Part shown: positions 1 to 64,000 of the stretch, piece by piece
Layout of the letters: each line of letters opens with the position of its first letter
Position numbering within the stretch: position 1 is the first letter of the stretch
Sequence record: NC_042116.1
Length of the DNA: 64,000 bases
Strand: one strand, 5' to 3'
The notes under the pieces: generated by a model
The model's database searches: none
Seen by the model: the letters and a program-made list of their open reading frames with translations, nothing else
What the model was told of the DNA's origin: nothing
Program-made: the position numbers and the translations under genes

Positions 1-54
1 GGTATGATCCCCTTTTTGTATAAGTAAATAAGGTTATATTATTATGTTTCTCTT

Positions 55-645
55 ATGAGAAATAACCTTAAAGGAAAAATATACATGGATAGTTCACAAG
101 CAATTCAAAATCTCTATGACCAAGATGGATTATTAGATATCCTTCTTGGTGTTGAAGAATATTTTGATAATATGGATTTGTATGCTTATAAGAACTGGAT
201 ATATGGTGAAGTAGTTGAAGGGCCAATCGTTAGTAAGTATTGGGTTGAAATTACATTAAAATTTGATCATCAAACATTTCCAGATCCAGTAGCAACACAA
301 ATGTTCGAAAGACAAGGGACAAAAATCTTCATACGTCCAGATTGGGAAATTTACCCAATTGCACACCCACGTGGTAATGAAGATATGCAAAGCGTATTAG
401 GTAATGGTTCAAGTATGCGTAAACCTAAAGATGAACGCAAAGCAATCATTTTATATAAATTTCAAATTCCTCGCCGTTTAGTTAATCCTGAAAGTTTCGA
501 TGAATATAAATTAATGGCATCTGATTTTAATAGCAATACAATGCAAGATGATGTGGATGTTCCAGAAAAAGATCCTCAAGACCAAGAATCGATGGAAGGT
601 CAAGATGATGATATTCAATTCGATGAAACTCAAGGAGGACTATAA
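55..645 (+). CDS. hypothetical protein, acidic C-terminus
   Basis: 196-aa ORF, stop overlaps next start; true start may be the Met at 85. Confidence 0.75.
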   Translation: MRNNLKGKIYMDSSQAIQNLYDQDGLLDILLGVEEYFDNMDLYAYKNWIYGEVVEGPIVSKYWVEITLKFDHQTFPDPVATQMFERQGTKIFIRPDWEIYPIAHPRGNEDMQSVLGNGSSMRKPKDERKAIILYKFQIPRRLVNPESFDEYKLMASDFNSNTMQDDVDVPEKDPQDQESMEGQDDDIQFDETQGGL

Positions 646-1328
646 TGTCTAAAAGAATTTATGAAAGGGCGTTAAGACCATTAGTACTTAAAGATTTAAT
701 ACATCCAATAATTAGCATTGATGAATATACTCCAAAAATTGATGAAACAAATATTGTAGTACTATTTCAAGTACTTGATAACTTCGATGCAGCATATGAT
801 TTAAGTTCATTTATAGAACGTTCTCCAGTTGAAGTGGTTGATACTGAGGCGGCTGAAACTCCAAATGTTGATGGTCGATATATGGTATTTGCTGAATTTG
901 AAAGGAATGGAGAATTTCCTAATAAACTAATGTCATTGATAAAATCAATTGAAAATATTTGTCCAGATCCTGGTTGGAAATTACAAGTGTATGGCATTAA
1001 TGATCCTATTGATTTAGACATAGACTCTATTACTGATGGAATGGAACTTATTAGTGAAGAAGAATTAAAAGAGTTTTTTGATTTTGCACCAATTAATGTG
1101 GAATTTTTAAAAGAGTCAATTAAATTAAAAAGTATATATGGTTCAGAATTGCATTACAGTTTAGGTTCTGGTATAGTTGATGAAGATTATATCAAAGGAT
1201 TATTAAAAGAAGAAATGACACTAGATGGAACTCGCTTAAGTGCAGTTCTTGGTGAGCATTATGATGTTCTTAGAAGTGGTAAAAATTATATTGTTGGAAT
1301 TAATGGGCGATATATCGTATTAAGATAA
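645..1328 (+). CDS. hypothetical protein
   Basis: 227-aa ORF, GGAGG RBS, TAATG coupling on both sides. Confidence 0.8.
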   Translation: MSKRIYERALRPLVLKDLIHPIISIDEYTPKIDETNIVVLFQVLDNFDAAYDLSSFIERSPVEVVDTEAAETPNVDGRYMVFAEFERNGEFPNKLMSLIKSIENICPDPGWKLQVYGINDPIDLDIDSITDGMELISEEELKEFFDFAPINVEFLKESIKLKSIYGSELHYSLGSGIVDEDYIKGLLKEEMTLDGTRLSAVLGEHYDVLRSGKNYIVGINGRYIVLR

Positions 1329-2122
1329 TGAAAATATATAATATGTTAATTGCACTACATGAAAGTACTAAAACACCTTTACATCAATACGGTAATGTTG
1401 GTTTAAGTAAGCGATTATATGTAAGAACTTACGAAATCAATAGAATTGGTAAAAATTATGATAACATCAATCGTAGTGATGTTGGTACTGAACTGGTTCT
1501 AAAAGCATATTTGGCTCGTAAAGTTTATATTAATGAACAATACCTACGAGGTAGGTTTTTAATTGATGAACTATATGAGAAAGAAGTTCAGTTCACTAAT
1601 GGTTTATGGAGAATATTCTCAGTTGAAGTCTTTGGGGAATTGCTACCTGAACTACCTGTGCCGACAACATACAAAGAATTACAACATATTTTTGATCATA
1701 GTGATGTATATAAAGAGTTCAACTTATATACTACAGTTAAAGAAGCAGTTATTCATAATCAAATAGCAGATTCAGACAAATGCGTCAGTATGCGAGATTT
1801 TGATTTATTTTGCTCATTACCAGGTAGTACTGGTTGGACTTCAATACAACATGGTGCAAGTTTAGTTGATGGTAGAACTGAAGCTCCACAACGATTATTA
1901 CAAGCATGTATGGGTATGTACCGATATGAGTTTATAGGTTGCCCTGAACCGTATGAAAATTTTTGGAAAGAACGTGCTTCACTAGCAATGAAAAAAGCTA
2001 TTGCAATTTTAGAAAAATCATATATAATAAAATTTAGAAATGGAACGATGTACGGCATGACGCCAGTACCGGAACGATTTGAGCCAATATCGTCCTTCCA
2101 TTGGAACATAAAAAGGACGTGA
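1328..2122 (+). CDS. hypothetical protein
   Basis: 264-aa ORF coupled to upstream gene. Confidence 0.75.
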   Translation: MKIYNMLIALHESTKTPLHQYGNVGLSKRLYVRTYEINRIGKNYDNINRSDVGTELVLKAYLARKVYINEQYLRGRFLIDELYEKEVQFTNGLWRIFSVEVFGELLPELPVPTTYKELQHIFDHSDVYKEFNLYTTVKEAVIHNQIADSDKCVSMRDFDLFCSLPGSTGWTSIQHGASLVDGRTEAPQRLLQACMGMYRYEFIGCPEPYENFWKERASLAMKKAIAILEKSYIIKFRNGTMYGMTPVPERFEPISSFHWNIKRT

Positions 2123-2274
2123 ATTTATTTTCGTCCTTTTTTATTTTCTACTTGACAACTGTGTATTTTAAGCGTAACATGTATCACATGAACACAGCGT
2201 ATCAAAAAGTACTTGACAACATGCTGAGTCCAATATATAATATTTAGAGACAAAACATCCAAAAGGAAAAAACA

Positions 2275-2841
2275 ATGAAAACTGTAACTTTCGTATACAC
2301 CCAAGGTATTTCTTATAAAGCAACCAACGTTAATGAAATTAACTCTGATGGGTACACAGTAGATTATACTCGTCAGGTACAAAACGAATCTGGTACAGTT
2401 GTAGGGGGCGATTTTCGTTCAGTCAGTACTGAAGATTTGTTGTATGCTATTGTAAAAGACCATAGTACTGGTATTGTATCAATCATTCCTGGTATCTATG
2501 ATAATTTTGATGTGGTGCCTAAAGGTAATGCAGTAACTCGTCAAGAAAACATCGATCGTGAAGCTGAAGACGTTGCTTATGCTCGTGCACTAAAAGCACC
2601 AGAACGTGCAGCAAAAGAACAAGCTAAATTCGAAGCTCGTCGTTTAGCACGTAAAGCAGCATGGGAAGCTAATAATGGGACTACTGAACCAACCGTACCA
2701 GTTGAGCGTTTTCAAACTGCTATTGATACACGAGTAACTCAACAAGTTTCTGCACTCAGTTCTGCTGTTGAGCAATTGATTTTGGCTGGTGTGTCTGAAT
2801 CTGATATCGAAGTACTTAAATCATTAAATGTATTAAAATAA
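2275..2841 (+). CDS. hypothetical protein
   Basis: 188-aa ORF after TTGACA..TATAAT promoter and AAGGA RBS. Confidence 0.8.
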   Translation: MKTVTFVYTQGISYKATNVNEINSDGYTVDYTRQVQNESGTVVGGDFRSVSTEDLLYAIVKDHSTGIVSIIPGIYDNFDVVPKGNAVTRQENIDREAEDVAYARALKAPERAAKEQAKFEARRLARKAAWEANNGTTEPTVPVERFQTAIDTRVTQQVSALSSAVEQLILAGVSESDIEVLKSLNVLK

Positions 2842-2870
2842 TTTGACATTCAATTAAAAAAGGATATATA

Positions 2871-3071
2871 ATGGAAACCGGAAAATACATCGTAGTATCA
2901 CGTGATAAAACCACTCGTCGCTGTTCAATGTCAGCAACACCAATTGAACATGCAACTGAGTCTTTGGCTAAAGCTGAAGCAGCACGGTTAGCACAAAATA
3001 ACCAAGAAAAAGATTTTACTGTGTTGCGTGTTACTGCAACAGCATCAGTTGATAAAGTTACTTGGCGTTAA
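2871..3071 (+). CDS. hypothetical protein
   Basis: 66-aa ORF, AAGGA RBS, followed by GC hairpin. Confidence 0.7.
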   Translation: METGKYIVVSRDKTTRRCSMSATPIEHATESLAKAEAARLAQNNQEKDFTVLRVTATASVDKVTWR

Positions 3072-3132
3072 ATTTCATGGGGAGTTAACATAACTCCCCA
3101 ATTTTTAAGTTATATTAGCGAGATTAAAAATC

Positions 3133-4269
3133 ATGAAAGGCAAATATTTTTTCAAAGATGAAAATGGTTTTCCAGTCGAGATTCAAGAATTTGATTATGA
3201 ATATGTTCGTAATTCTTTACTAAAGGTATTTGATAAAAATATCGCGAAGAAATATATCTTTAATGTTATCGTTAATCGCAACCATGATTCTCTTGGATTG
3301 CCAGTTTTTGATGTTCGTCCATTGAATTTAAATGATATCTATTATGATAGTACTCGACTTCGTGTACTAGAAATGATGTTAGATGATATATATTTTGGTC
3401 GCATTTCAATTAAAGAATTACCAGTTCCTAAATTGCAGCATGAATACCAAGAATATTTAGAGGGACGTGCTAAACCAGCTCCAGTTCCTGCAATTCCAGA
3501 TGTTCCTGCACCTATTGTTTTTACACGAGTTGAAATTAGTGAAAATGATGAACGTATTATGCAACTAGGAACAGTAGAATCCAATGTTCCAATTGTTCCA
3601 ATGAAAGTACTAGACTGGATTGACAACTTTGAAGTATGTAGTCAAGAAATGACTGTTAATACACAAAAGTTATCAGAAGAACAAATCCGTTTAGTTCAAG
3701 TGTTGAAAACTAACAGTGATTACATTCATAGTGTATTCTCTAATTTAACTTCAGTACTTGAGGCAATGTTCCCATTAAAGCCATCATTCACACAACGGTT
3801 ATTTGGAACTACTAAAGATATCGAAGTTAAACAGGATGATTTAGGAACTATTTTAAACACACTACGCAGTGCAGTATCAGTTGACCCAAATCGGTTTAGT
3901 GGTATAGGGGAAGTGTTTAAAAATATTCAAAATAGTATTCAAGAAATAAAAAATACGGTTGAACAAGGTGTTATTGGATGTAAGTTTGTAATTCAAACCA
4001 CTGAAGATGCGTATGAATTTGAATTGCGTCAAGAACGTTTGATGAAAATTCGGGCAACTACTGAAATTTCAGAACTGTCACTTGTAAGTATCAATAAAAA
4101 GTTTCTATCTGATTTAAATAAGTTAAAAGAAGTGCAAGAAGTTGTAGTTCCTTTACTTATTATCAAGTTACAAAATCAAGCAACTAAAAAAGTTGATGAT
4201 GAAACAGTTAATATCATTCGTAATTTGGCATATAGTCGTGATTCCGAAAAAAGTTCAGACCAAAAATAA
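3133..4269 (+). CDS. coiled-coil protein, C-terminal half TelA-like (possible TelA partner)
   Basis: 378 aa; helical C-terminus with 'SFTQRLFG' resembles TelA 'SRVWNIFG'; adjacent to telA. Confidence 0.6.
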   Translation: MKGKYFFKDENGFPVEIQEFDYEYVRNSLLKVFDKNIAKKYIFNVIVNRNHDSLGLPVFDVRPLNLNDIYYDSTRLRVLEMMLDDIYFGRISIKELPVPKLQHEYQEYLEGRAKPAPVPAIPDVPAPIVFTRVEISENDERIMQLGTVESNVPIVPMKVLDWIDNFEVCSQEMTVNTQKLSEEQIRLVQVLKTNSDYIHSVFSNLTSVLEAMFPLKPSFTQRLFGTTKDIEVKQDDLGTILNTLRSAVSVDPNRFSGIGEVFKNIQNSIQEIKNTVEQGVIGCKFVIQTTEDAYEFELRQERLMKIRATTEISELSLVSINKKFLSDLNKLKEVQEVVVPLLIIKLQNQATKKVDDETVNIIRNLAYSRDSEKSSDQK

Positions 4270-4296
4270 AATAATGGAAATTATTAAAGATTTTCA

Positions 4297-4325
4297 TTGA
4301 CAGGTCATTAGAGTGATGCTATAAT
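4297..4325 (+). promoter_or_regulatory. sigma70-like promoter
   Basis: TTGACA (4297-4302), 17 nt, TG-c-TATAAT (4320-4325). Confidence 0.8.
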
Positions 4326-4381
4326 CTTTTACATCAAGACGGCACACTCTCCCATTAACTTAGAAATAAAGGAATTACACA

Positions 4382-5518
4382 ATGATTGACGATCAGAATA
4401 ATGGTTTTGAAGAAGAACGCCAAAAAGCAACTAAGCGTAATCGTAAACCACGTACAACAAAAAAAGCAGAACCAGTAACTATCGATCAAGATGTGTTTGA
4501 ACAAGAGACAAAAAATCTTCCAGTACTACGTGATGCTAAAGGCACACAAATGGAACTGACTGTATCAAATATCCATTCATTGGGTTCAGATGCTGGACAA
4601 AATATTGGTAAATTGTCAGAAGAAATTTTGTCTAAAGTTAAAGTTGCAGATACTGGCGAATTAGGTGAAGGTATTTCTAATATTCTTACCTTAACTCGCA
4701 AAGTAGATATTACTCGGTTAGGTCAACAACGTACTGGTATGCTTTCACGTGTTTGGAATATCTTTGGTGATACTAAGCAGAAAGTACTGGATCAGTTCGA
4801 AACAAGTAAAGACCAAATTGAAAAAATTACCAACACATTAGGTTCAGGTATTGACCGTATGCGTGGTGAAGCAACTTGGCTTGAAAATGCGTATGATGCT
4901 AATATTGAATATTTGCATGAACTAGAAGATATTTTAGATAATGTCGATCTAGTAAAAGATATCGAAGATAAAAAGCTTGCAGTACTAATGGCAAATCCAG
5001 ATACTGCTATGAACGTACTGGATGAACAACGTATCATTACTGATGCATTAGATAAACAAGCTGATAAACTTCGTCGTTTAGTTCAACTAGCAAAATTGAC
5101 TGCACCTCAAATTGCATCAATGCGTAAAGTTAACGTAAACACTGTTGAAAAATTTGAATCATTGAATACTGTTGTAATTCCTGCATGGAAAAATAATATG
5201 AGCTTAAGTCTCATTAGTTTGCAACAGAAAAAAGATAATGAATTATCAAATATGATTGACAATGAAACCAACCGTTTGTTAAAGGATAATGCAAAAACCG
5301 TGGCACAAAACATGAAAGATGCAGCAGCCGCAAACCAACGTGGTGTAATTGATTTAGGCACCCTACAATCAATTCAAAACGATATGTTGGCTGGTATTAA
5401 AGAAACAATTCGTATCGAAGAAACTGGTCGACAAGAACGTAAGCAAGCCGCTATCCAAATGCAAAAAATGGATAATGATTTGAAAACTGCATTACGTGAT
5501 ATTGCACAGAAAAAGTAA
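4382..5518 (+). CDS. telA: toxic anion resistance protein TelA family
   Basis: 378-aa helical protein with TelA-type motifs 'AKLTAPQIASMRKVN...VIPAWKNNMSL' and 'NQRGVIDLGTL'. Confidence 0.8.
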   Translation: MIDDQNNGFEEERQKATKRNRKPRTTKKAEPVTIDQDVFEQETKNLPVLRDAKGTQMELTVSNIHSLGSDAGQNIGKLSEEILSKVKVADTGELGEGISNILTLTRKVDITRLGQQRTGMLSRVWNIFGDTKQKVLDQFETSKDQIEKITNTLGSGIDRMRGEATWLENAYDANIEYLHELEDILDNVDLVKDIEDKKLAVLMANPDTAMNVLDEQRIITDALDKQADKLRRLVQLAKLTAPQIASMRKVNVNTVEKFESLNTVVIPAWKNNMSLSLISLQQKKDNELSNMIDNETNRLLKDNAKTVAQNMKDAAAANQRGVIDLGTLQSIQNDMLAGIKETIRIEETGRQERKQAAIQMQKMDNDLKTALRDIAQKK

Positions 5519-5582
5519 TAAAATAAGTACTAAAAATATAAGGTTTCCAAATGGGAACCTTTTTTCATATGGAGAAAATAAA

Positions 5583-5912
5583 ATGGATTCTATTTATACA
5601 CAAGAACTTCTAGATAAACTATCTTCAATTTTAGTTGAATCAGATTTTGAAGATGATGAAGATGGTGATAATGATGAGAATATTAAATTTATAAAAGTTG
5701 AAGATGGTGATTGGGTTGATGAGGGTAAATGGTCTTATCGTGATGATACCTTTTTCTTTACTGATTTAAATGTATATGTAAATGTAGGACAATCCAGATC
5801 AGGTTCTTACTATACAGACTATTATTATGATGATCCAAGTTTTTCATTTGTTGAACCTAAAACACAAACTGTAGTTACTACAATTTATGTACAAATTAAG
5901 GTAACACAATGA
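5583..5912 (+). CDS. hypothetical acidic protein
   Basis: ATG at 5583 with GGAG RBS (ORF track starts 5496); motif 'SRSGSYYTDYYY'. Confidence 0.75.
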   Translation: MDSIYTQELLDKLSSILVESDFEDDEDGDNDENIKFIKVEDGDWVDEGKWSYRDDTFFFTDLNVYVNVGQSRSGSYYTDYYYDDPSFSFVEPKTQTVVTTIYVQIKVTQ

Positions 5913-6580
5913 AAAGTTATTGTTTAGACATTGAAACACTTGCTACTCCAGAATTATCAGGATATAGTATTGTAATTCCTAACTACGCTATTGTTAAAAT
6001 TCCAGAAGTGCTAACTTCAGATTTAGAATGGATGTATGTTCAACTACCAATACAAGATCAACTTGATGTTAGTTTGAAGACTGATGCACCTACTATGAAT
6101 TTTTGGTTTAATATTTGTGCACAAGAATTTCCACTTTCTTTATGTGAAATGCAAAAATCATTCACATTAAAGAATCCTAAAATTATTATCAATGGTGAAG
6201 AATCTGATTCTTTAAATGTACCACTAATGCTTAAAACATTTATTCATGGTTCAGAAAAAATTGATAATAATGTAAAAGTATATGGTAATGGTTGTCATTT
6301 TGATTGTTCAATCTTACAAGATAATCATAGAATTTTATTCGGAGAAGGAAATTTATGGCATTATAGTGCTCCTAACAATATTAGAACTTTACGTTTATTA
6401 CTAAATGAACAACAAGAAGAAGATATGAAAGAAGCCGTGCTTCCAGTACTAGAAAAATTTTGTTCAAGTTTTAATGAACAAGGATATACTTATGATTTAT
6501 GTTTACATAATCCAATTTTTGATGCAGCAAAAGAAGCGTTATTCGCATCGTATGTGCTAAATCTTAAAAAATCCACTTGA
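5909..6580 (+). CDS. DEDD-family 3'-5' exonuclease/exoribonuclease
   Basis: motifs LDIET, GNGCHFD, H..FDA. Confidence 0.75.
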   Translation: MKSYCLDIETLATPELSGYSIVIPNYAIVKIPEVLTSDLEWMYVQLPIQDQLDVSLKTDAPTMNFWFNICAQEFPLSLCEMQKSFTLKNPKIIINGEESDSLNVPLMLKTFIHGSEKIDNNVKVYGNGCHFDCSILQDNHRILFGEGNLWHYSAPNNIRTLRLLLNEQQEEDMKEAVLPVLEKFCSSFNEQGYTYDLCLHNPIFDAAKEALFASYVLNLKKST

Positions 6581-6605
6581 CATAAAATACCTAATACTAT
6601 ATAAT
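6577..6605 (+). promoter_or_regulatory. sigma70-like promoter
   Basis: TTGACA 6577-6582, 17 nt, TATAAT 6600-6605. Confidence 0.8.
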
Positions 6606-6636
6606 ATTCATGTTATCAACTCATCAGGTGAAAATC

Positions 6637-7731
6637 ATGGATTTTGTAATAATTGCATTACCCGCATTATTAACATGTATAGTCATGAAGTTTATTTTTA
6701 AACATGACATCACAATGAAAGAATTTTTCATTCATTGTGGTGCTACTATTGCTGTTATTGGGATAATGATGGCTATTACATATGCAAGTATGTATGCATC
6801 AATGGCAGACAATGAAATTTTAAATGGTAAAGTACTTTCAAAATCAAGGGAAGTAGAAATTTGTACCCAATACAGTTCATGTAAACATTATCATTGGCGT
6901 GAAAAATGCAATTATTACACCGATAGTAAAGGTAAACGTCAAAAATCGTGTGAATCATATAAAGTTTTTGATTATAGTTATGAAGTGGATTGGTATGTCA
7001 AAACTACAGTGGATAGTCATGAAATAGAACGTGTAAACCGTCAAGGTACTTCTATACCACCACGGTGGGAAATCGTAAAAATTGGAGATCCTGCAAGTAC
7101 TACTCATATGTATATAAATTACTTGTTAGGTAATGAAGATTCATTATTTTATCAGGAACAATACAAAAAAGATTTCACTGAAGAATATAAAAAGACTTTA
7201 CCAGATTATCCAAAAATTTATGATTATTATCGTATAAATCATGTTATTAATTTAACAAAAATTGATAGTACTGGTTTTAACGATTATATTAACAATGTTT
7301 TACGTGATATGGGTGCATTACAACAAGTGAACCTTGTTATTGTTATGTATCAATACGAAAATAAAAAGTTTGTTGAAGGTATAACAGCAAAATGGCGTGG
7401 TGGAAAAAAGAATGATGTTATCATGTTTTTTGGATTAGATGGTACTGGTATAGTACGTAATTTTAGCAGTACTTCATTTGGTAAAGGTATGAAAAATGAA
7501 TATTTGCATAGTAAATTACGAATGACTGCCCTTACTGAGAATATATCACTTGACTTAGTGCAAAAAACTGTGTATGATGTACAACAGAATTTCAAACGAC
7601 TTCCAAATGCGGAATTTGAATATTTGAAATATAAACTTGAACCTAGTCGTTGGGTTGTGATATTATGTTCACTCTTAGCATTAGGTATCTCAATTGGTAT
7701 TGGTATGTACATGAGGAAGTTAGATTTATGA
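6637..7731 (+). CDS. membrane protein (2 N-terminal + 1 C-terminal TM, periplasmic Cys-rich domain)
   Basis: hydrophobic segments at both ends; ATG 6637 with AGGTG RBS. Confidence 0.75.
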   Translation: MDFVIIALPALLTCIVMKFIFKHDITMKEFFIHCGATIAVIGIMMAITYASMYASMADNEILNGKVLSKSREVEICTQYSSCKHYHWREKCNYYTDSKGKRQKSCESYKVFDYSYEVDWYVKTTVDSHEIERVNRQGTSIPPRWEIVKIGDPASTTHMYINYLLGNEDSLFYQEQYKKDFTEEYKKTLPDYPKIYDYYRINHVINLTKIDSTGFNDYINNVLRDMGALQQVNLVIVMYQYENKKFVEGITAKWRGGKKNDVIMFFGLDGTGIVRNFSSTSFGKGMKNEYLHSKLRMTALTENISLDLVQKTVYDVQQNFKRLPNAEFEYLKYKLEPSRWVVILCSLLALGISIGIGMYMRKLDL

Positions 7732-8285
7732 AAAACATGACGATGGCTATTTTGTTAGCATTTTTAGTTGTAATTGTAATTGGTGGAATTGGAATTTTTG
7801 TTTCATATACTGGAACCTATGATACTGCAAACAATTATGAACATAATATTGAACGTCTTAACAAAGCAAGTGAATCTGAATTAAGTACCTTTACTCTTAA
7901 AGTTCAGGAACAAGCACAAATTCCAGCAATGTACAAAGATGATTTAAAAGATGTATTAAAAGGTTATTTTGAAGGTCGTGGAAAGCAAGATGATACATAC
8001 GTTCGTTCATTTGTAAAGCAAGCAATGCCAGAGTTATCAAGTAAGATGTACGAAAATTTAATGGTAACTATTGATGCTGGACGTGATGCATTTAATAATA
8101 TCCAGAAACAAAAAATTGATGCGTGTTCGGACTACGGTGAATATCGTGGAAAGTTCTGGAACAAAAAGATTTTAGCTGGTGAATTCCCATCAAAGAATAT
8201 TGATGATATGTGTAAAGTTATTAGTGATTCACGTACAAAAACTGCTTTTAAAACTGGCGAACAAGAAGTAATTAAATTACGTTAA
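7728..8285 (+). CDS. N-anchored membrane protein, LemA-like architecture
   Basis: single N-terminal TM then helical domain; ATGA overlap with upstream gene. Confidence 0.6.
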   Translation: MKNMTMAILLAFLVVIVIGGIGIFVSYTGTYDTANNYEHNIERLNKASESELSTFTLKVQEQAQIPAMYKDDLKDVLKGYFEGRGKQDDTYVRSFVKQAMPELSSKMYENLMVTIDAGRDAFNNIQKQKIDACSDYGEYRGKFWNKKILAGEFPSKNIDDMCKVISDSRTKTAFKTGEQEVIKLR

Positions 8286-8290
8286 ATCAT

Positions 8291-8316
8291 AAAAAGCTGC
8301 CAAGTGGCAGCTTTTT
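8291..8316 (+). terminator. intrinsic terminator
   Basis: AAAAGCTGCC-aagt-GGCAGCTTTT T-tract. Confidence 0.8.
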
Positions 8317-8331
8317 ATATATGGGACAAAT

Positions 8332-8820
8332 ATGATTAAATTAATACCCTTTAATATTTGGTATAATGATTTAGAAGAACTAATTTCTGTTATTAACAAC
8401 TCAAATTTAGAAGTACTAAAATATGCAAAATCATATAATTTTGATACATTTGCATTTTGTATGCCTGAAAATGAGTTGTTTCAATTTTCTATTAAAAAAC
8501 CAGCAGAACAATTTCAACAGACAGCAATTGGTATAAATGGCATATTGAATCCATCACCATACTTACTTTATTATTCGGTAACAGTATCCTTTACCAAAAA
8601 CTTTATAGTTAAGTTAGAAGTAGTTGAGCATTGGAAAAGTCAAATTACTTCATATGAAAAACATACAATACATAGTGTTATATTTGACAAAGAACACATG
8701 TTGATAAATGGCAACTGGTATAAAGTTGATTCACCAGAACCATTCATATATGATTTAAAAGATGAAGATATAAGTATTCTGGCAATTATTGATATTATGG
8801 AGAGGTTTAATCCACAATGA
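8332..8820 (+). CDS. hypothetical protein
   Basis: 162-aa ORF. Confidence 0.7.
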   Translation: MIKLIPFNIWYNDLEELISVINNSNLEVLKYAKSYNFDTFAFCMPENELFQFSIKKPAEQFQQTAIGINGILNPSPYLLYYSVTVSFTKNFIVKLEVVEHWKSQITSYEKHTIHSVIFDKEHMLINGNWYKVDSPEPFIYDLKDEDISILAIIDIMERFNPQ

Positions 8821-9260
8821 TACATGAACTAATGCATAATAAAGGTATAGATTATAATAAATTATTATCAGATACCTCTAAAGTACTTAAATCAATTTAT
8901 GAGTTAGTAGACTTTAGTATTTTTAATTGCATGACTGATAGTGAAGATTATATTGAAGTTAATAATGCTTTTAAAGTTATTAAAGATAAAAATAACATTA
9001 TATTTTATGGAAAATTAAATGAAGAATGCTTTTTAAGAATATGTTTTATTAATGAAAAACTTCAATTCGTTAAAATCGTTCATAATGCAAATTCCAAATT
9101 AATTTTACAAATTCACATTGGTGATACAAAATTATTGATTAATGAAAGCTGGTTTGATAGAATGGAGTTCGAATCAAAGGCATTTCAACTGGACACTACG
9201 GAATTTTATCCGTTCAGTTTACTTGAAATTAATGAATTGTTTAAAATTTTAGGAATTTAA
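8817..9260 (+). CDS. hypothetical protein (dispersed '..FQ' paralog family)
   Basis: 147-aa ORF, C-terminal 'KAFQLDTTEF'. Confidence 0.65.
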   Translation: MIHELMHNKGIDYNKLLSDTSKVLKSIYELVDFSIFNCMTDSEDYIEVNNAFKVIKDKNNIIFYGKLNEECFLRICFINEKLQFVKIVHNANSKLILQIHIGDTKLLINESWFDRMEFESKAFQLDTTEFYPFSLLEINELFKILGI

Positions 9261-9261
9261 T

Positions 9262-9441
9262 ATGTATACAATGGTTATAGTACTTCTCCTATCAGGAGCT
9301 AATATGTCTCCGACAGCAGTTACAATTGAAGGTTATACTTCATATGAAAATTGTAAAAATATTGGCGTTCCTGAAGTGAAAAAACGTTACGCAATGAGTT
9401 CAGTTCAAGTTAAATCGGCTGAATGTTTTTTGGTTAAATGA
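9262..9441 (+). CDS. small secreted/membrane protein
   Basis: 59-aa ORF read by hand (MYTMVIVLLLSG...ENC...AECFLVK), AGGA RBS. Confidence 0.65.
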   Translation: MYTMVIVLLLSGANMSPTAVTIEGYTSYENCKNIGVPEVKKRYAMSSVQVKSAECFLVK

Positions 9442-9450
9442 GGTGTAATT

Positions 9451-9816
9451 ATGTTATGGTATATTCTTGTAATATTAATTTGTATTTCAGTAGATGTTTT
9501 AATTTGGTACTTGTATCATTTATGGTTTCGTGAAGCTGAAGCTTTTGGATTAAAAGATTCTTTTATTGATGTACTTCTTGATAATCAAAAGAATTTTTGG
9601 AAATCAGTACTTGTTTCTGTAATTATAGCTACATTAATATGTATTGTTCCATTATTTAAAATGGGTTCATGTTCTCTTAAAGGTTTTATAACAAATGCCA
9701 ATACACAATACTCATGGGTAATGAATGAATGTCAAGCTAAAAACGCCGCAGGGGTATATGTTGACATTGAACGCACACGTGGTATACCTTCAGACGATGT
9801 TCATGACGTACAATAA
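9451..9816 (+). CDS. membrane protein
   Basis: two hydrophobic helices, GAGGT RBS. Confidence 0.7.
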   Translation: MLWYILVILICISVDVLIWYLYHLWFREAEAFGLKDSFIDVLLDNQKNFWKSVLVSVIIATLICIVPLFKMGSCSLKGFITNANTQYSWVMNECQAKNAAGVYVDIERTRGIPSDDVHDVQ

Positions 9817-9820
9817 ATAC

Positions 9821-9843
9821 AATCCCCCAACTGGGGGATTTTT
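9821..9843 (+). terminator. intrinsic terminator
   Basis: AATCCCCC-aact-GGGGGATT-TTT. Confidence 0.75.
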
Positions 9844-9857
9844 GCTATGGAAAAGTT

Positions 9858-10343
9858 ATGTTTGAATTTGAAAAACCACCTATGTATAATCCAGATGAAG
9901 ATGGGATTACGCATATAAACATTTATAGTCAAGCTAAGACTGAACTTGGAAGACTACTATCTAACTTTGCATTATCTCCATTTATATATGAACCTTATGG
10001 TAAATTTCAAAGTGCTGAAGGTTTTTGGTATTGGTATCTTACTGGACAACAACATGATACGTTACGTTATTTGTCAGGATTCGAAGCAAAGACAGAAGGA
10101 CGTAAATATAGAAACGACAGATTAGACGTTCTTGGTTTAACTGACGAAGATTTAGAAGTGATGATGCAAATGTTGGTACTTAAAGTTGCGTACAATCCAC
10201 ATATTGCATCGTTATTAAAAGAAAGTACACTCCCTTTTTGCCATTATTATAATTATAGTGGAAGGGTAATATTGTGTACTGAATTCGATTGGTTATCGTC
10301 TGCCTATACAGATATTCGTATAGTACTTAACGAATCGACCTGA
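9858..10343 (+). CDS. NADAR-superfamily protein (T4 gp30.3-like)
   Basis: 'LSNFALSPF...FQSAEGFW...LSGFEAK..GR' parallels T4 gp30.3 'LSNFAQWPF...FGGLEGF...LSGLAAQQAGR'. Confidence 0.6.
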   Translation: MFEFEKPPMYNPDEDGITHINIYSQAKTELGRLLSNFALSPFIYEPYGKFQSAEGFWYWYLTGQQHDTLRYLSGFEAKTEGRKYRNDRLDVLGLTDEDLEVMMQMLVLKVAYNPHIASLLKESTLPFCHYYNYSGRVILCTEFDWLSSAYTDIRIVLNEST

Positions 10344-10361
10344 TTAATAATTGATCAGAAA

Positions 10362-10369
10362 TATAAATA
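10362..10369 (+). promoter_or_regulatory. T4-type late promoter box
   Basis: TATAAATA upstream of the 633-aa gene. Confidence 0.55.
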
Positions 10370-10396
10370 GTTTTACCTTATTTTATACAACATGGA

Positions 10397-12298
10397 GTGT
10401 TATATATGATTATTACTAAATCCGTTATTCAAGTACTAGTAGATATTGCTGGTATAAATTCTATTCAAATTCTAAAAGATACCCTTCAAGCCGCTGTTGG
10501 GAATGTTAGTATCGTAAGTTATTCGGTAAGCCCATCAAAGGCAATTCTTTATGTAGAAGCACAACCAACTGAAGGAATGGTTACTTTTGATTTAGCAGTT
10601 AAAGGCGATGGTTATAGCCTAATTCATGTAGTTGAAAGTATTGTTACTGATAATCCAAACTACACAGAAGGATCTGTTGCAGAGGTTTTTGCCGAGAATA
10701 AAACAGATGAACCACTTTCTGCTACTGTAATTATTTTTGATCGTGATCCTAAAATTGATAATATTCTAACAAAAGAATTCAAGTTATCAAATATTAGTAC
10801 TTATGATGGTTTAGTTTCTATCAGTGTTGATGATGGTCTTATACTAATTGAGAAACAATGTAATGTTGTTATTGATTACAGTACTTATAATAAAGAAACA
10901 GGAACGGTGCGTTTTCAACAAACTTCTCGTTCAGAAGATCCTGCATTACACATTACTAGATATACAGAAGAAGAATTGGAAGACTTAAATCGAAGAATTG
11001 AAGAATCCAAAAAACGTAAAAAAGTAATTGTAGATGATTATATTATCAATAAAAAACGTGTACAATTATCTAATATAGAAGTTGTAAATGGTAATGTAAT
11101 GATATTTGATAAAGATAATAAAATTATTTTATTACAAGATGAATATAACCTTGATTATGATCGTGATTCATTTAATACAGATGATGGTACTGTTGTCATT
11201 ATTAGAACGGACATAAAATTGAATCATCTATTAGATACAGGTTTAAATGCACAAATAGATCAAGCTGTTGCTTATGATAAAGAATTATATAGAATTAATG
11301 GAACAAAACTTATTGAAGGTATTATTAATGCGTTTGATGATATTGAACATGATAATTATACATATACATCTATTGAAGACGAGACTAATATTAGCAATAT
11401 TCAAAAAATGAAAGAACTTCTAATCAAGATAAGTGAAGATGAAGATATAACAACTATGAGCCAATCAGTCCAATATCATTATAATGATGAACTACATTGT
11501 TTGAGTGAAAACTCAGAAGTTGATACAGAAGAACTAACATTAACTCAAGAAGAACTTCGTGAATTAACTAAAGTACAACGCAGTAATGAAGTTATTGAAG
11601 TTGAAAATGCAGTAATTAGTTTTGATGCATTTGATAGTTACGCTTCTAAACATCATGTAATTGGATGGGATTTAGCAACACCAAGTACTTTATCAATTAA
11701 GTTTATTGAAGGTATTACTCCAGAAAGTACTATTAGGAAATTTCACGATATGATGGATAATCTTGATACTGGTTGGATAAACAGTTATCAAATGAATAAA
11801 TTAAAATCAGTTGAAGAAAGTACTAAATTCTTAGCCGATCTCAGAAATATGATTATTGATGAAAAAGATATTGCAGATGAATTTATATCTCGTGTAAACA
11901 AGCATAACATATTTGTACGTGATAGCATTTCTAAAATCCGTGCTTCTTTACTTGATATGGAAAATGATTTTGAACGTTCATTAAAAAATGAAGTTAATTT
12001 ATCCATTGATTGGGATAAACTAACTGCCTATGCAGCTAAAAAAGAACGTACTGAACATCGTGTTAAGGGTGTTCGTATTATTTCTGGCAATGATGGTGTA
12101 ACATCTAATGTTGTTCGTGTTAATTCTGAATTCGAAAATGGTGATTTCTTCATTCCAATACATTTACTAACTGATGAAATACGTTCAAAATATGTAATTG
12201 AGAGTTATCCACAATACATTGAAGATGTTCCAGATTACGCATTCCATGAAGTACATTTAAATGGTCACTTCATTCTTATTGAAAATACCGAACTATAA
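10397..12298 (+). CDS. large acidic hypothetical protein
   Basis: 633-aa ORF, GTG start with GGA RBS. Confidence 0.75.
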   Translation: MLYMIITKSVIQVLVDIAGINSIQILKDTLQAAVGNVSIVSYSVSPSKAILYVEAQPTEGMVTFDLAVKGDGYSLIHVVESIVTDNPNYTEGSVAEVFAENKTDEPLSATVIIFDRDPKIDNILTKEFKLSNISTYDGLVSISVDDGLILIEKQCNVVIDYSTYNKETGTVRFQQTSRSEDPALHITRYTEEELEDLNRRIEESKKRKKVIVDDYIINKKRVQLSNIEVVNGNVMIFDKDNKIILLQDEYNLDYDRDSFNTDDGTVVIIRTDIKLNHLLDTGLNAQIDQAVAYDKELYRINGTKLIEGIINAFDDIEHDNYTYTSIEDETNISNIQKMKELLIKISEDEDITTMSQSVQYHYNDELHCLSENSEVDTEELTLTQEELRELTKVQRSNEVIEVENAVISFDAFDSYASKHHVIGWDLATPSTLSIKFIEGITPESTIRKFHDMMDNLDTGWINSYQMNKLKSVEESTKFLADLRNMIIDEKDIADEFISRVNKHNIFVRDSISKIRASLLDMENDFERSLKNEVNLSIDWDKLTAYAAKKERTEHRVKGVRIISGNDGVTSNVVRVNSEFENGDFFIPIHLLTDEIRSKYVIESYPQYIEDVPDYAFHEVHLNGHFILIENTEL

Positions 12299-12306
12299 TA
12301 CCAAAT

Positions 12307-12334
12307 ATACCAGCTTAATCGCTGGTATTTTTTT
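12307..12334 (+). terminator. intrinsic terminator
   Basis: ATACCAGC-ttaatc-GCTGGTAT-TTTTTT. Confidence 0.8.
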
Positions 12335-12380
12335 AATTAAGATTTTTGGAACAGAAAAAAATGATCTGGTATAATAGAAG

Positions 12381-12872
12381 TACAGAAAATTTTAGATACA
12401 ACTCTGATTGACAAGGATTTCCCTTGATGTGATATAAACCTGATCCTATCGAAAAGTAGATGGCAGATGAGTAGTTCAATCAGTACGATGAGCAGATGAA
12501 ACCCGTTAGAGTACTAGCAGTCATACAAAGAGACATAAGACTACGAATCACGGCAATGTGGCTCAATAAAGAAGTGAGATAAGCATATCAACACTTCCTC
12601 GATAGACATATAAGGTCACTTACCAATACGCTAAGGGAGCCAGAAATGGCACAGTACTAGTTTGGTCGAATAGATCAGTACTGAGTGGAGCAATGAGAAA
12701 ACTCCGACCGTTGCATATGACTGTGATAGAGAGAAACCGAGCAACCCGCTTTCGTTCTCCATAATTAAGTACAATGAAGTTGTATCTAAAATTCAGAGAA
12801 ATTCACAATTCGACAGATTCCGACGACTATCATCGTCAGGTATAAAATTAAGTACACGTGTGTACTTTTTTT
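12381..12872 (+). ncRNA. candidate large structured ncRNA
   Basis: ORF-free; upstream TTGGAA..TGGTATAAT; perfect 16-bp helix 12388-12403/12778-12793; terminator AAGTACA-cgtg-TGTACTT-T run ending ~12872. Confidence 0.6.
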
Positions 12873-13063
12873 ACGTCTTTATTCCCCCTGTGGGGGGATG
12901 AAAATACCTCAACAAATCTCGTCAGTATAATAGTATTAAACGTATTAAAAAATGAATTGAGTTGTTTCAGTACAAACGAAGTGAAGTACTGAATAACGAA
13001 AATTCTTTGACATTCGAAGAATGGCAAATCTAGTATAAAACAAAAATTAGAAGGTATAATTAT

Positions 13064-13690
13064 ATGGGTACACGTAATTTAATTGCTGCAATAAAAGATG
13101 GTCAAGTGAAAGTAGCACAGTACTGTCAATGGGATGGTTATTTTGAAGGCCAAGGTGAAGGTATTGCTAAATTTATTCGAGTTTCATTAGCAGAAGAAAG
13201 TACTTCTCAACAATTCCGTGATAATATTAATAAATGTGTGTTTGTTGATGATGAATTTATACGAAATGCACATATTGAATCTGGTCTAGACCCCGATGCA
13301 CAATATGTAGCAATGGGAGATCCCGCACTTAAACTTTATGAAGATAAGTATCCTCAATTTAATCGTAAAACTGGTTCGGATATTTTTGATCTTATTTTGA
13401 ACGGTACTTTTGAACTAAGAGATAATTTTTCTTTTGGTAATGATAGTTTGTGGTGTGAATTTGCTTACATTCTAAATCTAGATAACAATACTTTAGAAAT
13501 CTATACAGGTTTTCAAACATCCCCTTCTGATGATATTCCAGAAATATATCGTCGTTGGGTAAATGATCCAGATAGTGAATATTATCCAGTAAGACTACAT
13601 ACTATTGTTAGTTTTAGTGAATTATGGGAAAATGAAAATTATATGAATGAACTTGCTCAATCTGAACGAGATATTGAGGAAAATGAATAA
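13064..13690 (+). CDS. hypothetical protein (YCxxDGY family, paralog of 15724)
   Basis: MGTRNLI...QYCQWDGY motif. Confidence 0.75.
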   Translation: MGTRNLIAAIKDGQVKVAQYCQWDGYFEGQGEGIAKFIRVSLAEESTSQQFRDNINKCVFVDDEFIRNAHIESGLDPDAQYVAMGDPALKLYEDKYPQFNRKTGSDIFDLILNGTFELRDNFSFGNDSLWCEFAYILNLDNNTLEIYTGFQTSPSDDIPEIYRRWVNDPDSEYYPVRLHTIVSFSELWENENYMNELAQSERDIEENE

Positions 13691-13711
13691 TTAAACATAT
13701 AGGAAAATAAT

Positions 13712-14266
13712 ATGGGATTAGATATAACAGCTTACCAAAATATTAAAATTATAGATTCTCCTGATTTGGATGATAATGATGAAATTATTGGGTTATCATA
13801 TGATGAATATTTTAATGTTTATAATTATACATATTTCAAAGAACATTTCAAAGATTTAGAAGTTAATGGCTATTATGAGTTTGAAGATAGTTTTAATTTT
13901 AGAGCAGGTTCATATGGTGGGTATAATTCATGGAGAAATGAATTAGCATTTATTGTTTGTAAATTGAATAATTTATCTAGTACTTTACCATCAGATACAA
14001 AAAATTTATATTCTAATATTATATGGAATCTTCCTGAAAATAATAATATACCATTATACAAATTCATAAACTTTTCTGATTGTGAAGGTATAATTGGTAC
14101 TGAGTATTGTAATATTATATATAAAGAATTACTATCTATTGAAACTGAATTTAAATCACATAATTATATGTTTGATGATGCGTATAATCATAATAATAAA
14201 TTATTTGATAATTGGTTATTAGCATTTAAAATGGGTTCAGAAAATGGATGTGTTAGTTTTCATTAA
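13712..14266 (+). CDS. conserved phage hypothetical protein
   Basis: MGLDI...FRAGSY...FSDCEG motifs. Confidence 0.75.
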   Translation: MGLDITAYQNIKIIDSPDLDDNDEIIGLSYDEYFNVYNYTYFKEHFKDLEVNGYYEFEDSFNFRAGSYGGYNSWRNELAFIVCKLNNLSSTLPSDTKNLYSNIIWNLPENNNIPLYKFINFSDCEGIIGTEYCNIIYKELLSIETEFKSHNYMFDDAYNHNNKLFDNWLLAFKMGSENGCVSFH

Positions 14267-14281
14267 CAAAAGGAAAAATAA

Positions 14282-14575
14282 ATGCCTAACATGGGTTATT
14301 GTATGTTCGAAAATACATCGAACGATATGCAAGATATAATTGATGAAATGTATAACGATGATTTTGATCCAGATAAGTTAAGTATAACTGAACGTAGAGC
14401 ATTTGATTCGTTATGGGATCAATGTGAAACTATGCATAATAGATTATCTGAAATTGATGATATGTTACAACAACGGTCTGATGAGTATGAAGAATCTCAA
14501 CAAAAAAAGATGGCAGAACGCCCATTGGATAGTACTGATGATTTTTCAATACACACATTTACGAGGAAAGATTAA
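14282..14575 (+). CDS. hypothetical protein
   Basis: 97 aa, 'NMGYCMFENT', AAGGA RBS. Confidence 0.75.
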   Translation: MPNMGYCMFENTSNDMQDIIDEMYNDDFDPDKLSITERRAFDSLWDQCETMHNRLSEIDDMLQQRSDEYEESQQKKMAERPLDSTDDFSIHTFTRKD

Positions 14576-14775
14576 TGTTTAATGATGATGAACTTAATGC
14601 ATTTTATGCAGGTAAAGAACAAGGTTATAAAGATACTGAATATAAAAATCCACATATGGAATTTATTTCCGGACTTGGTGGTGCTGTTTCCATTGCTGAA
14701 GATAAATTACATCAACAGTTTAAACGTGGTTATGAATGGGGAAAAGCTCAAAAAACTGAGGAAGATTCGAAATGA
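14575..14775 (+). CDS. hypothetical protein
   Basis: 66 aa, coupled. Confidence 0.65.
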   Translation: MFNDDELNAFYAGKEQGYKDTEYKNPHMEFISGLGGAVSIAEDKLHQQFKRGYEWGKAQKTEEDSK

Positions 14776-15134
14776 ATCAAGAACCATATATTAAAACTAT
14801 CCGTACTATAGAAGAATTTCATTATAATCCAGAGTATGGTGATGAACGTATTTGTGAATGTGGACACTCTTATTATCGCCATTTTGATTCATATGAAGAA
14901 ATGTCACCAATCGGATGTAAGTACTGTCAATGTTTTGAATTTGTTGAAATTCAAGATGGAAAGGATACAATTGCTGATGCTGGTGACCAAGGGTATAAAG
15001 ACGGAAAAGCTGGTTTGCGATACTTAAACCCGTATGCTCAATATGGTTCAGATGGTCGTTGGCATGAAGAATACAAAACAAAATATAATTATGGTCTTGA
15101 CACTTATCGAGATTTAGGAAACACTAATGACTAA
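14772..15134 (+). CDS. hypothetical Cys/His-rich (Zn-binding?) protein
   Basis: CECGH...H...CKYCQC. Confidence 0.7.
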   Translation: MNQEPYIKTIRTIEEFHYNPEYGDERICECGHSYYRHFDSYEEMSPIGCKYCQCFEFVEIQDGKDTIADAGDQGYKDGKAGLRYLNPYAQYGSDGRWHEEYKTKYNYGLDTYRDLGNTND

Positions 15135-15438
15135 TAACGAAGCACTAAAATTAGCAGTACAAATGCATAAAACTTTCAATGAAGTTGATTCACCTATTAG
15201 TTTAGATTTTGAACTATGTGAATATCGTTGGCGTATTGATGGTGATTGTATTTGCTATATTGAAGAAGATGGTACTATTGACGACTTTGAAGGAGGAAAC
15301 TATTACTCATTAGAAATTTGTTATATTTCATATGAAGATGATGAATTTCTTCACGCAAAGGTTGACAATGGTTGTGGAGATCGTTACTATATAGTATTCC
15401 TAAAAGAGAATTTATTGCCTAATGAAAACGACTGGTGA
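15127..15438 (+). CDS. hypothetical protein
   Basis: 103 aa, coupled. Confidence 0.7.
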   Translation: MTNNEALKLAVQMHKTFNEVDSPISLDFELCEYRWRIDGDCICYIEEDGTIDDFEGGNYYSLEICYISYEDDEFLHAKVDNGCGDRYYIVFLKENLLPNENDW

Positions 15439-15715
15439 AGCACTTGCAGAATTGAATGAAATCAGTACAGGTTGGGAATTACTTTATGATGGTAGTCAAG
15501 GGATACCAGCCTTTTATGTTTTCAGTAATAATTATATTAAAATGACCTATTATTATGATGATCGATACATTGCTGAACATGGTGCAGTTCGTTATAACGA
15601 TGACCGTTCAATGTCTGGTGATTTTCAACATACGGCACATGATGCGTATGAAAGTTTAAAAAATGCTATGAATACATATGCTCAAAATATATTAAATCTT
15701 GTAATAAAAATGTAA
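15422..15715 (+). CDS. hypothetical protein
   Basis: 97 aa, coupled. Confidence 0.65.
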   Translation: MKTTGEALAELNEISTGWELLYDGSQGIPAFYVFSNNYIKMTYYYDDRYIAEHGAVRYNDDRSMSGDFQHTAHDAYESLKNAMNTYAQNILNLVIKM

Positions 15716-15723
15716 GGAATTTT

Positions 15724-16443
15724 ATGTCTACACGTTCAAATATTAATGTTAAAGTTGGTGATAAGTACCATTCAGTATATTGTCACTTTGACGGTTATCC
15801 AAGTGGTGTGGGTATGATGCTTGCACTCCATTATAATACTCAAGAATTAGCAGAACAATTAGTATCTAATGGTGATCTTTCTTCTGTTTATGAATCTTGT
15901 GAAAAACCAGAAGGGCATACATTTAATACTCCAGTTAAAGGTTACTGTGTATATTACGGTCGTGATCGTGGAGAACAAGATACTGAATTCACTGTAGTTG
16001 ATGAACCAGTTTGGGAAAATGTTTTTAGTTATGCATGGGATGGTACTAAGTGGACTATCTATGGTTACGAATATGATGAAGACGATAACATGACCGAATG
16101 GCATCGTACTCCATTAGATGAAATACTAGGTTTAGAAGTTGAACAAGTGGATAAAATTCTGGATGATGAAAGTACTAAAGTATTCAAGTATTTCGGTACT
16201 AATATGGATGAAGTTCAAACCATTTATAATGAGTGGGATGTTACATTCAATACACCTGATGAAAAAATGACTGATTCATATAATGAACGTATTCGTTGGA
16301 TGGTACGCCATCGATTTGCACCATATCAAGGTGTTGATGAAGATGGAATTTGGCATCATACATATTTTGGTAGAACTTTGTTTGAAGCAGTTAGTAAAGC
16401 AAATGAATATTTAAAACGTGCAAAATACTTAGAAGAAGAATAA
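15724..16443 (+). CDS. hypothetical protein (YCxxDGY family)
   Basis: MSTRSNI...VYCHFDGYP...YYGRDRG. Confidence 0.75.
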   Translation: MSTRSNINVKVGDKYHSVYCHFDGYPSGVGMMLALHYNTQELAEQLVSNGDLSSVYESCEKPEGHTFNTPVKGYCVYYGRDRGEQDTEFTVVDEPVWENVFSYAWDGTKWTIYGYEYDEDDNMTEWHRTPLDEILGLEVEQVDKILDDESTKVFKYFGTNMDEVQTIYNEWDVTFNTPDEKMTDSYNERIRWMVRHRFAPYQGVDEDGIWHHTYFGRTLFEAVSKANEYLKRAKYLEEE

Positions 16444-16444
16444 A

Positions 16445-16684
16445 ATGAATAGTGATATTTTTGAATTTCATCCAATTGATGATCTACATGAACCAAAAGA
16501 TGGTTCAGTAGTTTATATGAATAGATTTTGGATTGTTAAAGATAACTGTGTACTTCGTTTTATAAGAACTCAAGCGTGGCAATGTAATGCACATGAAATG
16601 ATTATTAAAAATGCTATGAAGGACAACCCAATTTTTGAAGGTTGTGAAGTAGTATTTTTTCAATATCTGTATATTCCGAGGTAA
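16445..16684 (+). CDS. hypothetical protein
   Basis: 79 aa. Confidence 0.65.
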   Translation: MNSDIFEFHPIDDLHEPKDGSVVYMNRFWIVKDNCVLRFIRTQAWQCNAHEMIIKNAMKDNPIFEGCEVVFFQYLYIPR

Positions 16685-16893
16685 TGAATATGAATGAACA
16701 GTACTTGTTTGATAGCCCTTTGGAGTGCATCTATCGGGCTATACGAGGTTTAGACCGCATGGCTGACCAAGGCGTCATATTAACCGAAAAAGATGCACTT
16801 GACTCTCTACAGAAACAATTTACAAGTCATTCACGTGACGATCTTAAACACATTTATAACACATATGGTGTTGTAGATAATTTTGAAATTTAA
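16684..16893 (+). CDS. hypothetical protein
   Basis: 69 aa, coupled. Confidence 0.6.
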   Translation: MNMNEQYLFDSPLECIYRAIRGLDRMADQGVILTEKDALDSLQKQFTSHSRDDLKHIYNTYGVVDNFEI

Positions 16894-16907
16894 AATAAGG
16901 ATACAAA

Positions 16908-17909
16908 ATGTCTCATTTTACAGTACTTGTACATATTCCATTTGAAGAAGTTCAAAATGGTGATATCTCAAAATTACTAGCAGAAAAACTACAACCATTC
17001 CATGAATTTGAATGTACGGGTATTAAAGATCAATATGTTCAAGAATATGATGAAACTGAAGAACAACTTGCATCATATGAAATCGATACTACTGATGTAG
17101 TATATAAGGATGGCGAAATTTTTGGTACACGTTATAGTGAACAGTGTGAAAGTTTTTGGAAACGTAATGGAATTGGTATTTCATCTGAAGATGAATTCAT
17201 TCTCCCTAACGGTTATGAATTACGCGAAAACACCTTATTAAAAGAAGTTTATACCTTTGAAGAATATCTATCTACTTGGCATGGCTATGCTCTTGATGGT
17301 AAACATTCTGATTTTCGTGATGGTCGTTTCTATAATTATAGTAATCCTAATAGAAAATGGGATTGGTGGACAGTAGGTGGTAGATGGAAAGGACATTTTT
17401 TAACCAAAGATGGTAAAAAAGAAGATCTAATTCAATTTAAAGACTGGGATTTAGTTGGTGCAATGGCAACCGCAGTACAAAACCATGTACACTTCTTTGA
17501 GAAGTATGAGGCATCTGGTTTAAACGAACTTGTATATAAATCATGGAATGAATGTGTTGATTTTTTCAATAAAGATTATAATGCAGCACGTGAATATTAT
17601 CATTCTCAGGAGATTAAAACCAAAATTCGTGAATTGTTTAATTCACCAGAAGAAGGGCTAAAAGATTACCTATTACATGATGTTGATACATTCTATAACG
17701 TATCACGTGACGAATTTATTAAAGCACGTGTCTTTAATGAGATTCGCACTTTTGCAGTACTAAGTGACGGTCAATGGTTAGAAAATGGTGATATGGGATG
17801 GTTTGGTATGGTCAATGATAAAAAAGAAAATTGGAATGAAATTTTCATTGACAAAATCAGTGGGTTCGATGATAATGATTTCCTAATCTTAGTGGACTGT
17901 CATATCTGA
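16908..17909 (+). CDS. conserved phage hypothetical protein
   Basis: MSHFTVLV...NP..KWDWW.VGGRW...MGWFG...VDCHI. Confidence 0.8.
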   Translation: MSHFTVLVHIPFEEVQNGDISKLLAEKLQPFHEFECTGIKDQYVQEYDETEEQLASYEIDTTDVVYKDGEIFGTRYSEQCESFWKRNGIGISSEDEFILPNGYELRENTLLKEVYTFEEYLSTWHGYALDGKHSDFRDGRFYNYSNPNRKWDWWTVGGRWKGHFLTKDGKKEDLIQFKDWDLVGAMATAVQNHVHFFEKYEASGLNELVYKSWNECVDFFNKDYNAAREYYHSQEIKTKIRELFNSPEEGLKDYLLHDVDTFYNVSRDEFIKARVFNEIRTFAVLSDGQWLENGDMGWFGMVNDKKENWNEIFIDKISGFDDNDFLILVDCHI

Positions 17910-17918
17910 GGAAATCTA

Positions 17919-18983
17919 ATGAATAAAGGTTTATTTTTTGGTAAATTTGCCCCGTTAACTACGGGGCATGTATCCGCAATTGCTCAAGCTGCATCTAAAG
18001 TTGATCAGTTATATGTAATACTTTGTTGGGATGAAAAATTCCAAAAAACATTAACACCAGATTTACAAAAAATACTAACACTGCGAAATCGATTAATGTG
18101 GTTAAAAGATACCTTTAAACATCTTAATCATGTTAACATTTCTTATGTAGATGAAACTGGTATTCTATCATATCCAGATGGAGCATATAATTTCACTGAA
18201 CTCGTTCGAGATGAATTATTCAATAAGTTTAATTGTTGTGAAATTGAAACTGTATTCAGTTCAGAAACTGAATATAATGACTATTTTAAAAACCATTGGC
18301 CTGATAGTAAACATATACTTATTGATCCACCTCGCGAATTTGTAGATATTAGTGCAACTCGTGTAAGGGAAAATCCATATACTCATTGGGATTTTTTGGC
18401 TCCGGCAGCCCACCAGCATTTTGTTAAAAAAGTATGTGTGATTGGCGTTGAAAGTACTGGTAAAAGTACTTTAACAATCAATTTAGCAAATCATTTCAGT
18501 ACTCAATATGTAGAAGAAGTTGGTCGTACTATTTGTGAACATGAATATCATTGTTCAGAAAGTATGATGAATATCGAAGATTACGTGTATGTTGCTATGG
18601 AACATAAAGTTAAAGAGCACAAATACGTAAAAACTGCAAATAAATTACTTTTCAGTGATACTAACAATTTAATTACACTTTTCAGTGCAGAGTGTATGGG
18701 TAAAACCAGTGTAGTACTAAGCCAAATGGCGAATGCTGAAGAATATGATCTTGTAATTATGCTTGACATTGATGTTCCTTGGGTGTATGATCCATTACGT
18801 ACTAACAATACAAGTGTACTACGAGAATCGACATTTGAACATTTGAAGTTTTTATGTCATGCACATGGGGTCAAATATCATCTTATTAGTGGTGATTTTG
18901 ATAATCGTTATAAAACTGCTGTTAAATTAGTTCAGCAATTGCTGGAAGGTACATTAGATGAATGCACTAATTACGAGTCTTAA
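17919..18983 (+). CDS. nadR: NadR-like NMN adenylyltransferase / ribosylnicotinamide kinase
   Basis: N-terminal 'GKFAPLTTGH' (HxGH-type), 'ISATRVR', P-loop 'GVESTGKST', 'PWVYDPLR'. Confidence 0.9.
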   Translation: MNKGLFFGKFAPLTTGHVSAIAQAASKVDQLYVILCWDEKFQKTLTPDLQKILTLRNRLMWLKDTFKHLNHVNISYVDETGILSYPDGAYNFTELVRDELFNKFNCCEIETVFSSETEYNDYFKNHWPDSKHILIDPPREFVDISATRVRENPYTHWDFLAPAAHQHFVKKVCVIGVESTGKSTLTINLANHFSTQYVEEVGRTICEHEYHCSESMMNIEDYVYVAMEHKVKEHKYVKTANKLLFSDTNNLITLFSAECMGKTSVVLSQMANAEEYDLVIMLDIDVPWVYDPLRTNNTSVLRESTFEHLKFLCHAHGVKYHLISGDFDNRYKTAVKLVQQLLEGTLDECTNYES

Positions 18984-19761
18984 CCTGTCACCGTCATTAG
19001 TATGGGGATATATTTTATTCCTTACTACCGTTTGTGGTTTTTATGTATATCGTATTGCAGGAACAAATATTAAATTATCACAAGTGTTTAGTACTTGCAT
19101 TACTGATTTTAAAGGTTGGACTGTAAAAGAATATGCTTGGCTATTCATTGCCCCTGCTATTATATGTGCCACATCAATTATTATGGGCGGTGGCTGGATT
19201 GAATTTATTTGTTCAGTAACTAGTATTATTGGTGCTATCCTTGTAGCTAAGGGTAAAATAAGTTCTTACGTTTGGGGATTTGTAGGAACAGCTTTATATT
19301 TGTATATTTCTTATCAATATAAGCTATACGGTGAAACAATTACTTATGCATTATTGTTCTTGCCTATGCAGGTTTCAGGATATTATTATTGGATTCGTAA
19401 TAAAAAAGAAAACAATACTGATGTTATTAAAAAAGTGATGAGTACTAAACAACGTATTTGTTTGTTCTTTGGTACAGCAGTAGCTATCGCCGCTTACGCA
19501 GGTTTCTTGCGTTATCTCGAAGGCTCAATGCCAGGTTTAGATTCAGCCACTGCAATTCTATCAATTGTAGCTACAACCTTGATGGTAATGCGTTATGCTG
19601 AGCAATGGTTGGTTTGGATTATGGTTAACACTGTGGCTGTTATTATGTGGATTATGGCTGTTATGCACCATCAAGACCAAGGGTTTGCAGTACTTGCAAT
19701 GTGGAGTACATTCTGGTTAAACTCAGTATATGGCTGGTATCAATGGCGTAAAGGTAACTAA
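18958..19761 (+). CDS. pnuC: nicotinamide riboside transporter PnuC
   Basis: multi-TM protein with 'GYYYW', 'DS..AILSI.A..LM..RYAEQW..W', adjacent to nadR. Confidence 0.9.
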   Translation: MNALITSLNLSPSLVWGYILFLTTVCGFYVYRIAGTNIKLSQVFSTCITDFKGWTVKEYAWLFIAPAIICATSIIMGGGWIEFICSVTSIIGAILVAKGKISSYVWGFVGTALYLYISYQYKLYGETITYALLFLPMQVSGYYYWIRNKKENNTDVIKKVMSTKQRICLFFGTAVAIAAYAGFLRYLEGSMPGLDSATAILSIVATTLMVMRYAEQWLVWIMVNTVAVIMWIMAVMHHQDQGFAVLAMWSTFWLNSVYGWYQWRKGN

Positions 19762-19763
19762 AA

Positions 19764-20009
19764 ATGAAATTGATTGAACATTCTCCAACAAAAGAAGTAC
19801 AGTACTATGGTTTCACCTTCACTGTGCCTGTTTGCATCAAATATGCCGCAGTGGATGCAAATGGTACATTGATGGGTTTTGAAGATGAACCGAAAGTTGA
19901 TCATGGATGGCAGTTTTGGGACAATACAACTGCTAATGAAATGGTTGAAATGGGTAAAGTTGATCTAGAAGGTCAAGCTTGGGAAAGTACTTTACAAGTA
20001 CTGAACTAA
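19764..20009 (+). CDS. hypothetical protein
   Basis: 81 aa. Confidence 0.7.
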   Translation: MKLIEHSPTKEVQYYGFTFTVPVCIKYAAVDANGTLMGFEDEPKVDHGWQFWDNTTANEMVEMGKVDLEGQAWESTLQVLN

Positions 20010-20058
20010 AATGTATAGTACTGCACAAGTTGTAGTACTTTTTAATTAAGGTAAAATT

Positions 20059-20298
20059 ATGGTATTAAACATATTATTAAAATACTTATATTTTCAACTT
20101 ACTAAATTAAAAAATTGTAAAATATTTTATTTTATAGCAATATGTATGCCAATTGGATTATTGTTAAATGCAATATTATGTGATTTTATTTTTAATGCAT
20201 CAATATTGACAAAATCTGTAATAATGATTATATTATTATTAATACAAATAGGTTCAATGTCCTATTATTTTTATCAATCACGTAAGGGATATCTATGA
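20059..20298 (+). CDS. small membrane protein
   Basis: two hydrophobic stretches, AAGGT RBS. Confidence 0.6.
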   Translation: MVLNILLKYLYFQLTKLKNCKIFYFIAICMPIGLLLNAILCDFIFNASILTKSVIMIILLLIQIGSMSYYFYQSRKGYL

Positions 20299-20723
20299 AA
20301 TATTTTCGTGTTAATGAAACTGATGCATCTGGTATTGGTTTAGATTTTTGGGCATATTTTGAATTACAAGATACTGATGATATCGATGAAGCAATTTCAT
20401 TATTTGATGAATTGAATCATTGGGTATACTCATTAGATTGCCGTCGAACTAAAGCGGAAGAGATTACCGAAGCACAGTATAAAACTGGTTTACAGTTCAA
20501 TAATTTGTATAATAATTATCATGGTCTTAATTATCTACGTATTAATTTTAATCTGTATCCAACATATGATATGGCAGTAATGTTTGCAAATAAAGAACAT
20601 CCAACTGGATATGTTCGTATTGGTCATTTGAATTATCATAATGTGTACAAAGTGAATCAAAATGGTGATTTCATGTTTGTATATCATCATTGGATGGATC
20701 GTATTGGAAAATTAGGTGTATAA
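20295..20723 (+). CDS. hypothetical protein
   Basis: 142 aa. Confidence 0.7.
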   Translation: MKYFRVNETDASGIGLDFWAYFELQDTDDIDEAISLFDELNHWVYSLDCRRTKAEEITEAQYKTGLQFNNLYNNYHGLNYLRINFNLYPTYDMAVMFANKEHPTGYVRIGHLNYHNVYKVNQNGDFMFVYHHWMDRIGKLGV

Positions 20724-20725
20724 TA

Positions 20726-21037
20726 ATGATTGAAGTTTATTATAATGATAAAACTGGTCGTGTAATGCCAGATGGTCATGTTATTCAGTACTGTACTGAG
20801 CAAGTGCAAAAAATTGAACATGTTGATGAAGTTGGATCTGAATTTTTGTTGATGGCATATCGTTATGCAATGAAAATTAATAATATCCCACATGATACTA
20901 TTCGTTTTCATTTTGATCATGAAGATTATGGACATAATACTGTAATACTTGATGAAGATTATAATATGATCTGTCCAGAAGGTGAACGTTTTATGTATCC
21001 TAAGTTGAATATTAAAATGTTGATGGAATTCTTTTGA
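20726..21037 (+). CDS. hypothetical protein (paralog of 21034)
   Basis: 'G...PDG.V' motif shared with next ORF; start refined to 20726. Confidence 0.7.
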   Translation: MIEVYYNDKTGRVMPDGHVIQYCTEQVQKIEHVDEVGSEFLLMAYRYAMKINNIPHDTIRFHFDHEDYGHNTVILDEDYNMICPEGERFMYPKLNIKMLMEFF

Positions 21038-21342
21038 TGATAACTATAATTTTTGATAAAGACAATGGAATATCAATACCTGATGGTAAAGTGGTAGAGT
21101 TTGCTACTTCAGTACTTGAACAAGATGAAAGTACTATTATTATTAGTCAACAGCTTATCCTTGATGCTATTCGTGCTATGATTTTTCAACGTTCATACAA
21201 TGTAGATAATATAAAACTTGAAGTACATGATAATGGTGTAATAACTACAGTTAAAATTAATAGTGATTGTAGTTTAGAAAACTGGAAACCATTTCCAGAA
21301 ATACAATCAAAAATGTTATATATTTTATGTGGTGGAAAATGA
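21034..21342 (+). CDS. hypothetical protein (paralog of 20726)
   Basis: 'DNGISIPDGKV...SQQLILDAIR'. Confidence 0.7.
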   Translation: MMITIIFDKDNGISIPDGKVVEFATSVLEQDESTIIISQQLILDAIRAMIFQRSYNVDNIKLEVHDNGVITTVKINSDCSLENWKPFPEIQSKMLYILCGGK

Positions 21343-21680
21343 TAAAAAATAAAGAATTTATTATACGGTGTGATTGTCGCGATCATAGAGAACATAGTAT
21401 TCATATAGGCCAGTACAATAGTGGTGATCAATATGATGATGCAAATCTTGGTCAATGTTTAATCAATATGTCATTGGAGATACGTCTTCCTTGGTATAAG
21501 CGTGTATTGGTTGGTTTAAAATATATGTTTGGATATACTAATCATCTTCACTATATTGATACAATTGTAGATGTTGAAGTACTAAAAAATGTAGTTCAAA
21601 AGTTAGATGATAATCGTACTGATGAACAAAAACTAATTTCAGCACAAGATCGCCAAGACACTACTTTTGAGATTTTATGA
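21327..21680 (+). CDS. hypothetical protein
   Basis: 'CDC..REH', 'WYKR....LKYMFG'. Confidence 0.7.
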   Translation: MWWKMIKNKEFIIRCDCRDHREHSIHIGQYNSGDQYDDANLGQCLINMSLEIRLPWYKRVLVGLKYMFGYTNHLHYIDTIVDVEVLKNVVQKLDDNRTDEQKLISAQDRQDTTFEIL

Positions 21681-22045
21681 TGGAAATATTTAATGACATT
21701 TTAAATTTTGACTATTTTTCTGATTTAGGGTATAGTACTACTGATAATAAAAGTATTTTTCAAGTTAAAATCATATACCCTGATTTTGAAAAATATTTAA
21801 TAATTAATAAAATAACATCAAAGCGTGACAAATATTGCACCTTAATCACGGATAATTTTTCATTAATATATGATGGCATTTCATTTATGTTGATAGATAG
21901 TAATGGTATTTTATTAGATAAAATTGAACCATCCATATCTGAAGAATGGTTTTTTCAACAATCTGTTGTTAAAAATTTTAGTGCAGTTGAATATGAAGAT
22001 ATAAAATTGTTAAAAACTGTTCATTCTAAATTATGGGGTGTATAA
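21677..22045 (+). CDS. hypothetical protein ('EExxFQ' family)
   Basis: 'SEEWFFQQSVV'. Confidence 0.7.
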   Translation: MMEIFNDILNFDYFSDLGYSTTDNKSIFQVKIIYPDFEKYLIINKITSKRDKYCTLITDNFSLIYDGISFMLIDSNGILLDKIEPSISEEWFFQQSVVKNFSAVEYEDIKLLKTVHSKLWGV

Positions 22046-22364
22046 TATGCTAAATCCAATTTTTGAAACAATGCTAGATCCAGATAAAGCATATATGAGA
22101 TTTGAACGCTATGATGGTGTGCGTGGAATATTAACCATAAGTACTGAAACGCATGAAGTTCAAATAACAGATAGTTATATAAAATTGGACGAAGTACGTT
22201 ATAACCAAAATTTAGTAAACTCATATCATGGTGTTCCTATATACCGTAATTTAATTGTAATGATAGATTATAACTTATTTTTAGAATCAAATAGCGATGA
22301 AGTACTAGGAGTATCTAAAGATGATGTTACTATTATTCTTGAATATTATAAGAGGTTAGGATGA
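22038..22364 (+). CDS. hypothetical protein
   Basis: 108 aa. Confidence 0.65.
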   Translation: MYNMLNPIFETMLDPDKAYMRFERYDGVRGILTISTETHEVQITDSYIKLDEVRYNQNLVNSYHGVPIYRNLIVMIDYNLFLESNSDEVLGVSKDDVTIILEYYKRLG

Positions 22365-22801
22365 GTAGATACAACATACTTTCAAATTTTGATGTTAATG
22401 ATATGAGAAGAACATTTGATGAATTTTATGAATATAAATCTGTAGTTAATGATGAAAAGTATATGTGTTTTTCAAGTACTATTGAGTTATTAGATGATCT
22501 TGTGGCATCTGTAACTATAACTAAGTACAATGAACATATTCAGTACTTTGGGGTTTGGGATCATAAGTTATCGCATGTAATCTTTGATTCGCAAGATGAA
22601 GGATTTGTTCAGATTTTTGATATTGATAGTATTTTATCTAATGATTGTTTAAAAGAATTTATATCTATCAATGATATTGAAGATGCGGATTTAGAGCGTT
22701 TTAGATTAACACGTGAGAATATTATTGTACTTTTCAATTTACACAGTCAAATTCTGCAAAAATTGAAAAAAGATGAAACAATACAAAAAATTGTGCTATA
22801 A
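22361..22801 (+). CDS. hypothetical protein
   Basis: 146 aa. Confidence 0.65.
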   Translation: MSRYNILSNFDVNDMRRTFDEFYEYKSVVNDEKYMCFSSTIELLDDLVASVTITKYNEHIQYFGVWDHKLSHVIFDSQDEGFVQIFDIDSILSNDCLKEFISINDIEDADLERFRLTRENIIVLFNLHSQILQKLKKDETIQKIVL

Positions 22802-22861
22802 TATGATTATGCTATTTGAACCTTTGGAATAAATAAAATAAAAACCAAAAGGTCAAATAGC

Positions 22862-23590
22862 ATGGAATGTAAAAATTGTAATAAAGATATTTTAAATAAA
22901 AGAAACAAATTTTGTTCTAAATCTTGTTCAGCATCCTATAATAATAAAAATAGGACAATGACCGAAACCTCCAAAATTAAAATCTCCGAAAAACTATCAG
23001 CAAAATATGATTTAGAAATAGTTAAATCGTTAGCTGAAAACGGAACAAATATATTGGAAATAGCTAAATGTTTGGGTGTATGTAAAAATACCGCTAGGCG
23101 TATATTAAGTAATAATAATATTAAAATTATTAAAAAGAAAAAACCTATTAATAAAAGTCCAAGTAAGAGTTTAAAGAAAAATCCACAATTTATTAAAAAA
23201 GAATCAAAATTTCTAATAGATGGTGGTATAACTTGTTCAAAACATAATATAAAATATATTTTTAATGAAAAAAAGAAAATATATGAATGTAAAGGCTGTA
23301 ATGTTGAGTATGTAAATAATCATAGACGAAAAAAGAAGCAAATGACTGTTGATTATAAAGGTGGAAAATGTCAAGTTTGTGGATATAATAAATGTTTAGC
23401 AGCATTAGATTTTCACCATATAAATCCATTAGAAAAAGATTTTAATATTTCAACTAAATTTATTTCATTCGAAAAAATGAAATCAGAACTTGACAAGTGT
23501 ATATTATTGTGTTCTAATTGTCATCGTGAATTTCATGATGGTAAATTAGACTTAACTAAAATAATTGGTAGATTGCCTGAGTCGGATTAA
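22862..23590 (+). CDS. HNH homing endonuclease with N-terminal Zn motif and HTH
   Basis: CKNC..FCSKSC; 'YKGGKCQVCG..LDFHH..CILLCSNCHREFH'; stop overlaps tRNA-Ser. Confidence 0.85.
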   Translation: MECKNCNKDILNKRNKFCSKSCSASYNNKNRTMTETSKIKISEKLSAKYDLEIVKSLAENGTNILEIAKCLGVCKNTARRILSNNNIKIIKKKKPINKSPSKSLKKNPQFIKKESKFLIDGGITCSKHNIKYIFNEKKKIYECKGCNVEYVNNHRRKKKQMTVDYKGGKCQVCGYNKCLAALDFHHINPLEKDFNISTKFISFEKMKSELDKCILLCSNCHREFHDGKLDLTKIIGRLPESD

Positions 23591-23660
23591 GGGAGTTCAC
23601 TGCTAATGAACCGGTCGCTCAAAAGGCGGCCCGTGGGTTCAAATCCCACATCTACCTCCA
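23567..23660 (+). tRNA. tRNA-Ser(GCU)
   Basis: acceptor GGTAGAT/ATCTACC, loop CTGCTAA, long variable arm, CCA encoded. Confidence 0.9.
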
Positions 23661-23681
23661 ATTAATCTTTACTGAGATACA

Positions 23682-24101
23682 ATGAAAATGGCTAAAATAC
23701 AATTAAAAGAAGAATTCATTTTACGAGTGGGTGACACTGAACCAGTAAAATATAATCTTGAAAAGGAAGAACATTGTTTTTCTTATTTCGCATGTACATG
23801 TGATGATGAAGATAAAAAGTACTGGAAAGATAAAATTAATGATCATATGCCTAATTTTGATCCAGAAAAACATGCTGATATTGTAAGCCAGCTTGTAATG
23901 GAAATTAATCATTGTTATCATGGTAGTGTAAGTATTGATTCTGATATGTGGTTTGGAGTATCTACATCATGTCATATTTGGAATAAAGACTTTACTGAAT
24001 ATGAACTTGTTAATATATTCATGCAATGTGATGAAGTCTCAATTGGTTTAATGGCAATTATTGAAATTCTACGAAAGGTAGTATTAGATGAAGAAAATTA
24101 A
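23682..24101 (+). CDS. hypothetical protein
   Basis: 139 aa. Confidence 0.7.
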   Translation: MKMAKIQLKEEFILRVGDTEPVKYNLEKEEHCFSYFACTCDDEDKKYWKDKINDHMPNFDPEKHADIVSQLVMEINHCYHGSVSIDSDMWFGVSTSCHIWNKDFTEYELVNIFMQCDEVSIGLMAIIEILRKVVLDEEN

Positions 24102-24918
24102 ATGGCTGATTCAGGATACATCACGAATGTATTCTGCCATTGAAGACGAAGTAACTCCACTAAAAGAATTAGGGTTTGAAGTAATACCATTTGGTATGAT
24201 ACCATTCACAAATACAATGACTGGAATTGATGACTTAGACCCTGATGATTTTTATATCATTCGAGGTGGTACTAAAGTTGTCCAATTGTTAGATTCTGGT
24301 ACTCCTGATAATTTAAGTCCAGAATTGATTTCGACATTACGTAAAGGTATTTCATATAATCAAACAATGTTTGATCAAGCACATTATTCAAGTAATGGCC
24401 TTTTACCACTACTTAACAGTACTCCAACAATTTTAGATCTATCTAAAGAATCAGATTTATATGCATCATTCAGTACTCCAAAGTTTGTTAAACCGAGTTC
24501 TGATTTAAAAGCATTTACAGCAGGTATTATGGATGAAGGTGAGGTATTAAAATATTTCATTGAAAAACATTATTACCGCACTAACTATGCCGAAGAAACT
24601 GCATTAGTGCATGATGTTGTTGAAATTGATGCAGAGTATCGTTTTATATGCTTAAATGGTGAAGTTATTACCGGTTCAATGTATCGTAAAAATGACCAAT
24701 TAGTATTAAGTTCAAAAATTCCCAAAATTATTCTTGACACTGCTGATGAATATGCATTATTATATCATCCAAGTGAAATTTACACAATGGATTTAGCTGA
24801 AACACCAAACGGTATTAAAATCGTTGAATATAATTGCTGGAATGGTTCTGGTCTATATAAAATGGACACTAAAAAACTTTTCAGTACTATTCATGAATAT
24901 TATAAAGGTAAGTTATAA
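24088..24918 (+). CDS. ATP-grasp protein (DUF4343-like)
   Basis: 'FVKPSSDLKAFT', 'EYRF', 'MDLA...KIVEYNCWNGSGLY'. Confidence 0.75.
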   Translation: MKKIKWLIQDTSRMYSAIEDEVTPLKELGFEVIPFGMIPFTNTMTGIDDLDPDDFYIIRGGTKVVQLLDSGTPDNLSPELISTLRKGISYNQTMFDQAHYSSNGLLPLLNSTPTILDLSKESDLYASFSTPKFVKPSSDLKAFTAGIMDEGEVLKYFIEKHYYRTNYAEETALVHDVVEIDAEYRFICLNGEVITGSMYRKNDQLVLSSKIPKIILDTADEYALLYHPSEIYTMDLAETPNGIKIVEYNCWNGSGLYKMDTKKLFSTIHEYYKGKL

Positions 24919-26195
24919 TGGGTTCATTCCACACTACTTGTGCAGTAAGTAATACTCCTATTCGTGAGGGAGATAAAGTTCGTTTATTTTTCTTGGTTTC
25001 ACATCAATTTAGTTATCGTTATGACCCTCTGCGTCATTCTATTTCTAATGGTTGTCAATGTTATCCACATGATGATTTCACTGTAATTGGTGGAATTTCA
25101 TTGGAAGCTGAGTATTCTGATTACAATACTTATTCATTTGATCAGGAATCTATATACGCTCGTTATATCCGTTATATTATCAAACGTGATTATGCAATGA
25201 ACGTATCAGAAGAAGGTAAAGAATATAATGAATACCATGATCATATGGATATATCGAAAGATGATCTATCATGGGGAAAAATTCAGGATATGATTCACAG
25301 TGGTCGGTTGTTCATTAACAGTTATGGCTCTAATTTACCATTTGTAGCTACTATGGCAATTCATGAATCTGTGTACCAAATTATGTTGAATGAACCATTC
25401 GAACGTTATGTTGGTTATCCTGATGGAATGAATTATAGTTCTGATTTTAATCCATATGAAACTGTTGATTTTAAAAATTTATTGGAAGTTGAATTAACTA
25501 AAGATAATTCAATTGAAGTGAACAAACGTATTGCAGAAATGATGGAACTTCTAAAAGATAAGTTTGAAACTGAACCAGAAAAAGAAGCGGAAACGCTTGA
25601 AATGGTTAAACGTATGGTTAAACGTGAACTTGGATCTCGTCGTGATAATGGTTATGAATATGCGTATTCAGCATTATCACCACTTGAAGAACTCCGTGAA
25701 TTGGCAGAAAAAAATGAATCTGCTGATGAAGATCATCGTGTAGTACTTACACCATTTACTGATTCTGACTTGGTTGCCAAAACGTTTGAAGGTCGGTTCT
25801 TTGATGGACGTATGTACACTCATAATATTATGTACAGGCCAATTATGACTTCTGGACAAGAACATGACTTAACAAGTGATGGAATTTTCTGGATGAAAGT
25901 TGGAGCAGCATTAATGACACTTAATGATCAATGGGAATCCGAAGAACATTTCAGTACTAAAAAATATTCTGAACAATGGCAAGAAATGACTTATGATACA
26001 TTGGTTATTGGTATAAAAGATTGGTATGAAGAAACTGATGTAGAATACATTGATTTCATGACTTCGTTGGAAGAATTATTAAAAGATAAAACAGAAGTTG
26101 AAATTAAAGTAGACGAGTTTAAAAATCCTGAATATCAATTTATTTCAATGTACATATGGAACAAAATGCTACCATTACGTATTTTGAAAAATTAA
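24918..26195 (+). CDS. hypothetical protein
   Basis: 425 aa, 'MGSFHTTCAVS'. Confidence 0.8.
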   Translation: MGSFHTTCAVSNTPIREGDKVRLFFLVSHQFSYRYDPLRHSISNGCQCYPHDDFTVIGGISLEAEYSDYNTYSFDQESIYARYIRYIIKRDYAMNVSEEGKEYNEYHDHMDISKDDLSWGKIQDMIHSGRLFINSYGSNLPFVATMAIHESVYQIMLNEPFERYVGYPDGMNYSSDFNPYETVDFKNLLEVELTKDNSIEVNKRIAEMMELLKDKFETEPEKEAETLEMVKRMVKRELGSRRDNGYEYAYSALSPLEELRELAEKNESADEDHRVVLTPFTDSDLVAKTFEGRFFDGRMYTHNIMYRPIMTSGQEHDLTSDGIFWMKVGAALMTLNDQWESEEHFSTKKYSEQWQEMTYDTLVIGIKDWYEETDVEYIDFMTSLEELLKDKTEVEIKVDEFKNPEYQFISMYIWNKMLPLRILKN

Positions 26196-26200
26196 CAAAA

Positions 26201-26250
26201 AATGCTTGACACTGATAAAATAAAATGTTTTAATATCAGTGTCAAGCATT
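26201..26250. promoter_or_regulatory. 17-bp perfect inverted repeat overlapping a promoter
   Basis: AATGCTTGACACTGATA (26201-26217) / TATCAGTGTCAAGCATT (26234-26250); TTGACA in each arm. Confidence 0.75.
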
Positions 26251-26314
26251 AACAATACATTTTAATTTATAGAAGCACATTTATTTTTTCAACTAAAAGT
26301 AACAGGATGATTTA

Positions 26315-27517
26315 ATGTATAATCAAAGTGGTGACATTATCACGATTGCTCGTGAGTTTGGTAATAAAATCGGTAAAATTCCATCAGGAACTTATACCGT
26401 AGAACAAAATCCACAAACTGGTGAATTTTATCTATTAAAATCTAGCCCATTTATTCGACCATCTAAAGTATACGGTGAAATGTCCACCCGTAACGAAAAA
26501 GTAATTAAAACCTTTTTATCTCGTACTGATAAAAATACTGGTGTATTACTAAGTGGTACAAAAGGTGCAGGTAAAACCCAGCTAGCAAAAGATGTAAGTA
26601 TTGCATTAGCTGAAATGGGAATTCCAACCATTATTGTCCAAAACTGTTATGTTTGTGGTGGATTCATTAATTTCATTAAAGCAATTGAAGATCAAGCATT
26701 AATTTTGTTTGACGAATTTGAAAAAGTTTATAATAAAAGCGAATATCAGGAAGCAATTTTAACATTACTTGATGGTACTGGATCGTACAATAAATTGTAT
26801 ATTCTAACATCTAATAATCGTAATGTGTCAGAATTTTTACGTAATCGTCCAAGTCGTATTTTCTATCATTTTGAATATCGGAAGTTAAGCAAACAAGTTA
26901 TGTTTGATCTTCTAAATGATAAATTGGTAAACAAAAACTATATTCCACAATTTGATACATTATGGGAAGTAGCAGAAACAATTAGCTTTGATATGATTCA
27001 ATGTCTGATTGAAGAATTAAATCGTTACCCAACTCAAACATTCACAGAAACATTCCGTGAATTGAACGTAGAAGTTGATGCACGTGATGGAAACGCATTC
27101 TTACTATCTGAGTTTACCTTAGATGGAAAACATGTGAAATTTGATGAAGAGTTTTATAATCATTTCACTACTTTCTCATTTATGGCTAAGTATGACGATT
27201 TCCGTGTATACTTATTAGCAGAGGAAGGTACTTTGCAAAAAGAACTTCTTGCAATCTCAGCTCGTGTATATGGTGATGAACCATATAAAGAAGATGATGA
27301 TGAAGGTGCACTATACACAAATGATGATGAAAATACGGATGAAGTTAAAATTCGTGAAATTCAATATTTTATTAATCTTGAATTTAATAAATTAGATACC
27401 CAAGTTCGTAGTACTGACATTGTTATTGACCGTGAATTAAATGGTGTTCAACTACATGCTAAGTTTGTAAAAGCTGAATCACCAGATGTTATCGAAACTA
27501 TGTTCGATGGTAAATAA
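26315..27517 (+). CDS. AAA+ ATPase
   Basis: Walker A 'GTKGAGKT', Walker B 'LILFDEFEK', 'LTSN', 'RPSR'. Confidence 0.9.
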   Translation: MYNQSGDIITIAREFGNKIGKIPSGTYTVEQNPQTGEFYLLKSSPFIRPSKVYGEMSTRNEKVIKTFLSRTDKNTGVLLSGTKGAGKTQLAKDVSIALAEMGIPTIIVQNCYVCGGFINFIKAIEDQALILFDEFEKVYNKSEYQEAILTLLDGTGSYNKLYILTSNNRNVSEFLRNRPSRIFYHFEYRKLSKQVMFDLLNDKLVNKNYIPQFDTLWEVAETISFDMIQCLIEELNRYPTQTFTETFRELNVEVDARDGNAFLLSEFTLDGKHVKFDEEFYNHFTTFSFMAKYDDFRVYLLAEEGTLQKELLAISARVYGDEPYKEDDDEGALYTNDDENTDEVKIREIQYFINLEFNKLDTQVRSTDIVIDRELNGVQLHAKFVKAESPDVIETMFDGK

Positions 27518-27754
27518 ATAACAATAGGGAAAGGAATTGTTAGTATTTGTGTACTTCCCCCTTTCCCGAATTTAATACTAAGGACTTCACCCACTCAATG
27601 ATGGTGAAATACCGGCTTCCCCTAAGCATATTGAGACAAAACCATACGGTTACTCTCTTTGGTGTGGCTTAAAGGCTTTCGGGGCTTGTTTGCAGTCAAG
27701 GTGCAAAAACTGAAGTGGTTATGCTGGTGGACGCACCATAAATAACTGCGTTAT

Positions 27755-27825
27755 AGGGGCTTAGCAAAGCGGTTATGCGGGAAATTCCAAATTTCTTGAG
27801 GTGGGTTCGATTCCTACAGTCCCTG
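27755..27825 (+). tRNA. tRNA-Trp(CCA)
   Basis: acceptor AGGGGCT/AGTCCCT, loop TTCCAAA, T arm GTGGG-TTCGATT-CCTAC. Confidence 0.8.
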
Positions 27826-27894
27826 CAAATTTTGCTTGACATATTGTGTGAAGTACTGATATACTATCCCTATCTTAAACGGTAGGGATTTTTT

Positions 27895-28365
27895 ATGAAA
27901 CTTGAAACTAAAGACGGTTACAAAGTATATTTCAGTGCATATCATTTAAAAGTACATGCTGATGTTTGTGAGTACTTAGAAGAAGCAATGAGTACTATTG
28001 ATACAAATTTTGCACCATTTATTAAGGTAGCTGTCCAATTCGATAAGATTGTCGGACAAAGTACATGCGTCAACGTTCATATCGGTGATGAATTTAAATA
28101 TGCTAAACGTATTGGACGTAAATATCCTACTAGGTTTGTATTAAATCGTGAACCAGAACCATGTAGTACTGTCACTGTTATTATGAAACGTACTCCAAAT
28201 AATGAGAAGTACGGCTATACTCTATTGACAGCATACATTGGTGAGTTGGCAACCAAAGAAGTTCATGATCCAAAACTCACTTATGAGGAAGTTCATGAGG
28301 CACATGAGTTTTGGAATTCACATGCATTGATTTGGGATGAATCTATTTTGGAGACTGTATTATGA
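27895..28365 (+). CDS. conserved hypothetical protein
   Basis: 'Y.LLTAYIG..A..E..DP...FW..HAL'. Confidence 0.75.
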   Translation: MKLETKDGYKVYFSAYHLKVHADVCEYLEEAMSTIDTNFAPFIKVAVQFDKIVGQSTCVNVHIGDEFKYAKRIGRKYPTRFVLNREPEPCSTVTVIMKRTPNNEKYGYTLLTAYIGELATKEVHDPKLTYEEVHEAHEFWNSHALIWDESILETVL

Positions 28366-28592
28366 AAAAATATGATCCTATGAAAAATGCACAAAAAGTA
28401 ACAAAACTTACATTAGATGAGTTATTTGGTAAAACTATATCAACCGAATTACTCTTTGATATACATAAACGAACCACAGATAACGATTGTAAATATTACG
28501 GATATTTGAAAAAATTTATACCAACCGTAATTCAACCAGAACCATTAGGTTATTTCGATTACCTAGAACTTAATAATGGTGGAACGTTATGA
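28362..28592 (+). CDS. hypothetical protein
   Basis: 76 aa, coupled. Confidence 0.6.
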   Translation: MKKYDPMKNAQKVTKLTLDELFGKTISTELLFDIHKRTTDNDCKYYGYLKKFIPTVIQPEPLGYFDYLELNNGGTL

Positions 28593-28876
28593 GTACTTTT
28601 ACATTTACTGAAATACAAATTATTGATATTTGGTTATCAAGTTCAACAAAATGTAGTAAATTGAGTTCGAATGAAACATTTATTAATTTAAAACAACATC
28701 TATACAGTACTGGAAATATTAGGTTAGAAGTTGGTATAGATTATCGTATTATGGGTAATGATTTTTACACAAAACAAACATCACAAGTACAAGAACAGAT
28801 ACCACAATTGATTGGTATGATTGAACAAATTGTTTCTAATGTTGGGTTTATAAAATGTTCAGTATCTTGGAAATAA
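28589..28876 (+). CDS. hypothetical protein
   Basis: 95 aa, coupled. Confidence 0.65.
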   Translation: MSTFTFTEIQIIDIWLSSSTKCSKLSSNETFINLKQHLYSTGNIRLEVGIDYRIMGNDFYTKQTSQVQEQIPQLIGMIEQIVSNVGFIKCSVSWK

Positions 28877-28893
28877 ATTAAAAAGGAATAATT

Positions 28894-29475
28894 ATGTCAT
28901 ATGGTTATTGTCCATATTGTGCAGCTAAAGGTGTTAACTGTGCAAGAAATCCAATTGGACCAACTATTTGTGAAAATGGGCATGAATATCCACATGCACT
29001 AAGGCAACCTACTCCTACTATTTTATTCAAAAAAGCAGTTAAACCATTACGAATCTATGTTGATATGGATGGTGTTATTGCTGATTTCGAAGAACATTTA
29101 TTAGGTCGTAATCCTAAAGTTATAAAACTATTACCAGGAACATATATCAGTCTTAAACCAATTATTGGGGCGATTGAAGCCGTTCGAATGTTAATTGAAT
29201 CAGGTCATGATGTATATTTGGCAACTAAGATTCCTACACATAATGTACTTGCAGCTACTGAAAAATTGCACTGGATAAATCAATATTTTCCAGAAATGAT
29301 TGCAAAAACAATTATTACACCAGACAAAGGTTGTTTGCGTGGTGATATTCTTATTGATGATAGAAAACACAAAGCTAATTGTGAAAATTTTGAAGGTACT
29401 TTTATTCATTTTGGAACAGAAGAGTTTCCATCATGGGATGTAGTACTTAAATTTATAGAGGAAATGTTATGTTAA
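28894..29475 (+). CDS. 5'(3')-deoxyribonucleotidase (HAD) with N-terminal Cys-rich extension
   Basis: 'YVDMDGVIADF', 'EKLHW', 'DILIDD'; N-terminal CPYC..C..CENGH. Confidence 0.85.
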   Translation: MSYGYCPYCAAKGVNCARNPIGPTICENGHEYPHALRQPTPTILFKKAVKPLRIYVDMDGVIADFEEHLLGRNPKVIKLLPGTYISLKPIIGAIEAVRMLIESGHDVYLATKIPTHNVLAATEKLHWINQYFPEMIAKTIITPDKGCLRGDILIDDRKHKANCENFEGTFIHFGTEEFPSWDVVLKFIEEMLC

Positions 29476-30023
29476 CAGAAGTACAAAAAATTATTCAACG
29501 TATTGCTGACACTTTAAAAGATAATGAAAATTTTAATATTGAAATCGTAGATGAAGGTGTAGCAATTCAAGTATATTCACGTTCAGGTCAATCAACATGT
29601 TATCATGGTTATGAATTATATCTAATGGAAGAAGTTGTAAAATCGTTGGGTAGTACATTAGAATATAAAATTATTACAGATAATGGTGAAGAAATATTTG
29701 TAGTAACTACAGATGCTAATTTCAACTTACAATCATATATTAATAGTACTAATTTAAAATTACGTTCATTCAGTACTGATACAGTAAACACTGTGTTTAT
29801 TGGTGAAAAATTAACTGATGATTCTCGTGGTGAATTTAGTATTTTAACTGGTTATACTAATGGAACATGGACACGCTGTGATATTACTAAATCAGAATTA
29901 CTATACGCAGCAGTTAATGATCTTTCCATTGAGCCTAATGAAAGTGGAATTTTCTGGTATCCAGTACTTATTAATATGAATGGTGTATTCTTTGATGAAC
30001 TGTCAGAGGTTGCTAATGGGTGA
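29469..30023 (+). CDS. hypothetical protein
   Basis: 184 aa. Confidence 0.7.
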   Translation: MLTEVQKIIQRIADTLKDNENFNIEIVDEGVAIQVYSRSGQSTCYHGYELYLMEEVVKSLGSTLEYKIITDNGEEIFVVTTDANFNLQSYINSTNLKLRSFSTDTVNTVFIGEKLTDDSRGEFSILTGYTNGTWTRCDITKSELLYAAVNDLSIEPNESGIFWYPVLINMNGVFFDELSEVANG

Positions 30024-30102
30024 TGAAAATCACCTTTTTAAGTGGAAAATGTGAAACGCATAAAAAAATTATGGTATAATATATACATATAAAGATGAGA
30101 CA

Positions 30103-30696
30103 GTGGAGAATCAGAAAATGAAAGTTACATTACGTAAAGCACATCGTTTAGTAAAAGAATTGCAATCAAAAGTTTCAGTACGTTTTGAACAAAAAGATGT
30201 ACACCACTCCGCAACAGAGCATGAAATACGTAATGCAATTTCAGAAACTCAAACTGAAAGTTTTAAATCTGTTCGCCGTGCATTAGAAATTCAAGAAGTT
30301 ATTTTTTATATTCGTCAAAGTCTACAAAATGCAAATTCACAGAGTGTGGATGGAAATACGGTCAATTCATTATTGAACCAAAAAGTTCTTATTGAAGCAC
30401 AAATGAAGGTTCTTTCTTCATTTCGTGAACCATCAAAAACAAAAGATGAAGACTCTATTAATCGAGTACTACGTGAAGTAAAAGATAATCATGTAAGTAC
30501 TTCAGAGTATCGTGACACGTACACACGTGTTAGCGGGTTATCTTCTGTTATGCATGATAATTTAAATAACCTTTATGTCTCATTGAAACAAGAGCAAGAA
30601 AAAGTTAGTGATAATTTAGCTTACATTAACAACAAACTTGAAATAGAAATTAATGACAGGTACAACGAGTTGTTAAAAGAACTACAAGTACTTTAA
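30103..30696 (+). CDS. hypothetical coiled-coil protein
   Basis: 197 aa, 'MKVTLRKAHRL', own promoter TGGTATAAT. Confidence 0.75.
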   Translation: MENQKMKVTLRKAHRLVKELQSKVSVRFEQKDVHHSATEHEIRNAISETQTESFKSVRRALEIQEVIFYIRQSLQNANSQSVDGNTVNSLLNQKVLIEAQMKVLSSFREPSKTKDEDSINRVLREVKDNHVSTSEYRDTYTRVSGLSSVMHDNLNNLYVSLKQEQEKVSDNLAYINNKLEIEINDRYNELLKELQVL

Positions 30697-30995
30697 GTAT
30701 GTCATCCGGTGGATGAGGTACTAAGGGTGTAAAAGCCCTGATGCTGATGAAGCAGCATTGATGAATTTCAATGCATACCCTAAGCTGTTAAACGCTTATT
30801 GATCAATTACATAGTGTAATTAAACTGAAGAGTTTGCTCCGTTCATTCTAAACAGATATATTCTATCTTGCTTGGTTGTGGAAACGGTATATCTCGATTG
30901 TTGTATTGCTTTATTGTACATTTGAACTGTTGCTTCGCTTCATCGGCACAATCTTTTTGTCTACGTTTTTATGTTGATTATAAAAATGTAGTACT

Positions 30996-31077
30996 GCTGC
31001 CTTCCCATAATTGGTATTGGACCGCACTTGTAATGCGGCGGGGAAACCCATTCTCGGTTCAAGTCCGAGGGGTAGCA
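30996..31077 (+). tRNA. tRNA-Thr(UGU) with long variable arm
   Basis: CCGCA-CTTGTAA-TGCGG; T arm CTCGG-TTCAAGT-CCGAG; acceptor GCTGCCT/GGGTAGC. Confidence 0.7.
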
Positions 31078-31228
31078 CTAATTAGTTATTATATGGCCGA
31101 AGTCACACTCAATGACTATAAATTTGAGTGTTTTATAGAGATTATACAGCAGAAGCTGTTTCGAAGAAATTCTGAGGCAAGTCAGCCAAGAAACAGAATG
31201 ATGTAAAAAAGTACTACGGTACTTTTAT

Positions 31229-31347
31229 CGGGAATTGGTGTAATGGCAGCACAACGTTATAACATAAATTCTTGTAGTAGAATTTCACAGCAACCAAAAC
31301 AATTGCATAGGGAGCCGTGAGATAAGGTTCGATTCCTTGATTCCCGA
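31229..31347 (+). ncRNA. tRNA interrupted in anticodon arm by ACAGCA module (Ala-type loop TTGCA)
   Basis: acceptor CGGGAAT/ATTCCCG, D arm GGTGTAATGGCAGCAC, T arm TAAGG-TTCGATT-CCTTG; insert AAATTCT-tgtagt-AGAATTT-c-ACAGCA. Confidence 0.7.
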
Positions 31348-31416
31348 CTAAATAATGTTAATGACGCTCACACGTAGAAATACGTAGTGGGCTTTTTCTT
31401 TTTATTGAGTCTTATA

Positions 31417-31572
31417 ATGAAGATATTAAAGTTACACAAAACTGTAGGATATATTACAATTACACTATTTAAAAATAATCCACAATATGGCGGTCGCTGT
31501 GATACGTGTGGAAGATATGATAATGATGGTGGTCCATTATGTAATAATGTTTTTTGTCCAGGAGGAAACTAA
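31417..31572 (+). CDS. small Cys-rich protein
   Basis: 'GGRCDTCG..CNNVFCP'; start refined to 31417. Confidence 0.55.
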   Translation: MKILKLHKTVGYITITLFKNNPQYGGRCDTCGRYDNDGGPLCNNVFCPGGN

Positions 31573-31826
31573 TGAATCCTAATGATTTTAATAGTTCCGA
31601 AAAATATACATGGTGCTATACTATGTCTGATCTTAGTGATATGTATGACTGTTTAAAACTTGTTGATGAACGTTTTATTACTGAATATGGTTGGGCTTTA
31701 CCTAATGATATTAAAGTTGGTGATACTTTTATTATTGAGGATCACAATACTGAACACGGAGTAAAACTTCTGAATAGTTTTACTATTCCATATCAATATA
31801 TCGCCTGCTTTCACGCTAACATTTAA
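31572..31826 (+). CDS. hypothetical protein
   Basis: GGAGG RBS, ATG 31572. Confidence 0.7.
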   Translation: MNPNDFNSSEKYTWCYTMSDLSDMYDCLKLVDERFITEYGWALPNDIKVGDTFIIEDHNTEHGVKLLNSFTIPYQYIACFHANI

Positions 31827-31836
31827 GGGTAGTTAT

Positions 31837-32199
31837 ATGAATTTTATCAGAGAAATGAAGTACAACCAAAATAATTCATTATATGATTTTAAAACACATG
31901 TGCACAATAATAATTTTGTAAATTTTCGTGTTATTGTTGGTGGACAGGACGCATTTTACGTAACGTATAGATTTGACACAGATACAATTGATTATATTTC
32001 ATTACGTTCATATGAAGGAAGTAAATTCATCAATAATGTTACATCTATTATTGAAAGTAAAGAAATATATGAAACCGAAAAACTAACTCAACCATTTTTA
32101 ACATATTTTAGTTACGAAAATATTTGTGAATTTTGTTGTTGGGTTTCCGAGGCAGTTATAAAATCGGAGAATGAAAATGCACTTTCTAATAATGGATAA
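31837..32199 (+). CDS. hypothetical protein
   Basis: 120 aa. Confidence 0.65.
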   Translation: MNFIREMKYNQNNSLYDFKTHVHNNNFVNFRVIVGGQDAFYVTYRFDTDTIDYISLRSYEGSKFINNVTSIIESKEIYETEKLTQPFLTYFSYENICEFCCWVSEAVIKSENENALSNNG

Positions 32200-32965
32200 G
32201 TACTTTAATGAAGAAGGTTTCCGTGTAATGAAAAATTACATGGTACAAAATAATATCTCTCACACTTCGGTAAAACCAGTTCCAGTACTGAATATATTTG
32301 TTCCAGAAGGTGTAGAAGATTATTCCGATGCTTCATATGATAAGTACTTTGATAAATCAGTACCTACTATGTCATTTGGTAGCTATGCATTAGCTAATCA
32401 ATTAGTTAAAGAAGGATATACTCCTGGTGGGTATATTAATGAGAACTTTAATATTAAAGTTCAAATGGAAAATTGGGGATTGAATAATTTCCTTAATGGC
32501 ACGGCTATATTTGGCACTTTAGAGAATATGACTGCACCAGACTGGAAACGTATTTTCATTCGTCCAGTACATGATACTAAACAGATGTTAGCTACTGTTA
32601 TTGAAAAAGAAAACTTTGATTATTCTTTAGAACTGTTCCGTTATGGTAAAGAACAAGGATTTGAAATTATGATCTCTGAATTTAAAGACATTAAAGCTGA
32701 ATTTCGTTTGTTTATTGTTCATGGTAAAGTTGTTGCACATTCATTATATAAGTTGAATGGTTCAGTATGTATTGCACCTACTGTTCCAGATGAAATAATT
32801 ATAAAAGCTGAAGAATTAAGTACTATTTGGACTCCTGCTGAAGCATTTGTAATGGATTTTGCAGAAACTGTTGACGGATTTAAAGTACTCGAAGTTAATA
32901 ACATAAACTGTGCTGGATTCTATGCATGTGATATTCCTTCAATTGTTGAGGCATTTATAAAATGA
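32171..32965 (+). CDS. ATP-grasp protein (DUF4343-like), paralog of 24088
   Basis: 'FIRPVHDTK', 'EFRLF', 'VMDFA...LEVNNINCAGFY'. Confidence 0.75.
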   Translation: MKMHFLIMDKYFNEEGFRVMKNYMVQNNISHTSVKPVPVLNIFVPEGVEDYSDASYDKYFDKSVPTMSFGSYALANQLVKEGYTPGGYINENFNIKVQMENWGLNNFLNGTAIFGTLENMTAPDWKRIFIRPVHDTKQMLATVIEKENFDYSLELFRYGKEQGFEIMISEFKDIKAEFRLFIVHGKVVAHSLYKLNGSVCIAPTVPDEIIIKAEELSTIWTPAEAFVMDFAETVDGFKVLEVNNINCAGFYACDIPSIVEAFIK

Positions 32966-33321
32966 AAAATCATTTGAACGAGTACTTTGAAGGATTAGAT
33001 AATCACATATTTGAATTTTATGAAACTATAAATCAAAATATTAGTTCAAAAAAAATAACTATTCAAATGACTTTTTTATATAATAAGCATATAAATTTTC
33101 ATTATAATATTGAAAATGACGAATTAGTTATAGAAGATTTTGTTGATAAAATAAAATTAAAATATCCAAATTTCTCAAAACTTCAAGATGAAGCTTATCA
33201 TTTTCAAAAAATGACAGTATGGCCTCATATTAGTTTTGAATGTACTGAAGTTGAGAAATTTATGATTGAAATTGAAAGGATTAAAAATGAAACCGAATTT
33301 GCCCCAAGAGCCAAATCCTAA
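32962..33321 (+). CDS. hypothetical protein ('EExxFQ' family)
   Basis: 'DEAYHFQKMT'. Confidence 0.65.
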   Translation: MKNHLNEYFEGLDNHIFEFYETINQNISSKKITIQMTFLYNKHINFHYNIENDELVIEDFVDKIKLKYPNFSKLQDEAYHFQKMTVWPHISFECTEVEKFMIEIERIKNETEFAPRAKS

Positions 33322-33526
33322 TTTAATTGAAAGTATGTGTATGCGTTATGACCATTCTCATGGTATCCGTTCCCCACGGTTCAATAATAATACTTTTGAA
33401 ATAGAAACGGAAGAAGAGTTTGAACAAAGACAGGATTCTAACCGTAGAATGATGCGTAAACTATATGAAGAAGTTTCGGGGTATGGATTCTATCAATATA
33501 CAAAGGATGATAGTACTGATGAATGA
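33266..33526 (+). CDS. hypothetical protein
   Basis: 'SMCMRYDH..G...MRKLYEEVSG.GFY'. Confidence 0.7.
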   Translation: MKLKGLKMKPNLPQEPNPNLIESMCMRYDHSHGIRSPRFNNNTFEIETEEEFEQRQDSNRRMMRKLYEEVSGYGFYQYTKDDSTDE

Positions 33527-33947
33527 AGCAGCTAGAAAACAATTGCATGATATAGCAGACAACGCATGTTATATATACACTACTATTATCAGAGAAAGAA
33601 TTAAGTATTCAAAGTTCAGTAATGTTAGTATTCAAATTGACAATGCTATTCAATTTACTAATACACCAGATAAATTTGAAATGTGGATTAAATTTGGTAA
33701 GCATACTTTTATATACAGTGAAGATAGCGTAATCTATCGATATTGGGATAGAAAAAAATCTGACAAATTTATATTTGATGTAATTGAATTGCCTAATATT
33801 AACAAATTTATTTTTTCTGAAGAATATTATTTTCAGCAAAGTACTTTATTTGATTTCAAGTATTTCGAACTAGAAGATTTAAAAGCGTTAGATACAATTC
33901 GTAAAAAAGTACAACAACAATGGTCGGATCAACTTTTAAATTGGTAA
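33465..33947 (+). CDS. hypothetical protein ('EExxFQ' family)
   Basis: 'SEEYYFQQSTL'; real start probably ~33519. Confidence 0.7.
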   Translation: MKKFRGMDSINIQRMIVLMNEAARKQLHDIADNACYIYTTIIRERIKYSKFSNVSIQIDNAIQFTNTPDKFEMWIKFGKHTFIYSEDSVIYRYWDRKKSDKFIFDVIELPNINKFIFSEEYYFQQSTLFDFKYFELEDLKALDTIRKKVQQQWSDQLLNW

Positions 33948-33951
33948 TATT

Positions 33952-34134
33952 ATGATAACACGATATGAATTAATTGATGGTGAAATAGTACCTCACGAAT
34001 TTGGTGAATATGTAAAATTCACTGATTATAAACAAGCTGAAGATGCCAGAAGTAAAGCTGTATCAGATGCGGGTTGGGCAGCAGACGCAGCTAGAGAACA
34101 AAATGAAATTAATAGATATAAGGATTGGAACTAA
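33952..34134 (+). CDS. hypothetical protein
   Basis: 60 aa. Confidence 0.6.
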   Translation: MITRYELIDGEIVPHEFGEYVKFTDYKQAEDARSKAVSDAGWAADAAREQNEINRYKDWN

Positions 34135-34367
34135 TGAGTACTAAAGTAATACTTAATGTTTGTAATTCTGATTTAGAATATGCACATTCTGCATGGGATG
34201 GAGCTGAAATTTCAATATATAGAATCAATGAAGTTCTTAAAGAACGTGGTATTGATATTCAATTTTATTTAGAAACACATGAAGAAGATGAATATCCTGA
34301 TAAGTTTTGGAATGAATCAAATCCAGAATATAATCCAACTGGTATTGAGATTGAAGAACATGAATAA
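34125..34367 (+). CDS. hypothetical protein
   Basis: 80 aa. Confidence 0.6.
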   Translation: MELMSTKVILNVCNSDLEYAHSAWDGAEISIYRINEVLKERGIDIQFYLETHEEDEYPDKFWNESNPEYNPTGIEIEEHE

Positions 34368-34881
34368 TGAAAATCTAAAAGATGATTTATCAAGTGAATT
34401 CAGTGCATATATTGCTGAATTAAGTATAACTGATGATATTAAACATTCTAAAATTTATATATATTGGCATTATATGGTAGGCGAATATTGTATTGAAATT
34501 AATAATAAATGGTCAGGGTATGTTCCTGAAGAATTTATATTTAAATCAGGGTTTGATAATTATATTCGTTGGTCAAAATATTGGGAAAAATATAGAACAG
34601 ATGAATGTTTTATGGGACTATATCGTAAATTCGCTCAATCATTTGATAAATTTTTCTTGTTGGATCACAGTAATGATAGTGAATTAGATGGTCATATGAA
34701 TATGTTTTTATATATTATTAATACAAATTCAATTCCAATCGAATATCGAAAAATGATACTAAGTAGAGTAATTGAAGTATTAACTGAACGTATGTATTAT
34801 AATTATGCAGAAATTGTAAAATCAGCTTTGGAAGAACTTGATGGAATACAAGAAAATATCAGACGTAGTAAAAAAGTTTAA
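34279..34881 (+). CDS. hypothetical protein
   Basis: 200-aa ORF; real start probably ~34360. Confidence 0.65.
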   Translation: MKKMNILISFGMNQIQNIIQLVLRLKNMNNENLKDDLSSEFSAYIAELSITDDIKHSKIYIYWHYMVGEYCIEINNKWSGYVPEEFIFKSGFDNYIRWSKYWEKYRTDECFMGLYRKFAQSFDKFFLLDHSNDSELDGHMNMFLYIINTNSIPIEYRKMILSRVIEVLTERMYYNYAEIVKSALEELDGIQENIRRSKKV

Positions 34882-35272
34882 TGCTAAATTTGATGGATTA
34901 TTTAAAACAGTTAATCGTGGAGATTATTGTTATTTTAAAATAAATGATTTTTTCACTATAAAATGTGGAAATGATATGGTTGTACAATTTAAATATATAC
35001 CAAATAGCCAAGATTATTATTATATGAATTATGATTATAATAATGATTCTGTTATGTTCTATACAACGAGAAAATATAGTGGTCATTGGAAACATTCATC
35101 ACCTGATAATATCGTAATATTCAAGAACTTAACAAGGTTATGTACAGAGGAAGGACATTTTCAGGAAATGACCAGACAGGACTTGACTGATTTTGAAATT
35201 TCTGATATAATTTCTTTATTATTGATGGGTAAGACCATCGTTGACAAAACTAAGGAATATAGAAATGTCTGA
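34838..35272 (+). CDS. hypothetical protein ('EExxFQ' family)
   Basis: 'TEEGHFQEMT'. Confidence 0.65.
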   Translation: MMEYKKISDVVKKFNAKFDGLFKTVNRGDYCYFKINDFFTIKCGNDMVVQFKYIPNSQDYYYMNYDYNNDSVMFYTTRKYSGHWKHSSPDNIVIFKNLTRLCTEEGHFQEMTRQDLTDFEISDIISLLLMGKTIVDKTKEYRNV

Positions 35273-35603
35273 ACATGCTTCACCACAATTGATAAATGTT
35301 TCTATTAAGCATGGTGACGTTATTGATATTGAACATACTTGTGTTGACCGTCGAGAGCATATTAGTGTTTTTGTAAGTCATTCTACTATTCATAACGGAA
35401 GGGGTGTGGCTATTTTTCATGATAATGATGGAAAAGTTTATCTATGGAAACCTTCAGACAAATGTCCTCATGGTATAATTGAACGAGTTGATAGTCCAAA
35501 TGAAGACTTTTTGGTGAATCCATATGTGAGAATTTACTGTCCTGATGTGGATAAATTTAGACCAGTGGATTCGTTTTCTGGTTCATATCTAATAACGAAG
35601 TAA
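35241..35603 (+). CDS. hypothetical protein
   Basis: 120-aa ORF. Confidence 0.65.
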   Translation: MTKLRNIEMSEHASPQLINVSIKHGDVIDIEHTCVDRREHISVFVSHSTIHNGRGVAIFHDNDGKVYLWKPSDKCPHGIIERVDSPNEDFLVNPYVRIYCPDVDKFRPVDSFSGSYLITK

Positions 35604-35617
35604 CAGGGGAATTTGAA

Positions 35618-36019
35618 ATGGAAAAGCCAGTACTAAAATATAAATGTTATATTCTATTACGAGAAGATCTTGAAATGCCACAAGGTAAGTTTGCAGTACA
35701 AGTGGGGCATGGAATTGACCAAGCGTGGAGTAAGTATTTGGAATATAAAAATAGTTCAAATACTAATGATATAATTGCTGTGTCTAATTTTGAAGATTGG
35801 GTATCTGAGGGACGCCGGAAGATTGTATTACGTCTTAAAGATGAAGATCATATGAATAAAATTAAAGAAAAGATACAATCTAATAGTACTGAACCATATT
35901 TTGTTCATGATATTTTTGATTATGGCTTTAATTTCTTTGATGGTTTAACTCAAACGGGTTTAATCATTTATCCAACTCAATGTGAAATTTCTGCTGTAAA
36001 AAGGTTACGTTGTTGGTAA
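35618..36019 (+). CDS. pth2: peptidyl-tRNA hydrolase type 2 (Pth2) family
   Basis: 'REDLEMPQGKFAVQVGHG', 'W...G.RKIVL', 'D.G..F..G.T.T', 'KRLR.W'. Confidence 0.8.
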   Translation: MEKPVLKYKCYILLREDLEMPQGKFAVQVGHGIDQAWSKYLEYKNSSNTNDIIAVSNFEDWVSEGRRKIVLRLKDEDHMNKIKEKIQSNSTEPYFVHDIFDYGFNFFDGLTQTGLIIYPTQCEISAVKRLRCW

Positions 36020-36092
36020 AAAGGTACACACTATTATACCCATGTATTACAGTGCTTTCTATAAATAATATAAAGTTATTATGGAGAGTACT

Positions 36093-36563
36093 ATGAGAAA
36101 AGATATTCTAGAAAGTAGAGAGTTGATTGAAAAACTGATAAGTGAAAATCAACCAAAGACGGAAATCGCAAGACAACTAAATTGTAAGATTGACACATTA
36201 AATTTGTATCTTAAAAAGATGGAAATTGTGTATAATGGTAACATGGGTGGTAAGGGTATTAAAACTCAACCTAGACAATATGTTACTGCTATGGAATATA
36301 TTGAACGCGGCAAACAAGGTCAATATGTTAAATCACACAAACTACGTCTTAAATTAATTAAAGATGGAATCAAAAAAGAAAAGTGTGAAATATGTGGTAA
36401 TCATGAATGGAATGGTAAAACTATACCATTAGAATTAGATCATATTGATGGTGACCATTATAATAACAATTTAGAAAATCTCCGTATTATATGTCCTAAT
36501 TGCCATGCACAAACTGATACACATGCTGGTAAAAATGTTGGTAAAAATATGAAACAGAAATAA
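36093..36563 (+). CDS. HNH homing endonuclease
   Basis: 'CEICG...LELDHIDGD..NN..ENLRIICPNCH'; TATAAATA at 36060, GGAG RBS before ATG 36093. Confidence 0.85.
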   Translation: MRKDILESRELIEKLISENQPKTEIARQLNCKIDTLNLYLKKMEIVYNGNMGGKGIKTQPRQYVTAMEYIERGKQGQYVKSHKLRLKLIKDGIKKEKCEICGNHEWNGKTIPLELDHIDGDHYNNNLENLRIICPNCHAQTDTHAGKNVGKNMKQK

Positions 36564-36593
36564 AATTTGTGGTATAATATAAATAAGACAAAC

Positions 36594-36675
36594 GGGGATG
36601 TGGCGTAATTGGCAGCCGCACGAGTTTTAGGTATTCGCGTCTTCGGACGTGTCGGTTCGAGTCCGACCATCCCCA
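36594..36675 (+). tRNA. tRNA-Leu(UAG)
   Basis: GGGGATG/CATCCCC, CGAGT-TTTAGGT-ATTCG, long variable arm. Confidence 0.9.
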
Positions 36676-36876
36676 CGAAAGTAAATTCAGTACCCCGCTC
36701 AATGATGGTCTGAATTGTTCGAGTGCAAAAGCACAGTAGAGTCATACGTGACTCTCGCCCTTTTTGGTTCATTTGGTAATTCATTATTTTGCTTGACAGT
36801 ATATCATCTTTGTGTGATAATATATGTACAAGCTTTAAAGCTGCTTGATGCAGCTTTTTTTATTTCTGGAGAAAAC

Positions 36877-37263
36877 ATGAAACCCAATGCAATGAATAAT
36901 GCAAACCTATATTGGTTTATTTTCTTTTGGATTGCATTCACTGTAGTAAATTTATATATTAATATGTATAAACCACAAGTTTATTATGAAAAGAAACTTG
37001 CTGATGCGGTTAAATTTGAACTAAAGAAAGTTGATCCTGTTCGACAAAATGAGCCAGCATACATTGCGTTATTACAAAAATTACGTATAAATTGTGTTAG
37101 TGCAACCGATAAAGAAAACAATACCTTTTATTCATGTCCAACTGGTGAAAAGGTGAGTATGATTAATTGGACACGTGGTGACAAGAAAGGCGTAGTTACT
37201 CGTGAATATAATAAAGATGACACCTTAATATTAATATACGGACACCCTGATGATGTTTACTAA
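36877..37263 (+). CDS. N-anchored membrane protein
   Basis: GGAG RBS, ATG 36877, single TM. Confidence 0.7.
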   Translation: MKPNAMNNANLYWFIFFWIAFTVVNLYINMYKPQVYYEKKLADAVKFELKKVDPVRQNEPAYIALLQKLRINCVSATDKENNTFYSCPTGEKVSMINWTRGDKKGVVTREYNKDDTLILIYGHPDDVY

Positions 37264-37477
37264 AATTGAAAATTCTGAAGTACTAATTAAAACTTCTTTT
37301 GGATATAAGGTACTTCCATTGTTTGTACGAAATAGTACTAAACAGGTGTATGCAAAAAATGGTCAATATTATATTGCCATATTAGTATCCAAAATAACAA
37401 GTAATGCTAAAATTAGTTGGCAGGAAATTAATATTCCTGAAAACTTTGAAAAAGGCCATTTGGTCTATAACGAGTAA
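37250..37477 (+). CDS. hypothetical protein
   Basis: 75 aa. Confidence 0.65.
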   Translation: MMFTKIENSEVLIKTSFGYKVLPLFVRNSTKQVYAKNGQYYIAILVSKITSNAKISWQEINIPENFEKGHLVYNE

Positions 37478-37648
37478 TAATGAAATCAATTTATTTAACG
37501 AGTACCCATAATAGCCGTACTTTTATGCTTACCAGCTATGACCCAAAGACAATTATTATGTTTGAAAATCCAGTACAAGAGATTGACATTCATGGTAATA
37601 AACTAGTATACTATACTACAATTCAAATTCGAAAGATGTGAGATTTAT

Positions 37649-37903
37649 ATGACTAAAGTTGTTCGTAAGCGTCGAGTACTTGATAATGATGAATTTAAAT
37701 CAAGAGAAATTCATCGCCAGCTATGGCGTCGTCTTTGTGCTGGAGAAAAACAAATTGTCGTAACTGAAACATATATAGATCCTGAAAGTATTTTTGGAAC
37801 ATATTTCAAAGTATTCAATCATTTTATTAAAAACGGATTACTTGAAGTAATCACTATTGATCAGTTAGATCCATCTGAACACGAATTCACAGTAATTAAA
37901 TGA
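37649..37903 (+). CDS. hypothetical protein
   Basis: 84 aa. Confidence 0.65.
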   Translation: MTKVVRKRRVLDNDEFKSREIHRQLWRRLCAGEKQIVVTETYIDPESIFGTYFKVFNHFIKNGLLEVITIDQLDPSEHEFTVIK

Positions 37904-37911
37904 GGTAATTT

Positions 37912-38271
37912 ATGTCTTGGAACAACCGTGTAGTTATTAATGAACATACTTATATTGATGGTGGAAAAGAAAGTACTGCAACTATGCATGAAGTACATTA
38001 CACCGCCGATGGCGTAATGTTTAGTGGTGCTCTTTTTCCACAAGGATCTGGTACTGATAGTACTGAAGCACTTCAAGCATTGAAGTTAGAACTTCAGATG
38101 ATGCTTGAAGCGGTAGAATTCGTACTTGATGGTAAAACTTCTATTTTTGACTATGATAATAAAGATACGCATGATGCGGGTGAACATTCTGAAATTATTC
38201 GTAAACGAAATGAAGTTAAAGTACTTGATCGTGATGATGCATATCTTGATGAAAAATATGGCGACGAATAA
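37912..38271 (+). CDS. hypothetical protein
   Basis: 'MSWNNRV...HEVHY', GAGGT RBS. Confidence 0.75.
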   Translation: MSWNNRVVINEHTYIDGGKESTATMHEVHYTADGVMFSGALFPQGSGTDSTEALQALKLELQMMLEAVEFVLDGKTSIFDYDNKDTHDAGEHSEIIRKRNEVKVLDRDDAYLDEKYGDE

Positions 38272-38579
38272 TGAATCTATATCATGAACTTGAATTTTTA
38301 AAAGATTCACAAGTAAAGTTGATTGAACAAGTGCAGAATTTGCGAAATCGTAGTAATGAATCACTTGAAGAGGGTGCTACATATCGTTTTGTACTATGTA
38401 ATGCTAAAATTAGTTTTTTGAATTCAATTATTCATGATATTGAATTTGCCATGTCTGGACATGCACCGGACATTGTGATACAATCTACCATAGATGCCGT
38501 AACGCATGTTGAAGAAAATTTCAAGCCATTTTTAGGCCAATGTGGTTCTGATTGTGATCCTAAAAAGGAGAATAAATGA
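38271..38579 (+). CDS. hypothetical protein
   Basis: 102 aa. Confidence 0.65.
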   Translation: MNLYHELEFLKDSQVKLIEQVQNLRNRSNESLEEGATYRFVLCNAKISFLNSIIHDIEFAMSGHAPDIVIQSTIDAVTHVEENFKPFLGQCGSDCDPKKENK

Positions 38580-39277
38580 ATAATAACTTAAAAGAATTAT
38601 TAGATGCTGCATTAAAAGACATTAAAAATATGTCTACTGATGACTTCTTTGAAAAAATGTATGGTTACAATCCAGAACAGTTGAAAGCATATACTGAAGA
38701 AGTATTTTTGGTAGAACTTCAGTACTTGAGAAGTTTCTTTGTGGATGGTGCCTATTCTTTTGAACCAAGTTATGACAATCTTCCAGTACCCGAAATTACT
38801 AAATTATTTTGGAATTATATTGAACGAAATGCTCGTAGCACCTATGAAGATTCAACTGAACCATTCCCTACATATTATGTAGAATTGCCTAAGTATGGGA
38901 TTCGTCTAACACATATACATGGTCAAGGGGTTATTACGGTTGTTGAAGACTTTGATTATTCAGATCCTATGTATATTGTAAAAAATATTACTCGATTTAA
39001 ACGTGAAGCAGCATGGGAACACCAACGTAAAATTGATGAATTGTTGTATGATAAACCTAAGCAATTAGATGAAGTACGATTTAGTACTGAAATAAATGGT
39101 ATTGGTATTGTAGATACGGGTATTGTAGAACGTGTGTATACTAAAAAAGGTATAGTACGGTACTTGATTGATTCGGTACATAATGGTAAAGTACTCGTAT
39201 TTCATAGTGGTGGAAACAAATACCCTATGGATGCAGTAGAAGTAACTGTACTTCACCCTAATAATTATAATAGGTAA
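38576..39277 (+). CDS. hypothetical protein
   Basis: 233 aa, 'HGQG'. Confidence 0.75.
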   Translation: MNNNLKELLDAALKDIKNMSTDDFFEKMYGYNPEQLKAYTEEVFLVELQYLRSFFVDGAYSFEPSYDNLPVPEITKLFWNYIERNARSTYEDSTEPFPTYYVELPKYGIRLTHIHGQGVITVVEDFDYSDPMYIVKNITRFKREAAWEHQRKIDELLYDKPKQLDEVRFSTEINGIGIVDTGIVERVYTKKGIVRYLIDSVHNGKVLVFHSGGNKYPMDAVEVTVLHPNNYNR

Positions 39278-39281
39278 TACT

Positions 39282-39635
39282 ATGGAAATTGATTTTAATC
39301 TTGTTCGTGAATTGACACATGCATTAGAAATGAATGGTCGTCAGTTTATTTTACGTGATTTAAAAATTCAAGAAATGAAAGCTAACGGTACATATGATGT
39401 TAAACATAATCAGGATTTAATTTATTTTCATATAGTTAGTTCTAATATAAATTCAGTACTTGAACGTATTTTTTGGTACTTCGAACATAAAAATCAATCT
39501 GATATTTTAGAATTATCTTTTAGAAATTTAGTTATAAGTGCATATAATGATTATAAAGAGTTTTCATCTCATTGTGATTTTTTATCAGAAATGGATCGTA
39601 AATATAATTTAAATGCACTTGGCTATTCTCATTAA
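39282..39635 (+). CDS. hypothetical protein
   Basis: 117 aa. Confidence 0.65.
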   Translation: MEIDFNLVRELTHALEMNGRQFILRDLKIQEMKANGTYDVKHNQDLIYFHIVSSNINSVLERIFWYFEHKNQSDILELSFRNLVISAYNDYKEFSSHCDFLSEMDRKYNLNALGYSH

Positions 39636-39788
39636 GGAATTGTAATGATTACTAATGAATGTATTGAATCCAAAACATTTGATGATAACGTTCGTAACAC
39701 ATTAAATGATGAAATGGAATTATTGCGTATAAACACTATTGATGGATTACATGATGCTGTTAATAAATTAAAATAATAAAAGAATACC

Positions 39789-40030
39789 GCATGTATTAGG
39801 ATGTTGGCCTAACAGTAGCCATCATTTAAAGAGTATCGAGAACGATCCGTCTAGTGAAGAAGCCACGAAAGTAACTAGCGTATAAGTTCAGGGGGAAGAT
39901 TCTGAAAATAGTACTGATATGTTTCATGGGCCAGTATGGAATTAAGTATTCAATTAGCGGTGGCGTTGATTTTATATAATGTCAGTACTTACCCTTAGAG
40001 ATTTTGGTGTAATAACACACTACTACATGC
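39789..40030 (+). ncRNA. 23S rRNA L11-binding (GTPase-associated centre) mimic with ~170-nt insertion
   Basis: AGGATGTTGGCCTAACAGTAGCCATCATTTAAAGAGT ... GTGTAATAACACAC closed by GCATGTA/TACATGC; matches E. coli 23S ~1051-1108 as recalled. Confidence 0.75.
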
Positions 40031-40054
40031 ATTTTAATTAAATGAGGATACCTT

Positions 40055-40528
40055 ATGTTTGAATTTGACAGTATTCAAGATTTTGTTTGTAAATCTTTAA
40101 TAGGAAAAGTACTTGTTAAGGTTGATGATGTTGAACTTTTAGAAACTATAGTTCGTGCTCATCATGATTCTAGTACTAATTCTATTATTGTAGAATCAGA
40201 AACATCACAAATATATATCTATAATAGTTCTTTTGTGATAGTTGATAACTTGGTTGAAGTAGATTGGGGAAACTATAGTTTACAAGTAGAACCTAAATTT
40301 GGTATTTCAAGTTGGTTATCCAAATCTGAAAAAAATGAAGATTATGGAGATGTATTCAGTACTGACGAATTCTTTGAACATGTTGAATCTGGTATGTTCA
40401 TCGATTCAGATGGACATGGATATCCAAGTAATGGAACTCATCATATTTTCACCTGTTTGTCAGTACGTGATCTTGCAGCATGTAAATATAGTAAAACTGT
40501 ATCTCACATCATATGGTATAATAAATGA
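40055..40528 (+). CDS. hypothetical protein
   Basis: 157 aa, 'F.D.DG.GY', 'WYNK'. Confidence 0.7.
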   Translation: MFEFDSIQDFVCKSLIGKVLVKVDDVELLETIVRAHHDSSTNSIIVESETSQIYIYNSSFVIVDNLVEVDWGNYSLQVEPKFGISSWLSKSEKNEDYGDVFSTDEFFEHVESGMFIDSDGHGYPSNGTHHIFTCLSVRDLAACKYSKTVSHIIWYNK

Positions 40529-40857
40529 CTATAAAAGTAAGTGGAAAAGTAACTGAAGTAAAATCAGTTGAAGTTGATATTAGTATTGTTGAGTTAGAAA
40601 AAGCTTCATCAAATTTGATTCCAGGTCAGCTTTTGATTATATTGAAAAAGAAATTAGTTCAAAAACTTATTGAGAAAGATGGTTCTTTAGATAATGCTAA
40701 ACTATCATGGAATGATAATTATTGGGAAATTTTTGATTATTATGATTACCATCATAGAGAAAATAAATTTATAAAACTTCGTGATTTAAATAATGAAGAA
40801 AAGTACGCATTATCTACATTTAATGATGTATCTGAACTATTCAGAAAATTACAATGA
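40525..40857 (+). CDS. hypothetical protein
   Basis: 110 aa. Confidence 0.65.
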   Translation: MTIKVSGKVTEVKSVEVDISIVELEKASSNLIPGQLLIILKKKLVQKLIEKDGSLDNAKLSWNDNYWEIFDYYDYHHRENKFIKLRDLNNEEKYALSTFNDVSELFRKLQ

Positions 40858-41111
40858 CAGTACAAAAATTTGAAAAGTTACCTATCCAGATTTATGCCCT
40901 TGAATGGACTGGTAATAATATTAATGAGTTAAAAGACTTTGGTAGTCCAAACGAAGTAAAGATCGATAATATGGGTCATTGCAAAGTTGAAACTTTAGAA
41001 GGTTGGTTAACTGCATCGGTTGGTGATATGATCATCAGAGGTGTACAAGGGGAAATTTACCCATGCAAACCGGATGTGTTTGCATTAACGTATCGTAAAA
41101 TTGAGGAATAA
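40854..41111 (+). CDS. conserved phage protein (PGDYG-like motif)
   Basis: 'TLEG...ASVGDMII.GVQGEIYPCKPDVF..TY'. Confidence 0.75.
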   Translation: MTVQKFEKLPIQIYALEWTGNNINELKDFGSPNEVKIDNMGHCKVETLEGWLTASVGDMIIRGVQGEIYPCKPDVFALTYRKIEE

Positions 41112-41114
41112 AAA

Positions 41115-50744: not shown

Positions 50745-50870
50745 GTGGGGTTAGCTCAGTTTGGTAGAGCAACGAAAGAAACCAAAATGGAATCTTGAAA
50801 AGGATTCTAACAGCATTATATCTTCTACTGTAAATTCGCGGGTCGGTGTGTTCAAATCCACCACCCCACA
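50745..50870 (+). ncRNA. tRNA interrupted by ACAGCA module (Tyr-type loop CTGTAAA)
   Basis: GTGGGGT/ACCCCAC, D arm GCTCAGTTTGGTAGAGC, ACGAA/TTCG, insert GAATCTT-gaaa-AGGATTC-ta-ACAGCA. Confidence 0.75.
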
Positions 50871-51025
50871 CAAAATTGGTAAAAAAGCTCTGCTGTGGGA
50901 CATTATATTCATCCACATGTTATTAGTTATTTTAAACAATCTGGTGAATATTTCAATGAATTGGATAAAACCGAACCAAGTAAATCAGATGTTGGTGGTG
51001 AATCAACAATAACTGGAAAATAAAA

Positions 51026-51388
51026 ATGAAAGTATATATTGATGACATTCGCGATCCAAAAAAGTACTTGACACCAGAACAGGCCGATGGTATTGTATGG
51101 ATTAAAGAAGCATGGAATGCACGTAACTTTTTAGTTGAACATGAATCCGTGATTGAAGTACTTCATCTTGATAATTACCTTGATGATGAACTCATTACCG
51201 GAACAGATATATTCTTTATGGTTGCAGGTGAAACCATATGGGGTGATCGGTCAGAATGGGCTAATCTTAAAACAATTTATTTGCATTCATCAGATACTGA
51301 TGTAATTGAAAAGTTGATGAAATATAAAGATGAGCTTCAAACAGCAGGGGTTGAATTAATTGACAACCACCAAGAAAGGAACTACTAA
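51026..51388 (+). CDS. cyclic-phosphate-processing receiver-like protein
   Basis: 'VYIDDIRDP...W.K....A...LHLDNYL...G...IYLHS'. Confidence 0.6.
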   Translation: MKVYIDDIRDPKKYLTPEQADGIVWIKEAWNARNFLVEHESVIEVLHLDNYLDDELITGTDIFFMVAGETIWGDRSEWANLKTIYLHSSDTDVIEKLMKYKDELQTAGVELIDNHQERNY

Positions 51389-51748
51389 ATGAAAGTTTAC
51401 GTAGATGATATTCGTAATCCAGCTAACCATCTCAGTACTGAACAGGCTGATGGTATTATTTGGATTAAAGAGTGGTGGGAAGCACGTAACTTCATTTTGA
51501 AGAATGGATTAGATATTGAAGTATTGCACTTTGATAATTTCTTAGGTGATCCAAATCATCGAACTGGTGGTGATATTCTAAGTTCAGTAATGTATCGTTT
51601 AAAACGTGGTAAATTTCCTAATTTGAAACAAATTTATTTACATAGTTCAGATAAAGAAGTAATTGATAAATTATATGATTCATTTATTGAACGTTGTAAT
51701 GAATATGGAATTGAGTTAATAAAAAATTCACGTCCAAATCGTAGTTAA
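51389..51748 (+). CDS. cyclic-phosphate-processing receiver-like protein (tandem paralog)
   Basis: 'VYVDDIRNP...LHFDNFLG..TG.D...IYLHS'. Confidence 0.6.
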   Translation: MKVYVDDIRNPANHLSTEQADGIIWIKEWWEARNFILKNGLDIEVLHFDNFLGDPNHRTGGDILSSVMYRLKRGKFPNLKQIYLHSSDKEVIDKLYDSFIERCNEYGIELIKNSRPNRS

Positions 51749-51754
51749 ACAAAT

Positions 51755-51875
51755 GGCGAGTTAGCTCAGAGGTAGAGCACGTAGAAACCAAGGATTCTAG
51801 TACTAGATTCCCGCAGCAACAATAACTCATACTATGATAAAGTCGTGGTCGGGGGTTCAAATCCCTCACTCGCCG
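51755..51875 (+). ncRNA. tRNA interrupted by GCAGCA module (Ile-type loop ATGATAA)
   Basis: GGCGAGT/ACTCGCC, D arm GCTCAGAGGTAGAGC, insert GGATTCTAG-ta-CTAGATTCC-c-GCAGCA, ACT-ATGATAA-AGT stem-loop. Confidence 0.75.
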
Positions 51876-51940
51876 CAAATAAATATCATTTTTCGAACCA
51901 ACTGTGATAAATAAAAATAAATCATAGAGGGTTCGAAAAA

Positions 51941-52573
51941 ATGAAACAATGTTTAAATTGTAATAATGAAATTGATGATAAGAAAAAGTTTTGCAATAGT
52001 TCGTGTGCTGCAAAGTACAATAATTCTCACAGGATATTATCGGAAGAAACAAAATCTAAAATTTCTAAATCTTTAAAAGGTCGAGAAGTTAAATTTATTG
52101 AAACTGAAAATGTTAAGTCTGGAAGACTTCGAGCGGGTGCTAAACGGAGAGAGGCAGCATTGGAACAATTGATGAAACGTGATTTTAATGATTTAAGTTT
52201 GGTAAGAAAAAAGAAACGTGTTAGAATAGAGCAAGAAAATAAATGTTTCAGGTGTGGATTGAATGAATGGATGAATGAACCATTAATATTAGAAGTTGAT
52301 CATATAGATGGTGATAATACTAATAATATAAGAGAAAATTTACGTGCATTATGTCCAAATTGTCACTCACAAACTGACACATGGAGAGGTACGAATTCAC
52401 GAAAAGTAAAAATTTCTGATGATGATTTAGTATCTATATTAAAAGAATCTAAATCCATACGAGATGCAATTTTAAAGGCTGGCATGTCAATTACTAGTCA
52501 TAGTTATAAAAGAATAAACTTATTAATTGAGAAATATCATATTAATTTTTTACTAAGGGTAAAGGAGGTATAA
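51941..52573 (+). CDS. HNH homing endonuclease
   Basis: CLNC..FCNSSC; 'CFRCG...LEVDHIDGDN.NN..ENLRALCPNCH'. Confidence 0.85.
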   Translation: MKQCLNCNNEIDDKKKFCNSSCAAKYNNSHRILSEETKSKISKSLKGREVKFIETENVKSGRLRAGAKRREAALEQLMKRDFNDLSLVRKKKRVRIEQENKCFRCGLNEWMNEPLILEVDHIDGDNTNNIRENLRALCPNCHSQTDTWRGTNSRKVKISDDDLVSILKESKSIRDAILKAGMSITSHSYKRINLLIEKYHINFLLRVKEV

Positions 52574-52575
52574 TT

Positions 52576-52782
52576 ATGTTCCTTGATGAAATTAAACACG
52601 TTCCGTTTCCTAGTTATAAATCATTAGAAAAGGCACGTACTGAATCATCTAAATCAATTAATCCAACAACATATGATCGTTATAAAAAATATCATTATCC
52701 AGTAGGTACTGAATTTCGTTTAGCAAAAGCTATTGATTCTTTAATTGTTAAAATTAAAAAGGTAATTAAATATGTCAGTTAA
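52576..52782 (+). CDS. hypothetical protein
   Basis: 68 aa, GGAGG RBS. Confidence 0.6.
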   Translation: MFLDEIKHVPFPSYKSLEKARTESSKSINPTTYDRYKKYHYPVGTEFRLAKAIDSLIVKIKKVIKYVS

Positions 52783-53377
52783 ATTTACTCCAGTAGTAAC
52801 GTCGTTAACAAATACACTTGTTGTTGAATTAGAATACGAACATGGTGATGCAGATGCAACTACATATGACTATGCATCCATCTCAGTACTTCCTGAACAG
52901 AAACAAACTATTGGGGGATTGCTTTCAATTATTGAGCATGGTTTAGAATGCCAGAATGCCGAACGATATGATGACACTATTGATCCATTTTTTGTTGATG
53001 AAACAGTAACCTATGACAATGACCAAGGTATTCCATTAGTTGGAGTTGAAATTCGTTTTGGTTTTGATTATAATGCTCCGAAAGAGAAAGGAACTGTAAT
53101 TGAAGTTGATCATGACCAGCAATATATTATTGTTCGTTCAGCAACGGGTGAAGTACACCAATTAGAATTTGATGAACTTGAAGATTGTATTACTTCATCG
53201 ATTGGTATTATGGTAATGGATGGTAGTGAAATCAGCTTTACATATAATGGTATTAGTGTTAACATTGGTAGTGTTGGTGATTGCACAGTTGACCAGCAAT
53301 ATAATGCATCAGGTGGTATTAACGCAGTTTATTACTATGATGAAAATGGTATTAAATACATTGTAACTGATTATTAA
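52772..53377 (+). CDS. hypothetical protein (HGD.D family)
   Basis: 'EYEHGDAD...YYYDENG.K'. Confidence 0.7.
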   Translation: MSVKFTPVVTSLTNTLVVELEYEHGDADATTYDYASISVLPEQKQTIGGLLSIIEHGLECQNAERYDDTIDPFFVDETVTYDNDQGIPLVGVEIRFGFDYNAPKEKGTVIEVDHDQQYIIVRSATGEVHQLEFDELEDCITSSIGIMVMDGSEISFTYNGISVNIGSVGDCTVDQQYNASGGINAVYYYDENGIKYIVTDY

Positions 53378-53583
53378 AATTTGCGGGAACGCTTGACAAA
53401 CTGCCAAACACCCCGTTAACATAGGGGGTTGTTTATGAAGTACTTTTATGAAGTATTAATTGTATTAGTAATTTTGGTTGGTCTTATTGCTTTCTGGTTA
53501 AAAAGTTTATTAATTTCAATACTAGGAATATTAATATTCTTAGTTGGATGTTTAATTGAATACGTTGTTAATAGGATAAAAAC

Positions 53584-53943
53584 ATGAAACATTTTCTTGA
53601 AGTATTATTTGTTGCTATTGCAGTAGTTGCTATGATGTTAGGTTATACAGTAATTGCAATTTGGTCAGCAATGTTTGCTATTATCTTTTGGGCTGCTCCT
53701 AATTCATCAGTTAAAAAAACTCCTGAAGATTATCTTAATGAATCTCGTAAATTAAACGTATCAGGAGCAGAGGTTGAGTTTGAATTTTTATCGGATAAAG
53801 GTAAAACTTTTACAGTTAAATTAGAACCTCATTTGTATATTAATGATGATATGCTTATGGATAGTTTGGTAGAATATATCGTTAAACACACTGGAATTCA
53901 AACCAGTTCTGAACGTTTAAATATCATTTCTATAAAAAAATAA
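53584..53943 (+). CDS. membrane-anchored hypothetical protein
   Basis: N-terminal hydrophobic segment. Confidence 0.65.
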   Translation: MKHFLEVLFVAIAVVAMMLGYTVIAIWSAMFAIIFWAAPNSSVKKTPEDYLNESRKLNVSGAEVEFEFLSDKGKTFTVKLEPHLYINDDMLMDSLVEYIVKHTGIQTSSERLNIISIKK

Positions 53944-53977
53944 TTATTAAAAACCCTTTTTTAAGGGTTTTTTAATT

Positions 53978-54063
53978 GGGGATATGGTGTAATGGTAGAC
54001 GCAGGGGATTCAAAATCCCCCGCCCTTAGTGGCGTGTCAGTTCGAGTCTGACTATCCCCACCA
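53978..54063 (+). tRNA. tRNA-Leu(CAA)
   Basis: GGGGA-TTCAAAA-TCCCC, long variable arm, CCA. Confidence 0.9.
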
Positions 54064-54183
54064 AATATTTTAATTAAACTCATTTTTGTACTTGACATAA
54101 ATCAAGAAATGTCTTACAATGTGTATATGTTCAGTAATGAACTAAACCGTTGTTAAACTATAAATTACCTTTTGGGTGAAAAA

Positions 54184-55770
54184 ATGAAAAAAACTTTATT
54201 AGCGTTATCTATTGTAGTAGCATCAATGACTGCATTTAACGCAACCGCAGCAGTCTCTTTAAAATCATCAGGCGACCAATTTGGTCCGGCTATGTCTGAT
54301 TTACTGCAATCAAATGAAAACGGTAACTGGAATCAGCAACGATTCATGAACACGTTCAATAATCGCTTTAATGGTACTGAAGCAGAAGCATTAGCATTGT
54401 TTAATGCTGTAAAAGGTGGTAATGTTCCAACATCCCTTGATAGCTTTAATAGTACTTTACCATCTTCAGGTGGTACTGTCACAAAAGGTGATAAGGGCGA
54501 TAAAGGTGACAAAGGCGAAAATGGTGCAGATGGTACAAAAGTATCATTAACTCCAGATGGTACTATTACATTGGATGATGGTAAAGGTGGAACCGTTCAA
54601 CAAGATTTGGCTACACAAGCTGAATTAAATCAAGAACGTTATAAACTTGAACAAAAAGATAAAGAACACGATGTTACTCTTACTGATCATGAAACTCGTT
54701 TAGATACAGTCGAAAATATGACGAATGGTTTAAATGTCGTTGTAGGGACTAATAAACAAGATATCGAAGAATTAAAAGACGGTAAAGCAGACAAAAAAGA
54801 TCTGGATAAAGAAGTTGCAGATCGTGATGCTGGTGATAAAGTACTAGATTCTAAAATTGATAATGTAGTATCAAATCAATCAAGTACTGATGCTGCACAA
54901 AATGCCGCCATTGATAGTAAAGTAGATAAAACTACACAAGCAGCGAAAGATTCAGCTCAAGATACTGCTATTGGTAATAAAGTTGACAAAAGTCAATATA
55001 ATACTGATAAAGTAATTCAGGGTATTCATGATGCTGCACAAGACAATGCAATTATCGGACTGGCAGTAACAAAAGCAGACAAAAAAGATCTGGATAAAGA
55101 AGTAGCTGACCGTAAAACCGCAGATAATAAATTGCAATCAAATATTGACAATGAAGCAAATGTGCGTAATAATGCAGATGTTGCATTGAAAAACAATATT
55201 GATAAAAATAAAGCTGACCAACTTGGTGTTGATACTGCACAAAATGCCGTTATTGATACTAAAGCAAGTAAGCAAGATTTAAACACTGAAGTTGATGAAC
55301 GTAAAGTAGCTGATAAAAAGTTGCAGAAAAACATTGACAATGAAGCAAATGTACGTAATAATGCAGACCAAGTTCTTAGTTCTCGCATTGATACAAATAG
55401 TACTACTTTAGTACAACACGACCAACGTATTACAAGTAACACACAACGTGTTGGTGTAGTTGAAAATCGTGTAACTAATTTAGAACAAAGTACTAATCGT
55501 CGGTTTACAGAATTAAAAAGTACTGTAGATGATAACCGTAAAGTTGCAAGTGCTGGTATTGCTGGTGCAGGTGCAATGGCAAATATTCCACAAGTATCGC
55601 AAAATAGTACTTTCTCTGTCGGTGCTGGTATTGGTGGTTATGATAGTGAGCAAGCAGTTGCTGTAGGATTCTCTGCTCGTATTAACAACAACATTGTAAC
55701 TAAGGTTGCTGTAAGTACAAATACACAATCCGAGTTGTTATGGGGTGCTGGTGTAGGTGTAGAATGGTAA
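54184..55770 (+). CDS. YadA-like trimeric autotransporter/adhesin protein with collagen-like repeat
   Basis: signal peptide MKKTLLALSIV..A; GDKGDKGDKGENG; repeated stalk motifs; C-terminal anchor 'SAGIAGAGAMA..PQ..VGAG.G.Y..EQAVAVG...GVGVEW'. Confidence 0.85.
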   Translation: MKKTLLALSIVVASMTAFNATAAVSLKSSGDQFGPAMSDLLQSNENGNWNQQRFMNTFNNRFNGTEAEALALFNAVKGGNVPTSLDSFNSTLPSSGGTVTKGDKGDKGDKGENGADGTKVSLTPDGTITLDDGKGGTVQQDLATQAELNQERYKLEQKDKEHDVTLTDHETRLDTVENMTNGLNVVVGTNKQDIEELKDGKADKKDLDKEVADRDAGDKVLDSKIDNVVSNQSSTDAAQNAAIDSKVDKTTQAAKDSAQDTAIGNKVDKSQYNTDKVIQGIHDAAQDNAIIGLAVTKADKKDLDKEVADRKTADNKLQSNIDNEANVRNNADVALKNNIDKNKADQLGVDTAQNAVIDTKASKQDLNTEVDERKVADKKLQKNIDNEANVRNNADQVLSSRIDTNSTTLVQHDQRITSNTQRVGVVENRVTNLEQSTNRRFTELKSTVDDNRKVASAGIAGAGAMANIPQVSQNSTFSVGAGIGGYDSEQAVAVGFSARINNNIVTKVAVSTNTQSELLWGAGVGVEW

Positions 55771-55835
55771 TTGGTTGAATACGTTAGGGGTACACTGTAC
55801 CCCTAAAATTTTAAGTTAGATAGCAGGAGAATTCA

Positions 55836-56345
55836 ATGTATACAGAAGAATATTGTGAAAACAATTTGATAAACATTGGAAAAGGTGCTTCCCGAACAGT
55901 TTTTGCAATAAATCTTGATTATGTAGTTAAAGTTGCACATAATAAATTTGGTGTAGACCAAAATATTCAAGAGATGAAATTGTTTCAAAAATATGGAAAG
56001 ATATTACCTCTTTGTAAAATAGATCTTTACCATAGTAATGAAAACTATATAATAATGGAACGTATTAATACTTTTAATGTAGAGTATAATGCATTTGATA
56101 TCACCCAAATAGATATGATATCACATTTGGTTTGTGTTGAACAAATTGATAATGATTATATTAGCACATTACCTCCAGTACTGGCAGAATTTGCAAATAA
56201 TTTACTCAGTAATGAATTAAGTAATGACGAAATTAGAAATGTATTGTATGATGTTGTACATTATAATGTTGGTATAAAAGATGGTAAGATATTAATTCTT
56301 GATTATGGATTTACTAAAGAATTAGATTCTGAATATTGGGAATAA
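55836..56345 (+). CDS. protein-kinase-like protein
   Basis: 'IGKGASRTVF..VVKVA..N.QE', 'DVVHYNVG...ILDYG'. Confidence 0.6.
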   Translation: MYTEEYCENNLINIGKGASRTVFAINLDYVVKVAHNKFGVDQNIQEMKLFQKYGKILPLCKIDLYHSNENYIIMERINTFNVEYNAFDITQIDMISHLVCVEQIDNDYISTLPPVLAEFANNLLSNELSNDEIRNVLYDVVHYNVGIKDGKILILDYGFTKELDSEYWE

Positions 56346-56467
56346 AAAATAGCTTGACATGATGATTTGAATTTGATATAATGTATATCACATCGACGGA
56401 TGATAAACGTAACTCTGGTACTTATGATTAAGTACTTTTTTGAAAATAAAATATAAGGGCTTTATAA

Positions 56468-56692
56468 ATGGCTAAGAACACAATTACTGATATTGGCGAA
56501 GTTGAACGTACTGTGAATTATATCAAGTTCCAGATCTCTCAAGCTGATGAGCAGCTTGCACCATTCGCTAACAGCGATAAGCCAAAGATTTGCTATGCAC
56601 ATCTGTTGGAGTGGAAAAAGCAGTTGCAATCTGAACTGTATGAAATCCGTCAGGCTCAGCAGAAAGCACGTCATAACAATCCACACAAGTAA
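56468..56692 (+). CDS. hypothetical protein
   Basis: 74 aa after TTGACA..TATAAT promoter. Confidence 0.65.
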   Translation: MAKNTITDIGEVERTVNYIKFQISQADEQLAPFANSDKPKICYAHLLEWKKQLQSELYEIRQAQQKARHNNPHK

Positions 56693-56752
56693 TAAGCCAT
56701 GCCGCCAACAATGCTGGCGGCGTCTTTTAAGTGATAACAAGAGTATATTATA

Positions 56753-56995
56753 ATGAAAAGTGCAACAGCGTTAAAAAATATGAATCAGCGTATTCAAACA
56801 TTACGTTCTCAACGGGATTTAGCTTGGTCAGATTGGAGTAAGTTAAATAGTATTGAGACTAAAACCAAAGATGAATCAAAAGATCTATCTAAAATTTCAG
56901 GTTTTATTAGTAAATTAAATTATGAAATTCGCGGTTTGGAATTGTCTTTTAATGAATTGAAAAAACAAGTCATTGATGAAATCATTTTGTCTTAA
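56753..56995 (+). CDS. hypothetical protein
   Basis: 80 aa. Confidence 0.6.
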   Translation: MKSATALKNMNQRIQTLRSQRDLAWSDWSKLNSIETKTKDESKDLSKISGFISKLNYEIRGLELSFNELKKQVIDEIILS

Positions 56996-57001
56996 TAAAA
57001 A

Positions 57002-57472
57002 ATGGGGTTAGTTATGGGTGTGATAGTTATTTACTGTATATTAGGTTCCCTTGGTTTATTCACATTGTATATGTTTGTAGTAACATCTGCAATGGGGACA
57101 GAACGACTTAAAACTTCTCAGTACTTTATGTCTTCATTGAGTTATTGTGAAGAAGCAACAACTAAAATTAATTTGTTGATTGATAAGTATGAAGCAGGGC
57201 TTATTAAAGCAAAATTAAAAAATAATGTAATTGAATTTACTGAAATGGAAAAAAATATTCCAGCAGGTGAAATCTGGATAGCAAATAAATATTTTTCATA
57301 TGGTCAGTTACATCGTTATGGTGCGAATGGAAATATCTCTTGGCAATGTAATAAACCAAGTTTAAAAACTTTTAAACGAATTATTAAACTTGAAAAACAG
57401 CTAAACGTTGCTCATCAAGAACCAGTACCGAAAAGTGCAAAATCAACAGATGAGCCTGTAATTTTGGACTAA
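57002..57472 (+). CDS. membrane-anchored hypothetical protein
   Basis: N-terminal TM; 'EIWIANKYFSYG', 'PSLKT'. Confidence 0.7.
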   Translation: MGLVMGVIVIYCILGSLGLFTLYMFVVTSAMGTERLKTSQYFMSSLSYCEEATTKINLLIDKYEAGLIKAKLKNNVIEFTEMEKNIPAGEIWIANKYFSYGQLHRYGANGNISWQCNKPSLKTFKRIIKLEKQLNVAHQEPVPKSAKSTDEPVILD

Positions 57473-57622
57473 GGGCGTAATTGCCCTATTTTAATTAAGA
57501 GATTTAAAATATACATTTGAGAACTTCATGGTATGGGAAAAGTAGTAAATTTCTTTCAAATGTTATCGTAAATATTTGAAACAACTAAAAAAATTGTGGT
57601 ATAATATAGTACATAAGGCAAC

Positions 57623-57738
57623 GGAATCTTACAGCAAAAATACTAATTTTGATGAAAACGAAACGACGAGGTTCGAATCCTCACCCACGAATTGCCTTAT
57701 TATTAGTGGGAGCATGGTGCTGGATAAACAAAGATTCC
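57623..57738 (+). ncRNA. ACAGCA-module element, permuted tRNA-like (Phe-type loop)
   Basis: GGAATCTT/AAGATTCC closing stem; TTTTG-ATGAAAA-CGAAA; T arm GAGG-TTCGAAT-CCTC; CCCAC/GTGGG. Confidence 0.65.
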
Positions 57739-57799
57739 AAAATTTAAGTTAGAAAAATATGAAACAAATCAAAAATTTGTGGTATAATATAAGAAGTAA

Positions 57800-57906
57800 A
57801 GCGGGATGGTGATTGATGAAAGCTGTTATTTGATTCTAGACAATCATAATAAGCGAGTAATAGAACAGGGTTCTTAATATCACATGGGTTCAAATCCCTG
57901 TCGCTG
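57800..57906 (+). ncRNA. degenerate tRNA-like element with expanded anticodon arm
   Basis: AGCGGGA/TGTCGCT, GGGTTCAAATCCC T arm, long variable region, GATT/AATC hairpin in place of the anticodon loop. Confidence 0.4.
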
Positions 57907-57921
57907 CACAAAAGCAACAAA

Positions 57922-58040
57922 TGAAATCTTACAGCAAACACAACATTTTTTCCTTGCATAGAAAAACGGTGGGGTTCGATTCCCCAACATCCAAGTTGCT
58001 TTTTAGGATGTGTCTGGACGACCGTATGACACAGATTTCA
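57922..58040 (+). ncRNA. ACAGCA-module element, permuted tRNA-like (Ala-type loop)
   Basis: TGAAATC/GATTTCA; TTTTC-CTTGCATA-GAAAA; GGGG-TTCGATT-CCCC; ACATCC/GGATGT. Confidence 0.65.
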
Positions 58041-58045
58041 GTACT

Positions 58046-58120
58046 GTTCCGTTAGACAAATTGGTATAGTCACCACACTTTCAATGTGGATTTCTGAGGG
58101 TTCAAGTCCCTCACGGAACG
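58046..58120 (+). tRNA. tRNA-Glu(UUC)
   Basis: GTTCCGT/ACGGAAC, CCACA-CTTTCAA-TGTGG. Confidence 0.85.
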
Positions 58121-58124
58121 CTAA

Positions 58125-58239
58125 AGGATTCGTACAGCAACAATAAACTCTTAAAATTCAATTGGTGAAAACAACCTTGCAGTTCGATTCTGCTTCCACA
58201 ATGCGTGGATCTGGTGGTGGATAGAAAAAACCGAATCCT
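58125..58239 (+). ncRNA. ACAGCA-module element, permuted tRNA-like (Phe-type loop)
   Basis: AGGATTCG/CGAATCCT; TTG-GTGAAAA-CAA; GCAG-TTCGATT-CTGC; TCCAC/GTGGA. Confidence 0.65.
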
Positions 58240-58277
58240 GATTTTAATTAAGAAGTACTAAAGAATTTGATACACAC

Positions 58278-58430
58278 GGATTTATACAGCAAACATAATC
58301 CTAAAATAAAACATACGATAATGTTATTAACTCGGAATTCGTTCCTTTCGTTAGTACTTGGCAACTTGGGTACTTAAATAAGTTGTATCACCTCATGTGT
58401 ATCGGATTAGTGGTGATTATAAATAAATCC
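58278..58430 (+). ncRNA. ACAGCA-module element (possible Arg-type loop TACGA)
   Basis: GGATTTA/TAAATCC closing stem + tACAGCA; AACAT-ACGATA-ATGTT hairpin; degenerate remainder. Confidence 0.5.
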
Positions 58431-58466
58431 AGTAAATCAAAAGTACCTTTATCGGTACTTTTTTAT

Positions 58467-58559
58467 GGAAGATTGGCAGAGTTTGGTTTATTGCACAGGT
58501 CTTGAGTACCTGCGGGGGTTAATAGCCCTCCGTGAGTTCGAATCTCACATCTTCCTCCA
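58467..58559 (+). tRNA. tRNA-Ser(UGA)
   Basis: CAGGT-CTTGAGT-ACCTG, long variable arm, CCA. Confidence 0.9.
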
Positions 58560-58577
58560 AATTTTATGTAGTACAAT

Positions 58578-58652
58578 GGGGTACGTAGCTCAGTCTGGTA
58601 GAGCAGCCATGCGAAAACGGTGTGTCGGTGGTTCGAATCCACTCGCTCCCCA
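58578..58652 (+). tRNA. degenerate tRNA-Phe(GAA)-like
   Basis: canonical D and T arms; anticodon stem only ~3 bp around GCGAAAA; acceptor mismatched. Confidence 0.5.
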
Positions 58653-58656
58653 CTAA

Positions 58657-58713
58657 GGAATCTAGCAGCAACCATAACCCAATCAAACTTTTAATTTGAC
58701 AATTATGGATTCC
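58657..58713 (+). ncRNA. minimal module + Lys(UUU) anticodon stem-loop
   Basis: GGAATC-ta-GCAGCA...TCAAA-CTTTTAA-TTTGA...GGATTCC. Confidence 0.7.
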
Positions 58714-58736
58714 AGTTATTTTAAGTTGAGAATAGC

Positions 58737-59141
58737 ATGACGGATAACGAAAAACTTGAAAATATATTAATTGAAGCATTGACAATAATTAATACTTCAA
58801 CATATAATTTTGAAACGTCCAAAGACGATTCAAAATCTAGATTTGTCTTATGCGGTAAAAGAGCACAACTTAAGTTGTACTTTTCTGCCAAATATGGTGA
58901 ATTAAGTATAGAATTTATTCATCACTTGATTGGAGATACCCTATCATTTCAGATTAATTATTATGATGATTCGGACGAAGATGATGATTACCATAATTTA
59001 TATGGTGAAATACGTATTCCAAGAACTGAAGAACAATACTTTCAGTACTACACAATTCAAGATCATGTTTTCTCTTTAGAGTTTTATAAATTATTAGAAA
59101 ACATAATGAACGAATTATTGGTAAAGTGGCAGAGCGGCTGA
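58737..59141 (+). CDS. hypothetical protein ('EExxFQ' family)
   Basis: 'TEEQYFQYYT'; 3' end overlaps tRNA-Ser. Confidence 0.65.
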   Translation: MTDNEKLENILIEALTIINTSTYNFETSKDDSKSRFVLCGKRAQLKLYFSAKYGELSIEFIHHLIGDTLSFQINYYDDSDEDDDYHNLYGEIRIPRTEEQYFQYYTIQDHVFSLEFYKLLENIMNELLVKWQSG

Positions 59142-59210
59142 ATGCAACCGCTTGGAAAGCGGTCAGGTTAGGTGATACTAGCCTCGTAGGTTCAAATCCT
59201 ATCTTTACCG
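59120..59210 (+). tRNA. tRNA-Ser(GGA)
   Basis: GGTAAAG/CTTTACC, ACCGC-TTGGAAA-GCGGT, long variable arm. Confidence 0.9.
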
Positions 59211-59260
59211 CAAAAGTAATAACCTCCTTATTAAAGAATACATACCCATAGGAGAATATT

Positions 59261-59617
59261 ATGTACGAGAAAGATGATGGTCCATTAACAGATGAACAAT
59301 TGTGTATTATTCGTGAAATGAATAGTCATTTAGAACAATCTAATTTAAGTATAGACTTGGATTGGTTAAATAGTGAAAAACAAGGAAATGCAATGTATTA
59401 CGACTACTATTACAAAATTGATGGTGAACTTCGTCGTCATACCAGTAATCAAGAGTTAACTGATGCGGAAATCAATAATATTTTTGGTGCAAGCAAACAT
59501 GTGGTAATGCTTACTCCAATTGTTTTTGAACGTGAGATTAGTACGGAAGATAAGTCTGGTAATAAAATTAAAAGTACTGAAAAAGTACACGTAGGATTTT
59601 TAGGTTACGTGGAATAA
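59261..59617 (+). CDS. hypothetical protein
   Basis: 118 aa, GGAG RBS. Confidence 0.65.
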   Translation: MYEKDDGPLTDEQLCIIREMNSHLEQSNLSIDLDWLNSEKQGNAMYYDYYYKIDGELRRHTSNQELTDAEINNIFGASKHVVMLTPIVFEREISTEDKSGNKIKSTEKVHVGFLGYVE

Positions 59618-59662
59618 TATAATTTATTGGATTCGAAAGAATCCTTTTTAAGTGAGATGATT

Positions 59663-59887
59663 ATGGATAATCAACATAAAAAGATTAAAGGGTATCGTGA
59701 CCTTTCTCAAAAAGAAATCGATGCAATGAATGAAATTAAACAACTAGCAGCTACTGTTGAAGAGTTAATTGAAAAACTTGAAGGAACTGACTCTATTGAT
59801 AAACGCTGGCTTGCTATTGCAAAAACAGATTTACAAAAAGGGTTCATGTCAGCAGTGCGAAGCGTGGCTAAACCAGATTCCTTTTGA
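59663..59887 (+). CDS. acb2: anti-CBASS cyclic-nucleotide sponge Acb2 (T4 Vs.4-like)
   Basis: [22 protein letters not shown]...[13 protein letters not shown]...R.VA.PDSF closely matches Acb2 as recalled. Confidence 0.9.
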
Positions 59888-60276
59888 GGAAAATAATGCA
59901 TCCAATTGATAACCATGCTGATATAATTGATGATGTTATAACTGAAATACTTGAAATTTATACGTGTAAAGTTGAAGTTTATAATTATGGTAATTTGTTT
60001 TCACAGCACGGCTATAGTACTAAACATAATATAAATTATCATATAAATGCAAAGTACTATAATAATAATTCAAAAAATGGTAGACGAGCTAATAGTCTTG
60101 TGATAGAATTTAAATTCACTAACAGAGTTCCTAAAGGACTAAAAGATTATTATAGATTATCAATACCTGAAATACAAAGTATTACAGAAGAACGACATTT
60201 TCAATTAATGTTAGTTACTGATGATATGTACTTGGATTATGAAGTTATAAATAAATTACGTACACATATTATGTAA
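59884..60276 (+). CDS. hypothetical protein ('EExxFQ' family)
   Basis: '[10 protein letters not shown]'. Confidence 0.6.
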
Positions 60277-60285
60277 AAAAGTTTT

Positions 60286-60339
60286 TAGAATCTAACAGCA
60301 ATCAAAACTCATTGGATATATGAAAAAAAATAGATTCTA
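60286..60339 (+). ncRNA. minimal module + Ile-like loop (near-duplicate of 61155)
   Basis: TAGAATCTA-ACAGCA...TCAT-TGGATAT-ATGA...TAGATTCTA. Confidence 0.65.
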
Positions 60340-60344
60340 GTATT

Positions 60345-60416
60345 TGGGAATTATCTCAGCGGTAGAGAGCACAACTGATAATTGTGAGGTCACTGGTTCA
60401 AATCCAGTATTCCCAA
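60345..60416 (+). tRNA. tRNA-Ile(GAU)
   Basis: TGGGAAT/ATTCCCA, CACAA-CTGATAA-TTGTG. Confidence 0.9.
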
Positions 60417-60515
60417 CTAAGTAGTTCAGTACTGAAATATGTACAGTGAAATTATTCAACACTATAGGTAGAACTTTGAATGAATCAGTAAGCCTATAAG
60501 TAACTATATTAAATT

Positions 60516-60646
60516 TGGAATTCAACAGCAATCTTCACTTACTAAAAACAGCTACCTCACGGTTTGTAGGTTCGAGTCCTACCTTGTACTTTCGAGTACA
60601 TGTGGTGAAATCGGTAAACACGGCTGTCAAAAAGAAATGAATTCCA
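60516..60646 (+). ncRNA. circularly permuted Leu-type tRNA within ACAGCA module
   Basis: TGGAATTCA/TGAATTCCA; 3' half (ACAGC, long variable arm, GTAGG-TTCGAGT-CCTAC, CTTGTAC), T-TTCG-A cap, then 5' half (GTACATG, TGGTGAAATCGGTAAACAC, GCTGT). Confidence 0.8.
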
Positions 60647-60699
60647 GTATTAATTAAGACATAAATATTCTTATACATTATTTTTGTAGGAATATAGAT

Positions 60700-60912
60700 A
60701 TGGAAATGAAAAAGTTGATGGAAGAGATATCTTCCATAATGGAAGGACAATTACCATGATATTATTATCACGGTAGCTCTAGACCAATATCAAATTTCAG
60801 TGATGAGTTTGTGGGAGAACGTTTTATAATAGTATATAATCCAGCAAGCATAAAAGTTATAAACACTTTCAATCCAGAAGAAGCTAAGCAGAAACTACTT
60901 GGAAGTGATTAA
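60700..60912 (+). pseudogene. remnant ORF with in-frame TGA (60757-60759), YHGS motif
   Basis: MEMKKLMEEISSIMEGQLP*YYYHGSSRPISNFSDEFVG...; AGGA RBS. Confidence 0.4.
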
Positions 60913-60918
60913 AAAATT

Positions 60919-61038
60919 TGGAATTCAACAGCAAATCATTCAAAACACGTAGCATGTCGTAGGTTCAAGTCCTACCAGTACTTAATTGTACTGTAGCTCA
61001 GTCGGGAGAGCAGCCACCTTAAAAAGAAATGAATTCCA
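60919..61038 (+). ncRNA. circularly permuted tRNA within ACAGCA module
   Basis: TGGAATTCA/TGAATTCCA; GTAGC-ATGTC-GTAGG-TTCAAGT-CCTAC-CAGTAC-ttaatt-GTACTG-TAGCTCAGTCGGGAGAGC-A-GCCAC. Confidence 0.8.
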
Positions 61039-61154
61039 GCCTAATTAAATTCACCAGGCGTACTATGGTGTGACAAGATAGCATGTTATCACGTCAGAAT
61101 AGAATACGTATTAGTCCCTTGAAAGGACTTCTGTAAACTCAATTTATAATATTT

Positions 61155-61208
61155 TAGAATCTAACAGCAATCAAAAATCATTGGATATATGAAAAAAGAT
61201 AGATTCTA
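61155..61208 (+). ncRNA. minimal module + Ile-like loop
   Basis: near-identical to 60286-60339. Confidence 0.65.
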
Positions 61209-61232
61209 GCTTTAATTGAATAAAACTAAATT

Positions 61233-61294
61233 TGGAATCCAGCAGCAACCATAAATGAAATCAACTGTTAATTGAAAAATCAAAATGGATTCCA
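61233..61294 (+). ncRNA. minimal module + Asn(GUU) anticodon stem-loop
   Basis: TGGAATCCA-GCAGCA...TCAA-CTGTTAA-TTGA...TGGATTCCA. Confidence 0.7.
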
Positions 61295-61314
61295 GTATTT
61301 TTAATATACATTGA

Positions 61315-61821
61315 ATGGACTCAATGAAAAAAGATATAGATAATAGTAAAGTTATTTCTATGATAGAACAAGGTCGTTCTGTTAGAGATATAGCTAAAGA
61401 GTGTAATGTCGCTTATTCAACAATGAACAAGTATTTCAAAAATAATAATTTGAAATCACAATATATGATCCAATTAGAATCACCTATATGTTTTAAACAT
61501 AATGTTGAGTTTACTAAACGTAATAATTCTAATAAGAGAATATGTTGGAAATGCAATGCTGAAAATGTGTCGAAACATAGAAAAAAATTGAAAATAAAAT
61601 CAGTAGAATATCTTGGTGGTAAATGTGAACGTTGTGGATATAATAAATCAATGTCAGCATTAGAGTTTCATCATAAAGATCCTAGTGAGAAAGATTTTGA
61701 AATTTCAGCGAAAGGTATTACACGTTCTTGGCAAAAGATACAAATTGAGCTTGATAAATGTATGTTGTTATGTTCAAATTGTCATCGTGAAATTCATGAT
61801 GAACTTAATTTAGAAAATTAA
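61315..61821 (+). CDS. HNH homing endonuclease with N-terminal HTH
   Basis: 'YLGGKCERCG..ALEFHH.DP..K...LDKCMLLCSNCHREIH'; paralog of 22862. Confidence 0.85.
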   Translation: MDSMKKDIDNSKVISMIEQGRSVRDIAKECNVAYSTMNKYFKNNNLKSQYMIQLESPICFKHNVEFTKRNNSNKRICWKCNAENVSKHRKKLKIKSVEYLGGKCERCGYNKSMSALEFHHKDPSEKDFEISAKGITRSWQKIQIELDKCMLLCSNCHREIHDELNLEN

Positions 61822-61882
61822 GAAAAAAGTTGAAACGCCACAAGAAATTGTGGTATAATATAAGTAAGAAAAACAAATAGTT

Positions 61883-61956
61883 GGTCACATAGCACAATTG
61901 GTTAGTGCGTTCGCCTGTTAAGTGAGAGGTTATAGGTTCAAGTCCTATTGTGACCG
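61883..61956 (+). tRNA. tRNA-Asn(GUU)
   Basis: GGTCACA/TGTGACC, loop CTGTTAA. Confidence 0.9.
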
Positions 61957-62004
61957 CAAAGTAATGTTTGGGCGGTTTAATAATACATAAATCCAAACAT
62001 TATA

Positions 62005-62047
62005 AAGAATCTTTCAGCATTAACACGGTGAAAATATATAGATTCTT
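62005..62047 (+). ncRNA. shortest module variant
   Basis: AAGAATCT-ttCAGCA...GGTGAAAA...AGATTCTT. Confidence 0.5.
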
Positions 62048-62051
62048 GATT

Positions 62052-62124
62052 AGGCTCATGGTGTAATTGGTTAACACACGAGATTTTGATTCTCGCGTTC
62101 AGGGTTCGAGTCCTTGTGGGCCTG
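62052..62124 (+). tRNA. tRNA-Gln(UUG)
   Basis: AGGCTCA/TGGGCCT, CGAGA-TTTTGAT-TCTCG. Confidence 0.9.
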
Positions 62125-62143
62125 CTAATTTAAAAGGTTAATT

Positions 62144-62374
62144 ATGTTCGAAGATGATGAAGTACAATTAGTACCATTTTTAGTACAGGGTAAATTGAGA
62201 AAATCTGAATATATGGTTGATGAACCAACATATCGTGATATTCAAAATCTGGTAATGGCTTCCTCTGAAGAAGAAGCTGAAGATAAGTTTATTAAACATT
62301 ATGAAAGTAAATCAAGTTCATATGATGTTGATTATTCAGTTGTCAATGTAGTAGTTAACAAAACCCTAATTTAA
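62144..62374 (+). CDS. hypothetical protein
   Basis: 76 aa, AAGGT RBS. Confidence 0.7.
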   Translation: MFEDDEVQLVPFLVQGKLRKSEYMVDEPTYRDIQNLVMASSEEEAEDKFIKHYESKSSSYDVDYSVVNVVVNKTLI

Positions 62375-62515
62375 AGTTTTCATTTCCTTGGTGAAAACAA
62401 GCTTGTATGATTCCCCCAGCTTGTAAAATTATATGACGGGAACCGCGTTGCACCTGTACAGGTCAGATTGTAAAGATCAAGTATGTACAGTACTGAGAGC
62501 GGCAGTACGAAAAAT

Positions 62516-62597
62516 GCGGGATTAGCTCAGTGGTAGAGCACTTGCCTTCCAAGCAAGAGGCGAATAGGTTCCATCGGTTCGAATCCGATATTCCGCT
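62516..62597 (+). tRNA. tRNA-Gly(UCC) with enlarged variable region
   Basis: GCGGGAT/ATTCCGC, CTTGC-CTTCCAA-GCAAG, 15-nt variable region. Confidence 0.75.
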
Positions 62598-62716
62598 CAA
62601 ATTAAACAAACAATAAGGTAAATCCTATGATGCTATAGAAAAACAGTACTGGTCCTCCTGATAACTTTAATTCAGAACAAAACACTAAATTAAATATTAT
62701 CCAAAAGGAACATACC

Positions 62717-63043
62717 ATGTTAAACAAAGAACAATATATTACTGTAAAAAATACTTGGAAATTAGAAAAAGAGCATAACATTTTCGACCATGTGGTTTAT
62801 AATGTTATTCGTGGCCTACCATCAGATAATGGGTTTGCACCAATTACTGATAAAGGAAAACTTCAAGCAAATAATAACGACCCGTATAATATGTACAACT
62901 ATGCAGTTCTTGAATTGCATTATGAGTTGAATGAAAAACGATACAATTATGAAAAAACAGTACAACATTATTCTAAACTATTTGGCATTGAATTTACACC
63001 TGAACTTATCGAAGTAGTACTTACTTTGATTAAAGTTAAATAA
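62717..63043 (+). CDS. hypothetical protein
   Basis: 108 aa, AAGGA RBS. Confidence 0.7.
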   Translation: MLNKEQYITVKNTWKLEKEHNIFDHVVYNVIRGLPSDNGFAPITDKGKLQANNNDPYNMYNYAVLELHYELNEKRYNYEKTVQHYSKLFGIEFTPELIEVVLTLIKVK

Positions 63044-63051
63044 CAGAATTA

Positions 63052-63115
63052 AAGAATCCAACAGCACCCATAAATGAAATCAACTGTTAATTGAAAAATT
63101 CAAAAATGGATTCTT
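63052..63115 (+). ncRNA. minimal module + Asn(GUU) anticodon stem-loop (near-duplicate of 61233)
   Basis: AAGAATCCA-ACAGCA...TCAA-CTGTTAA-TTGA...TGGATTCTT. Confidence 0.7.
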
Positions 63116-63223
63116 GTTTTTATTTGGAAGTCTCATGAAAGATAATTTTTATGAAGATTTAAGATTTAGATATATTGAAGTACATGAATTTGACGTTATA
63201 GCACTGAACGTGCTATAATAGCT

Positions 63224-63297
63224 GGAGCCGTAGTTCAGTTGGTTAGAACGCTTGCCTGTCACGCAAGAGGCCGTGGGTTCAAGTCCCATCGGTTCCG
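63224..63297 (+). tRNA. tRNA-Asp(GUC)
   Basis: GGAGCCG/CGGTTCC, CTTGC-CTGTCAC-GCAAG. Confidence 0.92.
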
Positions 63298-63314
63298 CAA
63301 AAATAAGGAAAGAT

Positions 63315-63575
63315 ATGAATAAGAAAGCTAAAAAACGTATTTTTAATACTGTGATAGAAACATCATCAGAACATTGTAAGTACAATTACTGGTATCATAA
63401 TCTTCTTAGAAAAACAATTTTACTTATGTCTAGAGGAAAGTACCGTAGAACTGAAAAGGATATTGTACAACTACTTACTAGAAATCATGGTAAAGAAAGA
63501 TATAATCCTACACCAGAAGAACACTCTGAATGGGTTCGATTAGAACAAAGTGTTGGTTTGATGTGTGGTAAATAA
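63315..63575 (+). CDS. hypothetical basic protein
   Basis: AAGGA RBS, ATG 63315 (track start 63252 lies inside tRNA-Asp). Confidence 0.6.
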   Translation: MNKKAKKRIFNTVIETSSEHCKYNYWYHNLLRKTILLMSRGKYRRTEKDIVQLLTRNHGKERYNPTPEEHSEWVRLEQSVGLMCGK

Positions 63576-64000
63576 ATTGGTAATAAAGAGTGTAAGGGTT
63601 AGTACTTGGTATCATATTCCCCCTCTACCTTCTTCCCCCATTATTTGGGTTCTAGTCGTAGACACAATGTAGTACTTTATTACCCGCGAATTAATATTTT
63701 ATTGTGGGGTGGTAAGAGTAAGATACCGATTCAAACAAGGGTCAGAAAGATCCACTTAACCCGTTTTGAAACAATAAAATATCCCGAAAGGGTGACGATG
63801 TGAATAGTGCATATCCTTGTAGTATGGGACAGTACTACATTTTTATAAATAAATTGGAATAGAGCATGAGACTGCCCTCACTATTCGACGCTTTAAGTAG
63901 CTTGCAGACGTTTACTGTACGTAATAAATATGATAGTAGGTTGCAATTCATATTGTTGTACTGTATCATGCAACCACTTTGGATAAAGGTCAAGAAACTA

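Follow-up and report, generated by a model that had tools for sequence, protein, structure and literature searches.

RNAs that are large, multiply pseudoknotted, and strongly covarying are, to our knowledge, rare, and each of the few known classes opened a field of its own; these classes are RNase P RNA, group I and group II introns, OLE, ROOL, GOLLD, and HEARO/omega RNA. ROOL and GOLLD are highly structured RNAs of 500–800 nt found in phages and prophages and are represented by Rfam families. Both are reported to form homo- or hetero-oligomers (bioRxiv 10.1101/2024.12.08.627333). The RNA considered here was found in a 64,000-nt window (the whole stretch of DNA analyzed) of the genome of Yersinia jumbo phage fHe-Yen9-04 (354 kb). 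It resembles ROOL and GOLLD in being large, structured, apparently protein-free, phage-carried, and independent of neighboring genes, but it matched neither model at E ≤ 10 and had another helix plan with five pseudoknot-type contacts. Furthermore, ROOL and GOLLD occur as one copy per genome, whereas the jumbo-phage RNA occurs as 3–5 dispersed paralogues, and, unlike them, it is carried by virulent Rak2-like phages of Enterobacterales and by integrase-led defence islands.

A likeness to RNase P RNA (M1) was also noted, namely, a length of about 400 nt, a terminal closing helix, and a core organized by long-range pseudoknots; by our own reading, loose look-alikes of three conserved stretches follow in the same order. 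The hallmark of RNase P RNA is helix P4, formed between CR-I (5') and CR-V (3'). In the jumbo-phage RNA, the CR-V-like CCCGCUUUC pairs instead with a GAGAG that lies 20 nt before it (S2) in every one of 49 distinct sequences (four covarying pairs), P2 closes only the first 80 nt, and no RNase P model matched at E ≤ 10; this identity was rejected. A group I intron lies inside a gene and contains a P3–P7 pseudoknot with the P4–P6 domain between the 5' strands of P3 and P7, whereas here the 5' strands of S1 and S2 are only 14 nt apart, all five loci are intergenic, and no Rfam intron model matched. In tmRNA, the 5' and 3' ends form a tRNA-like domain accompanied by a tag reading frame; neither tRNA nor tmRNA models matched in the region, and both the intron and the tmRNA readings were set aside. 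A mimic of host RNA (rRNA and others) was likewise rejected, as blastn against 5426 E. coli genomes returned only the two island copies described below.

The initial annotation had been unable to assign a family and had proposed a cmscan search. This search against Rfam 15 (4227 models, including ROOL, GOLLD, OLE, raiA, HEARO, RNase P, tmRNA, group I/II introns, 6S, and CsrB) revealed no match even at E ≤ 10. At Rfam gathering thresholds, the window of this tRNA-gene-rich phage contained only 17 tRNAs, positions 12250–13070 at E ≤ 10 gave only chance matches of 12–22 bits outside the element or at its edges, and a search with eight further copies at E ≤ 1 produced no match within the element. 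No published description of this RNA was found in a literature search. The region is almost certainly the gene for a large, multiply pseudoknotted ncRNA of a previously undescribed family. The proposed family is defined by the P2–P14 core together with S1/S2, PK-a, PK-b, and the near-invariant junctions GAUAGACAUAU, UAAGGGAG, CGACCGUU, and AACCCGC, all of which are present in the copy within the window (copy A). Since dozens of related giant phages and, unexpectedly, rare anti-phage islands in enterobacterial chromosomes have kept the RNA, we regard it as a strong candidate for a new functional RNA class; it combines a fold unmatched in Rfam with several distinct paralogues kept in each sequenced member of a clade of 350-kb phages, and the same RNA occurs in the anti-phage islands of their hosts. 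The system is tractable, given that E. coli, Yersinia, Klebsiella, and Erwinia can serve as hosts for the phages, the size of the RNA suits cryo-EM, and one E. coli isolate, LR-29-1, carries an island copy.

Position, promoter, and covarying fold

Copy A is located in a gap without ORFs (12299–13063), in which the terminator of the upstream gene occupies 12307–12328. For the upstream 633-aa protein, an RNase E/G-domain match was found only below threshold, and no PDB relative was found. The promoter reported in the initial annotation (TTGGAA at 12346 and a TG-extended TATAAT ending at 12375) was recovered in the promoter scan with 10 of 12 matches, and transcription presumably starts at about 12381–12383. 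Promoters of the class TGRAAC-N14-19-TAYAAT were found 40 times in the genome versus 5.6 times in shuffled sequences, approximately 35 of them on the + strand, with one ahead of each of the five paralogues; the promoter of the element is a member of this main sigma-70-like class of the phage. The next promoter 3' of the element consists of TTGACA (13007–12) and TAGTAT (13031–36). The higher GC content and purine richness ascribed earlier to the interior were borne out (GC 0.40–0.42, compared with about 0.29 in flanking DNA; A/purine-rich, with an AT skew reaching 0.30). The features exceed what chance would give: the folding z-scores were −3.5 for the + strand and −4.3 for the − strand, and the conservation among phages described below is more telling still.

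The conserved fold spans positions 12404–12814 (Table 1). Covariation analysis of 50 non-redundant copies revealed about 14 helices and several pseudoknots, with 93% of cells paired versus 32–52% in slid controls. In the 5' domain, 93.0% of 2008 cells were paired (slid controls 32–47%), both sides had changed in 31 of 41 pairs, and the score was reached by none of 500 shuffles; in the 3' domain, 93.1% were paired (slid controls 39–52%), with changes on both sides in 13 of 19 pairs. Across the family, compensatory double changes were found in more than 60 base pairs. Many cells were G.U wobbles, which would read A.C on the opposite strand and fit the + strand only. Thus, the covariation, the strand-specific G.U pairs, and the main-class promoter uphold the earlier reading of a large, independently promoted structured ncRNA; the internal structure, whose lack of conservation among relatives had been named as grounds for abandoning that reading, is clearly conserved.

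Table 1. Features of copy A and its promoter (positions in the 64,000-nt window).
Feature	Position	Strand	Observations
Promoter P1	12346–12375	+	−35-like TTGGAACA, extended −10 TGGTATAAT
16-bp helix, 5' arm (leader, AAUUUUAGAUACAACU)	12388–12403	+	Pairs with 12778–12793; type-A-specific
P2	12404–11 / 12476–83	+	92% paired; both sides changed in 5/8 pairs; encloses P3 and P4
P3, variable hairpin	12412–26	+	90% paired; both sides changed in 5/5
P4, hairpin	12440–66	+	Conserved loop GAAAAGUA; 92% paired; both sides changed in 7/8
PK-c, small helix	12471–73 / 12484–86	+	Brackets 3' strand of P2
P5	12489–93 / 12561–65	+	100% paired; both sides changed in 3/5; encloses P6
P6	12503–06 / 12550–53	+	100% paired; CCGC/GCGG in two 7t3 copies
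PK-d, contact	AUG 12556–58 / CAU 12607–09	+	Long-range
P7, variable hairpin	12571–76 / 12592–97	+	94% paired; both sides changed in 6/6
P8, hairpin	12611–14 / 12619–22	+	85% paired; both sides changed in 4/5
Conserved junction CUCGAUAGACAUA	Within 12571–12622, P7–P8 part	+	
Near-invariant UAAGGGAG	12632–39	+	Invariant alignment columns
P9, GNRA hairpin	12639–50	+	Covariation scan; P9/P10 pairs with 7–34 double changes
P10, long hairpin	12652–58 / 12677–83 and inner pairs	+	Covariation scan
PK-a	P10 loop GUCGAAU 12665–71 / 3' tail AUUCGAC 12808–14	+	98.5% paired
P11, hairpin	12686–90 / 12702–06	+	96% paired
Invariant CGACC	Within 12686–12753	+	
S1, H-type pseudoknot	GUUGC 12710–14 / GCAAC 12741–45	+	100% paired; both sides changed in 2/5
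PK-b	UGUGA 12722–26 (within S1 loop) / UCACA 12803–07	+	98.8% paired; both sides changed in 5/5
S2, H-type pseudoknot	GAGAG 12729–33 / CUUUC 12749–53	+	100% paired; both sides changed in 4/5; 25 G.U cells
P14	UUCUC 12755–59 / GAGAA 12796–12800	+	76–84% paired; both sides changed in 4/5
H hairpin	GACGA 12822–26 / UCGUC 12833–37	+	Ends in CGUCAG
Intrinsic-terminator-like hairpin	12852–65, U7 12866–72	+	3' of H hairpin
G hairpin UUUAUUCCCCC / GGGGGGAUGAA	Within 12878–12928	+	U/C alternation opposite G fits RNA pairing
Z box ...CUCGUCAGUAU	12909–28	+	Direct repeat of H hairpin 3' end
Last conserved hairpin	12966–73 / 12986–93	+	Loop AAACGAAGUGAA; just 5' of downstream promoter

Among the long-range contacts, S1/S2, PK-a, and PK-b are formally supported, and PK-c and PK-d are small contacts from the covariation scan. 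In PK-a, both sides had changed in all seven pairs, with up to four pair types. The PK-c pairs 12472–12485 and 12473–12484 were 100% paired; 17 double changes were counted in the former and 10 in the latter. The PK-d pair 12558–12607 was also 100% paired (G-C in 50 copies, A-U in five, and C-G in one); the contact as a whole is one that we infer, because the pairs neighboring it are invariant. The insertion in P6 is variable, being long in copies A–D and short in copy E and some orthologues. The tip of P14 holds a movable "UACAAUnnAG" module, which in copies B–D lies between P8 and P10 with the loop GAUCCGUCC; the complement of this loop is absent from the phage genome.

In copy A, the module at the P14 tip contains the 3' arm (12778–12793) of the 16-nt inverted repeat reported in the initial annotation, whose arms, 374 nt apart, are indeed 100% complementary. 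This helix had been taken to close the RNA; it is present and perfect, but the conserved core is not closed by it, as it ties the type-A leader to the insertion at the P14 tip, where its arm can form a local hairpin (UACAA/UUGUA) instead. All 11 type-A orthologues that were checked keep the helix with 9–16 contiguous pairs (12–16 pairs in ten of them; in GAP32, nine and then four pairs flank one mismatch), with one compensatory double change in an IMG/VR genome (G001), and it is not found in paralogue types other than A. Across paralogues, leader-to-body pairing was limited to one case of 11 bp in 7t3, where the leader of the copy at 243.8 kb pairs with the module of that at 325.7 kb, and to scattered matches of 9–10 bp, which is too little for a claim of hetero-dimers formed in this way.

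The three hairpins reported downstream were found where expected: the GACGA/TCGTC hairpin at 12822–12837, the terminator at 12852–12872 (GTACAC/GTGTAC hairpin and T7), and the C5/G6 hairpin at 12884–12897. These features lie within the extent given earlier (to 12900), but conservation at the RNA level runs on past the terminator to about 12993. Copies A, C, and E and several relatives have a terminator, with differing stems, but it is missing from copies B and D and from the Buttiauxella-type islands. Within the genome, the five elements are the sole sites of GGGGGGATG and of the Z box. A motif with the variants CGUCAG, CGUCAA, and CGACAA varies in concert at two sites, the 3' end of the H hairpin and the Z box. 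By eye, the loop AAACGAAGUGAA of the last hairpin is retained, on differing stems, by most copies in phages and islands.

Paralogues in jumbo phages and copies in bacterial islands

Homologues were detected at 280 places in 72 phage records, all of them Rak2-like jumbo phages with 3–5 copies each; in one of the records, part of the element was annotated simply as repeat_region. In fHe-Yen9-04, five paralogues (types A–E) lie on the same strand at 24.5, 93.3, 174.3, 260.4, and 334.7 kb. The initial description of a stand-alone RNA was right as to a large, promoter-led structured RNA, but the latter is actually one of five dispersed paralogues. Five syntenic copies were found in each of CBB, GAP32, BF, 7t3, XaC1, Hallingskeid, and two IMG/VR genomes, four in 121Q, and three in RaK2; model R1, built from the 3' domain, recovered 3–5 copies per related genome (E = 1e-14 to 1e-22). 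The spacing of the paralogues is roughly even: the probability that five random points on a circle have a smallest gap at least as large as that observed was about 0.02 for this genome and about 0.001–0.01 for its relatives. All five copies are on the strand carrying most genes. No common family was found among the proteins flanking the five copies, and since these genes are unrelated between copies, the element is not the leader of one gene family. In IMG/VR, a first search pattern was too strict (21 loci on nine contigs, largely phages already seen), and a second, CGACCGTT-N-AACCCGC, was too loose, with mostly chance matches, and was left out of the results. The metatranscriptome RNA libraries X4, X17, and X18 contain copies from relatives, with possible DNA carry-over; the depth at the copies was higher, which may reflect five collapsed copies. 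These contigs are weakly compatible with expression and are not decisive, because they break at repeat borders and their depth sums paralogues.

Intact single copies were also found in rare, low-GC integrative islands of 10–13 kb in E. coli, Serratia, Enterobacter, and others, always directly after the integrase. The island copies keep all helices and show new compensatory changes; they are intact, and selection acts on their structure. Anti-phage cargo (Hachiman, DarT/ARH, PDC-S73, AbiGi, or PDC-M45) is present in the islands, which also encode a conserved membrane protein and an LprI-like protein. An island protein of 286 aa, missing from both Serratia islands, has three hydrophobic segments and is membrane-protein-like by sequence; it had no phage homologue and no named relatives in Atlas. 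No protein common to phage and islands was found, the RNA being the only element in both. Most islands have a convergent cI-like gene whose 3' end is turned toward the element. Island copies were found in two of 5426 E. coli genomes (blastn) and in eight of about 185,000 species representatives, and none was found among 150 further genomes drawn from the family to which the copy-bearing Serratia genome belongs.

Possible functions of the RNA

The favored explanation overall is a stand-alone folded ncRNA acting in trans, to which we give an even chance of being correct. Host-type RNA polymerase would start at the sigma-70-like, TG-extended promoter, at about 12382; the fold and the H hairpin, followed in copy A by the terminator, would give an RNA of about 460–490 nt, to which read-through or processing may add the 3' module (G hairpin, Z box, and last hairpin) up to about 12993. 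Several genes would ensure a high dose of the RNA, and the repeated CGUCAR motif may mark processing or binding sites setting the 3' end. As to its action, our best guess, to which we give slightly less than an even chance, is a trans-acting folded particle, be it a ribozyme or a protein-binding scaffold or decoy, in the conflict between mobile elements and the host. A new catalytic or self-assembling RNA machine is unlikely; it would take the form of a ribozyme or of a hetero-oligomeric particle of the five paralogues, deployed by phages and defence islands against each other, with the CGUCAR repeats as processing or recognition sites. It should be noted that in copies B and D the next gene follows without an intervening terminator and that conservation extends past the terminators of A, C, and E, which fits a cis-acting leader or primer equally well. 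The number of copies is stable, and their positions are conserved and evenly spaced, which points to a position-dependent role in cis over mere dosage. The analysis itself establishes the sequence family with its strand, structure, copy number, and distribution; the trans mechanism is a preference only, because no protein is common to phage and islands and the spacing is cis-like. Any of the hypotheses, if true, would constitute new jumbo-phage biology, whether a ribozyme or scaffold, RNA-primed origins hijacked by satellites, or RNA mimicry between phage and island.

The main rival, which we consider rather unlikely, is an RNA-primed replication origin like ColE1 RNA II or T4 oriF/oriG, a cis function of the RNA; a replication origin was also the alternative named in the initial annotation. 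At the ColE1 origin, RNase H cleavage of an RNA–DNA hybrid primes synthesis under the control of antisense RNA I, and T4 has multiple origins per genome that use middle promoters. Here, a folded pre-primer of about 550 nt would be transcribed from P1, and a persistent R-loop at the G-rich 3' module would prime unidirectional DNA synthesis; five even, co-oriented origins would serve the 354-kb genome, and the islands, in which no replication initiator was identified, would use the same origin with host or helper enzymes. The conserved, roughly even intervals between 3–5 copies on the majority gene strand agree with this, as do the roughly 550 nt that separate the start from the Z box (a length resembling that of RNA II), the location of the element-specific C5/G6 run and Z box beyond the terminator, and the general likeness to ColE1 and T4 origin transcripts (a sigma-70-type promoter and a folded RNA ending near G/C runs). 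The same promoter class, with a TGAAACG −35, lies upstream of DNA-synthesis genes in CBB (PMC5259590). However, the fold is much more complex than that of the ColE1 and T4 transcripts, as five pseudoknot-type interactions and near-invariant junctions far exceed what a primer RNA needs; copies A, C, and E have an intrinsic terminator ahead of the putative origin; and the G hairpin tolerates wobble as an RNA does, unlike a DNA motif. Neither an antisense copy-control promoter nor another RNA I-like antisense unit was seen in the promoter scan, 72,556 plasmids gave no matches, and the GC skew, which the initial annotation had suggested as a check for an origin, tracks gene orientation without an origin signal. 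RNA mimicry in defence, a special case of action in trans, is improbable. It has a precedent in pseudo-ToxI of phage phiTE, a mimic of a type III antitoxin RNA, and, as with ToxI, the RNA is common to a host defence locus and the phage meeting it. The island RNA would be an antidote or regulator of an abortive-infection function of the island, neutralized by the phage copies as mimics, or, in reverse, a decoy titrating a factor needed by the phage RNAs. The RNA is alone in being common to both sides, the island copies are intact and structurally selected beside varied anti-phage cargo and the conserved membrane and LprI-like proteins, and multiple strongly promoted phage copies suit a dosage contest. 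Meanwhile, there is no ToxN-like or other consistently adjacent toxin gene, the integrase being the sole constant neighbor; the fold of about 500 nt is unlike type III antitoxins, which are short tandem repeats; and island copies are rare, whereas the phage RNA is universal in its clade.

A cis-acting transcription element is quite improbable; it would be a giant leader for processive antitermination (as in HK022 put or Bacillus EAR), or one conditioning downstream operons, placed at intervals along a genome transcribed almost wholly one way. All copies point the same way as the genes that follow them, and each opens a transcription unit; in copies B and D no terminator separates the element from the next gene, conserved structure continues past the terminators of A, C, and E, and copy C is located exactly at the switch of gene orientation to the + strand. 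Nevertheless, known cis antiterminator RNAs are only 65–120 nt long, the Z box, compared by eye, resembles boxA only loosely, and most islands offer no operon, since the 3' end of the convergent cI-like gene faces the element; the second promoter directly after the element makes the downstream genes independent of read-through. To a DNA-level repeat without RNA function (a protein-binding array, recombination site, or MITE-like element) we give next to no credence. The element is dispersed, copy A has a terminal inverted repeat, and one record labels part of it as a repeat, but the inverted repeat is confined to type-A copies, so that a MITE or other transposable repeat with termini common to all copies was rejected, and the similarity between copies is interior. 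All copies follow a promoter in one orientation, and there are no target-site duplications or transposase. The compensatory double changes and the one-strand restriction of G.U pairs also stand against this reading, and the covariation effectively refutes it.

Covariation and fold of the copy A RNA

The window matched the genome of Yersinia phage fHe-Yen9-04 (354,378 bp) at 100%, with window coordinates offset by 248,000 from (i.e., lower than) those of the genome; this Eneladusvirus is among the Rak2-like jumbo myoviruses, carries nearly all of its genes on the + strand and has 17 tRNA genes within the 64-kb window. The initial annotation had placed a promoter, a perfect 16-nt inverted repeat, two further hairpins and a terminator in an ORF-free gap behind the terminator of the upstream gene, and all of these were present (see table); the interior, described as purine-rich and of higher GC, indeed exceeds its flanks in GC and A. 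The protein encoded directly upstream of copy A showed a sub-threshold match to an RNase E/G thioredoxin-like domain (E = 0.004; 17.7 bits vs. a cut-off of 26.8), and no relative of it was found in the PDB.

Features of copy A and other sites in the window (A4, alignment of element copies; H and Z box, modules at the 3′ side of the RNA)
Feature	Window position	Strand	Observation
Gene of 633-aa protein	10397-12298		Directly upstream of copy A
ORF-free gap	12299-13063		
Terminator of upstream gene	12307-28		
Promoter-like site	12346-75		TG-extended -10
16-nt inverted repeat	12388-12403 / 12778-12793		Perfect
Small covarying contact	12471-73 / 12484-86	+	All-against-all covariation scan
Small covarying contact	12556-58 / 12607-09	+	All-against-all covariation scan
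P10 loop pairing	12665-71 / 12808-14	+	A4: 98.5% paired, double-sided change in 7/7 pairs, ≤4 pair types
Second long-range helix	12722-26 / 12803-07	+	A4: 98.8% paired, double-sided change in 5/5 pairs
GACGA/UCGUC hairpin	12822-37		
H 3′ end	12822-12840		Direct repeat with Z box
Terminator-like hairpin	12852-72		Range includes U7
C5/G6 hairpin	12884-97		
Z box	12909-12928		Direct repeat with H 3′ end
ACGAAAATTCTTTGACATTCGAAGAATGGCAAAT	12994-13036		Dyad ATTCTT/AAGAAT
tRNA-model matches	49922-50035; 51755-51875		Unusually long, 114 and 121 nt

The element folded better than shuffled sequences on both strands (z = -3.5 and -4.3), so the strand could not be chosen from folding energy alone. In the structural alignment of 50 non-redundant copies, helices P2-P8 of the 5′ domain (alignment A2) were 93.0% paired over 2008 cells, with double-sided change in 31 of 41 pairs, whereas shifting the partners by 1-3 columns left only 32-47% pairing, and none of 500 shuffles reached the covariation score. 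In the 3′ domain (alignment A1), P11, P14 and the H-type pseudoknot S1/S2 were 93.1% paired vs. 39-52% when slid, S1 and S2 each being 100% paired. An all-against-all covariation scan revealed additional long-range helices, two of which were formally confirmed on A4; together they mean that the 12-nt 3′ tail UCACA-AUUCGAC pairs with two distinct loops 5′ of it. In A4, pairing was only 46% for the outer P10 stem and 50% for P11, which was put down to mis-registered columns; P11 is supported by A1 (96% paired) and P10 by the column scan. G.U pairs were frequent (e.g., 28 U.G and 25 G.U cells in single columns) and would be A.C on the opposite strand; thus, it is the + strand that folds, consistent with the promoter. 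With about 14 helices and five pseudoknot-type contacts, the element is an ornate and compact RNA, and its reading as a DNA repeat was accordingly rejected.

The tip of P14 carries an inserted, movable 'UACAAUnnAG' module, and the 3′ arm of the 16-bp helix is part of this insertion. Copies B-D have the module, with the loop GAUCCGUCC, between P8 and P10 instead; the phage genome contains no complement of this loop. A leader complementary to the module is present in type-A copies only. All 11 type-A orthologues retain 9-16 contiguous pairs (12-16 in 10 of them; in GAP32, 9 and 4 pairs flank one mismatch), with one compensatory change among them, and a local hairpin, UACAA/UUGUA, is an alternative fold of the module arm. 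In phage 7t3, leader and module are located in different copies with an 11-bp match, which hints at pairing between paralogues and is not relied on here.

Hairpin H, with the 3′ end CGUCAG, follows the core. The terminator that comes next has differing stems and occurs in A, C and E, as well as in several relatives; B and D lack it. RNA-type conservation extends past it through the G hairpin (U or C opposite G) and the Z box, which also ends in CGUCAG, to a last hairpin that, read by eye, has a conserved loop AAACGAAGUGAA and variable stems and that ends just before the next promoter. Either the terminator is leaky or the RNA is processed. The H end and Z box are direct repeats (YCGUCAR) in all other copies too, and their variants (CGUCAG, CGUCAA and, in Serratia islands, CGACAA) switch jointly between lineages, which suggests that one factor or guide reads both; no guide complementary to the repeats was found. 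Farther downstream, six type-A orthologues share ACGAAAATTCTTTGACATTCGAAGAATGGCAAAT without any change, a conservation above that of the coding flanks; its dyad surrounds the -35 of the promoter there, which makes it a likely operator.

Paralogues in fHe-Yen9-04 and related phages

Within the genome of fHe-Yen9-04 itself, four further + strand copies were located, at 24.5, 93.3, 174.3 and 334.7 kb. Near-invariant blocks form a mosaic across the copies, and the hairpins between them are constant in position and variable in sequence; the motifs GGGGGGATG and CAACAAATCTCGTCAG, 3′ of the core, are absent elsewhere in the genome. The flanking genes are mutually unrelated. Every copy is preceded by a promoter of the type TGRAAC, A-rich spacer, TGnTATAAT, which has 40 occurrences in the genome, nearly all of them on the + strand, vs. 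5.6 in shuffles, and matches the second, RpoD-like promoter class described upstream of DNA-synthesis genes in phage CBB (PMC5259590). The gaps between copies are regular (44-86 kb); according to our calculation, five random points on a circle would give so large a smallest gap with P ~0.02, and the values for CBB, the IMG/VR genome G001 and a further relative, G006, were ~0.001-0.01, these genomes being mutually non-independent.

By blastn, the element was found at 280 places in 72 phage records, all Rak2-like jumbo phages of Escherichia, Klebsiella, Salmonella, Erwinia, Yersinia, Serratia, Cronobacter, Pectobacterium and 'Xanthomonas'. Five syntenic same-strand copies are present in CBB, GAP32, BF, two IMG/VR genomes, 7t3, XaC1 and Hallingskeid, four in 121Q and three in RaK2; a covariance model of the 3′ domain upheld these counts (E 1e-14 to 1e-22). 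The paralogue types are ancient; for example, the marks of type D (5′ hairpin and U-run) and type E (short P6 insert and ACUGG/CCAGU in S2) recur at corresponding positions in different genera. The type-D hairpin (genome 24460-24560 and orthologues) is stable, lies with U6-7 right after the -10 and before the RNA core, and has stems that covary between phages; it looks like a terminator/attenuator or a 5′ protective hairpin.

Copies in bacterial defence islands

When 5426 complete E. coli genomes were screened for host-RNA mimicry, two chromosomes turned out to contain intact copies. A motif scan of ~185,000 species representatives added eight loci, seven of them in enterobacterial genomes or MAGs (Buttiauxella, Silvania, two Serratia, Enterobacter chinensis and two Enterobacteriaceae) and one on a 2.8-kb contig labelled 'Clostridium MAG'; each of the five scan-locus genomes searched whole had a single copy. 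Such islands are rare: no copy was found in 150 other genomes sampled from the family of the copy-bearing Serratia genome or among 72,556 plasmids.

In the bacterial copies, the promoter type and the H, G and Z modules are retained, as are all core helices, in which new compensatory changes have arisen. They reside in low-GC islands of 10-13 kb with the order tyrosine or large serine integrase, RNA, convergent cI-like S24 repressor, Cro-like protein, 286-aa protein (a probable membrane protein by its sequence), LprI-like protein and cargo. The anti-phage cargo varies: Hachiman; DarT with ADP-ribosylglycohydrolase and UvrD helicase; PDC-S73; AbiGi; PDC-M45. No phage homologue of the 286-aa protein or of its 257-aa E. 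coli relative was found, and among the items tested, the RNA is the only thing common to phage and islands. The ~10-kb island of E. coli LR-29-1 (locus L215, 4753-15303) is integrated beside the SRP RNA gene ffs; it has an integrase interrupted by IS3, a PDC-M45-type system (DuOB, DUF488, mSLOG/DUF4326) and a 700-nt gene-free stretch 3′ of the RNA. In the Buttiauxella island (L216, 2700-2745) and at L218, L220 and L223, the RNA promoter is immediately preceded by a perfect 13-bp palindrome, CCCTATAAATATC ... GATATTTATAGGG, possibly a repressor site controlling the RNA.

Expression and possible function

Parts of the element were present in six public RNA libraries. In four examined over the region, contigs of relatives included several paralogue types, with element depth 2-9 times that of the flanks; because this depth is a sum over five copies, contigs end at the borders of repeats and some DNA may have been carried over, transcription is graded as no more than likely.

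The assignment of the element to a new family of large structured RNAs is secure, and no description of it was found in Rfam 15 or in the literature searched. We favor a trans-acting RNA particle, which would serve as a scaffold/decoy or as a ribozyme, because the fold is far more elaborate than that of any known primer or leader RNA, the RNA is independent of its neighbours, and it is shared by mobile elements of two conflicting kinds. The chief alternative is a replication origin primed by RNA, which best explains the stable copy number, even spacing and co-orientation of the copies, the unique G/C-rich module past the terminator, and the islands that lack a replicase. Other candidates are a leader that acts in cis by antitermination and a contest of RNA mimicry.

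In MK773491.1 (7t3), PQ464595.1 (Kaldavass) and PQ464590.1 (Hallingskeid), the element is overlain by annotated short hypothetical CDSs, the majority on the minus strand; these are probably spurious gene calls.

What the first reader, a model, noticed from the sequence alone, without database searches (positions are those of the whole stretch)
39789..40030. Phage RNA mimicking the 23S rRNA GTPase-associated (L11/thiostrepton) centre
Seen: AGGATGTTGGCCTAACAGTAGCCATCATTTAAAGAGT (from 39798) and GTGTAATAACACAC (40007-40020), closed by GCATGTA/TACATGC, in an ORF-free gap. Established (sequence recalled): E. coli 23S ~1051-1108 is GCCAGGAUGUUGGCUUAGAAGCAGCCAUCAUUUAAAGAAAGCGUAAUAGCUCACUGGU. The phage copy differs at 4 of the first 35 nt and keeps A1067 and A1095. 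It also shows compensatory changes in H44 (C1092-G1099 to U-A; A1090-U1101 to U-A), which points to structural selection. A 172-nt structured insertion (39835-40006, e.g. AGTACTGATAT/ATGTCAGTACT helix) interrupts H44. Inference: a decoy or scaffold for uL11/uL10, translational GTPases or RelA, or a sink for rRNA-targeting toxins.
Basis: partly seen in the sequence, partly recalled or inferred. Interest (0 to 1): 0.88.

Follow-up and report, generated by a model that had tools for sequence, protein, structure and literature searches.

The report
Phage RNA copying ribosome's GTPase centre
A 242-base non-coding RNA gene of a giant Yersinia phage folds like the part of 23S ribosomal RNA that binds protein uL11 and docks translation factors. 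It belongs to a large, apparently undescribed family of such RNAs that sit among the tRNA genes of big phages.

Summary
Window 39789-40030 (+ strand; Yersinia phage fHe-Yen9-04, between g404 and g405) holds the two halves of the 23S rRNA GTPase-associated centre (GAC, H42 top/H43/H44), split by a 168-nt helix-closed insert and closed by an 11-position stem.

It is not an isolated oddity. Pattern scans found about 125 distinct relatives in phage genomes and viral or metagenome contigs, with inserts of 37-400 nt at the same spot.

Across them the H43, H44, 1082:1086 and closing-stem pairs covary. The U1060·U1078 mismatch and the A1088 partner U1060 are kept. The non-Watson-Crick base triple 1072·(1092-1099) switches in concert (C·C-G or U·U-A/G) in 124 of 125 sequences, so the two halves assemble into a genuine GAC tertiary fold.

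The elements lie in tRNA/tmRNA arrays on the tRNA strand, carry no other 23S similarity and have no conserved protein neighbour. Long forms, but not the window's, also carry a sarcin-ricin-loop-like hairpin.

No Rfam family or paper was found that describes them. The most likely mechanism, which is inferred, is a stable trans-acting mimic that binds host uL11 or another GAC ligand. Toxin decoy and GTPase decoy remain live rivals. No binding has been shown.

The parts
39746..39774 (+). Sigma-70-like promoter match (ATTACA-17-TAAAAT) ending 14 nt before the RNA. Weak evidence only.
   Evidence: a 9/12 match, but the number of such sites in the region is not above the shuffles. Relatives have clearer signals: RSP15 has TTGACA-17-TATAAT and XaC1 has a terminator just upstream.
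39789..39799 (+). P1 5' strand (GCATGTATTAG), the H42-top-like closing stem. G39799 corresponds to G1055.
   Evidence: It pairs with 40020-40030, with 10 of 11 positions paired. In the family, 11 of 12 P1 pairs show compensatory changes.
39801..39825 (+). H43-like hairpin (A1057-U1081). The loop is 39809-39817 (CUAACAGUA), with A1067 = 39811 and U1072 = 39816.
   Evidence: 30/34 identical to E. coli 23S and matched by the Rfam LSU alignment. Pairs 1057:81, 1058:80, 1059:79, 1062:76, 1063:75 and 1064:74 are 99-100% paired with compensatory changes. U1060·U1078 and A1077 are kept, and 1061 is free.
39826..39834 (+). UUAAA (the 1082:1086 closing pair), then G1087 A1088 G U (1087-1090 of the bacterial consensus 'GAgu').
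   Evidence: 1082:1086 is U-A, A-U or C-G and is paired in 77/77 sequences. G1087-C1102 is invariant. A1088 and its tertiary partner U1060 are invariant. GAGU aligns to the 'GAgu' of the Rfam model.
39835..39837 (+). P-ins 5' strand (AUC), the 3-bp helix that closes the insert.
   Evidence: It pairs with 40000-40002 (GAU). In the family all three positions are paired in 93/93 sequences, with 12 different strand combinations.
39838..39889 (+). Junction GA, then arm A. P-a is GAAC 39840-39843 paired with GUUC 39886-39889. The internal loop is GAUC / UAUAA. The hairpin is CUAGU 39851-39855 paired with ACUAG 39874-39878.
   Evidence: P-a and the adjoining P-b are perfect (8/8 pairs) in 90/93 sequences, against 8/93 after shuffling. 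About 20 P-a strand combinations occur, and all 4 P-a pairs show compensatory changes. The hairpin stem covaries among Rak2-like phages.
39890..39995 (+). Arm B. P-b is AGGG 39890-39893 paired with CCCU 39992-39995. It encloses a purine-rich strand and a long branched hairpin (AGUACUGAUAU 39910-39920 paired with AUGUCAGUACU 39979-39989).
   Evidence: P-b covaries AGGG/CCCU, AGGA/UCCU, AGAG/CUCU, GGGC/GCCU. (the long hairpin is predicted and covaries within the subfamily).
39996..40006 (+). Junction UAGA, the P-ins 3' strand GAU (40000-40002), then the linker UUUG.
   Evidence: UAGAG and UUUGG were fixed by the first search pattern. UUU(G/A)G recurs in the scan that left the 3' half free.
40007..40019 (+). 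H44-like hairpin G1091-C1100 (GUGUAAUAAC; loop GUAAUA, A1095 = 40011), then A1101, C1102 and A1103.
   Evidence: 1092:1099 is U-A here. In the family it is C-G, U-A or U-G and always paired. It is linked to base 1072 in 124/125 sequences. The loop GUAAYA is kept even when not imposed by the search.
40020..40030 (+). P1 3' strand (CUACUACAUGC). C40020 corresponds to C1104. It is followed by AUUUUAAUU.
   Evidence: A U-rich tail after P1 is shared by the Rak2-like relatives.

Best explanation
Window 39789-40030 (+) is the gene for a stable, trans-acting non-coding RNA of about 242 nt.

Its constant part reproduces the uL11-binding, factor-docking domain of 23S rRNA. This comprises the top of H42, H43, the 1082-1086 turn, G1087/A1088 and H44, folded into the same tertiary structure. 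A variable three-way-junction domain buds out between position 1090 and G1091.

It is one member of a large family carried in the tRNA/tmRNA gene arrays of large phages.

What is shown: the sequence, the secondary structure, the tertiary covariation, the strand, the genomic context, and the fact that the RNA stands alone.

What is inferred: the RNA is made and processed together with the phage tRNAs. In the infected cell it binds a ligand of the ribosomal GAC, most probably free or exchanging host uL11. The nucleotides uL11 contacts are the most strictly kept, and the carrier phages checked encode no uL11 of their own. The RNA would then act as a decoy or scaffold that changes how the host's translation apparatus, or its stress and defence signalling, sees the GTPase centre.
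For: Identity and significance:
- The strings and coordinates are as described.
- blastn gives 30/34 identity to 23S, E = 1e-5, and the Rfam LSU model gives a local hit.

A family, not a one-off:
- Homologous intergenic elements occur in Serratia BF, the Erwinia pEa phages, CBB, GAP32, Xanthomonas XaC1 and Ralstonia RSP15.
- Acinetobacter ME3, Pseudomonas Astolliot and pf16, and the Lak megaphages also carry them.
- There are 96 unique elements from 3'-motif scans and 49 more from a scan that left the 3' half free.

Structure, on a 48-sequence core alignment:
- 92% of cells are paired, against 68.6% in shuffles and at most 51% in slid controls.
- 25 of 34 pairs have compensatory changes.
- The covariation score is 0.612 against 0.165, reached by 0 of 500 shuffles.

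GAC-specific idiosyncrasies are kept:
- U1060·U1078, A1077, a free 1061, the 1082:1086 pair and G1087-C1102.
- The base triple 1072·(1092-1099) is concordant in 124/125 sequences and gives the second-highest mutual information of all column pairs. Fisher p is 2e-18 and 3e-12 in the two sets, and the pattern holds across 38 unrelated insert clusters.
- L010 and L144 have inserts that are 176/178 identical, yet both GAC halves are switched in concert.

uL11:
- uL11 hydrogen-bonds to the U1060-A1088 pair (PMC2175356). U1060 is invariant although left free by both patterns; A1088 is invariant too but was specified in them.
- No uL11 homologue is found in any carrier phage.

Stable-RNA context:
- 65 of 93 elements have a tRNA within 2 kb, and 224 of 224 of those tRNAs are on the same strand.
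- 67 of 85 further loci carry tRNAs, with no other 23S similarity in 806 kb.
- tmRNA genes lie next to some elements.
- The window itself is a +-strand tRNA region.
Against: - No expression data and no binding data exist.
- The insert leaves the chain next to A1088, close to where uL11 sits. It could clash with uL11, or could even replace it as the stabiliser of the fold.
- A1067, universal in rRNA by established knowledge, is A or G in the family. The tip also varies at 1068-1070 and 1096-1097, so the RNA is not a full functional copy of the factor site.
- Conservation of the uL11-contact bases cannot be separated from conservation needed for the fold itself.
- Several 3'-half positions are invariant only because the search patterns fixed them.
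- The sarcin-ricin-like hairpin of the long forms points to partners other than uL11.
Confidence: 0.55

Rival explanations
1. Decoy for enzymes that attack the ribosomal GTPase centre. The RNA would present H43/H44 (and, in long forms, a sarcin-ricin-like loop) as a bait. The bait would soak up ribosome-inactivating toxins or abortive-infection effectors such as ADP-ribosyltransferases or site-specific RNases. This would parallel phage tRNA genes that replace tRNAs cut by host defence nucleases.
For: A bacterial toxin, Tre23, ADP-ribosylates 23S at 1095-1098 in H44, and other toxins cut or depurinate the SRL (PMC8661411). The H44 loop GUAAYA and A1095 are kept even where the search did not impose them. 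41 of 93 elements add an SRL-like hairpin, AGUAC-GNRA-GGA(A/G), with covarying flanking stems. The element sits with the tRNA genes.
Against: No defence system that targets the GAC during phage infection is known to me, and none was found in the searches. The window's RNA has no SRL-like hairpin. Such toxins may require the whole ribosome. Tip positions 1067-1070 vary.
Confidence: 0.15
2. Miniature factor-binding site. The RNA, with or without uL11, would capture or activate translational GTPases (EF-G, EF-Tu, IF2, RF3, BipA, LepA, HflX) or RelA away from the ribosome. That would alter elongation, the stringent response or GTP use.
For: GAC and SRL together form the factor-docking site (PMC8661411). 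Long family members contain both motifs in one RNA. A1095 is largely kept.
Against: A1067 is freely A or G. The window's RNA and all forms shorter than 330 nt lack the SRL-like hairpin. The bulged-G/GNRA hairpin is a common structural module, so a 12-nt identity to the SRL is partly forced by the motif. The geometry between the two motifs is unknown.
Confidence: 0.15
3. The GAC fold is reused only as a compact, self-folding structural module of an RNA whose function lies in the variable arms or elsewhere, for example binding a phage protein, a tRNA or a small molecule. The inserted helix would take the place of uL11 in stabilising the fold.
For: The insert always emerges next to A1088, near the uL11 site. 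The linker bases GU and UUUG are invariant. The arms carry conserved motifs of their own: CGUAUAA, GAAGRACAAG and GGGCGAAGCC.
Against: The arms are the variable part, from 37 to 400 nt and in at least two unrelated classes, while the GAC module is the constant. The shortest members are little more than the GAC plus one hairpin. No other natural RNA is known to me to reuse this domain.
Confidence: 0.1
4. Cis-acting element of the flanking genes: an r-protein-style leader that controls g405, or a terminator for g404.
For: P1 is followed by a U-rich tail, and g405 starts 25 nt downstream.
Against: The flanking genes differ between relatives, and the next gene is often a tRNA. No protein family is shared by more than 3 of 47 insert clusters. 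The neighbours have no Pfam match, and PHROGs matches only families of unknown function. No terminator-like site was found.
Confidence: 0.03
5. Non-functional scrap of host rRNA captured by the phage, or an assembly artefact.
For: Some 'phage' database records do contain true, contiguous host 23S (Paenibacillus phage Pd_22F and short records).
Against: The window is identical in three database records of the same phage (one of them RefSeq) and 99% identical in a sister phage. About 125 diverged relatives keep the structure through compensatory changes. The same split is always present. Half of the family carries the U·U-A triple, which is unlike the bacterial consensus.
Confidence: 0.02

Closest known systems
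23S rRNA GTPase-associated centre (the L11/thiostrepton domain, nt 1051-1108, H42-H44)
   Same: The same helices, the same non-canonical features (U1060·U1078, the 1082:1086 pair, G1087-C1102, A1088) and the same 1072·(1092-1099) triple covariation. H43 is 88-94% identical in sequence.
   Different: It stands alone at 110-440 nt rather than lying inside a 2.9-kb rRNA. It always carries an extra helix-closed domain between 1090 and 1091. H42 is replaced by a plain stem. A1067 and the neighbouring tip bases are not fixed. It is encoded by phages among tRNA genes.
Ribosomal-protein autoregulatory leaders that mimic rRNA sites (for example the L10, L1, L20 and S15 leaders; Meyer 2018, cited in PMC7247131)
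   Same: An RNA outside the ribosome that copies the rRNA binding site of a ribosomal protein.
   Different: Those leaders are cis-acting 5' UTRs of r-protein operons and copy only a few contact bases. This one is a separate gene, is not next to any r-protein gene, copies a whole domain including its tertiary structure, and is viral. I know of no leader that mimics the uL11 site.
Phage-encoded tRNAs and tmRNA, and the T4 stable RNAs C and D of unknown function (from memory)
   Same: Small stable RNAs encoded in the tRNA clusters of large phages, on the same strand, related to translation.
   Different: A different fold with no tRNA-like part. It mimics rRNA rather than a tRNA.
Large ornate phage- and prophage-associated RNAs GOLLD and ROOL (Rfam; bioRxiv 10.1101/2024.12.08.627333)
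   Same: Structured non-coding RNAs of unknown function often found near tRNA genes in phages.
   Different: No sequence or model match at Rfam E up to 10. Those RNAs have no rRNA-like domain.
Protein-sequestering mimic RNAs (6S RNA, CsrB, bacterial Y RNAs)
   Same: The proposed logic: an RNA imitates the natural nucleic-acid ligand of a protein and titrates or redirects it.
   Different: The targets and folds are different. Binding is demonstrated for those RNAs and only inferred here.

Membership tests
GAC fold of 23S rRNA (nt 1051-1108) | H43 helix with canonical pairs 1057:81, 1058:80, 1059:79, 1062:76, 1063:75 and 1064:74, interrupted by U1060·U1078 and a non-pairing 1061/A1077 | tested here: met
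   99-100% paired, with compensatory changes at 4 of the pairs. U1060 is invariant in 77/77 and 49/49 sequences. 1061 is A, U or G opposite an invariant A1077.
GAC fold of 23S rRNA (nt 1051-1108) | H44 hairpin G1091-C1100 / 1092-1099 with a GUAAUA-type hexaloop carrying A1095 | tested here: met
   Window 40007-40016. 1092:1099 is always paired, as C-G, U-A or U-G. In the scan that left this half free the loop is still GUAAYA, with A1095 in 44/49.
GAC fold of 23S rRNA (nt 1051-1108) | Tertiary base triple 1072·(1092-1099) that covaries C·C-G with U·U-A (Conn, Gutell and Draper 1998, from memory) | tested here: met
   124/125 sequences are concordant. This holds across 38 insert clusters. The one exception in the first set, L103, looks chimeric.
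GAC fold of 23S rRNA (nt 1051-1108) | 1082:1086 pair, G1087-C1102 pair and the A1088-U1060 tertiary contact | tested here: met
   1082:1086 is paired in 77/77 with three pair types. G1087, A1088, C1102 and U1060 are invariant, but G1087, A1088 and C1102 were partly fixed by the search patterns.
GAC fold of 23S rRNA (nt 1051-1108) | Binding of uL11 and of thiostrepton | not testable with these tools
   This needs EMSA, ITC or filter binding with purified uL11 and the transcript.
Bacterial LSU rRNA gene or fragment (Rfam RF02541) | A score at or above gathering, contiguity of H44 with H43, and surrounding 23S sequence | tested here: not met
   14.7 bits against a gathering score of 50. There is a 168-nt insert between 1090 and 1091. 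No other 23S similarity is found in the element or in 806 kb of related loci.
Functional factor-binding tip of the ribosome | Universally conserved A1067 and the H43 loop UUAGAAGCA | tested here: inconclusive
   The window has A1067 but differs at 1065, 1068, 1069 and 1072. In the family, 1067 is A 37 / G 39 and A 39 / G 9 / U 1.
Ribosomal-protein leader (cis-regulatory rRNA mimic) | Lies in the 5' UTR of an r-protein gene whose product it binds | tested here: not met
   The neighbours are hypothetical phage genes or tRNAs. No uL11 gene is found in any carrier phage.
Sarcin-ricin loop mimic | Bulged-G motif AGUA/GAA with a GAGA tetraloop in a hairpin | tested here: not met
   None is found in the window at up to 1 mismatch. 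It is present in 41/93 relatives, all of 330 nt or more.
Known Rfam families (group I/II introns, riboswitches, GOLLD, ROOL, tmRNA, tRNA) | A covariance-model match | tested here: not met
   cmscan of 39700-40120 at E up to 10 gives only the LSU fragment plus two chance hits. The same holds for L015.

The most novel reading that the evidence does not exclude
Large phages of many bacterial phyla encode miniature stand-alone replicas of the ribosome's translation-factor docking site. These replicas are the GAC alone in short forms, and the GAC plus a sarcin-ricin-like loop in long forms. They would act in trans during infection, either to strip or borrow host uL11 and translational GTPases, or to absorb ribosome-directed defence toxins. 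That would be an rRNA counterpart of phage tRNA genes and a new class of translation-takeover or anti-defence RNA.
Probability: 0.35. Interest if true: 0.95.

Novelty: categorically new. Interest (0 to 1): 0.88.

Why it matters
Phages are known to carry tRNAs, tmRNA and a few ribosomal proteins. A free-standing copy of a ribosomal RNA functional centre has not, to my knowledge or in the searched literature, been described.

It spans phages of Enterobacteria, Pseudomonas, Acinetobacter, Xanthomonas, Ralstonia, Prevotella and many uncultured hosts.

Its fold is tied down by tertiary covariation, so it offers a ready-made, naturally diversified set of GAC variants.

If it binds uL11 or translation factors, it reveals a new way for viruses to manipulate translation or the stringent response. 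If it is a toxin bait, it predicts undiscovered defence systems that attack the GTPase centre. Either way the hypothesis can be tested directly with simple binding and deletion experiments.

Tried and rejected
- **Rfam.** Gathering and E up to 10 scans found no family other than the LSU fragment.
- **Infernal's compact alignment.** It pairs the local UCGAGAACGAUC as H44. I rejected this because the distal GGYGUAAYARCACAC half covaries with H43.
- **RNAalifold on six close relatives.** It put the insert-closing helix in a register using AGAGU/ACUUU. I rejected this because G of GAGU would face A in most family members. The N1N2C/GN2'N1' register is paired in 93/93 sequences.
- **Other rRNA pieces in the insert.** blastn-short against E. 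coli 23S found nothing significant in the window's insert. Only the 13-nt SRL identity in long forms turned up.
- **SRL-like or second GAC-like copies in the window.** None were found.
- **A co-conserved protein partner within 5 kb.** Only mobile HNH endonucleases recur. Pfam and PHROGs are uninformative on the neighbours.
- **uL11 genes in carrier phages.** None were found.
- **A 5'-motif scan with many Ns.** It gave mostly chance coding hits, apart from one H43-less variant, L051.
- **A class II insert-motif scan.** It found only two loci.
- **Literature.** Nine searches found no description of such an RNA. I could not retrieve the original base-triple paper, so that point rests on memory.

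Full report
**Where the window comes from.** The window is bases 248001-312000 of Yersinia phage fHe-Yen9-04, a 354-kb Eneladusvirus of the Rak2-like jumbo phages. The match is 100% in three database records of that phage (one of them RefSeq) and 99% in sister phage fHe-Yen9-03. The finding lies in the 278-nt gap between g404 (39645-39776) and g405 (40055-40528). Both are hypothetical genes on the + strand. The region is a long +-strand array of small ORFs and 16-17 tRNA genes.

**Checking the observation.** I fetched a real E. coli 23S gene (L055).
- The window element is 30/34 identical to 23S 1056-1089, with E = 1e-5 against one 23S gene.
- The Rfam bacterial LSU model aligns its GAC positions to 39795-39855 (14.7 bits, E = 0.019 for that small search).
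- Nothing else in Rfam matches at E up to 10.

**Relatives.** blastn found the same kind of intergenic element in these phages:
- Serratia phage BF
- six Erwinia pEa_SNUABM phages
- Pectobacterium CBB
- Cronobacter GAP32
- Xanthomonas XaC1
- Ralstonia RSP15, a 168-kb phage annotated as Ackermannviridae

In each one, an H43-like 5' half and an H44-like 3' half flank a variable middle, and the whole is closed by a stem of unrelated sequence.

A 3'-half pattern scan gave 39 IMG/VR loci, 5 contigs binned into MAGs and 106 metagenome stretches. From these, 125 loci had both halves and 96 were unique, spanning 188-419 nt.

That pattern fixes many H44 positions, so I ran a second scan with only a 5'-half pattern. 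It gave 88 new loci, of which none was contiguous rRNA and at least 61 were split, with inserts of 37-353 nt.

Those loci carry no other 23S similarity in 806 kb, and 67 of 85 hold tRNA genes.

A further search added Acinetobacter ME3, Pseudomonas Astolliot and pf16, and the Prevotella Lak megaphages.

**Secondary structure.** On a 48-sequence core alignment I counted the structure I derived:

| Measure | Observed | Shuffled control | Slid control |
|---|---|---|---|
| Cells paired | 92% | 68.6% | at most 51% |
| Covariation score | 0.612 | 0.165 (0 of 500 shuffles reach the observed value) | at most 0.155 |

25 of 34 pairs show changes on both sides. The helices are:
- P1, the H42-top-like stem. 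It has 8-12 pairs in the first 12 positions in nearly all sequences.
- H43.
- The 1082:1086 pair.
- G1087-C1102.
- H44.
- Three helices inside the insert.

The first insert helix is a 3-bp helix placed directly after GAGU and directly before UUUGG. It is paired in 93/93 sequences at all three positions, with 12 strand combinations. In the window this is AUC 39835-39837 with GAU 40000-40002.

It leads into a three-way junction:
- two purines (GA or AA);
- a 4-bp helix P-a, which abuts a 4-bp helix P-b (AGGG/CCCU);
- then UAGA.

P-a and P-b are perfect in 90/93 sequences, against 8/93 after shuffling. Note that their 3' and 5' strands were located by maximising pairing.

Aligned with the bacterial consensus 'GAgu' of the Rfam model, GAGU corresponds to 1087-1090. 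The insert therefore sits between 1090 and G1091.

**Tertiary structure.** The decisive result concerns base 1072 in the H43 loop and the pair 1092:1099 in H44. In the window they lie about 190 nt apart, and they change together. From memory of Conn, Gutell and Draper (1998), this is the known base triple of the GAC.

| Set | C·C-G | U·U-A | U·U-G | Exceptions |
|---|---|---|---|---|
| First set, 77 sequences | 22 | 34 | 20 | 1 |
| Second set, 49 sequences, 3' half left free | 31 | 16 | 1 | 1 |

- With the apparently chimeric contig L103 removed, 124 of 125 sequences are concordant. The 1072-1092 column pair has the second-highest mutual information in the domain, although it is never a Watson-Crick pair.
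- L103, the exception in the first set, also has a P1 that does not pair.
- The pattern holds across 38 clusters of unrelated inserts.
- L010 and L144 have inserts that are 176/178 identical. Yet six positions differ in the 5' half and three in the 3' half, including the 1072/1092/1099 and 1082/1086 switches.
- Other idiosyncrasies of the rRNA domain are also kept: the U1060·U1078 mismatch, invariant A1077 opposite a free 1061, and invariant U1060 and A1088.

The two halves therefore fold into the authentic GAC architecture.

**What is not like the ribosome.**
- A1067 is A in 37 and G in 39 of the first set, and A in 39 of 49 in the second.
- Positions 1068-1070, 1096 and 1097 also vary. In the Rfam consensus the whole H43 loop is conserved.
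- The lower part of H42, where uL10 binds by established knowledge, is absent.
- The insert is the variable part. It ranges from a single 37-nt hairpin to 400 nt.
- At least one other insert class exists, seen in pf16, the second Astolliot copy and L171.

**A second rRNA-like motif in long forms.** In 41 of 93 elements, all of 330 nt or more, the insert holds a hairpin reading (U)AGUAC-GNRA-GGA(A/G). Most often this is AGUACGAGAGGA, identical to the sarcin-ricin loop. Its flanking stems covary. The window's RNA has none. The bulged-G/GNRA hairpin is a common module, so part of this identity is forced by the motif.

**Context.**
- 65 of 93 elements have a tRNA or tmRNA within 2 kb, and 52 have one within 300 nt. 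All 224 such genes are on the element's strand.
- tmRNA genes lie near the element in L028, L089 and L154.
- RSP15 has a consensus TTGACA-17-TATAAT promoter just upstream. XaC1 and L041 have a terminator just upstream, and L041 then a TTGACT-17-TATCAT match. The window has only a weak promoter match at 39746-39774.
- No protein family recurs next to the RNA beyond mobile HNH endonucleases.
- The window's neighbours have no Pfam match, and PHROGs matches only families of unknown function.
- No carrier phage encodes a uL11 homologue.

**Interpretation.**
- Shown: a stand-alone, structurally constrained copy of the GAC fold with an extra domain, encoded on the tRNA strand of large phages.
- Inferred: it is a stable RNA that acts in trans by binding something that recognises the ribosomal GAC.

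I favour host uL11 at about 0.55, for three reasons:
- The 58-nt domain is its complete binding site (established knowledge).
- uL11 contacts the U1060-A1088 pair (PMC2175356). U1060 is invariant although left free by both patterns; A1088 is invariant too but was specified in them.
- The factor-contacting tip is relaxed.

Two points count against this. The insert emerges next to A1088 and might clash with uL11 or replace it. Fold constraints and uL11 constraints cannot be separated by sequence alone.

The live rivals are these:
- A bait for GAC/SRL-directed toxins. Such toxins exist: Tre23 modifies 1095-1098 (PMC8661411).
- A mini factor site for translational GTPases or RelA, suggested by the SRL-like hairpin of long forms.
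- A pure structural scaffold.

A cis-regulatory role and an rRNA scrap are effectively excluded.

**Novelty.** The RNA fails the tests for being rRNA, an r-protein leader or any Rfam family. Nine literature searches found no description. I rate it as a new class. The principle of RNA mimicry is familiar, and no function has been demonstrated.

Noticed in passing
window 44524-44599: A tRNA gene with anticodon CUA (ARAGORN labels it tRNA-Pyl). It is a candidate amber-suppressor tRNA in the phage's tRNA array.
   Followed up: no
window 49922-50035 and 51755-51875: Rfam tRNA matches of 114 and 121 nt (38.6 and 46.4 bits) that ARAGORN does not call. They may be tRNA genes with a long insertion or intron. 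Conversely, ARAGORN calls tRNAs at 23567 and 30996 that are absent from the Rfam list.
   Followed up: no
window 36081-36563: A 160-aa HNH homing-endonuclease ORF. Relatives recur near the RNA in unrelated phage contigs, probably only because both live in tRNA regions.
   Followed up: partly
L015 about 7140-7175, and 40 other loci (e.g. L079, L154, L082): Long family members (330 nt or more) carry a hairpin with the sarcin-ricin-loop sequence AGUACGAGAGGA and covarying flanking stems. One RNA thus holds look-alikes of both halves of the ribosomal factor-binding site.
   Followed up: partly
L168 (Pseudomonas phage Astolliot) 894-1203 and 1230-1394: Two split-GAC elements in tandem, followed by tRNA-Met. 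The first has the UAGAG-type junction (here CGUAGAG). The second has a different insert class (GAGU-GGGG...CCCC-UUUGG) shared with pf16 (L169 896-1074, between tRNA genes) and L171.
   Followed up: partly
L010 versus L144: The inserts are 176/178 identical, but the two GAC halves differ at 6 and 3 positions, including concerted switches at 1072/1092/1099 and 1082/1086. This reflects either modular exchange of the GAC or rapid compensated change.
   Followed up: yes
L167 (Prevotella phage Lak-A1) 900-1306: A diverged family member in a 540-kb megaphage. The H44-like hairpin is replaced by CCGAGAAAAGG and the SRL-like hairpin is degenerate. The pattern-based scans therefore under-sample the family.
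   Followed up: no
L051 about 3740-4090: A variant that keeps the insert and an altered H44 half (GGUUUAACAACACAC, CCCUCAGAG) but appears to lack the H43 hairpin. It may be a decayed copy.
   Followed up: no
L103: The exception to the base-triple rule in the first set. Its 5' half matches L084, its 3' end matches the L015 type, and its P1 does not pair. It is probably a chimeric metagenome contig.
   Followed up: partly
L170 (Paenibacillus phage Pd_22F, record 83077-84912): This 'phage' record contains true, contiguous 23S rRNA sequence (AAAGAGUGCGUAAUAGCUCACUGGUCGAG...). It is probably host DNA or contamination. Several short 'phage' records do the same.
   Followed up: no
L028 7552-7919; L089 8113-8459; L154 96-485: Phage-encoded tmRNA genes lie within 1-2 kb of the GAC-like RNA on the same strand.
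   Followed up: no

Follow-up and report, generated by a model that had tools for sequence, protein, structure and literature searches.

The cREC (also cRec) domain was named in 2021 by Iyer, Anantharaman, Krishnan, Burroughs and Aravind (PMC7824862) and revisited in 2022 by the same laboratory (PMC9503650). It is described as a divergent receiver domain that never occurs with histidine kinases and whose partners are NAD/ADP-ribose enzymes and RNA ligases (PMC7824862, PMC9503650). Its predicted job is the opening of 2',3'-cyclic phosphates on RNA or of ADP-ribose 1''-2'' cyclic phosphate. The RNA-end prediction is drawn from operon links to RNA ligases, and processing of cADPr or ADPr>P is given as an equal alternative (PMC7824862, PMC9503650). 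Serratia phage BF, a close relative of Yersinia phage fHe-Yen9-04, has been discussed for its Sir2-2H-Nudix-cREC-PIN neighbourhood, and as of 2022 the domain was experimentally uncharacterised (PMC9503650). Our full-text literature search returned neither an experimental assay of any cREC domain nor a further paper on it.

The cREC gene pair and its locus

The analysed window is a stretch of 64,000 nt, bases 248001-312000 of Yersinia phage fHe-Yen9-04 (NC_042116, 354 kb, genus Eneladusvirus). It encodes two small proteins, g434 and g435, both labelled "hypothetical protein" in GenBank (Table 1). Their immediate neighbours are tRNA-like genes, an HNH endonuclease and ORFs without assigned function. 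The stop codon of g434 directly abuts the ATG of g435, which suggests coupled translation. The two proteins are paralogs (50% identity, 59/118 residues, E = 2e-35) and share the motifs DDIRDP (g434) or DDIRNP (g435) at residues 6-11, VLHLD or VLHFD in the strand-3 region at residues 45-49, and LHSSD at residues 84-88. g434 is strongly acidic (pI 4.5) and g435 is near neutral (pI 6.4), a contrast found throughout the Eneladusvirus/Mimasvirus clade, where the 'a' copies have a pI of about 4.5 and the 'b' copies one of 6.2-6.4.

Table 1. Features of the cREC gene pair and the flanking interrupted tRNAs, numbered from the first base of the window
Feature	Position	Strand	Evidence
Upstream interrupted tRNA-like gene, GenBank tRNA-Pseudo-GAA	50745..50871	+	R1, 92.7 bits (training member)
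g434, cREC 'a' copy, 120 aa	51026..51388	+	Pfam, phrog_1479, alignment
g435, cREC 'b' copy, 119 aa	51389..51748	+	Pfam, phrog_1479, alignment, AF2 model
Downstream interrupted tRNA, GenBank tRNA-Undet	51755..51876	+	R1, 125.1 bits (training member)
49-nt insertion (GAAACC, hairpin, CAGCAAC) in the 5' strand of the anticodon stem	51782..51830	+	Boundaries by eye, flank pairing

The upstream tRNA ends 154 nt before the start of g434 and the downstream tRNA begins 6 nt after the stop of g435. Since the pair lies so close to the downstream gene, it probably shares a transcript with the tRNA cluster. We infer this transcription unit from spacing, as promoter and terminator scans of positions 49000-54500 were uninformative, giving results no better than shuffled sequence.

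Both flanking tRNAs are interrupted. The upstream gene has acceptor, D and T arms and an insertion of about 50 nt with a conserved hairpin and a CAGCA motif 5' of a CUGUAAA loop; its anticodon was read by eye. The downstream gene matches the Rfam tRNA model at 51755-51875 (46.4 bits). By eye, its flanks (51755-51781 and 51831-51876) pair into a complete cloverleaf once the insert is left out, with an anticodon stem CGACU/AGUCG and a 7-nt loop that carries U33, the anticodon GAU (51836-51838) and A37. The BF ortholog without its insert has the stem CGACA/UGUCG and the loop CUUUUAA, a Lys UUU reading that agrees with the GenBank "tRNA-Lys" calls in GAP32 and Erwinia phages. The perfect cloverleaf left in both cases makes removal of the insert plausible. 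ARAGORN calls neither flanking tRNA, which fits an insertion, and the alignment of interrupted tRNAs reveals covariation in the acceptor and T arms.

A covariance model built from eight interrupted tRNAs (R1), which recognises the module only in its unpermuted, interrupted-tRNA form, finds four such genes in the window (starting at 31229, 49922, 50745 and 51755), four in Serratia phage BF and further copies in each of the clade members that were examined. The window also contains a weak match to the Rfam YrlA model at 60952-61014.

Family membership and fold

Both proteins match the Pfam family PF20274 (cREC_REC, "Cyclic-phosphate processing Receiver domain"), g434 with 35.5 bits and g435 with 39.4 bits against a gathering cut-off of 27. 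A scan of the whole genome with this model yields three matches only, namely g434, g435 and g106. Both also match phrog_1479, a family of unknown function (E = 3e-24 and 1.5e-26, respectively), and one profile search retrieved about 1000 standalone cREC relatives. We conclude that g434 and g435 are ordinary members of an already described family and that the kind of protein is not new.

The AlphaFold2 model of g435, built with 72 homologs, is confident (pLDDT 93, pTM 0.86) and has the strand-helix order of the receiver domain CheY, a five-stranded alpha/beta, flavodoxin-like arrangement. In an exhaustive VIA-align search with this model, receiver domains fill almost all of the top 50 places, the best match being CheY (PDB: 3gwg_A, Z = 10.8, 2.5 A over 102 residues). 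A Foldseek search of the PDB likewise ranks response-regulator receivers best, with weak scores (E = 5e-3 or worse, TM 0.5-0.6). A PDB sequence search with g435 gave nothing meaningful (E = 1.1 or worse); no solved structure of the family is detectable by sequence.

A preliminary description of this DNA, made from the letters alone, had noted two paralogs of about 120 residues with these motifs between interrupted tRNAs, and had assigned them to a receiver-like family predicted to process cyclic phosphates. The ORFs, the motifs, the paralogy (50% identity here) and the flanking tRNAs were all recovered. The family assignment agrees with the Pfam scores of both proteins, and the functional prediction with the Pfam description and with the literature (PMC7824862, PMC9503650). 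The fold is borne out by the g435 model and its structural matches, which point to receivers and not to an unrelated fold.

Active site

Active-site residues were compared in an alignment of 138 sequences comprising the two paralogs, relatives from the loci and 120 database proteins. Little or no variation is seen at D6, D7, R9, D49, G60, H85 and S/T86, and g434 and g435 keep every one of these residues as well as T59. D6 and D7, found in 134 of the 138 sequences, and D49, found in 137, correspond to the catalytic aspartates named by Iyer et al. H85 occurs in every sequence, and S86 in 133, with Thr in its place in the other five. The active site of the family is thus of the Asp-Asp / Asp / His-Ser kind. 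In the g435 model, D6 and D7 follow strand 1, D49 lies at the end of strand 3 and S86 follows strand 4. We take these to be the positions of D12/D13, D57 and T87 of CheY. After strand 5 there is Asn113 in 76 sequences, a gap in 46, Arg once and Lys never, where the equivalence with CheY K109 is by secondary-structure position only. As the catalytic set is kept in both paralogs, both look catalytically competent, and we predict that g434 and g435 are probably active phosphoesterases.

A subfamily with a coupled D+2/T+2 swap

The cREC sequences fall into two clades with full support in a maximum-likelihood tree. The first consists of Nudix-linked cRECs, including the C-terminal domain of g106, and the second of standalone proteins; a long, fully supported branch divides the g434/g435 clade from the Nudix-linked one. 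Within the standalone clade, the proteins of phiR1-37, Tr1 and PM135 are basal, and g434, g435 and their relatives form a core clade (support 97/89).

The core clade differs at two active-site positions. The strand-3 motif D-[HN]-D-L-G is present in all 52 Nudix-linked and basal standalone sequences. At its second Asp, position 51 (D+2), g434 has Tyr and g435 has Phe, so that this family Asp is lost, and both carry Asp at position 88 (T+2). Across the alignment, 52 sequences combine Asp at position 51 with Asn at position 88, and 80 combine an aromatic residue (Tyr/Phe/Trp/His) with Asp; five have other combinations, and one sequence with a gap at position 51 is unscored. The aromatic D+2 occurs in 81 core-clade sequences, all but one of which (80/81) have Asp at position 88. 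By alignment and tree, g434 and g435 thus belong to a distinct cREC subfamily that is marked by this coupled swap. The lost second Asp of the D-[HN]-D motif is a mark of the subfamily and no ground for excluding it from cREC_REC. In ordinary receivers, D+2 and T+2 are, as Bourret and colleagues reportedly found, the two variable positions on either side of the phospho-Asp, whose reactivity depends on them. The swap reads as a remodelled active site and not as a dead one.

Each of the 18 GenBank records from the Eneladusvirus/Mimasvirus group contains two cREC copies side by side. Monophyly is supported for the 'b' copies (99/97) and for the 'a' copies of BF, CBB and XbC2 (99/96), and the placement of g434 is without support. 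Three unrelated contigs from metagenomes (L032, L040 and L041) have tandem pairs as well, which brings the total to four lineages. The two copies on contig L032 group with each other in the tree before any other sequence (100/99), indicating an independent duplication or gene conversion. Judged from the tree, tandem duplication of cREC has recurred, with at least one separate duplication event. The abutting genes, the tandem pairs in four lineages and the contrasting pI values would all fit a g434-g435 heterodimer.

Neighbourhoods of related genes

Several standalone relatives lie beside tRNA or RNA-repair genes. In the T5-like Proteus phage PM135, cREC sits inside a tRNA array, between tRNA-Met and tRNA-Gly. 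On metagenomic contigs it follows a tRNA-Arg by 16 nt (L038), lies 2.4 kb from a suppressor tRNA (L032) or comes two genes behind a CCA-adding enzyme that has an HD domain (L039). Enterobacter phage FENT2 has an operon of a calcineurin-like phosphoesterase, Rnl1, cREC and an AAA_33 kinase, in which the cREC, a phrog_1479 member, overlaps Rnl1 by 4 nt. A looser setting is seen on L063, where cREC is close to a calcineurin-like phosphoesterase and Sir2, and in Tr1, where it is close to the phosphoesterase. On L042, cREC adjoins a weak AlaRS-editing-like ORF. The settings of FENT2, Tr1/L063, L039 and L042 match neighbourhoods described in the literature (PMC9503650). One further relative is near an ART-PolyVal gene. 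The RNA-repair contexts named in the preliminary description are thus present among the relatives, in the form of the Rnl1-kinase operon, the CCA enzyme and the tRNA arrays.

Direct linkage to an RNA ligase was seen only among the basal standalone proteins, whose D+2 residue is Asp, and not for the Tyr/Phe subfamily of g434 and g435. In about 25 examined loci of the g434/g435 clade, no cREC adjoins Nudix, Sir2 or Nampt. No tRNAs or recognisable repair genes were found within about 5 kb of the cRECs of Eowyn and phiR1-37 or of those at loci L022, L025, L040, L041, L053/54, L058-61 and L059. We rejected the idea that the subfamily is generally enriched beside tRNAs: among 18 lineages that do not belong to the clade, only about 4 (PM135, L038, L032 and L021) have a tRNA within 5 kb.

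Distribution of the pair and of interrupted tRNAs

An interrupted tRNA directly follows the pair in BF, CBB, GAP32, XbC2 and metagenomic relatives. The spacing from the 'b' cREC to this tRNA is 6-16 nt in the clade, except on L016/L048, where it is about 375 nt. The order of pair, then interrupted tRNA, is fixed across the members of the Eneladusvirus/Mimasvirus clade that were examined.

Beyond the clade, R1 was run on the whole genomes of nine other phage records that encode a standalone cREC, and no interrupted tRNA was found in them. These are Klebsiella phage Eowyn, Yersinia phage phiR1-37, Citrobacter phage Tr1, Proteus phage PM135 and five IMG/VR genomes. The four named records are complete, G001 (69%) and G005 (24%) are incomplete, and G003 and G005 carry the Nudix-linked type according to the tree. 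All R1 matches in the nine records are ordinary tRNAs of 72-92 nt, with scores of at most 42 bits. A blastn search with the downstream tRNA gave matches in the Eneladusvirus/Mimasvirus clade only.

Given nine cREC-bearing genomes without an interrupted tRNA, the adjacency of cREC and tRNA is the synteny of one clade. The cREC subfamily is far wider than the interrupted tRNAs, and where both occur they are inherited together. The suggestion that the pair is the protein partner of the module-bearing tRNAs is therefore not supported: these tRNAs were found in a single clade only, where gene order is conserved, and co-occurrence is absent from the nine genomes, an outcome that the preliminary description had itself named as a refutation, as far as R1 can test it.

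Repair and NAD genes of fHe-Yen9-04

The phage encodes Rnl1 (g060), a kinase-HAD Pnkp (g064) and Rnl2 (g174). These ligase and kinase genes are about 265 kb from the g434-g435 pair. g174 adjoins g176, a DUF2828/DUF7788 protein annotated "RNA-binding protein", and g178, a 2H-SAK phosphoesterase. A PDB search and a literature search on DUF2828 yielded no clarification of g176. Neither RtcB nor a TROVE protein was found in the genome with Pfam models. Since Rnl1, Pnkp and Rnl2 are present and RtcB is not, cut ends need healing before a ligase can use them. Rnl1 and Rnl2 are ATP-dependent, so the ends must first become 3'-OH and 5'-phosphate, a step in which a cyclic phosphodiesterase could take part. 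Pnkp may itself carry out this conversion of cyclic ends already.

A further cluster encodes NMNAT-Nudix (g096), Nampt (g098), an Acb1-like 2H protein (g102), Sir2 (g105), the Nudix-cREC fusion (g106) and g108. The last is annotated PhoH-like; the orthologous protein of relatives combines PIN and PhoH domains.

Possible functions of g434 and g435

Our leading explanation, to which we give slightly less than an even chance, is general end healing of cut tRNAs, with RNA ends as the presumed substrate and with presumed catalysis. It is favoured by family and fold, by the conserved active site, by the tRNA arrays, the Rnl1-kinase operon and the CCA-adding enzyme near standalone relatives, by the Rnl1, Pnkp and Rnl2 of the phage itself and by the same prediction in the literature (PMC7824862, PMC9503650). 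Host anticodon nucleases or other metal-independent RNases would leave a 2',3'-cyclic or terminal phosphate on tRNAs, g434 and g435 would open or remove it, and Pnkp (g064), Rnl1 (g060) and Rnl2 (g174) could then reseal the healed RNA. Several observations count against this role. The ligase linkage was seen for the basal group and not for the subfamily of the pair. Most other lineages of the Tyr/Phe subfamily have no tRNAs or repair genes within about 5 kb. The pI values of 4.5 and 6.4 are atypical of RNA binders. The HAD phosphatase domain of T4 Pnkp resolves cyclic ends, so that a phage with a Pnkp of this kind does not obviously need a further healing enzyme. The position near tRNAs is weak evidence by itself, because all kinds of unrelated small genes gather around the tRNAs of large phages.

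The same acidity suits a second explanation, namely that the pair acts on small molecules such as ADP-ribose 1''-2'' cyclic phosphate, cADPR-type signals or cyclic nucleotide immune messengers. By hydrolysing or sequestering them, the proteins would serve as an anti-defence or NAD-salvage accessory. Small acidic proteins resemble many small-molecule enzymes and sponges, the literature puts cADPr or ADPr>P on a par with RNA ends (PMC7824862, PMC9503650), and the sister clade is fixed to Nudix, Sir2, Acb1-like 2H and Nampt in fHe-Yen9-04 (g106) and in other phages; the relative near ART-PolyVal points the same way. We nevertheless consider this role unlikely, if worth serious attention, since the long, fully supported branch parts the g434/g435 clade from the Nudix-linked one, none of the roughly 25 loci has Nudix, Sir2 or Nampt next to cREC, and the neighbours that do recur in the clade are tRNAs and tRNA-end enzymes. 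The pair could also be mere receiver-like adaptors, regulators or phosphate acceptors without catalysis, whose place in the tRNA cluster is incidental. The loss of the family-wide acidic D+2 residue, the modest Pfam scores and the many uninformative neighbourhoods would agree with this. Against it, the rest of the catalytic set is kept by both paralogs and all but invariant among the 138 sequences, the D+2 loss goes together with a new Asp at T+2 in 80 of the 81 sequences with an aromatic D+2, which looks like remodelling and not decay, and a histidine kinase partner is not expected in a phage. A non-catalytic role is thus very improbable.

The flanking tRNAs invite a more specific proposal, in which g434 and g435 would supply the end healing for a protein-dependent removal of the module from interrupted tRNAs, an analogue of eukaryal splicing with cleavage, cREC, kinase and Rnl1 as its steps. 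Excision of the insert, whether by self-cleavage of the RNA or by a metal-independent nuclease, would leave ends in need of the kind of healing predicted for cREC. The downstream tRNA without its 49-nt insert, like the BF ortholog, forms a perfect cloverleaf whose anticodon loop has the canonical 7 nt, the pair precedes an interrupted tRNA in every clade member examined (one with about 375 nt between them), and the kinase, the ligases and Sir2, a proposed 2'-phosphate remover in the literature (PMC9503650), are all encoded. Against this proposal, the nine cREC-bearing genomes manage without interrupted tRNAs, and none lies close to the more distant loci from metagenomes. Within the clade, pair and interrupted tRNAs are coextensive, so synteny and function are inseparable there. 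Two more interrupted tRNAs of the phage are not next to cREC, and no candidate splicing endonuclease was identified. A search for sequencing runs returned DNA metagenomes only, with no RNA run among them. Such a dedicated part in module removal appears quite improbable to us. We would place even less weight on the full scheme, by which the tandem cREC would perform the cyclic-phosphate-opening step of a phage tRNA splicing pathway that excises the 49-nt module with the kinase, Rnl1 and possibly Sir2.

Comparison with known systems

The nearest likeness in fold is with CheY-like receivers, in which the two acidic residues behind strand 1, the Asp behind strand 3 and the hydroxyl residue behind strand 4 occupy positions equivalent to those of cREC. 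Identity is only 9-19%, the strand-5 Lys is replaced (Asn113), and cREC has an invariant Arg9 and His85. Unlike these receivers, g434 and g435 have no output domain and are not expected to have a kinase partner.

The Nudix-cREC protein of Serratia phage BF, the ortholog of g106, shares the Pfam family, the receiver-like fold class and the DD(I/L)R, D, TG and HS motifs with g434 and g435. It is likewise phage-encoded, and its activity is likewise only predicted. In contrast to it, g434 and g435 are standalone proteins of a separate, fully supported clade, have Tyr/Phe at D+2 and Asp instead of Asn at T+2, and are encoded among tRNA genes and not among NAD/ADPr genes. The cREC of the rV5-like Rnl1-cREC-kinase operon (type 2 of Aravind; FENT2) belongs to the same phrog_1479, has the same size and standalone state and is linked to tRNA repair enzymes. 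Unlike g434 and g435, it keeps Asp at D+2 and is single-copy.

A conceptual likeness exists to the rsr-yrlA-rtcBA operon, which encodes a Ro protein, a tRNA-like Y RNA, the ligase RtcB and the cyclase RtcA. In both cases an enzyme for cyclic-phosphate RNA ends, predicted in the case of cREC, is encoded beside tRNA-like non-coding RNAs; fHe-Yen9-04 differs in having no RtcB or TROVE protein by Pfam models. If the module were indeed spliced out, the phage would offer a bacterial-virus counterpart of fungal and plant tRNA splicing.

What is new at this locus is the active-site swap of the subfamily, the repeated tandem duplication and the fixed place in front of an interrupted tRNA. The cREC domain is widespread in phages, its chemistry is known only as prediction, and fHe-Yen9-04 makes a compact test bed for it: two standalone paralogs and one Nudix fusion are encoded together with Rnl1, Pnkp, Rnl2, Sir2 and interrupted tRNAs that look in need of cutting and rejoining. 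The coupled D+2/T+2 swap supplies a concrete residue pair to exchange in an assay.

The job predicted for cREC, turning cyclic phosphates into ligatable ends, is also that of the HAD phosphatase of T4 Pnkp and of 2H phosphodiesterases such as LigT and the CPD of yeast Trl1. HAD enzymes and cREC both place an Asp-based active site at the C-terminal strand ends of a Rossmann-like sheet. Their folds and families, and those of 2H proteins, are nonetheless unrelated, and the HAD and 2H activities are demonstrated whereas that of cREC is predicted. fHe-Yen9-04 already has Pnkp (g064) and two 2H proteins (g102 and g178). If g434 and g435 do heal tRNA ends, cREC would be the third unrelated fold, after HAD and 2H, in the phage tRNA-repair kit against host anticodon nucleases.

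An anticodon switch and the genes around the cREC pair

The interrupted tRNA just downstream of the tandem cREC genes (g434 and g435, predicted cyclic-phosphate-processing receiver-like proteins) carries the anticodon GAU (Ile) as read by eye. Its ortholog in Serratia phage BF, also read by eye, has the loop CUUUUAA and hence the Lys anticodon UUU, in agreement with the annotation as tRNA-Lys in GAP32 and the Erwinia phages. Because the insert and the remainder of the tRNA are conserved between the two orthologs, a single interrupted-tRNA gene lineage has switched its anticodon. The window encodes a fourth interrupted tRNA 18 kb upstream of the remaining three, and this gene too has an equivalent in BF.

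In fHe-Yen9-03 and fHe-Yen9-04, g437 is separated from the interrupted tRNA by the HNH endonuclease g436, and Erwinia phage pEa_SNUABM_50 has an annotated HNH at the corresponding place. The gene is missing from the matching spot in the relatives BF, CBB, GAP32 and XbC2 and thus looks like a mobile insertion. The tRNA/cREC block is bracketed by g432 and g438, neither of which has a Pfam match; the two resemble each other over an N-terminal region that contains the motif EHGD[SA]D, at 24% identity and E 1e-5.

Coordinates of the features discussed
Feature	Position	Details
Fourth interrupted tRNA	window 31229-31348	120 nt; 65.1 bits to R1, the covariance model built from eight interrupted tRNAs
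BF equivalent of the fourth tRNA	BF record 277106-277225	
Interrupted tRNA downstream of cREC pair	window 51755-51876	
BF ortholog of the downstream tRNA	L006:2864-2988	
g432	window 50057-50431	
g436	window 51941-52573	HNH endonuclease with NUMOD3 motif
g438	window 52772-53377	
NAD/ADP-ribose island	L005:20-9277 (genome 50019-59276)	outside window
g176	L029:4355-5881 (genome 101854-103380)	outside window; annotated RNA-binding protein
Tyr/Phe-subfamily cREC	L025:5650-6444	233-kb IMG/VR phage
Tandem cREC pairs	L032:4643-5354; L040:1934-2720; L041:5655-6351	three unrelated metagenomic phage contigs

Related genes elsewhere

Tandem cREC pairs also occur in metagenomic phages, and the pair on contig L032 is the product of either a separate duplication or gene conversion. 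The L025 cREC, which belongs to the same Tyr/Phe subfamily as g434 and g435, has a ~30-residue insertion following the strand-3 motif, and ~137 codons of the same open frame precede the cREC start.

The NAD/ADP-ribose island encodes an NMNAT-Nudix protein, Nampt, Sir2, a Nudix-cREC fusion, a gene annotated as PhoH-like, and an Acb1-like 2H phosphoesterase that matches the anti-CBASS Acb1 family at 63 bits. In relatives, the ortholog of the PhoH-like gene contains both a PIN and a PhoH domain. In the corresponding block of other phages, Nudix and cREC are two separate genes.

g176 is flanked by an Rnl2 (g174) and a 2H-SAK phosphoesterase (g178). Neither the Pfam TROVE model nor a PDB sequence search returned a match for it. 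The protein matches DUF2828 and DUF7788, the former of which we take to be related to Ro/TROVE, and could be a protein partner of the phage’s Y-RNA-like module RNAs.

What the first reader, a model, noticed from the sequence alone, without database searches (positions are those of the whole stretch)
60516..61038. Circularly permuted tRNA genes with hairpin-capped acceptor stems
Seen: 60516-60646 reads module 5' arm, anticodon-stem 3' strand ACAGC, long variable arm, T arm GTAGG-TTCGAGT-CCTAC, acceptor 3' strand CTTGTAC, a T-TTCG-A (UUCG) cap, acceptor 5' strand GTACATG, Leu-type D arm, anticodon-stem 5' strand GCTGT, module 3' arm. 60919-61038 has the same order with a CAGTAC-ttaatt-GTACTG acceptor. 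More degenerate versions lie at 57623, 57922 and 58125. Established: permuted tRNA genes are known from some algae and archaea and need BHB-type splicing; I am not aware of them in phages. With the acceptor capped there is no free CCA end, so these cannot be charged unless recut and religated.
Basis: seen in the sequence. Interest (0 to 1): 0.9.

Follow-up and report, generated by a model that had tools for sequence, protein, structure and literature searches.

The report
Phage Y RNAs that mimic tRNA
The "permuted tRNA genes" are real structured RNAs, but they are most likely Y-RNA-like small RNAs with a tRNA-shaped domain, partners of a Ro60-like ring protein that this jumbo phage and hundreds of other phages encode.

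Summary
Elements 60515-60647 and 60918-61039 read: terminal stem, T arm, hairpin-capped acceptor stem, D arm, terminal stem. Orthologs in five related jumbo phages keep these helices through compensatory changes.

They are not tRNA genes. There is no conserved anticodon loop, and the cap loop varies from 2 to more than 30 nt. The same "module" (a 7-10 bp stem P1, then ACAGCAA, an A-rich 3' linker, then AGU) also occurs without any tRNA body. It also occurs at the anticodon position of four normal-order tRNA-like genes. The window holds at least 16 copies.

This topology matches bacterial Y RNA YrlA. Rfam YrlA hits the tRNA-like part, but only at 36 bits against a threshold of 69.

The phage (Yersinia phage fHe-Yen9-04) encodes a DUF2828/vWA protein next to an RNA ligase and a 2H phosphoesterase. 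Its predicted structure matches only Ro60 in the PDB (E 6e-9). In Felixounavirus and in Mycobacterium, Listeria, Staphylococcus, Bacillus and Campylobacter phages, the ACAGCAA module lies directly beside this gene.

A covariance model trained only on those other lineages recovers the window's modules as its top hits.

Verdict: an uncatalogued Y-RNA family for a divergent phage Ro60, a new variant of a known kind. Binding and function are inferred, not shown.

The parts
60515..60647 (+). E1: Y-RNA-like RNA with a permuted class-II tRNA-like domain. Order: P1, ACAGCAA, V arm, T arm, capped acceptor stem, D arm, A-rich linker, P1', AG.
   Evidence: Sequence. Six orthologs with compensatory changes. 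Re-permuted form is called tRNA-like by ARAGORN. Cross-lineage CM returns the exact ends, but weakly: 13.7 bits, E 3.7.
60918..61039 (+). E2: Y-RNA-like RNA with a permuted class-I tRNA-like domain and a CAGTAC-ttaatt-GTACTG capped stem.
   Evidence: Rfam YrlA hit at 60952-61014: 36.2 bits (GA 69), E 3e-6 in a 601-nt search. Covariation counts. CM returns the exact ends at 11.7 bits, E 9.9.
57623..57738 (+). M1: degenerate permuted tRNA-like Y RNA. P1 is GGAATCTT/AAGATTCC, T arm GAGG-TTCGAAT-CCTC, capped stem CCCAC/GTGGG.
   Evidence: Orthologs at 83-98% identity in five phages. An extended -10 promoter lies just upstream.
57922..58040 (+). M2: permuted tRNA-like Y RNA. It ends 5 nt before tRNA-Glu.
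   Evidence: CM hit 57920-58043: 28.9 bits, E 0.0023.
58125..58239 (+). M3: permuted tRNA-like Y RNA. It starts 4 nt after tRNA-Glu.
   Evidence: CM hit 58123-58242: 31.7 bits, E 0.0006.
58278..58430 (+). M4: module with a long, degenerate interior. P1 is GGATTTAT/ATAAATCC.
   Evidence: Ortholog in BF at 97% identity.
58657..58715 (+). 'Empty' module (YrlB-like) with no tRNA body: GGAATC-uAGCAGCAA-CCATAA...TTATGG-ATTCC-AG.
   Evidence: CM hit at 23.2 bits, E 0.036.
60285..60340 (+). 'Empty' module: TTAGAATCTA-ACAGCAA...TAGATTCTAG. It ends 4 nt before tRNA-Ile.
   Evidence: Best CM hit in the window: 35.3 bits, E 1e-4.
61154..61209 (+). 'Empty' module, near-duplicate of 60285-60340.
   Evidence: CM hit at 34.4 bits, E 1.6e-4.
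61232..61295 (+). 'Empty' module: TTGGAATCCA-GCAGCAA...TGGATTCCAG.
   Evidence: CM hit at 31.4 bits, E 7e-4.
62005..62047 (+). Short 'empty' module with a variant core (UUCAGCAU), between tRNA-Asn and tRNA-Gln.
   Evidence: CM hit at 24.3 bits, E 0.022.
63052..63115 (+). 'Empty' module with a variant core (ACAGCAC).
   Evidence: CM hit at 27.7 bits, E 0.004.
31229..31347 (+). Normal-order chimera. tRNA-like acceptor, D and T arms with the module closed at its tip (AAATTCT-tgtagt-AGAATTT-CACAGCAA) in place of the anticodon loop.
   Evidence: Sequence read.
49922..50035 (+). Normal-order chimera with a tRNA-Glu-like body. The module is GATTCTT-gatt-AAGAATC-TTACGGCAT.
   Evidence: Rfam tRNA hit at 38.6 bits with a 54-nt insert at the anticodon position.
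50745..50872 (+). Normal-order chimera. The module is TGGAATCTT-gaaa-AGGATTCTA-ACAGCAT.
   Evidence: Sequence read.
51755..51875 (+). Normal-order chimera. The module is GGATTCTAG-ta-CTAGATTCC-CGCAGCAA.
   Evidence: Rfam tRNA hit at 46.4 bits with a 62-nt insert. The XbC2 ortholog has P1 AATTACAG/CTGTAATT, a covarying stem.
57576..57605 (+). Sigma-70-type extended -10 promoter (TTGAAA-18-TATAAT with TG) upstream of M1.
   Evidence: This is a consensus match only.

Best explanation
These loci encode Y-RNA-like small RNAs, the RNA partners of a Ro60-type ring protein. They are not tRNAs.

What is shown:
- Each RNA's 5' and 3' ends pair in a 7-10 bp stem (P1).
- P1 is followed by an asymmetric internal loop, with ACAGCAA on the 5' side and an A-rich run on the 3' side.
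- The distal part is either a tRNA-shaped domain (T arm, D arm, capped acceptor stem) or a small hairpin. These correspond to YrlA and YrlB of bacteria.
- The phage genome encodes a divergent Ro60 (Pfam DUF2828 + DUF7788/vWA) inside an RNA-repair gene cluster.
- The same RNA module sits directly next to that gene in many unrelated phages.

What is inferred:
- The RNAs are cut out of tRNA-containing precursors by the tRNA-processing RNases and RNase E.
- P1 plus the ACAGCAA loop docks on the Ro60-like ring.
- The tRNA-like domain recruits or mimics tRNA-binding partners such as PNPase, RNase P, the CCA-adding enzyme or the RNA ligase.
- The resulting RNP serves RNA surveillance/repair and counter-defence during infection.

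The four normal-order chimeras present the same docking module on a tRNA body whose ends can be matured like those of a tRNA.
For: 1. Topology. The Rfam YrlA model aligns to E2 as stem, T arm, capped stem, D arm, stem. The full YrlA consensus has a terminal stem, an asymmetric loop with an A-rich 3' side, and a tRNA-like domain.

2. Structure under selection. Compensatory changes occur in P1, the anticodon-type stem, the T stem and the V arm among six phages.

3. Partner protein.
- Yen9-04 encodes a 508-aa DUF2828+DUF7788 protein.
- The AlphaFold model has pLDDT 84 and pTM 0.84.
- Its six best PDB matches are all Ro60: 1YVR at E 5.8e-9 and TM 0.59, then 2I91, 1YVP, and the phage phiLo Ro60 9L5Y. 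Everything below them is vWA-only.
- Its neighbours are an RNA ligase (PF09414) and a 2H-SAK phosphoesterase.

4. Linkage.
- In 42 loci holding this gene there are 28 modules on the gene strand against 1 on the other strand, within about 350 nt of the gene.
- Modules lie directly beside the gene in Mycobacterium MsGreen (3, one with a permuted tRNA-like domain), Listeria LP-125 (3), Staphylococcus 6ec (3), Bacillus Tsamsa (2), Campylobacter F365 (2) and uncultured lineages.
- In Felixounavirus (4) and T4-like S13 (2 chimeras) they lie in the tRNA array that the gene heads, about 350-1000 nt downstream.

5. Family test.
- A CM built only from those other lineages gives the window's modules as its eight best hits, E 1e-4 to 0.04, all on the + strand.
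- It finds nothing below E 0.4 in 209 kb of the rest of the genome.

6. Literature.
- Phage Ro60/Y RNA pairs are known (PMC4201824, PMC12135203).
- In P100-like Listeria phage CKA15, three very abundant unannotated RNAs map within 2 kb upstream of the Rsr-like gene (PMC12282133).
- Felixounavirus Bas63 gp130 is Ro60-like, lies upstream of the tRNAs and counters the Ppl defence (PMC11482910).
Against: - No binding or expression data exist for this phage.
- In Yen9-04 the RNAs lie about 145-210 kb from the Ro60-like gene, not beside it.
- The Rfam YrlA score is below threshold: 36 and 39 bits against 69.
- The Rsr-binding motif GNCGAA is absent.
- The cross-lineage CM scores E1 and E2 themselves only weakly (E 3.7 and 9.9). 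Their assignment rests on arms that are nearly identical to the significant 'empty' modules.
- The Ro60 fold match has TM of only about 0.55-0.59.
- I cannot prove that the CKA15 abundant RNAs are the three modules I found. A ROOL-like RNA is also in that region.
Confidence: 0.78

Rival explanations
1. They are true circularly permuted tRNA genes. The precursor is cut at the module arms, ligated to form an anticodon loop, opened at the cap by RNase P and a 3' nuclease, given CCA and charged.
For: - The tRNA body is genuine and under selection.
- The phage encodes Rnl1, Pnkp, a second RNA ligase, a CCA-adding enzyme, Thg1 and TyrRS.
- ARAGORN calls the re-permuted E2 as tRNA-Leu(UAA) with an 'intron' at 37/38.
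- M. smegmatis YrlA can be cut by RNase P and receive CCA (PMC4201824).
Against: - No conserved anticodon among orthologs.
- No bulge-helix-bulge.
- The cap loop is 2-6 nt in most orthologs and more than 30 nt in CBB.
- The acceptor-type stem is only 4-6 bp in several orthologs.
- The same arms enclose non-tRNA hairpins, and lie beside Ro60-like genes in phages of three bacterial phyla.
Confidence: 0.04
2. The modules are RNA-processing 'punctuation' hairpins, or selfish repeats that shuffle cassettes in the tRNA region. The tRNA-like inserts are decaying pseudogenes.
For: - The modules are intergenic and abut tRNAs at 3-5 nt.
- The 3' flank AGU|AUU resembles an RNase E site (my reading).
- Copy number and position vary between related phages.
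- Degenerate tRNA remnants occur nearby (58579-58651).
Against: - The tRNA-like domains keep their helices through compensatory changes across genera.
- The ACAGCAA core is invariant in 22 modules from 9 lineages with unrelated P1 sequences.
- The tight linkage to one protein family across phyla is not expected for generic processing sites or selfish repeats.
Confidence: 0.08
3. They are tRNA-mimic decoys or sponges that act on their own, without Ro60, against host tRNA-targeting defence nucleases or tRNA-modifying toxins.
For: - The elements are tRNA-shaped, multi-copy and expressed from early-type promoters in a tRNA array.
- Phages are known to counter tRNA-directed defences. This is general knowledge, see PMC7824862.
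Against: - Both usual targets, the anticodon loop and the free acceptor end, are missing.
- 'Empty' modules have no tRNA shape.
- This idea does not explain the conserved ACAGCAA/P1 unit or its linkage to the Ro60-like gene.
Confidence: 0.08

Closest known systems
YrlA / bacterial Y RNAs (Rfam RF02553; Chen et al. 2014, PMC4201824), including those of Ro60-encoding mycobacteriophages
   Same: - The 5' and 3' ends pair in a terminal stem.
- An asymmetric internal loop has an A-rich 3' side.
- The distal domain has T arm, capped acceptor-like stem and D arm in that 'permuted' order.
- A shorter sibling RNA lacks the tRNA domain (YrlB).
- The partner is a Ro60-fold protein in an RNA-repair gene context.
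   Different: - The protein-binding motif is ACAGCAA after P1, not GNCGAA.
- Rfam scores are 36-39 bits against a threshold of 69.
- The partner is the DUF2828/DUF7788 family, not Pfam TROVE.
- There are at least 16 copies spread through a tRNA array about 145-210 kb from the protein gene.
- tRNA bodies of different classes are used.
- Normal-order versions exist with an open acceptor end.
Thermus phage phiLo Ro60 with Yrl1/Yrl2 (PMC12135203; PDB 9L5Y)
   Same: - A phage-encoded Ro60 with phage-encoded stem, bulge, stem RNAs next to the gene.
- It is a Foldseek match of the Yen9-04 protein (E 1.2e-6).
   Different: - The phiLo RNAs carry a CGAA motif, and the text I searched mentions no tRNA-like domain (the term does not occur in the paper).
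- Sequence identity of the proteins is about 16%.
Circularly permuted tRNA genes of Cyanidioschyzon merolae and some archaea
   Same: The 3' half of a tRNA body lies upstream of the 5' half, joined by a short linker at the acceptor ends.
   Different: - Those mature into decoding tRNAs through a BHB motif, a splicing endonuclease, a circular intermediate, and RNase P/Z cuts.
- Here there is no BHB and no anticodon loop.
- The linker is a simple hairpin loop.
Ro60-like gp130 of Felixounavirus Bas63 and CKA15_055 of P100-like Listeria phage (PMC11482910, PMC12282133)
   Same: - Same protein family: tblastn at 38% (Felixounavirus) and 32% (Listeria phages) to the BF ortholog.
- Same position at a tRNA array.
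- The authors suspected unidentified Y RNAs.
   Different: Those papers did not define the RNAs. The ACAGCAA module found here beside the orthologous genes is a candidate for them.

Membership tests
YrlA (Rfam RF02553) | Scores at or above the family's gathering threshold (69 bits) | tested here: not met
   E2 scores 36.2 bits and covers only model positions 24-84. E1 gives no hit. The MsGreen relative scores 39.3 bits.
YrlA (Rfam RF02553) | tRNA-like domain in the order T arm, capped acceptor-like stem, D arm, enclosed by a stem | tested here: met
   cmscan alignment, RNAfold and covariation counts.
YrlA (Rfam RF02553) | GNCGAAN0-1G motif near the 5' end (proposed Rsr contact; PMC4201824) | tested here: not met
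   The 5' arm reads UUGGAAUUCA-ACAGCAA. No GNCGAA is present. The YrlA terminal-stem part does not align to the real P1.
Y RNA (Ro60 partner RNA, broad sense) | Encoded next to a Ro60 gene | tested here: inconclusive
   Not adjacent in Yen9-04: the gene is at record 101854-103380 and the RNAs at about 279-311 kb. The same module is directly adjacent in Mycobacterium, Listeria, Staphylococcus, Bacillus and Campylobacter phages and uncultured lineages, and within about 1 kb downstream, in the tRNA array, in Felixounavirus and T4-like S13.
Y RNA (Ro60 partner RNA, broad sense) | Terminal 5'/3' stem flanking an internal loop with a conserved motif | tested here: met
   P1 of 7-10 bp with covarying inner pairs, plus an invariant CAGCAA. 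The CM built on this recovers the window copies.
Y RNA (Ro60 partner RNA, broad sense) | Physically bound and stabilised by Ro60 | not testable with these tools
   Needs RIP/CLIP or EMSA.
Ro60 / TROVE protein (for the partner gene) | HEAT-repeat ring plus C-terminal vWA domain | tested here: met
   AlphaFold pLDDT 84. Foldseek's top six matches are all Ro60 over the full length, E 6e-9 to 1e-6, TM 0.49-0.59.
Ro60 / TROVE protein (for the partner gene) | Matches Pfam TROVE (PF05731) or solved Ro60 by sequence | tested here: not met
   Pfam gives DUF2828 + DUF7788 only. phmmer and hmmsearch against the PDB find no Ro60.
Circularly permuted tRNA gene | 3' half upstream of 5' half, and re-permutation gives a cloverleaf | tested here: met
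   ARAGORN calls both re-permuted sequences, but only with the intron option.
Circularly permuted tRNA gene | A 7-nt anticodon loop with a conserved anticodon after processing | tested here: not met
   A 40-60 nt module occupies the position. The candidate loops differ among orthologs. ARAGORN's anticodon calls are inconsistent.
Circularly permuted tRNA gene | Bulge-helix-bulge at the processing junction, and a removable linker between the acceptor ends | tested here: not met
   P1 is a continuous helix. The cap is 2-6 nt in most orthologs. Whether a splicing endonuclease gene is present was not tested.

The most novel reading that the evidence does not exclude
A previously undefined family of phage Y RNAs spans phages of three bacterial phyla. 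Its signature is 5'-(U)GGA..P1..(N0-3)ACAGCAA ... A-rich ..P1'..UCC-AGU. It is the cognate RNA of the DUF2828-type Ro60 found in more than 700 sequenced phages, including Felix-O1-like, P100-like, Staphylococcus and Campylobacter phages. The family exists in three circular permutations: ends at P1, ends at a tRNA acceptor stem, or no tRNA body. In Rak2-like jumbo phages it has expanded to well over a dozen copies inside the tRNA array. Together with the Ro60-like protein it would form the RNP behind the reported counter-defence activity of Bas63 gp130.
Probability: 0.5. Interest if true: 0.72.

Novelty: new variant of a known kind. Interest (0 to 1): 0.6.

Why it matters
Ro60-like genes sit at the head of tRNA arrays in hundreds of phages, including phages used for biocontrol and as laboratory models. 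One of them has a counter-defence phenotype. Their RNA partners have only been guessed at. A concrete, searchable RNA signature makes the system directly testable by binding assays, knock-outs and structures.

It also corrects annotation. Several over-long "tRNA-Lys" and "tRNA-Ser" genes in related phages are chimeras that cannot decode.

Finally, one protein-docking module occurs on a tRNA scaffold in both gene orders. That is an unusual natural example of circular permutation of a non-coding RNA.

Tried and rejected
- Self-cleaving ribozyme or riboswitch: no Rfam family other than tRNA and YrlA at E<=10 over 57400-61400.
- tRNA intron: the inserts give no conserved anticodon loop.
- ToxI-like antitoxin repeat: only k-mer resemblance, and on the wrong strand (my reading; not pursued).
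- TROVE among the window's ten largest ORFs: none.
- Sequence-level PDB search for the partner protein: nothing. Only the fold search worked.
- Pattern scan of IMG/VR: most single hits were chance. Only jumbo-phage contigs held real modules after a P1 filter.
- The 'unbiased' ACAGCAA+P1 count has a high background for 6-7 bp stems in AT-rich DNA, so it is only weakly informative.
- T4 stable RNAs C and D: no convincing module.
- Literature on DUF2828: nothing relevant. Supplement of PMC7824862 and the review PMC10870794 were not held.
- CM hit 57195-57265 lacks CAGCAA and lies in a CDS: chance.

Full report
**Origin.** The window is Yersinia phage fHe-Yen9-04 (NC_042116, 354 kb, Eneladusvirus, a Rak2-like jumbo phage). 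Window position equals record position minus 248000. None of the elements discussed here is annotated in the record.

**Observation.** Reading 57400-61400 confirms the finding letter by letter.
- E1 (60515-60647) and E2 (60918-61039) each begin with TTGGAATTCA-ACAGCAA and end with an A-rich run followed by TGAATTCCAG.
- Between these arms lie, in order: the 3' strand of an anticodon-type stem, a variable region, a canonical T arm, a hairpin-capped acceptor-type stem, a D arm, and the 5' strand of the anticodon-type stem.
- ARAGORN finds 16 ordinary tRNAs in the window but nothing at these sites.
- After cutting in the cap and joining the outer ends, ARAGORN calls both as tRNAs, but only with its intron option and with arbitrary anticodons.
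- Degenerate copies lie at 57623, 57922, 58125 and 58278.

**Structure under selection.** Orthologs in Serratia BF, Xanthomonas XbC2, Cronobacter GAP32, Pectobacterium CBB and Erwinia Kaldavass were aligned. Compensatory changes include:
- E2 anticodon-type stem: A-U to G-C, C-G to U-A, and C.A to A-U.
- E2 T stem: GUAGG/CCUAC to GCAGG/CCUGC.
- E1 anticodon-type stem: ACAGC/GCUGU to AUAGC/GCUAU.
- E1 V arm: ACC/GGU to GCC/GGC.
- P1: UCA/UGA to UUA/UAA.

With the structure I read from the sequence, 94.6% of cells pair, against 18-41% for slid partners. Five pairs have double-sided changes, reached by 1 of 500 shuffles. The cap loop ranges from 2 nt to more than 30 nt. The E1 cap hairpin has a wholly different sequence in the two genera.

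**Why these are not tRNA genes.**
- The place of the anticodon loop is taken by the arms.
- The candidate loop sequences differ among orthologs.
- P1 has no bulge-helix-bulge.
- The same arms enclose short hairpins with no tRNA body at 58657, 60285, 61154, 61232, 62005 and 63052.
- Four normal-order tRNA-like genes carry the same module, closed at its tip, in place of the anticodon loop. These are 31229-31347, 49922-50035, 50745-50872 and 51755-51875. Two of them are Rfam tRNA hits with 54-62 nt inserts.
- So one RNA shape occurs in two circular permutations, plus a body-less form.
- Related phages annotate such chimeras as 119-122-nt 'tRNA-Lys' or 'tRNA-Ser'.

**The lead.** A permissive Rfam scan hit YrlA (Y RNA-like) on E2 at 36.2 bits against a threshold of 69. 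The hit covers the T arm, capped stem and D arm.
- YrlA is the tRNA-mimicking partner RNA of bacterial Ro60 (Rsr). It is encoded next to rsr, and a GNCGAA motif lies near its 5' end (PMC4201824).
- The full YrlA consensus has the same layout as our RNAs: terminal stem, asymmetric loop with an A-rich 3' side, and tRNA-like domain.
- The motif and the terminal stem do not match ours.

**The partner protein.**
- No TROVE protein is in the window.
- In Serratia BF, a 508-aa 'hypothetical' lies beside an RNA ligase and is Pfam DUF2828 + DUF7788.
- Yen9-04 has a 92% identical copy at record 101854-103380. It is flanked by an RNA ligase (PF09414) and a 2H-SAK phosphoesterase.
- The genomes of this lineage also encode Rnl1 and Pnkp (annotated in both Yen9-04 and BF) and, in BF, an RlaP nucleotidyltransferase, Thg1, a CCA-adding enzyme and TyrRS.
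- Sequence and profile searches of the PDB found nothing.
- The AlphaFold model (pLDDT 84, pTM 0.84) matches Ro60, and only Ro60, over its full length. The matches are Xenopus Ro 1YVR/2I91/1YVP and Thermus phage phiLo Ro60 9L5Y, at E 5.8e-9 to 1.2e-6, probability 1.00, and TM (query-normalised) 0.49-0.59. The next matches are isolated vWA domains at E above 0.02.
- tblastn finds this protein in 711 phage records. Some are curated as 'Ro-like RNA binding protein'.

**Linkage of RNA and protein.**
- In 42 IMG/VR loci holding the gene, a structural scan (P1 of at least 7 bp, up to 3 nt, CAGCAA, A-rich 3' linker) finds 28 modules on the gene strand and 1 on the opposite strand. They lie 200-350 nt downstream or 80-200 nt upstream of the gene.
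- In one such lineage (about 43% protein identity) the gene is followed by a permuted tRNA-like element and two 'empty' modules.
- Cultured phages show the same pattern. Modules directly flank the gene in MsGreen, LP-125, 6ec, Tsamsa and F365; in Felixounavirus TP1 and T4-like S13 they lie in the tRNA array that the gene heads, about 350-1000 nt downstream:

| Phage | Modules near the gene |
|---|---|
| Mycobacterium phage MsGreen | 3, one with T arm / capped stem / D arm; P1 = GGACCCC/GGGGUCC |
| Listeria LP-125 | 3 |
| Staphylococcus 6ec | 3 |
| Bacillus Tsamsa | 2, one behind a consensus promoter |
| Campylobacter F365 | 2 |
| Felixounavirus TP1 | 4 in the tRNA array that the gene heads |
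| T4-like Cronobacter S13 | 2 normal-order chimeras ending in CCA |

- P1 sequences are unrelated between lineages, while CAGCAA is invariant in 22 of 22 aligned modules.

**Objective family test.**
- A covariance model was built only from those 22 modules, none from the jumbo-phage lineage.
- It was searched over the window without filters. Its eight best hits (35.3-23.2 bits, E 1e-4 to 0.036) are all on the + strand and all coincide with the elements listed above.
- E1 and E2 come back with exactly the P1 ends. Their scores are non-significant (13.7 and 11.7 bits) because the model must skip about 100 nt.
- 209 kb of other Eneladusvirus DNA gives no hit below E 0.4.
- ACAGCAA occurs there only at chance frequency.

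**Expression and processing (inferred).**
- Extended -10 promoters lie at 57576-57605 and 57759-57788.
- Modules abut tRNAs by 3-5 nt.
- The 3' flank AGU/AUU resembles an RNase E site (my reading).

**Literature.**
- Phage Ro60/Y RNA pairs are established for mycobacteriophages and for Thermus phage phiLo. In phiLo the RNP also binds host PNPase (PMC4201824; PMC12135203).
- Jumbo phages were noted to carry ROT/TROVE proteins with a tRNA-like partner (PMC7824862).
- For the protein family studied here, two papers suspected unidentified Y RNAs. In P100-like Listeria phage CKA15 there are three very abundant RNAs upstream of an Rsr-like gene, and the protein is found in virions (PMC12282133). In Felixounavirus Bas63, the Ro60-like gp130 lies upstream of the tRNAs and counters the Ppl defence (PMC11482910).
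- I found no paper that defines these RNAs.

**Conclusion.** The elements are best explained as Y-RNA-like RNAs with YrlA architecture. They have a different docking motif and a divergent Ro60 partner, and they are multiplied within the tRNA array. Membership in Rfam YrlA fails on score and motif. 'Works like a Y RNA' is strongly supported by topology, by the partner's fold and by cross-phylum gene linkage. Binding and biological role remain inferences.

Noticed in passing
window 44524-44599 (+): tRNA with anticodon CTA. ARAGORN labels it 'Pyl'. It is an amber-suppressor-type tRNA in the phage tRNA array.
   Followed up: no
window 58579-58651 (+): Degenerate tRNA. Rfam scores it 36.4 bits, ARAGORN does not call it, and the record annotates it as tRNA-Ser. 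The acceptor stem has two mismatches and the loop GCGAAAA has no U33. In XbC2 the equivalent position holds a tRNA/module chimera.
   Followed up: partly
window 57790-57915 (+): A stretch behind an extended -10 promoter (57759-57788) with a T-arm-like GGGTTCAAATCCC and a ...CGCTGCA end. It may be another tRNA-like remnant. Not resolved.
   Followed up: no
window 54172-55770 (+): 532-aa ORF with a YadA-type membrane-anchor domain (E 3e-18). The record annotates it as 'adhesin'. This is unusual cargo for a phage.
   Followed up: no
window 17919-19761 and 4382-5518 (+): NadR-like NMN adenylyltransferase/AAA protein, a PnuC NMN transporter and a TelA protein. These are NAD-salvage and tellurite-resistance-type genes.
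   Followed up: no
L003:4249-4370, L005:4321-4439, L175:4396-4638: Over-long 'tRNA-Lys', 'tRNA-Ser' and 'tRNA-OTHER' annotations in XbC2, CBB and Cronobacter phage S13 are normal-order tRNA/module chimeras. They are probably not decoding tRNAs. The S13 ones end in an encoded CCA.
   Followed up: partly
L176:971-1522 (Listeria phage LP-125): Near-threshold ROOL RNA hit (87.4 bits, GA 99.1) between tRNAs and the Ro60-like gene. It could be one of the 'highly abundant RNAs' reported for the related phage CKA15.
   Followed up: no
L177:1464-1485 (Vibrio phage 6E35-1b): An ACAGCAA motif with an upstream arm lies in the 5' leader of the Ro60-like gene itself. This may be autoregulation. The pairing partner is ambiguous.
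   Followed up: no
L181:909-1172, minus strand (phage T4 rnaC, rnaD): T4's stable RNAs of unknown function show no clear ACAGCAA module. rnaC ends in a tRNA-like T arm plus acceptor strand. rnaD contains ACAGCAG and ends in CCA.
   Followed up: partly
window 10397-12298 (+): 633-aa ORF with a weak RNase E/G thioredoxin-like domain hit (E 0.004, below the cut-off).
   Followed up: no
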